Assembly (NCBI GenBank): GCA_951406725.2
Contig: OX597823.1
Coordinates: 2,294,001-2,358,000 of the forward strand
Source of the DNA: Octopus vulgaris
Lineage: Eukaryota
Reading direction: 5' to 3'
Length of the DNA: 64,000 nt
The stretch's first letter is position 1. Every line of letters starts with the position of its first letter. The translations under genes and the position numbers were made by a program. This document shows positions 1 through 64,000 of this stretch, piece after piece. The notes below the pieces were generated by a model. It was not told the DNA's origin. It saw only the letters and a program-made list of their open reading frames with translations, and did no database searches.

Positions 1-77
1 TAAATATGTCTGTATATAATGTATATGCATGTGTGTGTGTGTGCATATGTGTATTTCGTGGTATTTGAAATCACACG

Positions 78-111
<34 letters not shown>

Positions 112-150
112 CGTGTGTGTGTGTGTGTACGTATGTATGTATATATAGTC

Positions 151-181
<31 letters not shown>

Positions 182-409
182 CACACACACATATACACAG
201 TATATATATATATACGCGTGTGGGGGGAATTATCAACATACATTTGTATGGATATGTAGATATATGCACATGCATATACATTTATATATTTGTATATTTG
301 TGTGTGTATAAATTACATATATATATACATATATCTATGTATATGTTATGAATATGTATGTGTGTGTGTGTATGTATGTATGTACGTATGTACGTATATA
401 TACATATAC

Positions 410-818
410 TCTTACTCTCTTTACTCTTTTTCTTGTTTCAGTCATTTGACTGCGGCCATGCTGGAGCACCAACTTTGATCCAGCAACTCGACCCCAGGAC
501 TTATTCTTTGTAAGCCCAGTACTTATTCTATCGGTCTCTTTTGCCGAACCGCTAAGTGACGGGGACATAAACACACCAGCATCGGTTGTCAAGCGATGTT
601 GGGGGGACAAACACACACACACACACACAAACACATATGCACATATATATATATACATATATACGACGGGCTTCTTTCAGTTTCCGTCTACCAAATCCAC
701 TCACAAGGCCTTGGTCAGCCGGAGGCTATAGTAGAAGACATTTGCCCAAGGTGCCACGCAGAGGGATTGAACCCGGAACCATGTGGCTGGTAAGCAAGCT
801 ACTTATCACACAGCCACA
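410..818 (-). mobile_element. tRNA-derived SINE; family copies at ~16497-16910 +, ~17030-17515 -, ~25870-26200 -, ~44790-45130 +, ~60878-61265 +
   Basis: tRNA-like head with A box (TGGCTGTGTGGTAAG in the best copies) and B box (GGTTCAATCC), an internal microsatellite and a shared body and tail across many copies. Confidence 0.85.
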
Positions 819-824
819 TTAATC

Positions 825-2105
825 ACTCACTTTACGAGGAGCCACTTTACGAGGAGCCACTTTACGAGGAGCCACTTTACGAGAGCCTGGGTTTACGAGT
901 TTCATTTTTCAAGCACAAGCTCCAAATTTTGAACGAAGTGCAAAAGTCTCTACTACCTTAACAAATGCTTCTGCGTGTTTCCGAGAAATTTCTGGAGAAC
1001 GAAAAAAATACTTCTTCTAAGCAAACAACTCTAGACTTGTTTTTGAAAAAGACATCTACAAGTCCGTCTACGAGTGCTTGTGAATTGGCGATCACATCCA
1101 CAAATGATGGTGTGTGTGAGTCTAATGCGAGTGAAGGTGATTATAATAATCATATTTTTTATTATAAATGATCTTGACAGTCTTTTTTACTTTACATAAA
1201 ATTTTTATTTACATTCTCCTGTTGTTTTAATGCCATTTATTTACGAGTATTATGAATTTAATAGGTAAAATACCTATTTCTTTACTACCCACAAGGGGCT
1301 AAAAACAGAAAGAACAAACAAGGACAGACAAACGGATTAAGTCGATTATATCGACCCCAGCGCGTAGCTGGTACTTATTTAATCGACCCCAAAAGGATGA
1401 AAGGCAAAGCCGTCCTCGGCGGAATTTGAACTCAGAACGTAGCGGCAGACGAAATACCTATTTCTTTACTACCCACAAGGGGCTAAAAACAGAATGGACA
1501 AACAAGGACAGACAAACGGATTAAGTCGATTATATCAACCCCAGTACTCAACTGGTACTTAATTTATCGACCCCGAAAGGATGAAAGGCAAAGTCGACCT
1601 CGGCGGAATTTGAACTCAGAACGTAAAAACAGACTAAATACCAATTTCTTTACTACCCAGAAGGGGCTACACACAGAGGGAACAAACAAGAACAGACAAA
1701 CGGATTAAGTCGATTACATCGACCCCAGTGCGTAACTGGTACTTAATTTATCGACCCCGAAAGGATGAAAGGCAAAGTCGACCTCGGTGGAATTTGAACT
1801 CAGAACGTAACGGCAGACGAAATACGGCTACGCATTTCGCCCGGCGTACTAACGTTTCTGCCGCCCTAATAGGTAAAATACTGTGATTCTAATGCGTGCC
1901 TCTTACTTTTGACATTAGAATCACGATTATCGTTCTGAAGCTGTCTTTGTCTTCCACATGGTTCAACCTGCCAAAATTTTTCTGGGAATGAATTACGAGT
2001 TATATAACATTGCTACTATGGGAAATTACCGCTCTGCTTTACGTGTTTTCACTTTACGAGCGATCCGATCTCTGGGAACAAATTAACTCGTATATCAAGG
2101 CATTC

Positions 2106-2106
<1 letters not shown>
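825..2106 (+). mobile_element. Tigger/pogo-like DNA transposon relic interrupted by a SINE
   Basis: KQTTLDLFLKK is typical of a Tigger transposase C-terminus. Subterminal TTTACGAG repeats and a TIR-like ACTCGTATATCAAGGCATTCCT are present. Confidence 0.55.
1272..1866 (-). mobile_element. tRNA-derived SINE with internal ~185-bp triplication; family copies at ~10870-11106, ~18417-18568, ~19235-19392, ~30860-31075, ~44055-44270, ~55485-55695
   Basis: Three tandem units containing GCCTTTCATCCTTT(C)GGGGTCGAT (minus strand) and B box GAGTTCAAATTCC. Flanked by the direct repeat TAATAGGTAAAATAC (1260 and 1868). Confidence 0.85.
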
Positions 2107-2165
<59 letters not shown>

Positions 2166-2733
2166 AACATATGGTATAATTATAAACAGAGCAAATTTTA
2201 ACCCTTTTATCCGAAAAAATTATGAACAACTTTAATCGATCTTCGAACCTTATTGGATTGTCATCAGAGGCGTCTACATTATTCTGGCAGTCTCCAGAGA
2301 AACAAGCAGCCAAACTGTTTGTATACTTCACAAATGAAGCAATTACTCTATGAAGGAATCCATACTTTGCATACCGAAAGTCCTTAACACTCTATGTTGT
2401 ACATAGCAAAGTGATGATCAGAGATCTAGTGTTAAAGCTAAAACAGTGATATCTTCCTAATGCCATTCTAATTGTTCGATAACACGCGCAAAAAAGACTG
2501 TTGAATTCACTTTAAACGTTTCCTGGGTTTCCAATAAAACATCAGCGAATATTTGCAAGATCGCAAACACTTCACTAATGTTTCTACTGTAAAATTCAGG
2601 GCTCAAGATAGAGGAGAGTGATCGAAATTGGGGATTCCAAGCAATAATTCTCTCCAGAGCTCTGGTATGAAAGAATTCTCAAAGATTTCATTAAAAACTG
2701 CGCTGCACAAAGTCTATATATAATTATATCAAT

Positions 2734-2820
<87 letters not shown>

Positions 2821-2842
2821 GATAGATACATACATACATACA

Positions 2843-2904
<62 letters not shown>

Positions 2905-2959
2905 CCATACATACATACATACATACATACACACACATATATATATATGTATATATATA

Positions 2960-3000
<41 letters not shown>

Positions 3001-3004
3001 GGTT

Positions 3005-3160
3005 TTCTCTCTCGCTGTTTATTTCTGTGATCTTTCTGTCGAAGAGCGTAGGCTCGAAACGTAAAACACTTTCTCACATCCCAAGCGTTAAACTATACAT
3101 CTGTTTGTTGTTTACACACCCGTCTTCGTCTTATTTTGTTTCGTTTTTCTGTAAATTCCA
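3005..3160 (+). mobile_element. Short dispersed repeat with a minimal hammerhead-like motif; other copies at ~4325-4570 (-) and ~14460-14630 (-)
   Basis: All three copies share CTTT-CTGT(C/A)GAA-GAGC-gt(a/g)g-GCTC-GAAA-CG-TA-AAA (one copy lacks an A), and all sit in microsatellite context. Confidence 0.6.
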
Positions 3161-3265
3161 GCTATATATGTATGCATGCATGTATGTATGTATATGTATA
3201 TATATGTATAAATGTATACATATATGTATATATATATATTTATGTATATATATGTGTATATATAT

Positions 3266-4327
<1,062 letters not shown>

Positions 4328-4580
4328 AGAGTTTACGAAAAAAAACAAAAAAGACGAAGACAGGTGGTGTACATACGAACAGACAGATGTATTAGTACAA
4401 CGCTCAGGAATAGAAAAGTCTTTTACGTTCGAGCCTACGCTCTTCTACAGAAAGGGACACAGAAAAAACAAGGAGAGAAACAAGGAGAGAAACAAGGAAA
4501 GAAAAAAGGAAAGAAAAAAGGAAAGAGAAAAAGGAAAGAAAAAGGAAAGAAAAAATGTGTGTAGTGGCTAACGATGTATC

Positions 4581-5220
<640 letters not shown>

Positions 5221-5552
5221 CGACAGGCTCACAGCTTCCCCTTCACTTGCGTGTGAGCACACTCAGTGCTTGGACCGGTGTGTGGAATCTTCAAGCCTGT
5301 GTTCTTTCGCTCCTTTACACAGACTTTACTTCAATAAACGCACTCACACACGCACATATATATACACACACGAAATAAGTCCAGCAAATCTGTAATAGAC
5401 ACGTCAAGATCAAACATACACACATACATAAACAAATACAAACACCCACACATACACACAGATACCTATGAACTAACACAAACGCACATACACACACACA
5501 ACTGTATGCCCACTTATCAATACATTTTCTCACATACGCATACACACACATG

Positions 5553-5607
<55 letters not shown>

Positions 5608-5610
5608 ATA

Positions 5611-5662
<52 letters not shown>

Positions 5663-6316
5663 AGCTTACAGACAGACAGACTGACGCGCGCATATATACA
5701 CATACATACAAACAGGTGTGGGGGATGCAAAAGATAAAAGAGAGGTTAACACCCTCAAAGTCTTGACTCGAAGTCAATATTTAAAGCAAACTTTATTGCG
5801 AGGGCGTTTCTATCAAAATGTCACGACAGAAGCGGAAAGTTAAATGGAATTGCCGTTGCATGGGCTAGATCCAGCTAACCACCAGTTTACTTTGGCTTTA
5901 TGTTTTTATACAATATATTTATGTATTCATATATTTATTGTAATTCACAAATACCGAATAAAAATCAAAGATTTTATTAAACTTTTTTTTTTAGTTTTAT
6001 TCATCCATGAGTTTTCATACCGCTTTTTTCTTTTCCTTCTGCGCATCCATAAACTGAATGAGGTGGTTTTACGCCTCCAGTACTAAAGAGCCCAAATTAT
6101 ACTCTTCCGTTCAGCCATATCCGATGATTGTTAATTAAGGCTTTCCTCGCTTGGACGAACCTTCCACATGAAACTGCTCGGCAACATGAATTGACTCCGA
6201 TGAAACTAAATCTGTAATACTGTATAAAATATTATAGGCCTGTGTAAATGTCAGTGTATGTTTGCGTGTGTATATATATATATATATATGTATCTGTCTT
6301 TCTATTTATCTATCCA

Positions 6317-6386
<70 letters not shown>

Positions 6387-6670
6387 TCTCTCTCTTCTGT
6401 GTGTGTGTGTGTGTGTGTGAGCGTACGTGCGTGTGTGAAGAGGCGCGTGGCTTTCTGGTTAAGAGCGTTGCACTCGTGATCGTAAGATTGTAGTTTCGAT
6501 TCCTGGACTGCTGGACGTGTCGTGTTCTTGCGCAAAACACTTCTTCACCCGTCGAAAAGAGTAATCCGGCAACGGACCAGCGTCCTGCTCAGGGTGAGAA
6601 GGATATACATACCACGGAATCCAGGAAATCGCCCTTGTGAACCTTGGACAAGGGATCGACTTTTGATTTT

Positions 6671-6706
<36 letters not shown>

Positions 6707-7478
6707 ATTTTTTGATTTTTGATTTTTCCAGTTTCAGCTAATGAGCTGTGGCCATGCTGGGGCACCGCCATTTATATATATATATAAAGGAATGCAAAAA
6801 ATGGGACAAGAACGCAAAAACATCCAGACACTTACAAAAAAAGGGACAAGAAAAAACAGAGACGGGTCATTCTGAGTTTTCTTTCCTCAGTCGAGTTCCA
6901 GATTATCCTTCCAATTTCGGCTGGTTATACTCGAGATTGCTCCAATCTGACCAGCCCAACGAAAAACTAAACTAAGAGCACTAGATTCCTTGAGAAAAAG
7001 CAGCGAATGTATACGAAAACAAGGACGGGAAAAAACGGAGAAATGGTACACAAATACAAATGCAAATAACAGGACATAACAACAGGTGTCTTTCGACTAA
7101 GGATGAATTAAATTAAGCTGGCGTGTGTAGAAGTAAAGCCTTACGGCAGGGACATATGAGATGACAGGCATGGGGAGGAATATAGATATTATACTGACTT
7201 TAAAATGAGTGCCCTTTGTATATAAGGAGCGGAAGTATTGCCTATCAATGTTTATCAATATTGGATTCCATTCTAAAGACAATACTTTTCCCAAACGATC
7301 GTAAGATGTGTTAAATACTTAACTTTTAAACTATTGAATTTTAAACTGTCATATTTTACATATTTATACATATTCACATATATTTATATTTATGTTTTTT
7401 AATACAAAATTATTTTACACAAATATTTCTCTGTGAAGACTTTTCTTACAATGATTTCCTGCTATTATTTCGCAATAT

Positions 7479-7551
<73 letters not shown>

Positions 7552-8084
7552 CCTGAACCGTCCCGTCGTTAGATTTTACCTGTACAGGTGCAACTGAGTG
7601 CCACATGTCAGATGTTGGAAAGATCGCAGAGCAACGAGAAATGAAGTGTTTTGCTGAAGAACACAACGCACCACCCGCTCTGAGAATCGAAACCACACAT
7701 TCTTGAGTGCAACACTAAGACATGTGCCTTCATAGCACACACACACACGCACACATATTTATATATACATGCATGCGCGCAGGCAAACAGACACACAAAC
7801 ACACAGACATGCACATACACACACATATATGCAGATGGATGGATGGATGGATGGATGGATGGATAGGTGGATGGGTGGATAGATGGGTGGATTGATGGGT
7901 GGATGGGTAGATAGATAAGCATACCGACACCCGTTCATCAGAGAAACTTGATGGAGAGGTGTTAGTTTAGTCGCTAACGATCCCAAACTTGCAAAAGATT
8001 AGACTGGGTCACATGTCACCAGCAACGCTCACGAGTGGTTTCCACACACATACACATATACATACATGCACAACTATATCAACC

Positions 8085-8191
<107 letters not shown>

Positions 8192-8224
8192 TTATATATA
8201 TATATATATTATATATATACACAC

Positions 8225-8285
<61 letters not shown>

Positions 8286-8301
8286 GTATATATATATATA
8301 T

Positions 8302-8419
<118 letters not shown>

Positions 8420-8873
8420 ACATTATATACACGGTCGCTCACACACGCCTTCACACATACACACACACACGCACACAGACCCGCACAAATACACTCGTTG
8501 ATACACACACACAAAACACACAAACACATACAAAACACACACACACACACACGCACGCACACATATACACACACACAACACACACACACACAACACACAC
8601 ACATACACGCACACACACACACACACACGTCAATCTGGAACATGACAGAACAAGTAACCAATTCCCAGTCATTTCAAATGAAATTAGTTTCCATGGATTT
8701 TATTTAATCTAGGTGATGAGTTCGTGCCGCTTGGAGAATTGTTTAGGTGTGTTGGGCAGGGTTGGATTGGGTGAAGGACTTATAGGAATGCAATACAGAC
8801 ACATACACCTCATATGATACATATACACTCTGTATCAATGTATATAGGTTTTTATGACTTCATTTACGTTTGT

Positions 8874-8904
<31 letters not shown>

Positions 8905-9064
8905 TACACACACACGCAGACACACACACCCATGCATATGAATATATATGTATATGTGTGTGTGTATTCTTTAACATGTTTCAGTCACTTGACTGCAGCC
9001 ATGCTGGAGCACCACCTTAAAGGGTTTTTAGTCGAACAAATCGACGGCAGGACTTATTCTGTTG

Positions 9065-9985
9065 GGCTCTAACCCCTAAAGCATCAGACATTTACCGCTA
9101 AACTTCACTGTTTTCGTCGTGTAACGTGGGTCGTTTCGCTTTCCTGGAGGCCTTCTGACAAATTCTCGCTTATTAGAAAGCGAAACGACCCACGTCACAC
9201 GACGAAAACAATGAAGTTTGGGGGTAAGAGTCTGATGCTTTGGGGATACATAAAAAGTGAGGGTTCAAGAAAGTTGGTTAAAATTGGCAGTACCTTGAAT
9301 AGTGCCAAAATACATGCAGTTGCCGAAGGACAATTTGATACCAGACTTGGATGAAGGTGAGATTTTTCAGCACGACGGAGCTCCATGCTATAGATTGCAT
9401 GCAACACAACAGAGCCTGGCTGATGAAGGTGTTACTGTACTGAAAGATTGGCCATCCCAGAGCCCTGACTTAAATATCATCGAGTAAATGTGGACAGAAC
9501 TAAAGAGAAGAGTTCATCAGAAGAATCTATGGAATCTTGATGAGCTGTTGGAGCTCAACCACAGAGAATGGTATCTCATACCTGTGGAGGTGGTGAAGGA
9601 TTTGTACGTATCTCTTCCCAGGTACATTGAAGCAATTATTCAAGCTAAGGGATGCCACACAAAATATTAACAATGTACAATAACTTCTTGAAATGAACAT
9701 TATGTAATAAATTTTCATTATAGACATTTTTCTGTTTTAAAACACTATCTTGATTGGTTTATGTGAGGTGGCTGAAAACTTTTGCACGGCCATTTTTAGT
9801 GTTGGCCACGCTTCTTCTCATCTCATTCAGAACTCCAACTACAAAATATAAGGATTAGGTTTGGAAATGACTCCAACAGGGCCAATGTTTCATCTGTAAA
9901 AACGCAATGCAAAACATCCACTTATAAGTTGGCAATTAGTAGAAATTTACAAGAGTTTAAATGGCCGAAGACTTTTGCACGGTTC

Positions 9986-9987
<2 letters not shown>
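9065..9987 (+). mobile_element. Tc1-family transposon 3' part, DD35E spacing, IR/DR-type right end
   Basis: KFGGKSLMLWG, FQHDGAPC...WPSQSPDLNIIE and AKGCHTKY*. The direct repeat TGGC(T/C)GAA(A/G)ACTTTTGCACGG occurs at ~9768 and ~9962. Contains a stop and a frameshift. Confidence 0.9.
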
Positions 9988-10058
<71 letters not shown>

Positions 10059-12350
10059 AAACAATTATGCTTTTTTATTTAAAAGTGTTTCGCTTTCTCT
10101 CTTTCTTATTTCACTTCACACTTCCACCACCCTCCCTCACCCACCCTTTCTCCTTCGTCTTTCAGAGTTTAAAGCCAAACAGCTCCGATGTCACGTCTAC
10201 TTTGTCTTTAGATTTGTGTCGGTTTCTACAAAGAAACGCCGTAGTTAATTTAACATTACGCACCTGCCATATGACGTCTCATGCTTGTCATGTGATCACA
10301 CACACACACAAACGCACTCACGTACACACAGTCACAGACACATACAAGTACTGTACTGAGTCGCATATGTTTCTGTACGAATTCATCATGATGCCAGCCT
10401 CCATGTCATGTTTCGTTATACATGTTTCGTTATACATGTGACGTTATACATGTGACGCCATAGATATGAGGTCACACGAAGTGAAGTATATGGATAATCC
10501 GTCGATTCCAGTTGTTCTATGAATTAAACTGTTTGAATTAGCGATTAACTGGTTGAGTAAACTACATACATGTGCACCCTCAACTTAATAATTCCCAGGT
10601 GGGGTCGGTGAGTGACAAGGTTGGCCTTTTGAATTACAGGTTAAGTGCAAGCGATGGGCTTCCGCACAACTCCGTCCCCGACCCCAGGGATTTAGCTAAA
10701 ACACGAGCTCAGTTATTCTTCACAGTGGAATTGAAACGGAGACTTTAAGTGAACTTCTTAACCCCTCGCTCAAAACGCACGCATGCTCAGTGATGTTGTG
10801 TCGCTTCATACTGATACATATTTACCCACGTGAAGTCAAGTTAGCGATGTAATACAGTGTTGTTTTATACCTGTTTCTTTATTACCCACAAGGGGCTAAG
10901 CATAGAAGGGACAAACAAGGACAGACAAGCGGATTAAGTCGATTACATCGACCCCAGTGCATAACTGGTACTTAATTTATCGACCCCGAAAGGATGAAAG
11001 GCAAAGTCGACCACGGTGGAATTTGAACTCAGAATGTAAAGACAGACGAAATACTGCTAAGCATTTCGCCCGGCGAGCTAACCACTCTGCCAGCCCCTCG
11101 CCGCCTTGTCTTGTTATATACCTCTAGAATGCTGTCACATATCCGTCATGCGATGCCACTCACATTTACTGTATGACATCACACGCATACACTTACATCG
11201 CAATGTCATATACCTACACTCACGTAACACTGACCTGTTACGTCAAACACGCACACACTCACCACTACACACAAGCAACTGGGATGTGACTTCGCCCATT
11301 TCATACGTCTTTGATAGAATGATACAATGATAACTATCATGCTGACATCACGCAATTATGTGACGTCACACATCAACACTTGCGCACGCACGCACACACG
11401 CGTGTGTGACATCATTGCAAGCCACGAGAAAATCCTTTACCTGGTCTCATATCAAACGCCACTATTTTAGAAATGAATAAGGAAATTCTAGAAACCCAGT
11501 GTCTTGAATAAAAGGCAGGATAGTCACGGCTGGAATGCAGTTGATCATAAGGCTGCCAGCTTGAATAGAAATGACCTGTACTGAAAGTCAAAAATCAATA
11601 TATCGATGCTATTTACCATTGTTATGGTCCGTGGCTATGGTCATTCCTGGTTGACTGGTTCCCAAATAGTTAGGAAAAAGAACATCCCACGTAATAATAG
11701 CTTAGTCCATCATTGACTCAGGTCCTCCAAACCAAGACCAGAAGGTTGCCTTCAAAACGTGTATCCATAATTTTTTTTTAATCATTTAAATTTTAACACA
11801 AGTCTAATTGCGGCAAAACAACTGCCTCCGACTCTCACTGACATACATACTTTTGACATCGTATGAGCTCACTCAATGAAATTAGCATTTCTACATTATC
11901 ATCATATCCTTTTATCTTCTATTTTATAGATTCTCATTTTTTCCATTAATTATTATTTAGATTATAAGACTATAATTAATCGAACACCCTTTCAGTCACA
12001 ACACTTTTCCTATTTATTGAACACCTCTAAGCCTTTTCTTCTCACTGTTATGGAGTTATACAGTGGGTATTAATATATATATGTGTCATATCATGGTTTC
12101 GGTTCCCAGACCTGACGACGTGTTGTGTTCTTGAGAAAGATATTTCATTTCATATTGCTTCAGTTCACCCAACAGTAAAATTGTAAACGGATAACCCTTT
12201 GACAGACTAGCTTTATGATTAGGGGTAATGTTAGCAAGGTCACCGAGCCAGCAGGGTGGCATCAGACAAATGCTAAAACGATGCAAAACGCATTGTCGCC
12301 AGCGATGTATAAAAACATCCAATAGTCTGATCGATACCATGATATCAAAT

Positions 12351-12474
<124 letters not shown>

Positions 12475-12583
12475 GCATACATACATATATATATATATAT
12501 CATACATATATATGTATATATATATATATACACACATGCATACATACATATATATATATATATCATACATATATATGTATATA

Positions 12584-12663
<80 letters not shown>

Positions 12664-12665
<2 letters not shown>

Positions 12666-12997
12666 GGCACATGGCTCAATGGTTAGAGCGTCGGGTTCAC
12701 AATCATGAGGTTGTGAGTTCGATTCCCGCACCGGGCTGTGTGCTGTGTTTTTGAGCAAGACACTTTATTTCACCTTGCTTCCGTTTACTCAACTGTAGAA
12801 ATGAGTCGTGATATCACTAGTGCCAAACTGTATCGGCCCCTTTGCTCTTGCCTCGGATAACATCAGTGGCGTGGAGAGTTGGGGCTGGTATGCATGGCCG
12901 ACTGCTGGTCTTCCATAAACAACCATACCTGGACTTGTGCCTCGGAGGATAACTTTCTAAACGCAATCCTACGGTCATTTATGACCGAACAGGGGTC

Positions 12998-13000
<3 letters not shown>
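12664..13000 (+). mobile_element. tRNA-derived SINE (third family; related decayed copies at ~6441, ~7590-7730, ~55060)
   Basis: tRNA-like head TGGCTCAATGGTTAGAGC...GAGTTCGATTCCC followed by TTGAGCAAGACACTTTA. Confidence 0.75.
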
Positions 13001-13057
<57 letters not shown>

Positions 13058-13677
13058 TCACATATATATGTATATAAATTTATTTTTTGGTGTGTGTTTG
13101 CATGTATGTATATGTGTATACACACGTGACGTGCCAGCCCAATTCACGAAGCACAATCTCTTCCTCTCACTACTCCTTTCAGTATATGTTTGAAACACTG
13201 GAATGTGCATCTATACACTTGTATCTGCTTGTGTGCATGATTTGTTTAGTATATTTATGTGTGTGCGTGTGTGAGTGTGTGAGTGTGCACACGTGTTCGT
13301 GAGCATGTGTCTGCACGTTTCTGGTTGTGTACAGGTTTAATGTTTGAAACGGTCCCCTCCAAACCAACAAAAGGACTAAACCAACACAGATGGCGTTTTA
13401 TCTCTCACTTTTGCATGCATTGCAGGTAGCAGCAGCAGCAGCAGCAGCAGCAGCGTCAATTTGTCTTTTGCTTTCATAAAAGAAAAAGGAAATCAAGCGA
13501 ACAAACAAAATTCCATCCTGACAAATTATTAGAACAACTCCAGCTAAACAAGCCGACGACGACGACACAGTGTTAATATTTAGAAATGCTTCTTTCTTTT
13601 TTCGTTCCGTAGACAATACACACACACACAAACACACACACAAATATATATACATACACACACAAATATATATACAT

Positions 13678-13750
<73 letters not shown>

Positions 13751-13865
13751 TGCAAATACGCAAGGGTATGGCTATGTGGTTAAGAAGTTTGCTTCGCAAC
13801 TAAATTGTTTCGAGATCATTCCCACTGTGCAGTACCTTAGAAAGTGTGTTCCACAACAGCTCCAC

Positions 13866-13933
<68 letters not shown>

Positions 13934-14047
13934 GCAATAAAGATTCAAGTTAATTTAAATGAATTTACTTGAATATGGTACCTAACTTAGATGCACCAAA
14001 AAAAAAACTATACTGATTTAACAATACAGTAATGTGGGGTGATTATA

Positions 14048-14417
14048 AGCGAGAATCAAGCAACAAGAATGGATAGGTTTTTAGTACAATCGTTTCATAC
14101 AAGGACAGGTTTTATTAAAAGTTGCAAAAATTACAGCATATAAACGTGTCCCGTACTCATCAGCTAAAATACATGTGAGTTCTCTAGACATCCTAGTGGT
14201 TGAGGCTATACTCATGAAGTAATGTAGATAATTTAGATAATTATCTACATTACTTCATGAGTATAGCCTCAACCACTAGGATGTCTAGAGAACTCACATG
14301 TATTTTAGCTGATGAGTATCACGTTTATATGCTGTAATTTTTAAACTTTTAATAAAACCTGTCCTTGTATGAAACTGATTGTACTAAAACCTATCCATTC
14401 TTGTTGCTTCATTCTCG

Positions 14418-14419
<2 letters not shown>
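14048..14419. repeat. ~185-bp-arm palindrome of a Penelope-like terminal repeat, with a hammerhead in each arm
   Basis: Arms 14048-14232 and 14240-14419 with a 7-bp spacer. CTGATGA...GAAA...GTA cores at 14079-14169 (-) and 14303-14389 (+). Confidence 0.85.
14079..14169 (-). ncRNA. Type I hammerhead ribozyme, canonical core, extended stem II
   Basis: UUUUAG-CUGAUGA-GUACGGGACAC...UGUCCUUGUAU-GAAA-CGAUUG-UA^-CUAAAA. Stem I is UUUUAG/CUAAAA; stem III is the near-palindrome ACGAUUGU. Confidence 0.75.
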
Positions 14420-14461
<42 letters not shown>

Positions 14462-14631
14462 GGGAGAGTTCACGAAAAAAAAAAAAAGACGAAGACAGGT
14501 GGTGTAGAAAATAAACAGATGTATTAGTATAACGCTCAGGAATAGAAAAAGTCTTTTACGTTTCGAGCCCACGCTCTTCTACAGAAAGGGACACAGAAAA
14601 ACACAAGGAGAGAAAAAAAAGTGTGTAGTGG

Positions 14632-14701
<70 letters not shown>

Positions 14702-14759
14702 GTGTGTTCTCTTTCTCTTTTTTTTTAAATAAATTTTTACCGGTCGCCTTCTTGATACC

Positions 14760-15290
14760 AAGATCGTAAAGGAAACTATCGGTCATCGTTTAAATCTTAA
14801 AAAGGTCGAGCAAATTTTTTTCTTATCCCAGATGTCGCGATCATTTGTAATGGATTTGCATTCTCTCCCAAGATACCAAGTTCAGTTGCTTTTTGCTCCA
14901 GATGGGTTCGTATGTATCCTGTTGCTCCACTAATAGTGGGTATGAAGCTGAAAGTGTATTTTGGGTCTTGGATTTGCAAACTCCTTATCAATGGTCTATA
15001 GATGTCCCCTTTCTCTTGTATTCATCTAAACACATTTGTGTCCACAGCAGAACATGTCATTTTTGGGTGTCCCACAAAATGATATCTGGCCGGTTGTGTT
15101 TAACTTTGTAGCTGTTTTAATTTTCAAGATCCACCAATATTCTTTTGACCCATCGATATGGTCAGCTTCGTTTATAGATATTCTGTTTTGTTATCCTGCT
15201 CCAGACTGTTCTGGCCACCTTAACATCTCTCATACGATGATAATGCTAGCTCCAGCATGAAGGATATCGTGGTCACTTGGCAGAAACGGC
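14760..15290 (-). mobile_element. Decayed 3' fragment of an RLE-type (R4/Dong/R2-like) non-LTR retrotransposon
   Basis: Frameshifted translation HNRPDIILWD...YRPLIRSLQ...FIPTISGATGYI matches a restriction-like endonuclease domain. Confidence 0.7.
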
Positions 15291-15857
15291 CGTAAGGAAC
15301 TGAACTTTTACTCTTTTATGCGTTACTCTTACTATTATTACTAGTGTATATTTGTGTAGCACACAGTCTTTGCATGTGTATCTATTCTTATAATACTCCC
15401 TTTTGTTCTGGATTAAATAGACATAACAGAATGCCAACCAGCTGATTCGTGTCATTTTTGTATCCTCTCCATTTTCTTTTTGTTGAATAAATTAAGAGTC
15501 AACCACTTTTTACCCCCGCCCATACATGACACTCGATTGCGAAATTGCTACGCAAGAATCAGCACTTGGATATGAATAATTGGGTACACTACCAGCAGTA
15601 TATTGGATAGGTACTACCTTTTAGTTAGTTGGTTGGCTTCCCAACCTATAACTCTCACGGAAATAAATAAATAAATAAATATATAAATATATAAAGAATA
15701 ATCAGCCGAAATTGCGAGGATAATCTGGTTCTTGACTGAAGAAAGAAAACTTCGAATGACCCGTCCTTGTTTTCTTTGTATCGTCTATCTGGATGTTTTG
15801 TTGTCCCTTTTTGTATCACCTAGCTGTCCGGATGTTTTGAGTTCTTGTCCTATTTTG

Positions 15858-15921
<64 letters not shown>

Positions 15922-16097
15922 TGCTCAATTTACAATCCAGAGGAACAGTTACGAGGTCACCAAATGTCACATAAGCGCCCAAGGAATTAGTAATCACACT
16001 TACGTGGGTGTTGATTCCGTGGAAAAGTGAGACGTGTTTTGGAGAACATAAGAATAATGGAAAACGGGGACAAACGCTCAAGATGCTATTAAATCCT

Positions 16098-16205
<108 letters not shown>

Positions 16206-16666
16206 TGTTGGCTGGCAAATGAAATACGGATAAGAACGTGCATTGTCCGTTTAATTGGAAAATTCTATACGTGGCTGATGATTGCTCGACATTTTAAAAC
16301 TTATTTAATACTTACAGTGTTTAATAAAATGAAGTAGCACGTACTACACTACCTCGGATATCCTTGTTGCTTATTTTGATTATAATCACCCCATTTAATT
16401 TATATGGATTATACCATACCAAATTCTGGTGCCTTTAACTTAAGTACAATATTCATCTGAATGTAAATTTTGCTGAACTTATATATATATATATGGAGTG
16501 GCTGTGTGGTAAGTAGCTTGCTTACCAACCACATGGTTCCGGGTTCAATCCCACTGCGTGGCATCTTGGGCAAATGTCTTCTGCTATAGCCCCGGATCGA
16601 CCAATGCCTTGTGAGTGGATTTGGTAGACGGAAACTGAAAGAAGCCTGTCGTATATATGAATATAT

Positions 16667-16702
<36 letters not shown>

Positions 16703-16918
16703 ATATGTTCGTGTGTCTGTGTTTGTCCCCCTAGCATTGCTTAGCAACCGATGCTGGTGTGTTTACGTCTCCGTCACTTAGCGGTTCGGCAAAAGAGATC
16801 GATAGAATAAGTACTGGGCTTACAAAAGAATAAGTCCCGGGGTCGAGTCGCTCGACTAAAGGCGGTGCTCCAGCATGGCCGCAGTCAAATGACTGAAACA
16901 AGTAAAAGAGAATAAAAG

Positions 16919-16989
<71 letters not shown>

Positions 16990-17639
16990 TGTATATCTTT
17001 TATTTTTTACTTGTTTCAATCACTTTTAAACTGCGGCCACGTTGGAGCACCGCCTTGAAGGGTTCGACTTCTGAAAATTAGAGAAATCCGCGAAAAATGT
17101 TTAAATAAAACATCAAAAGTTGAATTTGATAAACAGAAACTGAAGCCCGCCGTGTATGTGTGTGTTTGTTCCCTCTCCCACTGCTTGACAACCGGTGTTG
17201 GTGTGTTTACGTCCCTGTAACTTAGCGGTTCAACAAAAATAACCGATAGAATAAGTACCAAGTTTAAAAAGAAAAATACGTACTGGGGTCGATTCCTTCG
17301 ACTAAAATTCTTGAAGGCGGTGCCCCAGCTTGGCCGCTGTCTAATGACTGAAACAAGTAAAGGATATATATGACAAGATTCTTTCAGTTTCCGTCTACCA
17401 AATCCACTCACAAAGTTTTGGTTGAGGTTATAGCAGAAGACAGCAGGCCAAGATGTCACACAGCAGGCCTGAACCCAGAACCATGGGGCTGCGAAGCAAA
17501 CTTCTTACCACGTTGCCTACATATAAATATGCACGTGCGTGGACGTGTCTAATTATCTTCCGATTTGCACTGCACATTCGTAGCGCGATTCGCAGCACAA
17601 ATCGAAAATATGCGGAATATTCATTAAAATAAAATCTGG

Positions 17640-18051
17640 GATCTTTTCGGTTTGAACGGCAGTTTTTAAAAATAATTTCCACGTAACTAAACACTTTTAA
17701 ACTTCGTATACTGGTAAAATGTGCTTATAAAACATCATTTTCTCTTGGCTTTATTGAGAAAATTCTACAGTTTCAAAGATATTTGTTGTTGTTTTTTTCT
17801 TCAATTTCTGCAATTTCAACCAATCAATGACGTCTATTGAGGTGAAAACATTCTGTTCCGTATGAATATGTCCCTCGTTTAAGAAACAGATTGGATTTAT
17901 TTACATTTCTGAAGAAAAAAAGATACCCTTCCCCCCACCCCTAACCCTAAAACAGATTGAAATGCAATATATCGATACTAGGGTCATAATTATGGGTGAC
18001 AATTTCATATGACACCACTAGAAAAAACTGCTGTTCAAACCGAAAAGACAC
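17640..18051. mobile_element. MITE with ~26-bp TIRs and a probable 9-bp TSD (Mutator-like)
   Basis: TCTTTTCGGTTTGAACGGCAGTTTTT / AAAAACTGCTGTTCAAACCGAAAAGA (1 mismatch). Flanks are AAAATCTGG and AGAATCTGG. Confidence 0.75.
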
Positions 18052-18121
18052 AGAATCTGGATAACACACACGTATAAACTTAAGAATTACTATATACTTC
18101 GCCTAAGGTGGTGCAAAGAAA

Positions 18122-18181
18122 ATTATCGGATGAGACCGGGTATATTATCGGATGAGACCGGGTATATTTTAGCCGGAAGTG
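18122..18181 (+). promoter_or_regulatory. Candidate FAAP100 proximal promoter: 22-bp tandem duplication and ETS/GABP-type CCGGAAGT motif
   Basis: ATTATCGGATGAGACCGGGTAT occurs twice (18122-18165). CCGGAAGT lies at 18173-18180, about 95 bp before the ATG. Confidence 0.45.
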
Positions 18182-18272
18182 CTTGCTTTCTTTCCGTTTC
18201 CTTTTCCTGTTTTGGTGGGAACATTAAAACACCGAAATACGTGAGACTTAATTGTTTTAGCGAAAGTTAGTA

Positions 18273-18362
18273 ATGAAAACACTGAAGTTACCCGACAGGC
18301 AAATAACTGTGCTTTTACATCAACAACAAAGGTTGTATGTTTATTCGGAAGACACACGTCAA
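18273..18362 (+). CDS. FAAP100: FAAP100 exon 1 (start codon; MKTLKLPDRQITVLLHQQQRLYVYSEDTRQ)
   Basis: ATG at 18273 with an in-frame TAG upstream (18258-18260). 30 codons are followed by a GTAAGT donor, phase 0, which fits exon 2. RLYVYSED resembles the vertebrate FAAP100 N-terminal LVYVYDQE from memory. Confidence 0.72.
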
Positions 18363-18579
18363 GTAAGTATAAATTGATTTTCACTTTTTCGTTACTCTTA
18401 CACACAAACGTAAATATCTGTTTCTTTATTAGCCACAAGGGTCTAAACACAGAGGGGACAGACAAGGACAGACAAAGGGATTAACTCAATTATATCGACC
18501 CCAGTGCGTAACTGGTACTTAATTCATCGACCCCGAAAGGATGAAAGGCAAAGTCGACCTCGGCGGAGTTACACACATA

Positions 18580-18622
<43 letters not shown>

Positions 18623-21299
18623 TGAACTGTTACTTTCTCAAATGCAGCACGAAGCTTTGTCAGTGAAGAGGTCGCGGTCTGAAAGCGACGGAAATATTTT
18701 GACAAATTAAATTTAAATGTTGAAGTGAATCCAAAGGTTTTTGTGTGTTTCTGAAATAAACACCTTCCAAGCTGCAATTGTCACTTGTTTTGTTTTCACG
18801 AAGCTTTAGACATGTCAGAAAAACGGTTTAATTTCTAATGCTTTCATTATTATCTGTTATTGTGTTTGAGTTTATTTTTACCGGGAAATCGCACGTTTTT
18901 CCCGGTTTTCTGACTTTTTTCTTTCTTTTTTTAAACTTTGTAACTCAACACTTTTAAGATTTAGACTTTGAAGACGAAACTAAGTAAATACGGGAAACTG
19001 AGTTTCAAATGCTGTAATGTCTTCCGAAATATTTGTATCGTAGTGCATGAATTGTTTTAAAAAATACCAATTTTCATACAAAATCTTGAGTTAAACGACA
19101 AAATATGTTTTAATCCGTTTTTTTTTTTGTTCAGATTTCTGGCTTCCGAAGTAAGGGAGATCACTGGTATTGGTTCAGTGATATTTTAGTAGAGTGACCT
19201 CCCCTGGCTTGTCCCCTGAACTGGTTTTCTTCAAGGCGGCAAGCTGGCAGAAACGTTAGCACGCCGGGCGAAATGCTTAGCAGTATTTCGTCTGCCGCTA
19301 CGTTCTGAGTTCAAATTCCGCCGAGGTCGACTTTGCCTTTCATTCTTTCGGCGGTCTGTGTTTAGCCCTTTGTGGGTAATAAAAGAAATAGGTTTTCTTA
19401 ACGTCAATCGGTGGAGCATAGAACAAACTTTTGCGGTATTTGTCCCAGCCCTACATTTTCAGTTCTAACCCCGCCGAGTGCAGCTTTGCCTTTCAACCTT
19501 ACGCAGTCGAAATACTGCAGACACAACAAAAACTGGGATCAATGATTTCGTTTAATCCCACCCTCCAATTTTCTAATTTAATTTTGTAAAACTAATGAGC
19601 ATTATCGAAATAAAAGACATTTTCATTTCCACCCCCCACTTCCCTCTAAATCAGAAAACATGACAAGACTTCCGCCCGTCCCCCACAAACCACACTTTTT
19701 TTCGACCCCCCCCCCCTTTTGTGGGTTACGGGAAATACGAATCTGCTAATAAATTGACAAAAATCGACATTTTTAAATTACCACCCCACCTTCATTTTTT
19801 ACTTTTTCAGGGATTTTTTTCCCGTAAATGTGCGGAAAAATACGGAGATTATGAATCTGAAGAAAAATTCCAAAAATCTTTGTAAAAAAATTTTTTAAGT
19901 ATTTTTTTTTTTTTTTTTGTTATACTAAACATGCAGAAAAATACAGACCGGGACCTTCATATTCGAAAACGGGAGTTTTGGGCCAAAAAATTATTTTTTT
20001 TAACAAACAAATTTGGGAGAAAATTGTGGGGGGTGGGCAGAAGTCTTTCCGAAAGCATTATTTGTATTCAGTGTATGTTAATTTTATAGTTTGTGTTTAT
20101 ATGGCATTTTTGTTTATTCTAAATGTGATATTATTCGCCAAGAAATTCGTTGGATATATTCTAAATGTGTTCAATTCTAGGGGAAACGGCAATGTAGTAA
20201 AATGCTTTCTCTCTCTCCAAAGGACTTCTCTCATCCATGCAACACCAACTTGCTCAGATTTGATTTTAACAGAATTCTACAAAAACCCTTCAGTTTTGAA
20301 AATGAGGCGCTTTTCTAGGATTCTTGGAATTAGCATGAAGGGCGGAATTTTGCTTCAATCATCTCTTGTACCCCTTCATAATTTTTCTTATTTTTGGGAA
20401 TTTTCAAAAAATTTTTGCGATTTTGTGTTCTACACACGAGAATTCATACGATTATGAAAAAAAAAAAAATTTTAACCTCACCCCCTCCCATAAATAAATC
20501 CTAAATATTCCACTCTTTTTGGAATGTTTTTCTTTTAATCAATTTAAAATACAGAGAGTTCAAACTTTTTGCTTAAATACAAGCAAAAGACCATTAAATG
20601 TGTTTATGGAGGGAAAAATATTGAGAAACATCAATACATATCAGTGGCAAAGAAGCAAGGAAGGTATCAGGTGGTCGTGAGGTGTGCTAAAAACAACAGC
20701 TAAATCAGACTTAAATCACACGAAAAATAAGTGATTGATTTCTGCATAATCGTGTTAATTACCATGTGTAAGAACATGAATTTGCTAACATTTTCTGAAA
20801 ATTAAAAAAAAAAATTGTTTTTGACAGCTATGAGGGATGCTTAAACCAAAAGTCTTCTCATGAAGGAACTACTAAACCAAAGGAGTCAGTCTTAGAACAA
20901 TTTAATGCATTGATTAGAGACAGAGAAAGACTTAAATAAACAGTAAAGCTTAGTATGATATGTCTAAGGTATGTACAGAGGTGTATTCAACCACCCTGTA
21001 TTTCTCTACAAATTTGAGGTTTTATTTCAATCTAAGGAATTGTTTATTGAACCACATTTATTCCAGTTTAGTCTGTAACCATATTTGGTCAATTTGACAA
21101 ACTGAAATTTCTCTCTAATCCCGCCACATTCATCATCATTGGACAGTTTGAGTGGGAGCAGTAGGCAAAGGGCTGTGCCAGGCCCCAGTCTCATTTGACT
21201 TGGTTTCTACAGCTCGATGCCCTTCTTAACCCTAACCACTCCAAGAGTGTAATGGGTGTCTTTTACATGTCACTGGCATGGGCCACAATTCAATTTTAC

Positions 21300-23010
21300 T
21301 TGGTTTCACATATCGTCTCAAGCACAGCCATTCACCAAAGGTCTTAGTCCCTTGTCATCACCTCCAAGAGACCAAACATCTGAAAATCATGCTTCACCAC
21401 CTCATCCCACGTCTTCCTGTGTCTACCGCTTCCACAGGCTCCCGCTACAGTTAAAGATCAGTACTTCTTCACACAGCCGTCTTCATCCATATGCATCACA
21501 TGACTATACCAGTGCAGTCTTCTCTCTTGCGCACCACATCTGATGCCTCTTATGTCCAATTTTTTTCTCAAGATGCTTATACTCTGCTGTTTGTGCACAC
21601 TGACATTGCACATCCAGCAAAGCATGCTAGCTTCATTTCTTCGAAGCCTTTGCATGTCCTCTGCAATCACAGCCCATCTTTCTCTGTGATGTAGCATGGC
21701 TGTTCACACACAGGCATCGTACATCTGCCCTTCACTCTGAGGGAGAGGCCTTTTCTTATCAACAAAGGTAGAAACTCTCTAAACTTTACCCAGCCTCTTC
21801 TTATTCTAACAGCTCCGCTCTCAGAGTATCCTCCTCCACTGCTGACCTGACTTGGTCACCTAGGTAATGGAAGCTATCAACTACTTCTAATTTTTTTTCC
21901 CTGGCATTTGATGGAATCTATTTTCTGTACATTTTTAGTGTTTGTTGTCCCCATGCACCTACCACACACAAAAGCCATTTTCCCAGTTAACCTTCCTCTG
22001 ATACTGCTGCACCTCTTATGGAGTTTCTATCTACACCTTTTCTACATATTAGGCAGGGCCATCTCCCTGAAGGAATTTGTCTGCTTTCCTACTTACTAAA
22101 ACTTTGATCTTTGCTAAGGCCTTTCGATTTCAGACCTTTCACATCTTAAATTTCTTCTCTAGTTCTGATAGTGATTCGTCTATAAGAACAAGGTCATCAG
22201 CATACAATTCTTCTGTTATTGCCTTGGGGACTATGATAAACGAGGGTGCTGAGGACCAATCCTTGGTGAACTCCTACTTGTACACTGAATCCATTACTCA
22301 TTGCCAACCCTTCTTAACTCTAGTCTGAAGTCACTGACGCCTAATCTATGCTGTGGACTACATTCTTCACTAGGGAAGATCTTCGCATTCATGAGCAACC
22401 ATGAGTGTGACTTTCTGGTGAGAATGTAATTGATATGGCTTGCATGATCATCCAATTTATAAGTTATCTAGTAACAGGTTGGTTTCTTGAAGTTGATGCT
22501 GCAGATCATTTGGTTATTTGCATCACAGAACTCCAGTAGCCTTATTCTCTCCTCATTTTGGGAACCAATTCCATGGCCCCCATGTTGCACCATGGAAGAT
22601 ACCTGGCTGTTGCCCAACATTCCATTGAAATCACCAGCCATGAAGGTAAGGTCACTGTAATTCGTCTTTGAGCCAGACATGTCATAGAAGTGGTCCTTTC
22701 GTTCGTTTGGCAGACCCAGTTGGTGGCGGGGCAAAGATGGTTGTTGCTGTGCTACTCTGCAAAATTAGTCTAAGCTTTACTCTTTCGCATACTCTGACTA
22801 CCTCAATCACCTTACTGGCCCATTTCTCTGCTAGAAGTATGTTCACACCTCCTTCCCTATCACTATTGCCCTCCCAGAAGAATTTATACCTATGAGGAAC
22901 CTGACTGTAGCTTTGCCCACCTTACTTCTTGGATGCAACACTCATCTCAACAAGCATCTCAACAATCTCACCAGACATACCTTCCAATGTACCTACATTG
23001 ACAGTGCCAG
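21300..23010 (-). mobile_element. Decayed RTE-clade LINE in FAAP100 intron 1
   Basis: APE remnants (GTVNVGTLEG, MAGDFNG, RLLEFCDAN) and an RT C-terminus (ERRLHWYSHVMHMDED). Confidence 0.8.
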
Positions 23011-23833
23011 CCCTGAAGGAATGTAAGGGGAGGATGGAGGTGTCATGGGGAGGGAGACCAGCAGCTTTGGGCATCTGAAGAGAAGGTTCTAATGAGCATT
23101 TGCCAATGGACATGTCCTCACATTTAATCTCCCATCATACTTTCCCCCTCCACTGGAAGTGAGTGTTATTACAAGCAAAGAGGAAATAGCTATCATCATC
23201 ATCATCATCATCTGTTTTCCACACTGGCATGGGTTGGATGGTTCGACTGGGGTCTGGGAAACCAGGAGGGCGCACCTGGTAGTGTTTCTACAGCTGGATG
23301 CCCTTCCCAACACCAACCACTCTGAAAGTGTAGTGGGTGCTTTTTACATGCCACCGGCATAGGGGCCAGAGGGGGCTGGCATCGACCATGATCGGATTGT
23401 GCTTTTCACGTTCCACCAGCACAGGCGCTGGCATCCTGGTTAATTATTGTCACCTCTACTGGAGGTGGGTGTTGTATGCTAGCATTAGTACAAGCAATGC
23501 TACAACGTATAGATAAATAAAATAAGGTTAATTAATTTGTTATATATAGTTAATTGACTGATTAATTAACTAAGCAATAATACTAAGTATGACTGCAGAG
23601 CCATAACAGTAACAGAGAGTGGTGGAGGGGGGCAGTTTTACACGGAGACAAAAGGAGGAGAGAAGGAGCAAATAATAAATTCAATGAAGACTGGTTAGAG
23701 TGAGCCGGGTGCAATGCTGGGTGGATTGAAAGGAGGAAACAACAAACTAATTTATTAATCTTAAGAATTTCTTTTGTACTTCCTAATAAAAATATGATTT
23801 ATTGTATCTCTCTCTTGTTTCATTCTTTTAAAG

Positions 23834-23964
23834 CACATATTTTCGTTTGTCGAAACTGTTTCCGATTTTACCCTTGAAGCTGCTCCCAATTGCTGCCACT
23901 GGCTTTTATGGGTTGTCTCAATCTCGGGTCACCTCTACAGAATCTTTGAACAAACCATTTCCAA
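23834..23964 (+). CDS. FAAP100: FAAP100 exon 2 (HIFSFVETVSDFTLEAAPNCCHWLLWVVSISGHLYRIFEQTIS)
   Basis: Pyrimidine tract plus AAG acceptor, open frame and GTAAGT donor. The phase 2 end joins exon 3 in frame. Resembles the FAAP100 segment FRFPDQVWHL...LLYALC...GLYCL. Confidence 0.78.
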
Positions 23965-24257
23965 GTAAGTTCTTGTCTTTTACATAGTCTTAGGTCAGCC
24001 CTTACTCTACACTCCTGTGACTGGATTCTAGTCATAGCCATCCCATCGGTTTTTGCCCATAGTGTATCTAAGACTATAATTCCTAATGTATTCTTCATTT
24101 ATTTAAGATGGTAGGGTGTGGTATGAGCAAGATTTGGTTGCTGTTTCTAGCATGTCCAGTCTCAACAGAATAAGATCTTGCTCACGGTAAAATAACTAAA
24201 GACAACTTTATAAACAGGAAATCTGATAACAAACCAAATACAGACTTTACAAAAAAA

Positions 24258-24610
24258 TCATCATCGTCGTCGTTTAACGTCTGCTTTCCATGCTGGCATG
24301 GGTTGGACGGTTTCACTGAGGACTGGAGAGCCAGAAGGCTGCACCAGGCTCCAATCTGATCTGGCAATATTTCTGCAGCTGGAGGGCCTTCCTAACACCA
24401 ACCACTCTGAGAGTTTAGTGGGTGCTTTTTATGTGCCACTGGCACGGGAGCCAGTCAGGCGGCACTGGCATCAGCCACATTCGGATGGTGCTTTTTACAT
24501 GCCACCAGCATGGGGAGCCAGTCAGGCAGTTCTGGCAGCAACCCACACGTGAATGAATGGTGCTTCTCGTGTGCAACCAGCTCTGGTAACAGCCACAACT
24601 ACAATTTCCA
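24258..24610 (-). mobile_element. RTE-tailed short repeat ending in (GAT)n; copies at ~23190-23440, ~26286-26700, ~29150-29420, ~39926-40170, ~44280-44500, ~56500-56950, ~59460-59890, ~60640-60855, ~61627-61900
   Basis: Shared GGTTGGCGTTAGGAAGGGCATCCAGCTGTAG...CCATGCTAGCATGGAAAGCGGACGTTAAACGATGATG with internal ~45-bp tandem units; both orientations occur. Confidence 0.85.
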
Positions 24611-24759
24611 TTTGATTGTGATGAAAATTCTGTAAAATAATAAATTTAACGATTCAAACACCCTCACCCCCACCAACCTCATAAATTAAATATGGAAAAG
24701 ATAAATTAATAACATTTTTCTTCTCAAATTGATTTCATTTTTCTTCTGTTTTGTAAAAG

Positions 24760-25733
24760 GTCCGTTGCAGAAACGTCTGCAGTTGAAGAAGCAAATGAGT
24801 CCATTTTTGATGCTTTGTTACCAAAACCTTCAAACTTCAACTTCCAACAAAATACAGAACCAACTTCCTTTATTCGGCCACAGGATTCCCTTTTACAACT
24901 GCTTCCTGATTCCACTGCTTTGTGTGTTTTCATTGATCTCATTATTGTCTCTTCCATTACTAAAGATATGTGCACTGTAAATGTCTACCAAAAAGAAGAT
25001 CTAGCCTCCGCTTCTCAAAGACAGGCCCCTGCTGCTCCCATTGTGCCCTGCCTAACTAAATCTATCCCTCTACAGATTTATGACAGTCAGTCGTGTGACA
25101 AACACATGAATCTTTATCTAGTCACCTCTTCTTCCAGTTCTTCAGTTCCCTCCTCTCAAACCATCCAACTTCCATTGTTAGTCTTCACTTCCTTATTTGG
25201 TGCTGAAGCTAGTCTCTTACATTCAGCTGTGATATTACTAACCATGCCTTCTGGGTTTGTTTACCATTTTTCTCTTAAACAGTGGAAGCCCCAACAAAAT
25301 TCCATGGGTTGCCCCTTGTCTGTCCTTTGTAACCTCAATGCTCCCATCATCAAAGTATGTCTTATTTATCTCCAGAGACAATCTACTAGTGACCTGCCAA
25401 CTGAAACAATGCCTAATTCCCAATCGCCTGCAGCACCAACAAGTGTCGCTCAGAATCTTCCGTGCCTTCTCCTGGCTGCTCAAAATGGCAAATGTTTTCT
25501 ATTTTCTCCACCAAGTAACTTCAAAAATCGGCTCAAAGTTCTTGAGACAATTCATTTAGAAGACTCTCCAATATCAGATTGTTGTCTGGGAGTTGAACCC
25601 TATCAATTAGTTTATGCTACTAGGAAAAAGGTCATCCAACTTGACCTTAATTATAACGAAGGAATCAGCCAAACCACCAAACACGTTGCATCCTTGTCTG
25701 CCATTTCTACCTTAGCAGTTCTTCAGCTAAAAG
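24760..25733 (+). CDS. FAAP100: FAAP100 exon 3 (beta-propeller-like region)
   Basis: Lies in the frame of ORF 24815-25795. LFGAEASLLHSAVILLTMPSG matches the FAAP100 hallmark LFGADATLLQSPVVLCGLPDG. AG acceptor at 24758-59; GTGAG donor at 25734, phase 1. Confidence 0.9.
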
Positions 25734-27877
25734 GTGAGCTTTTATCTTTGTTATTTATCTCTCTTTGGTTGTTTTATTCTTCGTTTTTGGTGTGATTTAG
25801 GGAAGGCAAGAGATGAGGGATCTAATCTCATTGGTTCCGGCAACCGTTTTAATATTTTTTTAAAATCTTGTTTCAGTCTTTAGACTGCGGCCATGCCCCA
25901 CCCTGAAGAATTTTAGTCAAAAGGATCAACTCCAGTACTTAGTTTTTTTATGCCCAATAATTCCATTTGTCTCCTTTGCCAAACCACTAAGTTACAGAGA
26001 CGTAAACACATCAGCACAGGTTAAGTGGTGATGGAATACACATATATAATGGGCTTCTTTCAGTTTTCTTCTACCAAATCCATGCACAAGGTTTTGGTTA
26101 ACTCACGGCTACAGTAGAATACACTTGCTCAAGATGCCATGCAGTGGGACTGAACTTGGAACCATATGATTGGGAAGTAAAACTGCTTACCACACGGCCA
26201 CCTCTTAACTCAAACGTGTTATTTCACTTGTTTGCTGTTGTTTTTGCTTTTAGTGCTCCAGATTTTTTTGTTGTTGTTTTCAGGTATCATCATCATCATC
26301 GTTTAACATCCGCTTTCCATGCTGGCATGGGTTGGACGGTTTGACTGAGGACTGGCGAGCCAGAAGACTGCACCAGGCTCCAAATTGATCTGGCAAAGTT
26401 TCTACAGTTGGATGCCTTTCCTAATGCCAACCACTCCAAGAGTGTAGTGGATACTTTTATGTGCCATGGCCCAAGGGCCAGTCAGGCGACACTGGCAACG
26501 ACCACACTCGAATGTTGTTTTTCACGTGCCACTGGCACATGTGCCAGTAAGGCGACGCTGGCAACGACCATGCTCGAATGGTGCTTTTTACGTGCCACTG
26601 GCACGGGAGCCAATCCATGTCCCTGGCACGGGTGCCAATCAGGCGTTAATGTCATCGGCCACGTCAGCGATTTTGATTTCACTTAGGTCTTCGCAAGCAA
26701 AGTTTATAGTCCAGTGAATGAGGGGTACTCATAAGGGGGCTGGTTGCACCCCACGCTTGGACGTGCTTTTCTTTATTCAGAATATTGTAGATAAATGAGA
26801 GGAAGCCTTTGTAAAGCCGTATCACATGGTAGAGAAGAGAAGTGGACCAATAACATGGTTTGGGGTGATGGTCATATACTCAGGCATAACCTGAAAAACT
26901 CTAAAGGAATTGAATTTTCCCTCAATGTTTGAAAATTTCAAAGGGGGGGGGAGATAATTTTTTTTTAAATTCACAAAACAATTTTTATGCTCGTAGTAGG
27001 TGTAGTATCCAACAGCGTGCGCGCAACGCCACTTCAGTTCGCGCGTGCGGGGTTTGGAGCCTTCTAGAAAGGCAGAGGGTAAGTGCCCTCTCACGCATGC
27101 GCGAAGACTGGAAGAAGGGAATGATGATGTGGCGTTCCCCTAAAAAGGGTACAGGCAGACGCATAGCAGCAGTGAGCAGAATGACTTGAGGCACAGCTAT
27201 CGAAGAGAAAGGACGTATTTTCATACGTGTGATCAACCTATTCTCCTGTCCCAGACGCTTGGGATTTAACCTATCTATTGCTGCTGAATTGTTGTAAGAA
27301 TGGATACCAGTATACCATCGTGTTTCCTTGTTGAATAAGAGAATAAAGAATGATATATATTTCTAAACTTGCTTTTCGTTCCTGACTGGTAGTTTCTGGA
27401 AACAAAAAGAAAGGAAATTGAGTTGCACCCAAGTTGCACCCCAAAAGTGCAAAGAAGCAACCAGTGACCTTTTACATAGGGAATCTAATCCTTGGCAGCA
27501 AGCAAGGGAGTTAATTAGAGACATGTTTTATTAGACCTCTTAGTCATCTAAAATCTGCCCAATCTGTAAACAGAGATTTCTACAAGAATCCTAAAAACAA
27601 TTCTGGACAATAATTTGCATAATTACAAAAAAGGGAGTTAAAGGAAATAAGTGGCACATACCTATCCCATGAATTTAGAGAATTCACTTCAGTTTTCTTG
27701 CCAGTTGTTAACAATTTCATCATTGCTTTAGACTTCTTTTCCATACTTACCTCTAACTAACCCTCACCTCCCTCCTCACAGCATTGTAACTTCTACCACC
27801 CATCATCATCATCATCATCATCATTCTATTTGATTTAATATTTTGAAACTGTCACATTTTTTTTTTTCATTCTCCAG

Positions 27878-28756
27878 ATGACCACAAATTGTTGTGTCTA
27901 TCCAACCATGGCCAGTCCTATAGCCTGTCTGTATCCAAAGAGGGATTCAACATGAACGCAAAACTCAAACAAGAAGAAAACTCTGTTTCCCAGCTGCTTT
28001 CTCAAGTGGAAAATGTCAATAAGAATATTAAAAGAGCTTCAGAGATTCTGGAAGCTCAATCCCATGTAATTTCTCAGTTAGTAACTGGCACTCACCTGAC
28101 ACGGGACCAGTTTGTGTCCAGCAATGTCCAGTGTAAACTGACCGTCTTTAAAGACATCTACGGACAGACAATCCTCCGATGTGCTGTCACTAACAGAAAA
28201 CTGACCTTCACACCTGACTGGTCGTTTCTCATGGAAGCTGTTCCATCTCGAAAATACCAAAAAAATAATCATACGACTTGCCAGACATTAGTTAAAACCT
28301 TATCTCTTGCCAATGGTTTAAGACCTGAAGAATCTGCTCTGATTGACATTATTCTAAACATCATGGCACCATCAGATACAAGAATTCATGTTTCTGTTTG
28401 GCTTGTCTTTAACTTACCATTTTGTAAATTTTATCTAGATTCTCCAAATGACATTTCTAGATATTTAGAAACCCAGCTCTCGAAGGGAATGGCTATTCCT
28501 GTCTTTAAAGGAAACACTGATTTCTTATCATTTGTTTTACCTTTGGAAAGGAAAGAATCCAAAATCCATTCTATTTCAAGTGTTAAATCTCCTTCTTTAA
28601 CTAAAAAAGTACAAAAAATTGCCTGTGACAAACCCATATATGCAACTTTCTCTGACCCCCAAAAGGACCTTGTTCTGGAATCGGAACAGTTGTTCACTCA
28701 TGCAATTGATATTCCTGCTTCTCTTAAGAATTCCTTTTTTGACCACACCTGTACAG
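27878..28756 (+). CDS. FAAP100: FAAP100 exon 4 (coiled-coil and beta-sandwich region)
   Basis: Lies in the frame of ORF 27889-28845. KLLCLSNHG ~ KLLALSAKG, and GMAIPVFKGNTDFLSFV ~ GVCLPLSRHTVDMLQCL. Poly-T/CAG acceptor and GTAAA donor; phase 1-1. Confidence 0.9.
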
Positions 28757-29567
28757 GTAAACATTTAGATTCCAATTTATTTACCTGTTTTCTTTTTTAC
28801 ATGATTTATCCTTTGTCTCTCCCCCCCCCCATCCTTCCTGTTTAGCAGATACAGTTTATATTCTGAACCTTTAGACATTTCACATTGGCCATGTTTTTGC
28901 CCCTCACACATTATGGAACCAGTTCCATTTCTGCTGTATTCTGTGTTGCCTCTAACATTGGTTCCGGTTCTATGAAGGAACTTCCTTTTCGTAGTTATAA
29001 CATTTTGTCCTTCCGCTATCTTTGGACTGTTTAATCTCCAAATCACCATTGTGCTAATCCATCAGATACATAGAAAATATCAAATTGAATAAATTTTATT
29101 TACTTCTAAAAAATTTTACTAAATTAAAAAAAACAAAAACATTCGAGTAAGATCATTGCCAGTGGCGCTGGACTGGCTCCTGTGCAGGTGGCACATAAAA
29201 AGCACCATTTGAGTGTGGCTGTTGCTAGTACCACCAGACTGGCCCTCGTGCTGGTGGCACATAAAAGCACCCACTACATTCTCGGAGTGGTTGGCGTTAG
29301 GAAGGGCATCCAGCTGTAGAAACCCTGCCAGATCAGATTGGAGTCTGGTTCACCAGACCTCAGTCAAATCGTCCAACCCATGCCAGCATGGAAAGCGGAC
29401 GTTAAACGATGATGATGATGACTTTATTTTTTAGTTTATTTCTTGAAGGCAAAGAATTTTTTTTTTAGATTTGTTTAAAATGCTGCACAGAAATTCACAT
29501 CACAAACACTTCTTTTAGTTGTGTGCCTGTCTATATCTCCATCCATCCATATATATATGTAAATATG

Positions 29568-29602
<35 letters not shown>

Positions 29603-30500
29603 TAGGTGTGTATTAGAAAAAGGAGATTTTTAAAATCAGAAACGAAATACTTGCTGTTTGTCTATGAATCTCCCAAATACCTGACTGGTGCAGCACCACT
29701 GCCACCTTGAAGAATTTCGTGTTGAGTCCAGCATTAGATTCTGGAAGCATAATTTGCAATGTGTCCACTGTTACTGGAATTGTCTGATGGAAAGACAACC
29801 TGGCAGTCGTGTGTTTTTGAGATTTAATGATAATAGTTTAATATCAACAAGTAAGAGGTGGAGGCCATCAGATTGTTTTATATTGGGTTGGCATCAAACC
29901 AAGAGATTCCACTGTACCAGCGACATACCATTAAGGTTTAGTGTTTGTATGTGTATATACATACATGTATCTATGATGCCCCGTAGTTTTTGAGGAGGTG
30001 TCTTGTTGAGCCTGGGTTCAAACTCTTCTCTGGCTGATTTCACTTTTTTTCTGACCAGGATTAATTTAAATTAGTAATTATACTCAGCACTTTGTTATAT
30101 TTTGTGTAGAAATTATAAATTAACAAACCATTCCAGTACCATGGATCAAAGCTGGGTAGATATCATCATCATGATTGGTTGGATGGTTTGACAGGGATTG
30201 GTAAGTCAGAAGACGGCCCCAAGCCCTGACCATTTTCTTTGGTATGGCTGAACATCCTCGTTGTGTTGAGACCCAGTCTTTTAGATTGAATGGATAAACC
30301 CATTTGGTATAAGATTGTCATCTTTGAATTCCAACATTTTGAGATCTAATCTTACCCTTTCTTAGTCCATATCTGCCTTCCTTTGTCAATACAGCACTTT
30401 ACACCATTTGACCGTGACCATCACAGCACCTTCACTTTTCTTTCTTGTAACCATCAACAATTTATATATTTCCTGTTCATCATAATTTCTCTTCCAAAAG

Positions 30501-30721
30501 ATTCCACTCATCAATCCTGTCTTCTCAAAGATTTACTGACCAAGATGGAGGTGGTGTCATGTGGTGTGACAGACTCCTCGGTGACGCTCAGCTCAACTGA
30601 TTGTGGTCAGCTTATTATTGCTGTCCATCAGCAGGATGATGTTAAATACATCCTAGAGATCCAAGCCTCCAGCCAAGGGGTCATAGCTGAAACTGTCCAT
30701 GCCATCTTACTTCGACTTATG
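30501..30721 (+). CDS. FAAP100: FAAP100 exon 5
   Basis: Lies in the frame of ORF 30383-30742. LEIQASSQGVIAETVHAILLRLM ~ VEIQVESSSLADICRAHHAVVGRM. AG acceptor and GTAAG donor; phase 1-0. Confidence 0.85.
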
Positions 30722-30780
30722 GTAAGGGAAACTAAGATTTAATTTATTATTACTAAAGAGAGGTGATAGAAACACTAGGA

Positions 30781-30811
<31 letters not shown>

Positions 30812-31883
30812 ACTGCTTTATAAAAGTCTAGAAACTGTTGCTGTAACATTGCTTTCAAATGTTGACACAAGGCCAGCAACTTTGCGGAGGGGACAGGCAT
30901 GAGTCGATTCCATTGATGACCCCCCCCACTGCTCAGTTGGTACTTACTTTATCAATCCCAAAAGAATGAAAAGCAAAGTCGACCTCAGCAGAATCTGAAT
31001 TCAGAATGTAGAGACAGACAATGACTACAGATGGCAGAGTTGTTGCCATGCCGATATGCTAACGACTCTGCCATTTCAATTCCTTTGTTTGGTGCCACAT
31101 ACTACTGTGTAGAATGGTTAGCTTCTCATCTTTTAACTCTTTCATTGCCATATTTCAATTGAGGTAATCATTCCAGTTTATTTTGGAAACGATGAAGAAT
31201 TCAGTATAAGAGCATTCCTGTTGCTATAGTAACAGGATGAGATGAAGCAAAGCGAATCTACTTCCCACTTTTGCTCACACTAGAAAAACTAGTGTTACCA
31301 GAGAGAGCAACACGTGAACGAGGGTCCCCTCAGTATGCTGCATTAAGTATGAAACATGTTCATACACAAAAAGAAAGCCCCCTAAACCCTAGCTTGAGTA
31401 CCTGAGGACACATGGAGTAAAAGCCTAGCAAGAGAGAAACACAAAGGGAAGAGACAGACATGGCCTCTATGGATGGCAAATATGTATTTTATCACTTTCT
31501 TCTAACGTCTGGGTTGGATGGTTTTGCAGGATTCAATGTGTCCAAGAACTGCACTGATTGACAGTCTCTGCTTTGGCGTGGAGTAGATGTACACAGCAGC
31601 ATGGTTGGATGGTTTGAGAAGTTGACCTTGCAGCCATGCGGTTTCAGGTTCAGTCCCACTCTACAACATCTTGGACAATTGTCTTCTACTGTCAAAAGAA
31701 ATTGCTTCAGTAGCATGTGTTCATCTGACCCATGCTGGCATGAAAAAATTGATGTAAGAAACAAACTAATTACCTAAGTTTCATTTGTTTTCCTATACTC
31801 ATGTAGATGGATATGGTCTGTTCCAGCAGAAAGGGTCATCACATGTCAATGTCCTTCGTCACTTGTTATTGTTGCATTATCAT

Positions 31884-31915
<32 letters not shown>

Positions 31916-33058
31916 AGGTATTGAGCTGGTAGAATCATTAGTGTGCTGGGAAAAAAAGGTCTAGTGACTTCTGCCTATTTATGATCAGGGTTCAATCTTT
32001 GGCGTGGTCATCTTCGCCTTTCATCCTTTCAAATCCAATAAAATAAGGACCAGTTCTGCACCCTCTACATTTCCGGCCTTGTGCTTCTAGTGGAAAGGGT
32101 TATTGTTATTTCCTTGCAGCATAGACAGGATGCATTTTATCATACCTTCAGCACTTGTGGGGGTTGTCTTCCAGGATTAAACTCTCTCTCTCTCAACCTC
32201 CTCCTCCTCCTCAGCAAGAAACCTCTGGCCTCTCCTCTCATATTTTCATCCCCTCATTTACTAGCACAAAGCTGTTCCCTTGCTAATGTAAACTCATTCA
32301 TCAGATAAGGATTTTTTTTGTCTTGCAAGGCACATGGCACCCTGCCACTTGTGTTGGTGGCACAAAAACAGCAGTCAGTCCACACTGTAAAGCGGTTGGT
32401 GTTAGGAAGGACATCACCCAGCCATAGAAACCATCCCCACAGCAGACACATCAGAGCATGATGTAGTCTTTGGTCCCATCGGTTCCTGTCAAAGACCATC
32501 CAACTCATTCCAATATGGAAGGCAAACATTTAATGATGATGATGGTCTCTTTTACGTGCCATGGCACGAGGACCAGTCAGGCTGTTCTGGCAATGACCAT
32601 GCTCAAAAGGTGTTTTTTTTACATGCTACCTGCACAGGAGCCAGTCCGGCGGCACTGGCAACGACCACACCGGAATGTTGATTTTCATGTGCCAGTAAGG
32701 CAACGCTGGCAACGATCATGCTTGAATGGTGCTTTTTATGTTCCACTGGCACAGGAACCAACGATCACGCTCGGATAGTTTTAATTAATCATTCATTATG
32801 TCATTGCTTTGTGATTTTGATGTGATTGTTTATTTTTAAGATGACTTGGTCGATTAGACGTGAGAGGGTGGATCTGTCCAGTTCAAACATAAAACAAGTA
32901 GAATCTTTGCATTTGATATGATGGCCAGTTTAAATACTAAAAGGTTAACAAAAAAGTCTCTCAAATGCTTTTAAGTACATAACGATTGTAAATTTTAATT
33001 AGTCTGAAATTTTCTTTGGTTTCTGTTTTAATTATTTTTGCTTTTGATATTTGAACAG

Positions 33059-33121
33059 AAATTGCTGTCTGCTAAGCCAACTGTGACATTGGACTGTTCC
33101 AAGTTTGGTCAAGAGATGGAG
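33059..33121 (+). CDS. FAAP100: FAAP100 exon 6 (KLLSAKPTVTLDCSKFGQEME)
   Basis: T-rich tract plus CAG, 21 open codons, GTGAG donor; phase 0-0. Confidence 0.78.
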
Positions 33122-33283
33122 GTGAGAGGATAAAACATACTTTTATTGTTAACCCCCTAAAGACTTGTGTTCTTTTATTGTTATCCTATAATAAGCTAGG
33201 TACTTTTTTTTACCCCACAAGACTTTGGCACATTAATTGTTACCCCACAGTGTTTCAGGAGTTGTGTTTGTTTCCCTCTTCAG

Positions 33284-33427
33284 ATAATAACAGAAGAAGT
33301 GAAATCAATCCAGGAAGATCTGAACTCTGCAGAAATGGTCAACAGTAAAATCATGACCAGAGTTTTATTGACGTATCTAAAGTCAAGGAACCTTGATTTC
33401 ATCATAACATCAGATTTGTATTCTTGA
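33284..33427 (+). CDS. FAAP100: FAAP100 terminal exon 7 (IITEEVKSIQEDL...RVLLTYLKSRNLDFIITSDLYS*)
   Basis: CAG acceptor and TGA at 33425-27. Matches the FAAP100 C-terminus LLREVQTLRDRL...RLLQVYRQLR. The spliced CDS is 2502 nt, or 833 aa. Confidence 0.85.
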   Translation: MITEEVKSIQEDLNSAEMVNSKIMTRVLLTYLKSRNLDFIITSDLYS

Positions 33428-33831
33428 CACAAACTTATTTATTTACACTTTTTGTTTTTTTTTTTTTTTCTGTTGTAGTTTTGCATTTAATTTCACATAT
33501 TTATATTTTACATCAAATCTTTTTTTTTTTTCCCCCCAATTATTGTGTTTGTTTTTGGATGTTTTTCCTAAATGCTAACTTTTCCAGTCCTGAAGTGATT
33601 ATGAAGTCAGGGGTGAAGGTTATTCTCAGTAAGAATAAACTGGAACAAGCAAAGTTATGTACCACCTTCTTCTTAAGATTAAACAATGTCTTGAAGAAAT
33701 ATTTCACTTGATGACCAAGAGTTTAGCTGTTTAGCCTCTCCACTCTCATGCTGTTTCTCTCTCTCATTCCCTTTCTCATTTGTGTCTGTGTTATAAAGAT
33801 GTCTGAAAACAAATGTCACAGCCATGAAAAA

Positions 33832-33837
33832 AATAAA
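33832..33837 (+). terminator. Candidate polyadenylation signal of FAAP100
   Basis: AATAAA about 400 nt after the stop; another AATAAA lies at 33634-33639. Confidence 0.35.
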
Positions 33838-34109
33838 CGGCACCACCACCGAATTAGCTGTCGGGAGGAAAGTAAAAAAAGTGTGACGTCAATCATCCAC
33901 CTTCATTTGTTTCCGTAGAATTTATCAAATTAGAAAACCCAAATTTAATATATTTTCTGAAATTGCAAATTATTTAAAATATAAAAATATAATTTTCAAC
34001 AGAGAGAATTTATCAAAATATAAAACAAATGAAGTTTGAAGTTAAGTCTAAAAATAAATGTGATACTTATGCTCTGTAGATACTTATGCTCTGTAATGTT
34101 TCACATGCA

Positions 34110-34319
34110 TGCATATTGATGTCGAATTTGTTCCAATAACTTTCCGAATATTTCGTCCTTAAATTCATAACACCACATGAATTCAATGAGATGGGATTGA
34201 AGTAAATTTCGGGCTGTTCCATTTTCTCTTTTGTTGCAATTCTTCACATGCTTCCATAAGCATTCTATGTGGTTGGTTGTGGCAAATGTTACCGGATCAA
34301 CAAAATTTATGGAATGATT
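34110..34319 (-). mobile_element. Merlin/IS1016-like transposase C-terminal remnant
   Basis: Manual translation NHSINFVDPVTFATTNHIECLWKHVK...GTARNLLQSHLIEFMW matches the Merlin motif NHSxNFVDPxTGxxTNxIExxW...LxEFxW. Confidence 0.8.
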
Positions 34320-34839
34320 TTTCTACTTTCACTTCTGACAGCTAATACCATGACCGTGCCTAAATAGGTAATATATTTGAATGTTGTAACTGTTTCTGTT
34401 GCTAAAATCTCCAACCAGCTGAGAGTAGTGGAAAAGCAAAAGACTTTGTTGTCCAGGGTATAAATGGGTTTCTAAGGTTGTGTGTATAAAGTTCCCCATT
34501 TTCAAGTGGCCTTCTCTTCGTTCATTGCATTTTGTCACCTTTTTGGGGTTTTAATTTTTATTCCCTTCATATTACAGGGGAAACTCTAACAGCAATACTT
34601 GGAAACATAGGTAAATCCGTCCAAAGGGCGTAATTCTTGTAGAAAGAACTGCAGCACTCGCAGACATGTGTAAAATCCTTTAGAAGACCTCAATCTCAGC
34701 AAATAGGCTGCCATGAAAACAATAACGAAATACTTTTGTATGTGGAAAATGAACGGAGATGTTACTCATCGCATTTTTCTTTTCATCTGTTTTACTTCCC
34801 GGCGGAACATAAGTGCAATTTTTTCCTTGGGAAGCAAGC

Positions 34840-35862
34840 TGCTTTATTTCTTTTAAATTGCCATAAAGGCATTACACAGAGGGGACACTACAACACATGT
34901 GGGGACATTTAACAATAAAAATTAAAATATGATGGATGCTATGAATGACACATGAAAATGGACATGAAAAACATTAAAATCAAAATATTTATATAATGAT
35001 ACATGAATGATAACTTGAGAATATGAGAATATGAGAATATGAGAAGTGTGTCACTCACCCCCCACTGAGTAACACCACTCACCACCTCTGAGTCCTGAGT
35101 CCTCTTTAGTCTTTAATCTAGTCTTTCCTTTTTCTCCATCGCTGAGTGACAACACTCTCTCCTCCATATACACATAACCTTTTTCACCGGGAGAGGGGTC
35201 TTTTATATTTTGTGGTGTCTGTTCTTTCTTCTTTTTTTTCCTGTGGGGAGAGGGGGTGGGTGGGTTTGGTGTCTGAGTGGTCTTGGGCGGGGTGGAGTTG
35301 ATCTGGGGTCCCACGTCACACAGACTGTTTCCTTTTATTCTCGCTCACCGTCCATTCATCCTCCTTGTTCTTTCCTTCCTTCCATCTGTATTTCTTACTT
35401 TTCCTCCTCTGTCTTCTGTTGTTTTCCTCTGTAGAGGGCAGTGCACTCTAAAGTGGCCCTTTTGGCCACATTTAAAGCAGTGTGGGATTCTGCCCTCGAC
35501 CCATACTCTTAAAACTATCTCTCCCAATGATTCTGTCTCTGCCAAATTTTCCAGATGTTTTTCCTCGGTCTGAATGATAAGTTCAAGCGACTTCCCTTTA
35601 AGTCTTCCGTTTCCGTGGCCTGGAGGACAGCCACTTCCTCTTCACTTCCAATGAGGACGGCTGCCGCAACCCAAGCCACATTTATATCAGGCGGAATTCC
35701 TTCTACCCTTATCTTGGAAGTCCTTCATCCAAGATACGTGGGTAAAAGGACCATTTCCTCCATCTTTACTGTTTTACCCGCCAACCTCCTTGCCTCCTCC
35801 TCTGATCTAAACTGAACAACCATTGTCCCATATTGGCATCCTCTTGTCATGTGCCTCAAGCC
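34840..35862 (-). mobile_element. Second Tx1-like ORF1 fragment with 3' UTR and no ORF2
   Basis: VLLPTYLG and RVWVEGRIPHCFKCGQKGHFRVHC are homologous to the ORF1 at 52178-52996. AATAAA lies on the minus strand at ~34843-34848. Confidence 0.75.
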
Positions 35863-36960
35863 ATTGACAATTTTCCATTGCTGTATGACATGGAGCATTG
35901 TCTTGTTGAAAGACGACATGGTTTTCTGAAACTCCTGGATGCAGTTTAGCAATTGATGGCTTTAAAGCATCCGATAAAGTAGACGCATAAGTAGCTGAAT
36001 TCATCCTTCTCTGATATAGAAACATTTCTCTGGGTCCTGTGGCAGGCCCACACCATGATAGAACCACCCCCATGTTTCTCAGTTGTTACCAGGCATTCAG
36101 CCTTAAATGCTTCCCCAACCCTGCGACACACAAAAGTTACACCTGATGTACCGAAAACTCGAGTAAAAACATGAAAAATAATATTAGCTTTATGTTGGAT
36201 GACTTTTTTATATATTTTGGGCAAGAAACCATTAACATTAAGTTTATATGTTGATTGAATACATGTACTATCTTACCTCATAGTTACTTACATCAGACCA
36301 ATATGACTTTTGACCATTGCTCACTGATCCAATTTGAGTGTTTTTTGGCCCAATGAAGGCATTTTTCCATATTCGCTTCAGAAACCCATGGCTTCTTCCT
36401 GGCTTTACAGCCTTTCAGACCATACTCTACAAGCCTTCTCTGACAGTTCTGGTTGATATTTGTGAAGTATTTGCCTTGTTGAAGTCTGCACAGAGTTCCG
36501 AAGATGTTTTCCTTCTCTTTCTGAGCAACTGACAGATGATGGATCTATCATCACGAGGTGATGTGACCTTTTTTTCTGCCAGTTCTTTGTATTGTCTCTC
36601 TGAAGTGCACATTGAGACCATTTCATCTTCTGAACAATCTTCATGATGTGCTATGATTTGACCTCGCGCACACTCACTCAACTCCCTTGTTTTAGGCATT
36701 TTACTGTTAATTAACTCTATCTACAATATATTTTAGTATAAAATTCCGAAATAATCAAGGAAACGTAAGTTAATCTTGGACATTGGTCTTACTCATAATT
36801 GGTTGCATATATACAAGTAGTAATTGATGCTAAAGGAGGGTCAACCAGATATTAAAACTAATATATATTTCATAATCTACCATGTGCACGAGTTTCATTA
36901 ACATTGAGGTAGCAGAACCCCAAAACATTGGGCTGGCCTAATACTTTTGGCCTAGGCTGT
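35863..36960 (-). mobile_element. Tc1-family transposon 5' part with a long TIR and probable intron
   Basis: MPKTRELSECARGQII at 36699, then WSD, KHGGGSIMVWAC and FQQDNAPCH. Terminus TACAGCCTAGGCCAAAAGTATTAG. The TIR includes an inverted transposase C-terminus (VIDAKGGSTRY*). Confidence 0.85.
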
Positions 36961-37199
36961 ATATGTCTACATATATGTATTTCAGTATTATGCACCTCAA
37001 CATGTATGTAAGGATTTCTACCTGTAAATGAAAGAAAGGGGTGATTATAGATAGGTACTCCCGATTGGTCACCCCAATTGTGGGTTTGTATTCCTATATA
37101 CAGACAGCTTCAGTGACTTGTCTCAGCATTGCATCAGTGGGATGTGTGGATAAGATGTCTAACCTAAGTCTCCCCAAGGAGCCCTTGTGACAGTCTACA

Positions 37200-37590
37200 G
37201 CATGCTGATAGATGATAGAGTCTGGTTTATTTTTTCAATGTAGTTGTCCAGGTGTTCTTTGAACCTATCATTGATACTCCTAGAAGTCTCACCTATGTAT
37301 GACTCTGGGTTAGTCGCGCAAGCTCCCTTCTTGGCACTTAATCTGGTGTACAGTGTTTTTCTTTCTGCAGTTCACATGTGGGTTTGTAGAACATACTGCA
37401 CAATTATTTTGACACGTGATTCTATCAAATGGATATGATTTACTTAATTACAGATTTGATAGTCCTACCTGTCTTTTCTACAACTTTGATATTAAGGCCA
37501 GTTGTGTGCAGGATTTTCTTAAATACCCAACTTAATTCGTTAATTTCCATTATTATTAACGACCTTTCCGCATCCGTCAGGCAATTTGAA
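37200..37590 (-). mobile_element. Penelope-like GIY-YIG endonuclease remnant
   Basis: Manual translation ESYIGETSRSINDRFKEHL at ~37250-37306. Confidence 0.7.
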
Positions 37591-37599
37591 TATTCCATC

Positions 37600-38743
37600 A
37601 GTATAAAATTTCACTGGTTTTGAAGAAAAAAATGTTATCTAGATGCATCTTAATTCCGTCTAAATTGTTAAATGTTTTTCCTTGCAATGAGTTCTGTAGC
37701 GGCAAAAACAAATGGTAGTCAGGTGGTGCGATATCAGGAGAATTTGGTGGAAGGAGTAAGAGATTCCAGCCGAATTTATGTAACTTTATTTGGGTAGCCA
37801 AAGACACACGTGGTTAGGCATTGTCTTGTTGGAACACTGCCCCTTTCCTGTTGGCAGTTTCTGGTCTCAGTTCATTGATTTTTTTTGGTTCAAATTAGCC
37901 ACTTGATGATTGTACACACCAGAATTAATGGTCTGGTTTTGTGGCAGAATCTCATAATAAATAATGCCTTTATGATCCCACCAAACACAAAGCATAGCTT
38001 TTCTGGCATGGATATTTGTCTTTGGTTGCTGTTTTGGGTGTTCCTTACACAAACTCCAGGATCTTTTGTGCACTACATTTTTGGTACACAATCCATTTTT
38101 CATCTCCAGTCACAAGTTGTTTCAAAGAAGGCATACTTTCATTCCTTTTCAAAAGCATATCACAAATGGAATATTGGTTCAAGCAATTCTTTTCCGAGAA
38201 TTTGTGAGGGACTCATACATTATAGCGAGAAATGTATCCTAGCTTCACTAGATGTTCTTGAACCATACTTTTAGAAATTTCCAGCCCCTCTGCAAGTTCT
38301 CTCGTCATATTTGAGTTTTCTTCGATTTTTACCTTCAAAACATCTTCATCCCATTTTGAAGGTCTTCCACTGCGACGTTCTTCTTCGAAGCTAAACTCTC
38401 CAGCTTTAAATTTTGCAAACCACCTTCAAACACTTGATTCACCCACAGCATCATCATCACCATAATCTTCACAAATGTTTTTGCAAATCGTTGCAACATT
38501 TTCTCCTTTTTTAAAAAAGAAAAGCATTACAATGCGAATATGAAATTTTTGGTTCTCCATTTCAAATGTCAATAAAGGGGAATCCGGAATGAAGGATAAA
38601 TCTGTTTTTAATCAAGAACAAAGAAGAGATGCACCACCACTTCAAGCAATGCCAAAGTCTTACCTGTGTTACCTTTCAGGTGTGTTCAATGAAGCGTTAA
38701 AAGATTCAGCTTGAAAACACTCAGAACTTGCCGGACAACCTTA
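37600..38743 (-). mobile_element. Mariner (DD34D-type) transposon, decayed
   Basis: ATG at 38560 (MENQKFHIR...RSGRP), then MLCVWWDHKGIIYYE, QQDNA and PPNSPDIAPPDYHLF. TIR-like TAAGGTTGTCCGGCAAGTTCTG. Confidence 0.88.
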
Positions 38744-39469
38744 TATTATTTTACCATTTCTTTTAATGGTTCTATTGGTTTTGTTACTCTTTTTGTGGAT
38801 GAGCACTAAAATAATAGACAATTCTCAGAAGTCTTAACAAAACGAAAATTATTTATTACAGGAGGAATTGGTGATAGCATTCTGAAATATGGTGTACCAG
38901 AGTCTCAGGTAAACATAAGAAAAATTATGAGCTCCTGGTTATAGAATTTACAAATCCAGACAAATGTGGATGCGTCATATTAAAAGTCCATCACACAATA
39001 CTGCATAATATATAAATATGGGAGAAGAGATGAAGAATGTGGAACATGGTAAATGTTCAAATAGTCCAGAAACTGTTAAGTTTTACAGTGTTTTTCCATT
39101 CGATATATTTTCCATGTGGTGGAAGTGAATTCCAACAACGAAGAGATACTGTGTCTTGCTTCTTTCGGGACTTGTCAGGAACTGCCTAAAATCTTGCTGT
39201 GTCTTATGACAGGTGGCATGTATCTATACACAATGCCCTCAGTTGGCTAAACCAACCAAATCACACACAGCCAGGTGACAGTTTATCTGTTTCTTCTATA
39301 TGGCTACCCTTTCTATCTACACCTATCAGTCCCTTCACTTCTACCTTACTCTGCTGCTTCCTGGGTACTCTTCTTAGTGTTGTGGCTGCATTTTTCTATT
39401 TAGGTCCCTATTACATTTATATGTTTTTATAGGGCCTAATATTCTGTGGTTATAGGATCACCTCCAGTC

Positions 39470-39760
39470 TTAATAACATTGTCTGCATATTGGAACTACT
39501 TTATTCTGTACGTGTCCTTCCCTATCTTTATACCTTGCCCTAGCAAATGCTGAGTTGTAATATGCCTCTTCATCAGCAAACAGCCTGGATACTCTGTTAG
39601 ATACACTTCTTGGGGATACTTCACAACATATACTCTTGGTTGTTGGATCCCAACTCACATAGTTCAAGCTTTCATTTTGCAAATGGAACGGTTCGAACTT
39701 TTCTTCTTTGAGGTTAAATTTTGCATCAAGGAATCTTACAACTCTATGATTTCTATTTCC
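39470..39760 (-). mobile_element. Penelope-like RT C-terminal/thumb remnant
   Basis: VRFLDAKFNLKEEKFEPF...LNYVS...PRSVSNRVSRLFADEE resembles the PLE FLD/thumb region. Confidence 0.55.
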
Positions 39761-39923
39761 AGTCCACAGTTTTTAAAGAATTTAATAAGTGTTTTTCTTA
39801 CATCTTCCTATTTCTACATTACTACTTCTAATACAGTGTAAATAATGCATCATCTCTATATAATCCTCCTCCTAAGTTCAGGTACCAACATTCTATTATT
39901 GATGATAAGTATATTCCTACTGT

Positions 39924-39956
<33 letters not shown>

Positions 39957-40395
39957 GTTTAACGTCCGCTTTCCATGCTAGCATGGGTTGGACGGTTCAA
40001 CTGGGGTCTGGTAAGCCCGAAGGCTGCACCAGGCCAGTCAGATCTGGCAGTGTTTCTACAGCTGGATGCCCTTCCTAACGCCAACCACTCCGAGAGTGTA
40101 GTGGGTGATTTTATGTGCCACCGACACAGGTGCCAGACGAGGCTGGCTGACGGCCACGCTCGGATGGTGCTAATTCATTTGACCCCATTTTTATGCTGTA
40201 TGAAACCTCCCTATCAGACCAAGTCCAAAGTTTGCTTTCATATTTTATCATGGTGTTTCTAACCATGAAGATTATATCTATTTTGTCTCTAGGAAGGTCA
40301 GAGTTACTTTTTTGCAAATAATAGCACCTTGTTTAGGACAACTGGATTTATTGAGTAGTAGTAGCAGTAGCAGCAGCAGCAGTAGTAGTAATAGT

Positions 40396-41560
40396 AGGCA
40401 TCCGTCAGTCTCGAGAGACCCTGGATCTGCACCTGAAGAAATTGTGTCAGCTGCTGATGGTGGTGCAGCGTCTGCTGTGGCTGTAGAGGCCCACAGGGGT
40501 GTGGCAGTCACACAATGACTGCATTTGAAGGAACTCTCTACCGGTTTTAACTTTAGCCGAGTGCTTTTGTCTCTGCTGGCAAGTTCCTGTTTTTCTTCCT
40601 CTCACTTCATCCCCTTTCGCAATATTTGTCTCCAAAATGGGCAATTATCTGTGACCTCCTCCAGGACATCCAGATCAAATGATTTCATATCTCTCTTGCA
40701 GATGTCCTTGAAATGAAGATGAGATCATCCTCATGCTCTTGTGCCAATGACCAATTCCCCATTCAGGAGGACTTTTGGGATCCTCCCGTCCAGCATGTGA
40801 TGTATATGACCGGGTCAGTGCAGGTGGTGCTGCTGCTGGAGCAAGGTGAATACACCAGGTGTCCTGGCATGGTTGGAGACTTCAGTGTTGGTGATGCGGT
40901 CGGTCCACTTCATATCCAGGATGCATCTCAAATTATGAAGATTGAGATGCTGCTCCTGTCTGAAGTAGAGGCTCCATGTCTCACTGCCGTAAAGTAGTGT
41001 ACTGAGCAAGTATGCCTTATAGACATCAGTCTTGGTGTCGGTGGCCAGTTTTCTGTTCTCCCAGACTCTCTTTGTGAGCTTGGGAAATGTGGAGGATTCC
41101 TGTCCAATTCACCTACTGATCTCAGGGTTCAGGAAGAGGTCTTCAGAGATTGTAGAGTCAGGGTAGAAGAACTGATGGACTACCTCCAGCTTGTAGTGGA
41201 GGGGGGGGGGGGTGCAGTGCTTGACTTATTGGTCCAGGCTGAATTCCTGACTGGCCTTTGAGAGTTTGTCCACAAGGTGCTGCATTTGCTCCCCAGAGTG
41301 CACTGTCAGTGTTGCATTGTCTGCAAACATCATTTCTCTGATGAGTACCTGACGAACCCTGTAGTTTGCTTTCAGACTAAACAGTTTACCGTCTGATCTG
41401 GTGTGAAGGTAGACACCATTTGGTGATATTCCAAATGTGTGTTTCAGCATGACTGTTAAGAAGATGCCAGACAGGGTCGGGGGCAAGTACACAGCCCTGC
41501 TTCATGCCACTACATATGCTGAATGCCTCCAAAGAAGAGCCATCAAATTGAACGGACACC
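40396..41560 (-). mobile_element. RTE/BovB-like LINE 3' fragment
   Basis: MMFADNA and TLLYGSETW motifs. The 3' end GTCTCTCGAGACTGACGGATGCC is followed by an (ACT)n tail. Confidence 0.82.
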
Positions 41561-41727
41561 TAATGGAATGAACGCATGAATAATGACTTACCGTAATATC
41601 CATGGATATTACAAATTACATTGTAATCATCCAAATGGATACAGGTTATAGTCACAAACAACATGGGATTCATGGAAACATGCGTAGTGATGCATTTAAA
41701 TATTTATGAAATTCCATCCTTAGATTA

Positions 41728-42411
41728 TTATTACCTCTGCCTTCGTTAAGGTGGAGGTATTGTTTTCAGTCCTGGTCATTTGTTTGTTTGTCTGTGGACA
41801 AGATATCTCAAGAAATGCTGGATAATTCAGATGAAACTTTCAGGGATGTTTGGTCTCATGACTGGCATGAACTGATTAGATTTTGGGATCGATCCGGTAC
41901 CAGACAAGGATTCTGGATTATTTCTTATATTTACTTTACATGAAGTATTACAATCTTATGTTGACTTTCAAGTCTTTCTCTGATTATCTCCCTTATATAT
42001 TATACATACATATTAACACTTTACAGTATACTTATATATATATACATACACCTATACATCAATCTAAAAGAACGGGAATATTAGATGAAGGCCGGAATTT
42101 AAGAGAAGAGAAAACCAAAAGGTCTCATGCTGTTCCTTTAAAAATTCCTGATACTGCCACAACTAGATTTGAGGCTGCCAGAACTACACTTGATCAGTCA
42201 GCAGAGACCATTCATGAAACTTGTGGGGCTGTCCAAAGGTGGGCAAAAAGCCATTTCTGGCAGAGCCATCAATGTACCATCCAAGCTGCAGTCCGTTGTG
42301 TCATCGTTACCAAGACTACCAAATTCATCCGATGTCATCGCATTGAAACTCAAATGGAGGTTGGCATATAAAGGATGTTATATGCACGAATATGTGCATC
42401 CGAAAAAGTGA
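41728..42411 (+). mobile_element. Helitron/Helentron remnants: HINE-like head and a fragment of the domain preceding Rep
   Basis: Palindrome ACCTCTGCCTT-cgtt-AAGGTGGAGGT followed by GTTT/GTCT repeats. ORF 42169-42411 PFMKLVGLSKGGQKAISGRAINVP...LPR...LKLKWRLAYK...EYVHPKK resembles the DUF6570-type Helitron domain. Confidence 0.65.
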
Positions 42412-42559
42412 ATGGAGGCACTTTGCTGGCCTCAGAAAAATAATCCCTTGTACAAGGACATCAAGGTCTGTCATGAATGGGAAAACCAGTGCAGGGAGAG
42501 AAAGCTGAGGCACAGTCAATGAATTGTGCACAAGAAAGGGCAGTTTGGATAACAGTGGG

Positions 42560-42880
42560 TGAGGGATATCTATGTAGGGCAAGCCATGATGGGGTGGCCA
42601 GAATTGTCGGGCTTGTGGATCTCGGGAAGGAAGTAAATAGTGAGAGCATGTGGGGTACAGACAACAAGGTTGGAGATGGTGGGAGGAGGAAATAATTGGT
42701 GCAAGATACAATCTGTTGGTAGTTTGACATGGGTCTGGGGGGGGGGGGGCAGATGGTGATAGAAGGAGGTGTCTTGAAATTGGTGGAGCACTTTAGCCTT
42801 ATAGAAGTCAGCAGACCATACCACTACAGCTCCACCTTTGTCAACCGGTTTGAGGGTAATGTCTTGACAGTGTTGGAGAC
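42560..42880 (-). mobile_element. Penelope-like RT N-terminal remnant
   Basis: ITLKPVDKGGAVVVW...YFLPEIHKPDNSGHPI matches the PLE motifs KxADKG and YxLPKIHK..P.RPI. Confidence 0.75.
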
Positions 42881-45786
42881 ATAACACAAAGAAGAACTTG
42901 TTCTCTTCTTCATAACACTACTCCCCTCCCTAGACCTTTGTTGACCCAAGAAAAGTACCTGACATTTATAAATATCCAAAACTTAAACCTAAATACATTA
43001 ATCATACAGGAAATAATCCTTAAACTTCTGGGGTCTCTTCCTTTACCACTTCTGAGGAGATTCTTGGTCCCCCACTGGTGTCTTTTGATTCTCTGCTTGT
43101 TTCATTTCTTCCTCTCTGTGACTGTCTTGCTCTTTCACTTCTTCTTCATTCTCCCCAGTACCTTCATCAAAAGAGGGTTCCCAGCTGAACTGGCCAGGCC
43201 CACAGACAGTTCACATACACAATCTTAGCACAAGACCTCTCGACCCTCAAATCCAGTGTGTCACATTGAACAGGTGATGCATCACAGTGTACAGTTCCTC
43301 CAATGGACTCTGCAGCTTTGGCACCTGTTCCTTTTTCCTCTGGGCATTAAGACAGCCACACTTCATCTCCCTCCTTGAAGTTGACCTCACTGGCCCTGGC
43401 ATCATGCTGACATTTCAGTACTTTGTCCCTGTCAGTCTCTCTTGCAGATGTTTCATATTGCTATTCGAATGTTAATTTATTGATGCATTTGGGCAAACCT
43501 CTGTCTCTATTATCAGACAATTTCAAAACTGTTTAAAAAAAGCTCAAAACTCTGCAAAAAATTCGCTACAAATTCTTTGTGGTTCAAAACGTTGCTTTTT
43601 ACTCAACCTGATATTATTTCTGCTACTTTATTGCTGTCTCTTGCATTCTGGAGTTCAGATAGTCACCTAGTATTATGTGCCACTATAATTTGTGCTAAAT
43701 TGTCGCTTGTGGAGACAGCCAATCTGATATTGTGTCTATTAAAGGTTTTATGGTAATTGTTAAATGTCAGAAAACAGTTCCCTACAGCAGCAAAAAATTG
43801 CCCCAGATTATAAGAAGTTACTTGTGTACCAAATACTGCGTTATGTAATCTTCAACTTACCAACTCTATTTTGGATTTCTCTATTCTTATTAAGGGTCAA
43901 CCAGAGCAATTCTTTCTACTGCGGTGTTTGGGATCCTAGTTTACATCATCCATACTCAGCATATTCCTATTTTGGCCTCTTCTTGCTTATTCTATTGTTT
44001 TCGCTATGGTGTTTCACTGCATTTTCTTTACCATGTTCGTCATTGATAGGTTTAAGGTGGTCAGCTGGCAGAATCGTTAGCGGACTGGGCAAAATGCTTA
44101 GCGGCATTTCATCCGTCTTTGCATTCTGAGTTCAAATTCTGTCAGGATTGACTTTGCCTTTCATCCCCTCAAGGTCGATAAAATATGTACCAGTCATGTA
44201 TTGGTGTTGATGCAATTGACTTTTCTCCTCCCCTCTAATTTGTGGCTTTGTACCAAAATTTGAAGCCAATAATTATTATGTAAAAAGCACCATTCAAGCG
44301 TGGCTGTTGTCAGTGCCGCCTGACTGACCCTCATGCCAGTGGCACATAAAAAGCCCCACTACATTCTCGGAGTGGTTGGCATTAGGAAGGGCATCCAGCT
44401 GTAGAAACTTTGCCAGATCAAATTGGAGCCTGGTGCCCTCAGTCAAACCGTCCAACCCATGCCAGCATGGAAAGTGGACGTTAAACAACAACGATGATGA
44501 TAGGTTATTTCTTTGCAGTTAATTCCCCTGTTACTATTTCCAGCCCCTTTCTCTTGGTCTTGCTATACTCTTACAGAGGTTTTGAGTTCATTTTTTCCCT
44601 GGCTTATTAATTATTTTGTGGATTCCATTGATGTTTGTATTCATCCCAGTTTGATTCCCACGGCTCCATACCAATCCGTCCTTACAGCTTGCTTCTTCTA
44701 ATACATTGCTATAATATTTTTCATTTCTTCTAAAGATCTCCTTATTCACTGATAATCTAGAGATGTGGGTCGAAATGTTCTTGATAGTTAGAAGCTTTCT
44801 TCCCAACTAAATGGTTCCAGGTTCAGTCCCACTGTGTGGCTCATTGGGCAAGTGTCTTCATCTATAGCCTTGTGAGTGGATTTGGTAGACAGGCACAGGA
44901 AGACGCTCATCATGTGTGTGTGTGTGTGTGTGCCTTCCTTTGTGTCTGTGTTTGTCCCCCACCACTGCTTGACAACTGATGTTGGTTTGTTTACATCCCT
45001 GTAACTTAGCAGTTCAGCATAAGAGACCAATAGAATAAGTACCAGGCTCTTCAAAAACTGAGAACTGGGGTTGATTCCTTCCAGGCAGTGCCCCAGCATG
45101 GTCACAGTCTAAAGATAGAAACAAGTAAAACATAAAACAGATTCCATTATGGTTTTGGGATGATTTCTGTTAAAACTGGATGTTGTCATTGAGTTTATGG
45201 AATGGTTGGTATACACCCATAATCAAATCTAAGGTAACACTGAAGAATTTAACCTTAGTGTGCCATCTTTTAGGGAATGGGTTAAGCCTAAACCCTTGAA
45301 GAACCTAAATAACTCTTCTCTGTACTTTTTCTAGTTTAACATTGTTGTGTTTATGTAATGTGAATAGAGGAATATACAATGTTTATGTAATGTGAATAGA
45401 GAGCCACCCCTATACAAAATCTTCCCCCTCCCCCCATTCGCAGAAATATCCTACTTATACAGAATAGGGTTTATATCCCTCCAAGGTCGGTTACCTGAGC
45501 TGAATTGCTAAATGCCATGCTGATGTCAAACATACTTGGTCTGTCCTTTCTGACCCATTTTCTCTCCAATTCAATAATAGATTTTCTAGCAGTTAATATA
45601 TCTTACTTCCTCCTTAGAGAGATTGGAATTTTTTTTATCTGTGTGTGTGTGTGTGTGTGCTTCATTGTTGTTATCATTCCACCACCACCACCACCACCAC
45701 CCTCTCTTTCAATTCCTTTTTTATTTTTGTAGAAATGCCAAACTTCTTTTTGTCTTCTTTCTGACCTTTACATCTTCCTCCTCCTC

Positions 45787-45833
<47 letters not shown>

Positions 45834-47528
45834 CTACTTTATCCTTCAACACCATTTGATCTCTGAATGAAAGAAATCTTTTAACTGTTTGAGGAAAACT
45901 CAGATTTAAGATTTCTCTTCTTCCTCACAGCATAAAATTTATTCTATTGCTTGAATTATAAATCTGTGCTTAAATTAGCCTGAATTAATTATCCCAATGT
46001 TAATTATCTGTTAGACGCCAACTAAGTTCTGTATATTCTTCATTATAAAGATTTGCTTCCGTCCCCATTATAGCTAGCATTTTGATAACCGGCAAATGTC
46101 TCTCTCTGTCCTTCTTCGCCCAGAAGAAATCACTGTTGAATGGAAGTGGTTTCCTGGCCTACATAATTACAGTTTTTCTGGAGTTGAGGATAATGGTGAA
46201 TGCCATCACTGTTCATTCACTCCCACACGCTTTTACATAACAGCAATGACATAGAAATGAAAGCCATACATATGTAAAACACCAGACAATGTTAATGAGT
46301 TGTGTTTGGGTGTGAATGAATATGATGCAATAGTTTTTGCCAGCGTGTAACTCAGTCAGTCATTTTAACCCTTTCGTTACCATATTTCTGTTCAAATACA
46401 TTGATTTTGCAAATAATGAAGGATTCAGTGAAACAACTTTGTCGTTATTAAACTGATTTTTGGAAGTGAAGTCAGTGGGAAATTTTGATGGGAAGTTTTC
46501 ATTTGGATCACTTTCAAACGGGAGAATTGTCTCCTGGAACCAGGAGCAATCTCAAGCAGGTTGATAGCAAAAGGATTTCTGATATTCTTTGAAGCTTTTG
46601 AAACTTTCTAAAAGAAACGTCCTGATTATTTACATCATAAGTTGTGACCCCCTTCGGTCACAGATGACCATGGGATTGCACTTAGAACATGGGATTAAAT
46701 CTTTTCTGCAGGGACATAAAATTAACTTTTAACACTTAGAACCCTTTTCTACCTAAATGACCCTGCATTAACTTGAAGGACCCTTTGTAACACATATTTA
46801 CCCACCTAACTGATATGAGTAGAATTATTTAAAAAGCACCGATAGAACTATCTCCACCCCAATCTCATTTTATTCTTAGTGTAATACTTCTAAGGTGATA
46901 GACTGATTTCCAGGTGTACATCAGGTGCCGATGACATTTATACAATTAAGTAAATTCTGGCTCTTATTTCTCCATTTTCTCTAAATAAAGCACTTCTGTT
47001 CACTATTAGGAATTCAAACTTATTTAGGCAACATATTTATATTAGCCTAGACGAAGATTAGTTATTAATTTTAATGAGATTTAGACCTATAAGGATAAAG
47101 GTAATAATTTTGATGTCAACATGGGATTAACTCTACACAGGGTAACCAATCTTAGAGGTACTGTATTTTCAGGCATATAAGGTCCACCCTAATTTTGGCA
47201 GGCCTGATCTGGAAAAAAAAACAAAACCTGCAGCTAGCCCCAAATCCTCTAGCTAAATGTCTCCCACATTTTCATGTACAGGAACCATGAAAATTAGCTT
47301 GACGCCCTTCAGTAAGCTATTCTGGTAGGCTAAGTTGCAATTACCTTAACGATACCAATTATCACCACAAGCCTCCCCTATCACCAGTATTCTCCATCAT
47401 TAATAATGCTAACCACTACCAACCAACAATAACTGCCAAGAATCACCATTAGTATTATCAATCTGAACTGCTGACACTAGCAACGGCCACTTCTAATTTA
47501 AAGCTTTCATCACCACTCAAGCAATATG

Positions 47529-47560
<32 letters not shown>

Positions 47561-47924
47561 TCACTTGTAAACAAACATGGTGGTGGAAGTTGTGACATCA
47601 TCAGAACTTACAATGATGAAAGGGCCCCGTGTCCTGAATGTAGGACACGGGCAATCTTGTCCCCCCCCCCCACTCACCACGATTATCTGTTTTTTTGTTT
47701 TCTGTATAACAGTTCCACTTCTATAATAAATCTCAAAACAAGATGTAAACAGTAACCGCTCGACAACGTAAAGTATACTAGCCATCTCAATATGGCTAAC
47801 CACAAAGGGTGGGCGTTACTGTAGCTTTTGGCCCCAAGAGATCATCGTCTCCAGCTGGCTTTAGGCACACTTTCTGTGCCCTTATGGTATTTGCAAAGGG
47901 AGGTCATCCCCTCTCGCAAACCTA

Positions 47925-47986
47925 AGCGATACTCACGGACTGCAGTTTCAAGGTAATTTGCCTCTTGTCAACATACGGCAATCACC
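47925..47986 (-). ncRNA. Type I hammerhead ribozyme, U3:A8 core variant (downstream of the Tx1 ORF2)
   Basis: Minus strand: GGUGAU-ugccgu-AUG-UUGACAA-GAGG-caaauua-CCUU-GAAA-CUGCAG-UC^-CGU-gagu-AUCGCU. Stem I has an internal loop, stem II has 4 pairs, stem III is the palindrome ACUGCAGU, and the cleavage triplet is GUC. Confidence 0.75.
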
Positions 47987-48226
47987 GGTTTACGATTATA
48001 AAATCAGTACATAGAAGAACAATACAGGACATACAAAAAACAGTTAAGTGGTTCGTTTAAAAATTTCCACAATATATGGATTATTCATTATACAAAAAAC
48101 TGTATTTAAATTGTCCTTTGCATTGACTAATATAACATTACATTAGATTGAAATCTTACCGATATATTTTAAACCCCGGCAACCAATAAGGCCCCGCAGC
48201 TTTCCTTTCCTCTTCTCCATCCTTAG

Positions 48227-51200
48227 TTAAACTGGGTTTCTGACACCCACCTTTTTCGCCACTTCCTTCCATCTTTTTTCATACACACCTCGTGGTAAGG
48301 TCTTCTTTTCCAGCCCCATTTTGCTCCTCAGATGATATCTGAAGTAAGTGAGCAAGCCGGGGCCTGAGACAAAGGATCCTATTGCGACTCCTTCCATTCT
48401 TGTACGCCACATGCATTCTTTTACTACTGCAACCGTGCAGTGAAAACATGCCTCACCTTCCTTCGAGAGTCCAGTTGGCGGTATCATCTTAATCATAGAC
48501 TCAGCCGACAGCTGTACTCGTCCCAGATGCGATAACACGTGTTCTGCGTAACTTATCAAGTCTGACAACTGCCGACAGTGTACAAAAGCGTGCTGGACGG
48601 TTTCATCGTCCAACCCGCATCTTGGACATGTCGGTGGCACTGAAATTCCGTGCCGCGATAACTTCTCGCGAACAGGTAAAGCATTCCTATAACACTGCCA
48701 GGCCAGGGATTTTTGGAAATTATCCAAATACCCCGTCCCGAAAGTCTTTTTAAACAGGTTGGTAAGCTGGTCCTCGTCGAACCCCAGAGCCCCTCCTAGG
48801 ACGTCGTCGTTCTTTGCCTCGACCAGCCTGCTATAAAATACCGAGGTGGTATTTCCGCAGCCGGCCTTGCCCGCCTTGTGGATCAGCGTGAGTGCCTGTC
48901 GACACTCCTTTTGCCATAAAGTCAGATTCCGTCTTTTGATGCAACCGGGTTTAAAATTCACTAAGGAAGCCGGTCTCGGGAAAAATTCCCCTGCCAGCGG
49001 ACTCCACACCTTATCACCCTCCAGGTGGTGCCAGAGATGCTTCAGCCTCAACGCATGCCTGCGCATCATCAACCAAGGCATTCCTAACCCACCCTTTAAC
49101 GGTTCCTGGCAGCAAACGGAGCGCCTCACAAGTGGCTTTCCTCCCTTCCACAAAAAGCAGAAAAGGATTCGCTCCAACTTGCTAAGCCATGAATCGGGCA
49201 AGGGACAACGGTCAGGCGGTAAGTGATTACAGATGCAATGAACATCTGTACCACCTCCGCCCTTCCTTTCAAGGACAGAAACCTTCCGGACCAGGTCCGT
49301 ACTATGGCCTCCACCTTGTCCGTCACCTCACTCCAATTCCTCTCCGTTTGGGAGTCTGACCCAAACCAAACTCCTAGCAACTTAACAGGACCATCTGTCC
49401 AGTGTCCCACGACACTGGACGATATTGACTTGCTCCTCCAGGTGCCGAGGCGTAAGCCAATCGACTTGTCCTTGTTAACTTGTGCTCCTGCCACCACCTC
49501 GTATCCTCTGATAGCATCTTCTACACAAGGTAGCTGAGCCTCATTGGACATGATGAGGGTGACGTCATCCGCATAAGCAGAAACCGTCCTCCCGCCTCCG
49601 ATCTCATCCGGGTTACTTCCCAGCCTCTATAACTTTTGCAGCAATGGCTCGAGAGCCAACACGTACAAAAGTGGTGACAAGGGGCACCCTTGACGAACTG
49701 AACATTCGATCGAAAATGGTTCCGTTAGGTAACTGTTTATCTGGACGGTGGACTTGATGCTGCTATACATAGTGGAGATCCACCCGCGAAATTCAGGGCC
49801 CAGTCCAGCCGCTTCGAGGACCGTCGCCAGGTACTTATGGTCTACCCTATCGAACGCTTTACTTTGGTCTAAATGGACCATTACCCCGCCCTTACCCACC
49901 CTATCTAAGGTGTAGCGTATAAGGTGAAGATTGTCCTGGATCGACCTGCCTGGAATTGCACATGTCTGTGCTTTCCCTACAAGTTTCTCCACGACAGTCG
50001 TCAACCGTTTTGCCAACACCTTGGCCAAAATCTTTAACTCTACATTAAGTAGAGTTATGGGCCTGTAATTATTAATGTTATCCCCCTTACTCGGGTCTTT
50101 CTGGATTAGCGTCACCACTCCCTGGCTTACAGAACTGGGAATTCTCCCGTTCTGCTGCCAGTTCGCGTAGACGCCTGCCAGTATTCCTCCGAACAAGTCC
50201 GGCATACTTTGATAAAACTCGTAGGGTAGACCATCCAACCCCGGCGCATCCGGCCAGTACCCCCTCTATCTCCGTGGGAGTGATCGCTCTTTCACAGCAC
50301 TCCACCTCACGCCCCGAGGGCCGCGGTCCGCCGGCTAGGAAGTCCCTTCCCCGAACGCGCGGGCGAAATGCTGGTGAAGAAACTTTTGCATCTCCTCCTG
50401 TCCATAGATCTTGTGTCCCTGTTCGTCAGTTAAAGACTTGATTGAAGCTTTGTTACCTCTCTGACTCTCCACTCGACGGGCCCATCCGGCAACGTTAATA
50501 CCTTCTCGTTTCCCTGTGCGTTGCTTAGCTCTAACTCTGCAACCTTCGTGTTTGGAGTTAAGGTGACGGTACAATACCGTCCTTGCCGCCATCACTCCGG
50601 ATGCAGAGCCAGATTCCATTGCCTCGTTTAGATTCTTAACTAAATCGTCCTCTATCCTAGACCTATCTAACCTTAGCTGATTGCTAAATCTAATGGACTC
50701 TGAATGAATGGCTCCTTTGAGGGAGTGCCACCATCTATTGTTAATGATGGTGCCACACAATGCCCTCTGTACTAACACCTTAATCCGGGTACGGAAGTCT
50801 TCATAATTCAAAATAGACTTGTTCAGCTTCCAGTACCTGGGTCCCTGTCTATGACACTTATCTAATTGCACCCTACAAGTCACAAATTTGTGATCTGTGT
50901 AAGGCACAATGTGAAACTGTGGACAACTAAACGTATCCTTATCTCTTTTCCTAATGAATATCCTATCTATATACGATCTGCGTGAGCCGTCGTTGTTACT
51001 CCACGTCCACTGTGGAACGCTGGGCTCATCCAGTCGATAACGGTCTACTAGATTAAAGCTCTCTAGTAGACCCTTGAGGCTAGGGTTCCCCTTCCTATTG
51101 GTTGAGCCAACACTGTCGAACCGCGCTTCAAGGACAGTGTTAAAGTCCCCTACTAAGACTACCGTTTTCGACGTCACTAAAAAGTGCTCCAGATTCCGAA

Positions 51201-51558
51201 AAAAACCCGACTGCCTACACTCATTCGGAACGTAGACAGCTACCAACCTGAAGGACTGTTTACTTACATGGGTCACATCCAGAACGACCAACCTGCCTTC
51301 TGGGTCCAGAAAGACAGTACTTACCTGCAAGTCCAAGCTCTTCCTGATAAGGACTTCCACGCCCCTTCCTCCTCCTTGGCTAGGAGAAATAAATTTCTCA
51401 AAACCATTTAGAAGAGGCGAGAACGTTTGGGCCCCGTTCATCTTGGACTCGGTTACAATAGCTACATCCACTCCGTGTGTCGTGAGGTCGTTCAGGAGAC
51501 AAATTTGTTTCCATTTCGACCCCATTCCACGCACATTCACACAACCCAGCTTTGCCAT
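48227..51558 (-). pseudogene. Tx1-like ORF2 (AP endonuclease, reverse transcriptase, zinc finger) split by several frameshifts
   Basis: Consecutive pieces 50335-51558, 49627-50238, 49126-49551 and 48227-49201 in canonical domain order. Indels may be real decay or assembly error. Confidence 0.9.
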
Positions 51559-51711
51559 TGTCGGAGAGAGAAAAAAAAAAAACTTACGGTTGGGACAGGG
51601 AGCATGACAGTTTAAATCTGCATGCTTCCCCTTCTTCCTCCCTTGAGGTCGTAGCTGCAGGGCTCTTAACCGGCGTTGCCATCGGGCTCTGGGTAGGTGT
51701 GGTTGCCGGGG

Positions 51712-52996
51712 TTATAGTAAGTTTGCCCTCCAGTATAACAACCTCCTGATAAGGTTATTTTTTAAATGTTCTTGGAGTGTTTTTTCCTTCCACTCGTCTT
51801 CCTTTATTTTTGCAAAACGAGTGGTTGACTTAGTGTCTGCAGACTTACTGAATAATTTCAGTTTTGAAAATTTAAAATACTTGAACACTCTATCGTTCCT
51901 CTCGTCGAATGCTACAATCTTTTCATTTTTTTTAATCAATTTTTTCCAATCTTGTTTTATGGGGAGGGGCTTGGCGAACTGTGTTCCAATGAATACAGTG
52001 CCGTGGGGGTAGGGCTGGGGAATTTGTTTTGTATGTATCTCTGCGGTGTTTGCTGATTTTTTCTTTGTTTGCGGAGGGGAGTCCAGGGTATTTTCTTTTT
52101 TTCTTTTGTGTGTCACCTGTGTAAATTCCATTTGTTCATTTTTATCTTCCGTTTCAATTCCCTTCCTTGTCGCAGTCTTAGGGTCTTTTTCTGTGTTTGA
52201 AGCACTTTGAGGAGGGGCTTCGCTGTTTTTCTTTTTTTTTTATGCAGTTCGAGCGAACGTGACCCTTTTCACCACATTTGAAACACCTAGGTCTGCGCCC
52301 CTCCACTGACACTCTCATTGTAATTCCCTCCTCAATAAATGCCCTATCGGGTAAGTTTTCTAGCACATTATTTTCTGCTTGAACGAGGAGTTTGAGCGCT
52401 TGTCCCTTCCAGTTTACCTCCTCTTTCCTTTTCATCTGCAGAATTGAGACTTTCTGCTCTATGTCGTGCAGAACCGCTGCTGCTACCCACATCATATATC
52501 CTCTTGGAATGTCTTCCACATATAGTTTCGCAGTTCTTTTGCCCATATAGGTAGGTAGTAACATGATGTCCTCACTTTTTAAGGTCATTGATGAAATCTC
52601 TCTTGCCACATCAGCCGAGTTGAAATGTGCTTCGACGGTATCGCTGCGGGCACCTCGACCGACATAGCGAATTTTGCTCCACACCAGGGTCAAGCACTTC
52701 TCTACTATTTCGTTCTTCACGTCCATTATTTTTTTCTCTTTGTTACTGTAAACCTTGTATACTACTGTCTTGGCCTTTATTTCCTGTAATATCACTTGCG
52801 GCGTTACCAGTTTTATTTCGTTGCCTTCCTTTTTGACCAAGTTCCAGTATTCGAACAACTGTTCTATTTTGAATTCCACTTCCGTTACGGTTCCGCCCAT
52901 TGCGGCCGAAAAAGACTGTTTTCTAACCTCGATATCCTTCTGTTCGCCTTTTCCCATCACGGGAAAGTCGCTCCTCGACGCCAAGTCGAACTCCAT
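51712..52996 (-). pseudogene. Tx1-like ORF1 (gag-like CCHC zinc knuckle), interrupted
   Basis: ORF pieces 52178-52996 and 51712-52131; CX2CX4HX4C motif. Confidence 0.85.
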
Positions 52997-53322
52997 TTCT
53001 CAAATTATGAGAACCAATTTTTCAAAAAAAATTACCCCGAAGGTAATAACAATGTTTATACACAGAATTTTCAGCCCCGTAGGGCGAAAATTACTGTCAC
53101 ACAACGGACAACTGTTCAATTCACGAGCAAACACAAACAACGACGAACAAAAAACAAACTCACTCAACAAAATAGGCAGCTAACTTCTCAATATGCAGAT
53201 GAAAGAGGGGTCCCTAGACGAGTGACAAACCACCAGGTCGCGATGGAAGAGAAAGCTGCCTTGCAAATATATAAGTTTTTCTAGTAACGTCTGCCACTGA
53301 TTTCGAAAAACTGACAGTAAGC

Positions 53323-53725
53323 ATTATTAAATCTCAGAATGAGATTGAAACAGTAATCGCTCGATAATGTAAAGTATAGAAGCCATTTTAACATGGCTAA
53401 CCACATAGGGGAGGGGGTGTTACTGTAGCTTTATAGCCCCAAGAGATCGTCGTCTCCAGTTGGCTTTAGACACCATTTCAGTGCCCTTGAAGTATTTGCG
53501 AAGGGAGGCCATCCCTTCCTTGCAAGCCTGAGTGATACACTCGGACTAGTTTCGGGATTTTTGTCCCTTGTCAACAGGCGGTAACCACCAGGAGACAACG
53601 ATCTCTTAGGGCTATAAAGCTATAGTAACACCCCCTCCCCTATGTGGTTAGCCATGTTAAGATGGCTTCTATACTTTACATTATCAAGCGATTACTGTTT
53701 CAATCTCATTCTGAGATTTAATAAT
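53323..53725. repeat. ~135-bp inverted repeat (53323-53457 / 53591-53725) enclosing a hammerhead-bearing spacer
   Basis: The arms are reverse complements with about 5 transition differences (ATTATTAAATCTCAGAATGAG... / ...CTCATTCTGAGATTTAATAAT). Confidence 0.9.
53527..53592 (-). ncRNA. Type I hammerhead ribozyme, U3:A8 core variant (upstream of the Tx1 ORF1)
   Basis: Minus strand: CCUG-GUGGU-uaccgc-CUG-UUGACAA-GGGA-caaaaa-UCCC-GAAA-CUAG-UC^-CGA-gugu-AUCAC-u-CAGG. Stem III is the palindrome ACUAGU. Stem II covaries with the other copy. Proximal stem I has one C-A mismatch. Confidence 0.75.
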
Positions 53726-56700
53726 TTATTTATTAATACATTTAAAACAAAATTAGTGACAAAAAAAAAATAAGAAGAGAAATTAATTATATAATGAGAC
53801 ATTATTACTGTTTGTGTGTCATGTTATTTATTCTTACTGTCATTGTAAAGGTTGTGAGCTGGCAGAGTCATTAGCCTGCCTGGCGAAATGCTTCAAATTC
53901 TGAGTTCAAATTCTGCTGAGGCCAACTTTCTAAAATTGGACTACAAAATTGGTTGCTGTACAGATGTTGCAGGAACAATTCAGAATTAGCATTGAAGCTG
54001 TGGCGCTGTTGGTGTGGATAACTGTCAACGGTCGAAGTCCGGCCACATGGTGAATATTGCAGTGAAAGAATGTGAATAGCAAAGGAAAAGTTTTCAACGA
54101 CGTTGCCAAAAGTTGTCAGCCAGGATTGAGACACAAGTTCAAAACTGGAATTGGAATTAATCCCTAGTGATTTGAATGCAAATCCTCTGACGTCGGTTCT
54201 CTTTCTATATTTTTATTGTTTTGAGAATAGTCCATTATGGAATATTCTAACGGTGGGGGTCACCAATCTTAGTGAGAGAGATAGTTGTTCACCAGTTTAG
54301 TAGGAGAGGTGTTCAGTGTGAGAAAATGAAATTATCAGAAGGCATTTTTGGGGGTGATTAACATAACAGAGATTTATTTAAAGTGGGGATAACACAGTGT
54401 ATCAAATAAACAAAGATAATTATGATTTCCACTTGTGTATAAGGATGTGTGCGACAATAGAAATAACGACCTGCTGGAGAGATGCTGGCAGAGGAAAGCA
54501 AAGTTAATGAGCAGTAAATATCCATGTGTTGTGTGAAAGAGAAAATGCAATAAGCTGTCTCCAGGTGAGTGTATAAGAAACCAATCAGTGTGTCGTTCTG
54601 TGTGACCGAAGTCAGTGGACAGTTGACGATCGCTTGTCAACTTTCCAGCTTCTAAGTTTCCGTGCCCTTCGGCTGGGCAGAGGTCGTCCTGTGTATCCCT
54701 CCGCCACTAGCTTTTAAAGGGCAGAGGAGTGCAGTACCAGTGTATTGTTGTCCAGGGGCGAAATAGTTTGGTTGCCCTTCTACAACTTCATTACCCCTCA
54801 AAATGGCTGGTCTTGTTCCAAAATAAGAAAGCACCATTGCTATCATTACATATTGTGTTCTATGAATAATTATTATCTATTGGTCAATATGATAATAGGT
54901 TGATACCAGTTATATCCATGTAACATACGAGTATCTGGTTATGAGACATTTTAGCACAGTTCCTTTGGTGCTGCTTATTTTGGTGTCACCGATTCCATAC
55001 TGACATCAGATGGTTTGCTGCTTCTCTTGTTCTACCCCTACATCTGTGTGTATTTGTGAAGGCACGTGGCTTGGGGGTCAGGGGATATTCGGCTCAGGAT
55101 TGTAAGGTCAGGAGTTCAATTTCCAGTGGTGTGTTCTGTCCTTGAGCAAGACACTTTATTCCACATTGCTGTAATTCAAAGGGGACAGGTTTGTCTGTGG
55201 AATACTCAGCCACCTTTGATCAGATCAACTGGAATCCTCATCATCGTAACCAACAGAGGGCCAGTTATATTTGCCAAAATGAGCCCAGTCACCTCATTGC
55301 AGTGTCTCCTAGATAGACGTGTCCCTTGCTAAAAGTGATTGCAATCATTGTTTTCACCCATTGTTGAACACAATCACTTTAGGCCTCTTCTTCTCTTCTT
55401 TTCTCTCTCTCTCTCTCTCTCTCCTATTTACATTTATGGCACCTGCTACAATCATCATCATCATCATCATCACCATATTAATAAGGTGACAAGCTGGCAG
55501 AATTGTTAGCACTGCTGGGCAAAATGCTTATCGACATTTTGTCCATCTTCACATTTTGAGTTCAAATTCTACCAAGGTCAGTTTTGCCTTTCATGCTTTC
55601 ATGGTCAATAGAATAAGTACTAGTTGCACACTGGGGTCCTTGTAATCGATATAATCCCTCCCCTGAAATTGCTGGCCTTGTGCTAAAATTTGAATGCAGT
55701 ATTATTTTTCTATATTTATAAAAGTACAACGATAATAAATCATGTTGAATAAAATTTTGGTTTTTATTTCTTTCTTCATGGAGATTAAACTGTTTTTGAT
55801 CCATTTTTTCTTTCTTTCTTTTTTTTTCTTTGCCAAAATGGGTGGGCTGATTAATGAATGAATAATATTGTTAAAAGGCCACAAATAATTGAAGTCATAG
55901 CAACAGAGAGACTGAACTGTAACCATGGAGAAATGGGAAATTCTAATGCCAAAGAACATTTAATGGTTGAGGTGTTTTAATTCTAAGAGTAACGTGGAGT
56001 AGAAGTCAGTGTGTAACAAAGTGTTTAGTAAATTATTCAACAGATGTGAGTTACTGTGTTAGAACTAAAAATGAATTGTAATTAATCATTATGAGTAGCA
56101 ATAACTTTTTGAATTATGTTTTAACCCTTTTGGTACCAACCCGAGACCAACGCCTCTGCTTCTCTCCTACAAACTTGCTCTTTTCAAATGATGGGAATTA
56201 AACCCTTTTCCATCAAAATTTCATATTTATTTATGTTCCAAACTCCATCCTAAGGATAACGAAGCTATTTTTACTAATTTCTTCAATATTTTCAGTATAT
56301 AGGTGCAGGCATGGCTGTGTTGTAAAAAGCTTGCTTCCCAACCACATGGTTCTGGGTTCAATCTCACTGTGTTCAATCTCACTGTTGGGCAAATGTCTTC
56401 TACTATAGTGTCGGATTGACCAAAGCCTTATGGCTATATTTGGTAAGACAGAAACTGAAAGAAGCCTGTCATATATTTATGGCAAATAAAGTGAGGTCAC
56501 AGCTGTAACCTGCACCAGTGTCACATAACCAACCAACTCAAAAGTACCCTTGGATTGTAGGGCAACATGCTGTGCTTGAGGTGACCTATTGAGTCAAGTA
56601 CATCAGCATCAAATCACAATCAAAAGAAAAGTGAGGTTGTGGTCCCTGTGCCGGTAGCACGTGAAAAGCCCCATCCAAATGTGGCTGATGCCAGCACCGC

Positions 56701-56956
56701 CTTGACTGGCACGTAAAAAGTGTCATCCGATCGTGGTTGATGCCAGTGCCACCTGACTGGCCCCTGTACCGGTGGCATGTAAAAAGCACCCACTACACTC
56801 TCGGAGTGGTTGATGTTAGGAAGGGTATCCAGCTGTAGAAACACTGCCAGATCAGATGAGTCTAGTGCAGCCTCCTGGCTTTCCAGACCCCAGTTGAACC
56901 GTCCAACCCATGCCAGCATGGAAAACTGACGTTAAACAATGATGATGATATATATA

Positions 56957-57137
56957 CAGTGTACCTCTGCTTATTTGCGGTTCAGCATTCGCAGTCCCAG
57001 TTATTCACAGGTCTAATAATTTCTCACAGAAACTGCTGCATATTTGTGGAATCATAAATATTGTTTGTGATTTTTTTAATGGTTTTTTTTTTAATTTCAT
57101 GGCATACATATTTTTTCACACTTTTTAAGTCTAAATT

Positions 57138-57168
<31 letters not shown>

Positions 57169-59340
57169 TGCTGTATTTGCCAGCACACAACACCAAACTG
57201 AACATTAATTTTATACCAGTGCTTTTCTTTTTAAATCAATGCTACATTTTGATCACAGACATTGTTCATTTCAACAGGATCATTTCTAAGGTTGGGAGCC
57301 AACATAGCCTCATTGAAATTAGGTTACTTACTGGTCCCCCCCTCTCTCTCTCTCATTAGTATAGTATAGATTACCGTATCTAATGGTAATACAAACTAAA
57401 TATTTCAAAACCATGATTATTTTTAATCTCTGCTCAATCTCCCATTGGTGGTATGCACGTATCAGATTTTTTTGTAGGTTCTTTTTTTTTTGGGGGGGGG
57501 GGCTGCATCCAGTCACTCTCTCCAGTATTTTGTTGAGTGCTGTGGTTTTTGCAGCGTATTATTAAAGCCCTAAAATGCTGCCCAAACGTCCTACCCCTTT
57601 TAAGGCTTCTGGCAGTGAACCTAAGTGCTAGAAAAAGATTATGACACTCCATAAGAAGGGACAACTGCTGAATATGTTCTGGGAAAGTAAAGTTATGCTG
57701 CAGTAGGTCACTATTATGTTGTCAACGAAAGCACCATACACTACATAAAGAAGAAGAAGGTGGCGATCAGTACTACCGTAGCAGTAAGTTTCTGTGAAAG
57801 TGCCAAAAGAGATAACGACAGTGAGAAACAAGCACCTTCTCAGGATGGAATCTACCTTGGCATTGTGGATCAGTGACTGCAAGAAGAAAAACATCCCCTT
57901 GAGTGGTAACATCATCTGCGAGAAAGCGTGGAAATTATAGCAGCAGTTTGAGAGAGGAGACGGAGCAGAAGGCACCAAAGAATCGCATCCAGGACCATTG
58001 ACAGCACCAGAGCCCGAAGATTTTCAAACCAGCAAAGGATGGTTTGACTGTTCCTAGAAACAGTTTAAAATAAAGTGTGTTTCCTTGCATGGAGAGACAG
58101 CATCAGCCGACAGAGAAGCCACCAAAATGTACTTCAAGGACAAGGGATACAAGCCAAAACAGGTTTTCAATATGGCTGAGACTGGTTTGTTCTGGAAGAA
58201 GACGCCTTCCAGAACATGCATCAGGAAGGACAAAGCCAGAGCCCCAGGATTTAAGGCAGAGAAGGACAGAGTGATGCTGATTATGTATGGCAATGCTGCT
58301 GGCTTCATGATAAAACCAAGACTCATCTACAAGTCTGCAAACCCAAGGGCCTTCAAAAATAAGAATAAAAACCTGTTACCTGTCTACTGGATGCACAACC
58401 CCGAAGGCCTGGATTATCAAAAGTCTAACCTTGAATTGGTTCCACCAATACTTCATCCCTCAAGCCAAGGAATACCTCCAAACTGTTTGCATGGAATTCA
58501 AGGTGCTGTTTGTTATGGACAATGCTGGTGGTCACTCTTTGGATTTGAATCACGAGGGAGTCCAAGTCAAGATCCTCCCTGCCAACACCACATCCCTCAT
58601 CCAGCCTATGGATCAAGGTATGATCCATGCTTTCAAGGCACTTTACACTCAGAACTCTCTCCTTGTGGATGCAATGGATTCAGACAAGAAATTCAAGTTA
58701 AAGGAGTACTGGCATAACTTCATGATCACAGCCTGCCTGTCAGTCATCCACACTGCTCTTAAAGACATGAAAAAGAAACCCTCATCATATGCTAGAAGGT
58801 GTGGCCAGAGTGTGTCCAGGACTACGAGGGTTTCTCACCTGAAGATATTCAGCACAAGACTGTCAACAATGCGGTGAAACTGTCAAGGGTACTTGGGGAA
58901 GAAGTTTTTGACATTATGCAAGATTTTTTGGAGTTATCAAAGTCTGCCAGCGAAGAGTAGAAGGAAGCACCAATTCCAGCAGAAAAGAAGGATGAGGTGG
59001 GCTTAGCAATTGAACATCTGTCTGCCCTTTTAAGGACAGCAAAGGAATTGGAAGGGAAAGCAGAAGCATGGGATCCCTATATGGTTCAGTCTCTCCAGTT
59101 TCAAAATGCCATTGATGCTGCCATGCAGACATATAAAACCTCTCCTCACCACCATGAAGAAACGATGACTGCAACTTCCCATCACAATGTTCCTGAAACC
59201 CATCGAGAAAGCCTTGCATGAAGATACGACGACATCCCCTGAAACACCTGAAGAAGAGGCATCACCTGAAGAGCTTTAAATTTTCTTTGCTGCGAGGTCA
59301 TTACCTTCATTATTTTCATCATCATCGTCTTAAATCAATA
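56957..59340 (+). mobile_element. Tigger/pogo transposon, decayed
   Basis: TA then the CAGTGTACCTCTGCTTATTTGCGG terminus; ATG at 57575. Motifs SKGWF, VFNMAETGLFWKK, MDNAGGH and LPANTTSLIQPMDQG. Many stops and frameshifts. Confidence 0.88.
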
Positions 59341-60216
59341 TCATTCATTATTCGTGAGTAAAACATACATTTTACTCTATTTTTTATTAAATTATTATTA
59401 AATATTATCTATCTCTCTCTCTCTATATATATATATATATAAAATCAAATCAAATCAAATCAAATCAAACCAAATCAAAATAGATGAACATCAATGGAAT
59501 TTGTATCTTTGTGGTACCAGTGCCGGTGGCACATAAGAAAGCCATCTGAACGTGGCCATAGCCAGTCCCGCATCGACTGGCCTCCGTGCTGTGGGCACGT
59601 AACAAACACCATCCGATCGTGGCCATTCGCCAGCCTCGTCTGGCACCTGTGTCGGTGGCAAATAAAAAACACCATCCGAGCGTGGCCGTCTGCCAGCCTC
59701 GTCTGGCACCTGTGTCGGTGGCACATAAAAGCACCCTCTACATTCTCGGAGTGGTTGGCGTTAGGAAGGGCATCCAGCTGTAGAAACACTGCCAGATCTG
59801 ACTGGGTCTGGTGCAGCCTTCAGGCTTGCCAGACCCCAGTTGAACCGTCCAACCCATGCTAGCATGGAAAGCGGACGTTAAACGATGAACAATATATGTG
59901 TGTGACTTGCCTGGAAGCACAGTCAGTTTGATTACATACTCAGAAGATAGTGACTGAATGGCATAAATGGTAGGGCAGCAGACCAAATATGTTGCAGTGT
60001 ATATTTGTCTCTCACCACCACTTGAGAATCAGAGTTAGATCGTTTATGTCCCCACAACTTAACAGTTTGGCAAAAGAGACCTACAAAATAAGTGCCAGAT
60101 TTTAATTTTAAAAATTATTTACTGGGGTCGATATATTCATCTAAACCCTTCAAGGTGGTACCTCAGCTTGGCTGCAATCCAATGACTGAAACAAATAAGA
60201 TAGAATATATGTAGTG

Positions 60217-60448
60217 CAGTGGTTTTCAACCAGGGTTCCGCCAGTACCGTGCAGGGGTTCCGCAAGAAGTTACAAAACTGCTAAAATCGGCAGTAATTTT
60301 TAAGTCTCCTGTGCAGATATGTGTGCATAAGACTATTAAATTATTGCACAGGGGTTCCTCGAGCCAGTGGAATGTTTCCTTGGGGTTCCTCGAGCCAGTG
60401 GAATGTTTCCTTGGGGTTCCACTCCAGCAAAAAGTTTGAAAAGCACTG
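60217..60448. mobile_element. hAT/Charlie-type MITE
   Basis: TIRs CAGTGGTTTTCAAC / TTTGAAAAGCACTG with a perfect 8-bp TSD ATGTAGTG (60209-16 and 60449-56). Internal 30-bp tandem duplication. Confidence 0.88.
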
Positions 60449-61904
60449 ATGTAGTGACACTAATTATGAACATCATCAACATGGCTGAAGAGAAAATACC
60501 TTGCAGTTGAAAAACTTTGGTCATTTGAGATTACCCAAACAATTTGTAGACAAAAAGCTTTCTCTGGAGAGAGTTTAAAATTTAAAATCAGTTTATAACA
60601 CAGTGTCTGTTAGATTTTAACTTGATTAGAGAAATGTTGTGGCCGTTGCCAGCCTCGTCTGGTCTCCGTGGTGGTGGCACGTAAAAAGCACCCACTGCAC
60701 TCATGGAGTGGTTGGCGTTAGGAAGGGCATCCAGTCGTAGAAACACTGCCAGATACGACTGGGCCTGGGGCAGCCTTCTGGCTTCACAGACCCCAGTTGA
60801 ACCGTCCAACCCATGCTAGCATGGAAAGCGGACGTTAAATGATGATGATGATGATATATATATATATATAGGCGCAGGAGTGGCTGTGTGGTAAGTAGCT
60901 TGCTTACCAACCACATGGTTTCGGGTTCAATCCCACTGCGTGGCATCTCGGGCAAGTGTCTTCTGCTATAGCCTCGGGCCGACCAATGCCTTGTGAGTGG
61001 ATTTCGTAGACGGAAACTGAAAGAAGCCTGTCGTATATATGTATATATATATGTATGTGTATATGTTTGTGTATCTGTATTTGTCCCCCCACCATCGCTT
61101 GACAACCGATGCTGGTGTGTTTACGTCCCCGTCACTTAGCGGTTCGGCAAAAAAGAGACCGATAGAATAAGTACTGGGCTTACAAAGAATAAGTCCCGGG
61201 TCGATTTGCTCGACTAAAGGTGGTGCTCCAGCATGGCCGCAGTCAAATGGCTGAAACAAGTAAATGAGTAAATATATATATATAATAATAATAAAATTAT
61301 ATATAAATATATGCATGTATACATACATATATGTACATACCTACATCTATATGTATATATACATGCAAATATGGGTAGAGGACATCAAAATTCCTTGAGT
61401 TGTATGTCTTGTGCTCTGTTCTTTCGTTGTTTGAAAAATAGTTCGATTTCATGTTTTCGTTTCTATGTTTTCGTTCCTCATTGTGTTCAACGTTTTTTTG
61501 ATGTCCTGTACCCATATAGATATAGATGTAGATATGTACATATATATTTATATATTTTATTATTATATGATCGAACGCCACACATCCTTTTCCAAGTAAG
61601 TTTATATATATATCTATATATATATATCATCATCGTTTAACGTCAGCTTTCCATGCTAGCATGGATTAGACTATTTGACTGAGAACTGGTGAACCAGGCT
61701 CCAATCTGATCTGGCAGAGTTTCTACAGCTGGATGCCCTTCCTAATGCCAACCACTCCAGGAGTGTAGTTGGTGCTTTTACGTGCCACTCACACGAGGGC
61801 CAAACAGGCAGTTCTGGCAACGGCCACACTCAAATGTTGTTTTTTACGTGTAACCTGCACAGGAGCCAGTCCAGCGGCACTGGCAACGACCTCACTCAAA
61901 TATT

Positions 61905-62018
61905 TTTTATCAGTATCATTATCATTATCATTATTATTATTATCATTATTGTTGTTATTATTATTATTATTAGGATTATTATTATTCTTATTATCATTAT
62001 CTTTATTATTATTATTTA

Positions 62019-62054
<36 letters not shown>

Positions 62055-62600
62055 TATTATTGTTATTATTACTATTATTATTGTTGTTATTATTACTATT
62101 ATTATTGTTGTTATTTTTATTATCATTATTAATATTATTATTATTATTATTGTTATAATTATTATTATTATTATCATAATCATTATCATTATTATTATTA
62201 TTATCATTATCATTCTCACTATCATTATTATTTTTAATATTATTATTATTTTTCTTATTATTATTGTTATTGTTGTTGTTATTGTTATTATTATTATTAT
62301 CATTATTATTATTAATAATATTATTATTAATATTATTATTATATTAATACTATTATTATTGTTGTTGTTGTTGTTATTATTATTATGATAATTATCATTC
62401 TTCTTATTATTATTATCATTATCATTATTATTATTATTATCATTATTATTATCATCATCATTTTTATTATTATTTATGATTATTATTATTATTATTATCA
62501 TTATTATCATTATCATTATTATCATTATCGTTATCATTATTATTATTATTATTATTACTATTATCATTATTATTATTCTTAATATTATTATTATTGTTAT
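61905..62600. repeat. Degenerate (ATT)n microsatellite
   Basis: About 700 bp of ATT/ATC/GTT triplets; the poly-I, poly-L and poly-N ORFs here are artefacts. Confidence 0.95.
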
Positions 62601-63344
62601 TGAGTGAGCGAGCAGAGCATGCCATCAAAGTGACACTGGGGTAAAATATACGAAGCCCCATATACCCATCATGACTGCCCGTCTGATAAGGGTACACCAG
62701 GCACATGCATCACAACCATATGTGCGCGACATGGTGATCTCATATCAAGATAAACAGCACATGACCTTGAAGGTTGGACCCAGTTAGAATTTTCTTCAGG
62801 TTGAGTAGCCCATCCCGCTCAAAAGGTCCCTGAATAAGGGTTGTTTAAGGATGTTGAACGAACTGCCCATGCTTCCAGTGGTGAATTATTCAAATCCCAA
62901 ACAATCCCTCTCAACACATGGCTAAGATGCTCCCCCACTACTTCTGCTCGTGATCAGAGATGCACATATCGTCAGCCACTAAGGGACATGCTCAACTGGT
63001 TAAGGTCAAACAATTGACAAGCAAATATGTGGTATTGAGCAGAATATTTGCTGTAGCCCATCTTTTATACCAAGACAAAATAATGTACATGATAACACTT
63101 CCAATCAGTTAAGATCAGAAGCCATTATTATTGATTGATTGATTCTAGTTTCAGCTCATGAGCTGTGGCCATGCTGATCATTATTATTATTACTATTAAT
63201 ACTATTCTTCTTCTTCATCTTATTATTATTATTAATATTATTATTATTATTATTATTATCATTATCACTATTATTATCATTATCAATATTATTATTATTC
63301 ATATTATTATTATTATTATTATCATTATCATTGATCTCTTGCGG

Positions 63345-64000
63345 CACCGTCTTTGATCACTGTCGGCACCCTCTTTGATCTCTTTCGGCACCATCTTTGA
63401 TATATGTCGGCACCCACTTTGATCTCTGTCGACAGGCTCTTTGATCTCTTTCGGCACCATCTTTGATATATGTCGGCACCCTCTTTGATCTCTGTCGGCA
63501 CTCCTCTTTAATCTCGGTCGGCTCGCTCTTCAATCTCTGTCGACACCCTCTTCGATATCTGTCGGCAACCCCTTTGATCTCTGTCGGCACCCTCTTTGAT
63601 CTCTGTCGGCGCCCACTTTGATCTTTGTCGGCACTCCTCATTGATCTCTGTCGGCACGCTCTTAGATATGTGGAATGTCAGGAATGACTGGAATGTCTGG
63701 AATATCTGTCGGCACCCTCTTTGATCTCTGTCGGCACTCCTCTTTAATCTCTCGGCACGATCTTTGATCTCTGTCGGCACTCCACTTTAATCTATGTCGA
63801 CTCGCTATTTGATCTCTATCGGCACCCTCTTTGATCTGTCGGCACATTCTATGATCTCTGTCGGGTCCTCTTTGATCTCTGTCGGCACTCCTCTTTAATC
63901 TCTGTCGGCTCGCTCTTTGATCTCTGTCGGCACCCTCTTTGATCTCTGTCTGCCCCCACTTTGACCTCTGTCGGTACTCCTCTTTAATATCTGTCGGCAG
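63345..64000. repeat. ~21-bp minisatellite array (CCTCTTTGATCTCTGTCGGCA), running off the window end
   Basis: About 30 diverged units, interrupted by a short (GGAATGTCT)n tract at ~63670-63705. Confidence 0.92.

Follow-up and report, generated by a model that had tools for sequence, protein, structure and literature searches.

Two U3:A8 hammerhead motifs bracketing a LINE in Octopus vulgaris belong to a likely non-LTR retrozyme family with several amplified core types

Two hammerhead motifs in a 64,000-nucleotide stretch of the Octopus vulgaris genome (contig OX597823.1, positions 2,294,001 to 2,358,000; the whole stretch is referred to as the window) each stand at the head of a repeat unit of ~355 bp, which is, judging from its sequence, likely to be a non-LTR retrozyme. 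In this genome, amplified subfamilies of the repeat exist for each of the cores U3:A8, U3.G8, C3:G8 and U4C, but not for C3:A8. The main context, missed by the earlier reading of the window from its letters alone (the sequence-only reading), is a LINE inserted site-specifically between the two copies.

A type I hammerhead descriptor with Y3/R8 permitted, run over the 64-kb window, returned exactly two matches, designated copies A and B (Table 1), confirming on the minus strand the UUGACAA cores that had been reported for both. In 300 dinucleotide shuffles of the window, the same descriptor gave a mean of 0.017 matches (five single matches, 0/300 shuffles with two); the TTGACAA heptamer by itself was not enriched in the window (15 matches versus 19 expected). 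Both matches have the three-way junction of a type I hammerhead, open at stem I, and UUGACAA is a published variant of the core. Rfam scans detected no hammerhead, either in the window at the gathering score or in the 38-58 kb region at E<=10, as expected because of the core variant and the short stem III. A tRNA search of the window found none. Among other features of the window are a broken DDE_1 transposase at 58058-58877 (+) (Pfam E 4e-17), presumably Tigger/pogo-like, a SINE-like repeat (1270-1862, 10867-11091, 18414-18638 and 30924-31019) present as three in tandem with 184-bp spacing and also dispersed, and a 22-bp minisatellite at 63282-63965; the output of the repeat finder over the whole window was dominated by microsatellites.

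Table 1. Features of the window around the two hammerhead motifs (positions are those of the window)
Feature	Position	Strand	Basis or remark
Repeat copy A, subfamily A	47723..47996	-	BLAST against repeat units; extends between the target motif and unit position ~268
Hammerhead copy A, type I	47925..47986	-	UUGACAA core 47965-47971; descriptor match and sequence reading
LINE 3' target-site motif ATCGTAAACCGGTG	47983..47996	-	overlaps the first bases of distal stem I
L1/Tx1-like LINE, ~5.2 kb, without poly(A)	47997..53230	-	domains and genome comparison
LINE ORF2 piece, zf-RVT	48227-49327	-	Pfam zf-RVT
LINE ORF2 piece	49126-49626	-	
LINE ORF2 piece, RT	49627-50265	-	Pfam RVT_1
LINE ORF2 piece, APE endonuclease	50335-51711	-	Pfam Exo_endo_phos
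LINE ORF1	52178-52999	-	Pfam zf-CCHC, E 1.4e-4
LINE 5' target-site motif ATCGCGACCTGGTG	53231..53244	-	four mismatches to the 3' motif
Repeat copy B, subfamily B	53236..53592	-	one whole 355-bp unit, ~80% identical to A
Promoter-like ATCAGTG	53295..53301	-	57 bp upstream of the target; U2 snRNA genes of the genome are preceded by this motif at equal spacing
Hammerhead copy B, type I	53530..53589	-	UUGACAA core 53568-53574; descriptor match and sequence reading
Inverted, 5'-truncated arm of copy B	53585..53725	+	unit positions 128-268; Penelope-type 5' inversion

In copy A, stem II (GAGG/CCUU) is followed by GAAAC-UGCA-GUC with the palindromic loop 3 UGCA, and in copy B stem II (GGGA/UCCC) is followed by GAAAC-UA-GUC with the loop 3 UA; GAAAC and GUC are indeed unchanged between these two copies. 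Self-cleavage of both motifs is predicted 3' of H17, namely C17 at position 47938 in copy A and C17 at position 53544 in copy B. The covariation that had been claimed for their stems held up in part only. Stem II shows a compensatory change between the subfamilies, but CCUU is private to copy A, whose subfamily has CCUC. The differences in distal stem I are one-sided G-U swaps, with 0/5 pairs changed on both sides, and proximal stem I carries a mismatch in each copy (G.A in copy A, C.A in copy B) that had gone unmentioned. The computed minimum-energy folds of copies A and B were not hammerheads (z -1.0 and -0.8), while a family-typical A copy is predicted to fold as a hammerhead at minimum energy (z -2.4). 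Both window copies carry further C-to-T changes, and we infer that they are decaying offspring of source copies.

The repeat unit has a G+C content of 0.43-0.44 and is non-coding, its longest ATG frames being 35 and 82 aa; it combines the features of a non-LTR retrozyme, that is, a non-coding unit of 150-450 bp, low G+C and a type I hammerhead. Copy A is 93% identical by BLAST to a unit of a ten-unit U3:A8 tandem array of near-identical units on contig C4 at 13.62 Mb, and dimers were also found. It is this array and the dimers, not the window copies themselves, that provide tandem units with complete hammerheads. As a circular monomer, the unit is predicted to fold at -105.8 kcal/mol (z -5.6 versus 100 shuffles). 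A 22-nt motif from the repeat body had 1,854 exact matches in the genome and 0 in the backwards control; this counts matches rather than copies, and the B-type subfamilies, with an additional base at this place, escape the motif. The repeat is also present in contigs labelled as three other organisms, where no match listed spans the joint of LINE and repeat with 31 letters to either side.

Around the first 100 of the 1,854 body-motif matches, we delimited 92 segments in 86 loci, two LINE-flanking matches being left out of this set. Most copies are single and truncated, with partial tandems occurring, and 16/92 segments are longer than 300 bp. Their 3' ends fall at unit positions 200-229 (55/92) or 260-279 (34/92; together 89/92), their 5' ends are scattered, and inverted pairs mostly combine one end of each kind. 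The insertions have the geometry of Penelope elements, with fixed 3' ends at ~225 or ~270, variable 5' ends and 5' inversions; Penelope-like elements have been described with a 5'-truncated copy in inverted orientation and, at one end, a tail of 30-40 bp (10.1101/2021.04.23.441226).

This geometry fits mobilisation by a Penelope element; the one active Penelope-type family compared has no sequence homology to the repeat. It is young, with many identical 775-aa ORFs (L187, C1:37061000-37070999, and L159-L186) that comprise an RT, a CxxC linker and a GIY-YIG-like end, and it shows 1-kb direct repeats and a 5' inversion. Searched with the descriptor, 30 short loci and 4 long ones of this family gave no hammerhead, and no Penelope ORF linked to the repeat was found in the fetched loci. 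In the window itself, decayed Penelope-like RT remnants with a DKG-type motif and an FLD region were recognised by eye at 42325-42917 (-) and 39470-39772 (-); these had no Pfam match and no match in the fetched loci.

About 35 of the 92 segments continue across the predicted cut site, and their template was therefore circular or an uncut multimer. No pile-up of 5' truncations was found at the predicted cut in this set (2/92 within 3 nt, 6/92 within -8 to +4), so that no clear trace of cleavage is visible in the genome. The absence of such a pile-up also suits a rival account in which the hammerhead is a relic: Penelope proteins would copy uncut transcripts, promoter-driven or read-through, and U3:A8 would be an inherited accident in a core that drifts with whatever source copy happens to be active.

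The core was surveyed by exact genome matching with one pattern in which positions 3, 7 and 8 were left open; the backwards controls gave 0. The 787 matches comprise 335 U3:A8, 247 U3.G8, 192 C3:G8 and 13 of all other kinds including C3:A8, so that the 3:8 pair is Watson-Crick in 527/787, wobble in 247 and anything else in at most 13. These are counts of matches, in which inverted arms and arrays enter repeatedly, and each pattern misses some subfamilies. A pattern with C at position 4 (U4C) gave 136 further matches, mostly of the C3:G8 type. U3:A8, which had been called rare, is not so inside this genome, and the statement that CUGANGA searches miss it is borne out, as a strict search would catch only 192/923 matches here. 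In a sample of 55 copies unfiltered on core letters, chosen by body motif or LINE flank and undercounting the B types, 3:8 was C:G in 33, U:A in 16, U:G in 5 and C:A in 1, and U4C was present in 9/55. The 3:8 pair is kept in the family, and the genome counts by core type mark U3:A8 as a trait of subfamilies that is not a product of decay and not the only consensus.

The sequence-only reading had itself named the alternative that both UUGACAA cores are products of parallel decay from a CUGACGA consensus. CpG-type decay of this kind can draw on G8, part of a CpG whenever N7 is C, and on the other C-to-T changes of the two window copies. C3, however, is not in a CpG, the 335 exact U3:A8 matches are spread across several subfamilies, near-identical array units carry U3:A8, and U3:A8 also occurs with U7. 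The two window copies come from two different amplified U3:A8 subfamilies, and parallel decay, refuted by the subfamily counts, retains practically no probability.

The amplified lineages depart from the textbook core in further ways. All 18 C3:G8 copies carry C10.1.A11.1 instead of G-C, 18/21 U3.G8 copies carry GUU, and each subfamily sampled deviates somewhere from the textbook core. By median pairwise difference, U3.G8/GUU appears to be the youngest subfamily (0.047, n=11, versus 0.067-0.105 in the others, in small pooled groups). Since U3.G8, U4C, C10.1.A11.1 and GUU are all amplified, selection on the core is lax. These same variants, the 247 U3.G8 and 136 U4C matches included, and the apparent youth of a wobble subfamily are what a relic hammerhead would leave. 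Such a relic is harder to reconcile with C3:A8, which never amplified (at most 13/787 and 1/55), and with the other core positions, which in the 55 unfiltered copies are better conserved than the body (mean 0.95 versus 0.90). In a further, joint reading, slow ribozymes would themselves be selected: each amplified lineage sampled differs from the textbook in its core, by U3:A8, by U3.G8 (in most cases together with GUU) or, in C3:G8 copies, always by C10.1.A11.1 and sometimes U4C as well, and only such a detuned hammerhead would spare enough template, uncut or re-ligated, to be copied. Taken with an allelic series through a U.G intermediate and with trimming of the 3' ends of the LINE, a parasite of the repeat's promoter, by the hammerhead, which this reading includes, we find it rather doubtful.

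The helices have canonical sizes (6 bp plus a distal 5-6 bp in helix I, 4 bp in helix II, 2 bp in helix III), and across 39 aligned rows the structure is 94% paired. The 3:8 position is always pairable in these rows (UA 17, CG 12, UG 10), stem II pairs 2 and 4 are each changed on both sides in 15/39 rows, and 18/39 rows leave stem I pair 1.3:2.3 unpaired. The covariation score exceeded those of all 500 shuffles and all slid controls, a result that related, core-filtered rows alone could yield. Directly after the 6-bp helix I stands an unpaired U that is invariant, and in most rows the last base of loop 2 is A; these may form the known loop 1/loop 2 tertiary contact.

Loop 3 is palindromic in 89/94 copies, a set enriched for A and B, and takes six sequences (UGCA, UA, UAUA, CGCG, CG and CCGG). 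In silico, the short stem III is unfolded alone but pairs between two molecules at -6 to -15 kcal/mol. By analogy with animal type I hammerheads (PMC4209133), the palindromic loop 3 points to a dimeric fold. On an unrooted tree of 44 rows, computed from the 165 bases that come after the ribozyme, a single change accounts for C3:G8 (support 98/91) and three changes for U3.G8, with both wobble groups placed among U3:A8 rows. The swap between C:G and U:A, one change on the tree, is therefore one event, and the wobble lineages, as placed by their sequences, were amplified at least twice.

The single swap event and the unpaired 1.3:2.3 pair would both fit a loss of function, but a loop 3 kept palindromic through six sequences and compensation at two stem II pairs would not be expected of a relic. 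Weighing these together with the evidence from the core, we consider it improbable that the hammerhead is a relic. The proposal that the structure is under selection holds, as far as the aligned sequences tell, between source lineages, where selection is visible; it does not hold in the two damaged window copies.

The LINE between the copies has the domains of a Tx1-type element, a zinc knuckle in ORF1 and an APE endonuclease, RT and C-terminal zinc finger in ORF2; the L1/Tx1-like label is given by this domain layout, with no named Tx1 reference among the RT relatives returned. The nearest named relative of its RT is from Argonauta hians (67%) and the nearest solved structure is human LINE-1 ORF2p. 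The window LINE is 96-97% identical to 16 other full-length copies, and a whole ORF2 was present in 0/17 full-length copies.

The repeat follows 28/30 LINE 3' ends (the best 30 of 596 candidates, 40 scored, the window copy included) and precedes 29/30 LINE 5' ends (the best 30 of 183 candidates), tandem LINE copies being among the exceptions. A duplication of the 14-bp motif ATCGnnnnnnGGTG was seen in 16/16 other full-length copies, exact in 11, with one mismatch in four and with two in one. One target thus makes up more than 20% of the flanks and comes with a target-site duplication, the two marks by which we judged target specificity. The LINE inserts at ATCG with a 14-bp duplication, and an intact hammerhead remains behind its 3' end. 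The duplicated motif bears subfamily-specific letters on both sides of the LINE. Targets comprise 14 C3:G8, 10 U3:A8 and 3 U3.G8 repeats (n=27) and, as they span subfamilies, the flanks are target DNA and not cargo.

Several other loci show variations on this arrangement. L089 and L099 hold tandem LINE copies with a single target motif between them, and the 5' flank of L099 also has a sister LINE tail at the target motif. In L073, the target motif is present at the LINE 3' end and the repeat does not follow; a diverged relative of ORF1 (65% DNA identity) lies downstream of that end at L073:2770-3501. An internally deleted LINE of ~1.1 kb at L100:1487-2651 sits in a U3:A8 (U7) repeat and is flanked by a perfect 14-bp duplication.

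The two window hammerheads lie on either side of the LINE in its own orientation, the LINE lacks a poly(A), and in most copies an intact hammerhead lies 10 nt past its 3' end; one might accordingly assign the hammerheads to the LINE, where they would cut its RNA free at both ends, as the R2 ribozyme does at the 5' end. The flanks, however, differ in subfamily between loci and agree across each insertion, which marks them as target DNA, most 5' flanks are truncated and contain no upstream hammerhead, and the repeat is far more numerous than the LINE. We therefore regard LINE-owned hammerheads as very unlikely; trimming of read-through LINE RNA by the hammerhead at the 3' side alone may occur.

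The window locus differs from the 16 other full-length copies, being the only one with four mismatches in the duplication. Its 5' flank is B-type and its 3' flank A-type, and both outer ends lie at unit position ~268. The locus is likely a recombinant of two LINE insertions, which would be why the two window hammerheads differ; on this reading, the "two copies" of the sequence-only reading are two subfamilies joined by that event. No crossover point was found within the window LINE, where shared variants are scattered. A 5' co-transcript as the source of the mismatched flanks was rejected, as the window has no A-type sequence or duplication upstream of copy B.

Upstream of the LINE target, an ATYART[GC] motif was found at -57 to -60 in 17/17 repeat flanks. 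For comparison, 15 of the 48 U2 loci found in the genome were fetched, and the same motif was present at -57 to -61 in the 13/13 without an upstream LINE tail, the other 2/15 having a LINE-like tail directly at +1. From this resemblance, the transcription start of the repeat is predicted at 53244. In each of the subfamilies shown, ATTTGCA(A/T), which we take to be octamer-like, precedes the predicted start by ~20 bp (window 53260-53270, -). The LINE tail at +1 of U2 genes (L298, L305) belongs to a sister LINE and is similar, not identical, to the 3' end of the window LINE.

As an explanation of the whole, we favour as fairly likely a retrozyme with fixed U3:A8 subfamilies, copied by a Penelope-type protein and carrying slow, dimeric hammerheads. 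A U-snRNA-type promoter within the 3' portion of a unit would start transcription in the next, and the transcript would begin at ATCG, 10 nt before stem I of that unit. Two hammerheads would then pair via their palindromic stem III/loop 3 and cut slowly after GUC, as dimers, and cleavage would release a unit-length, highly paired RNA that circularises. The circle would be reverse-transcribed for more than one round by a Penelope-type protein, and selection on the source copies would demand only a pairable 3:8 and modest activity. The steps of this account that concern DNA structure are observed in the genome, and those on RNA we infer.

Non-LTR retrozymes are known from coral, mussel and axolotl (PMC7229834), and vertebrate ones have been described (bioRxiv 10.64898/2026.07.22.740005). 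The octopus repeat resembles the published ones in its type I hammerhead, its non-coding unit of 150-450 bp, its range from monomers to arrays, its short stem III with a palindromic loop and its highly paired predicted circle; the mussel unit measures 350-390 bp (PMC7229834), that of octopus ~355 bp. Axolotl family 2 is a further parallel, having a mismatch at the base of stem II. In contrast to published retrozymes, the octopus family has four amplified core types, and most of its copies are single and truncated. U3:A8, U3.G8 or U4C retrozymes, the promoter and a targeting LINE are absent from the available text of the retrozyme accounts compared.

That a family had been overlooked is correct insofar as the family is large and missed by Rfam, but a U3:A8 family recovered through a changed descriptor is already published: the Cercyon Penelope-like elements of Schistosoma mansoni have minimal U3-A8 hammerheads with ~1,300 matches after the change (PMC4209133). 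The two share the core swap, the Penelope context, predicted dimers and high variability of subfamilies. Cercyon hammerheads have a helix II of 7-8 bp, a helix I of 4-5 bp and almost no helix III, and they lie in the pLTRs of coding elements (PMC4209133), whereas the octopus motif has canonical helix sizes in a non-coding unit. With a helix II of 4 bp and no linked Penelope ORF found, the assignment as a Cercyon-type minimal pLTR hammerhead was rejected.

Natural U3/A8 covariation has been described in several ribozymes, and U3/A8 as "proven to be active in vitro" (PMC3088659). The earlier statement that U3:A8 is functional agrees with this, but activity depends on context: in a type III hammerhead the G:C swap alone rescued, and the other single and double mutants at 3:8 were low (PMC9901934). 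A U4C viroid variant stays infectious and a 10.1-11.1 mismatch is also known (PMC3088659). The variants in that source are rare single cases, those of octopus amplified subfamilies of one element, and the U3.G8 wobble class, present in octopus, is absent from its available text. Target-specific LINEs of the Tx1 clade include Tx1 in Tx1D, Keno in U2 genes, Tx1-Mar and Kibi/Koshi (PMC4494074). The octopus LINE is like them in its two ORFs with APE endonuclease, RT and zinc finger, in single-site insertion into a multicopy sequence with target duplication, and in the possible use of a target promoter; unlike the targets named there, its own is a hammerhead retrozyme at the predicted transcription start.

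In the literature consulted (partial coverage), we found neither an octopus retrozyme nor an amplified U3.G8 family, nor any LINE that targets a retrozyme, and the main text of a 2026 octopus repeat paper contains 0 occurrences of 'hammerhead' or 'ribozyme'. Repbase/Dfam entries and paper supplements may already hold these elements.

Natural U3:A8, including at the family level, is already known; what the octopus family contributes is the amplified allelic series of four core types, together with the retrozyme-targeting LINE. The family is a natural test series of likely weakened ribozymes. With four core types of more than a hundred matches each in one genome, it offers a test of how much cleavage a retrozyme needs. 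The wobble state is among the amplified types, though it is near-inactive in mutagenesis of another hammerhead (PMC9901934), and the family thus also offers a test of how nature crosses a compensatory change in a catalytic core. The LINE at the predicted start site of the repeat ties a target-specific retrotransposon to a ribozyme element.
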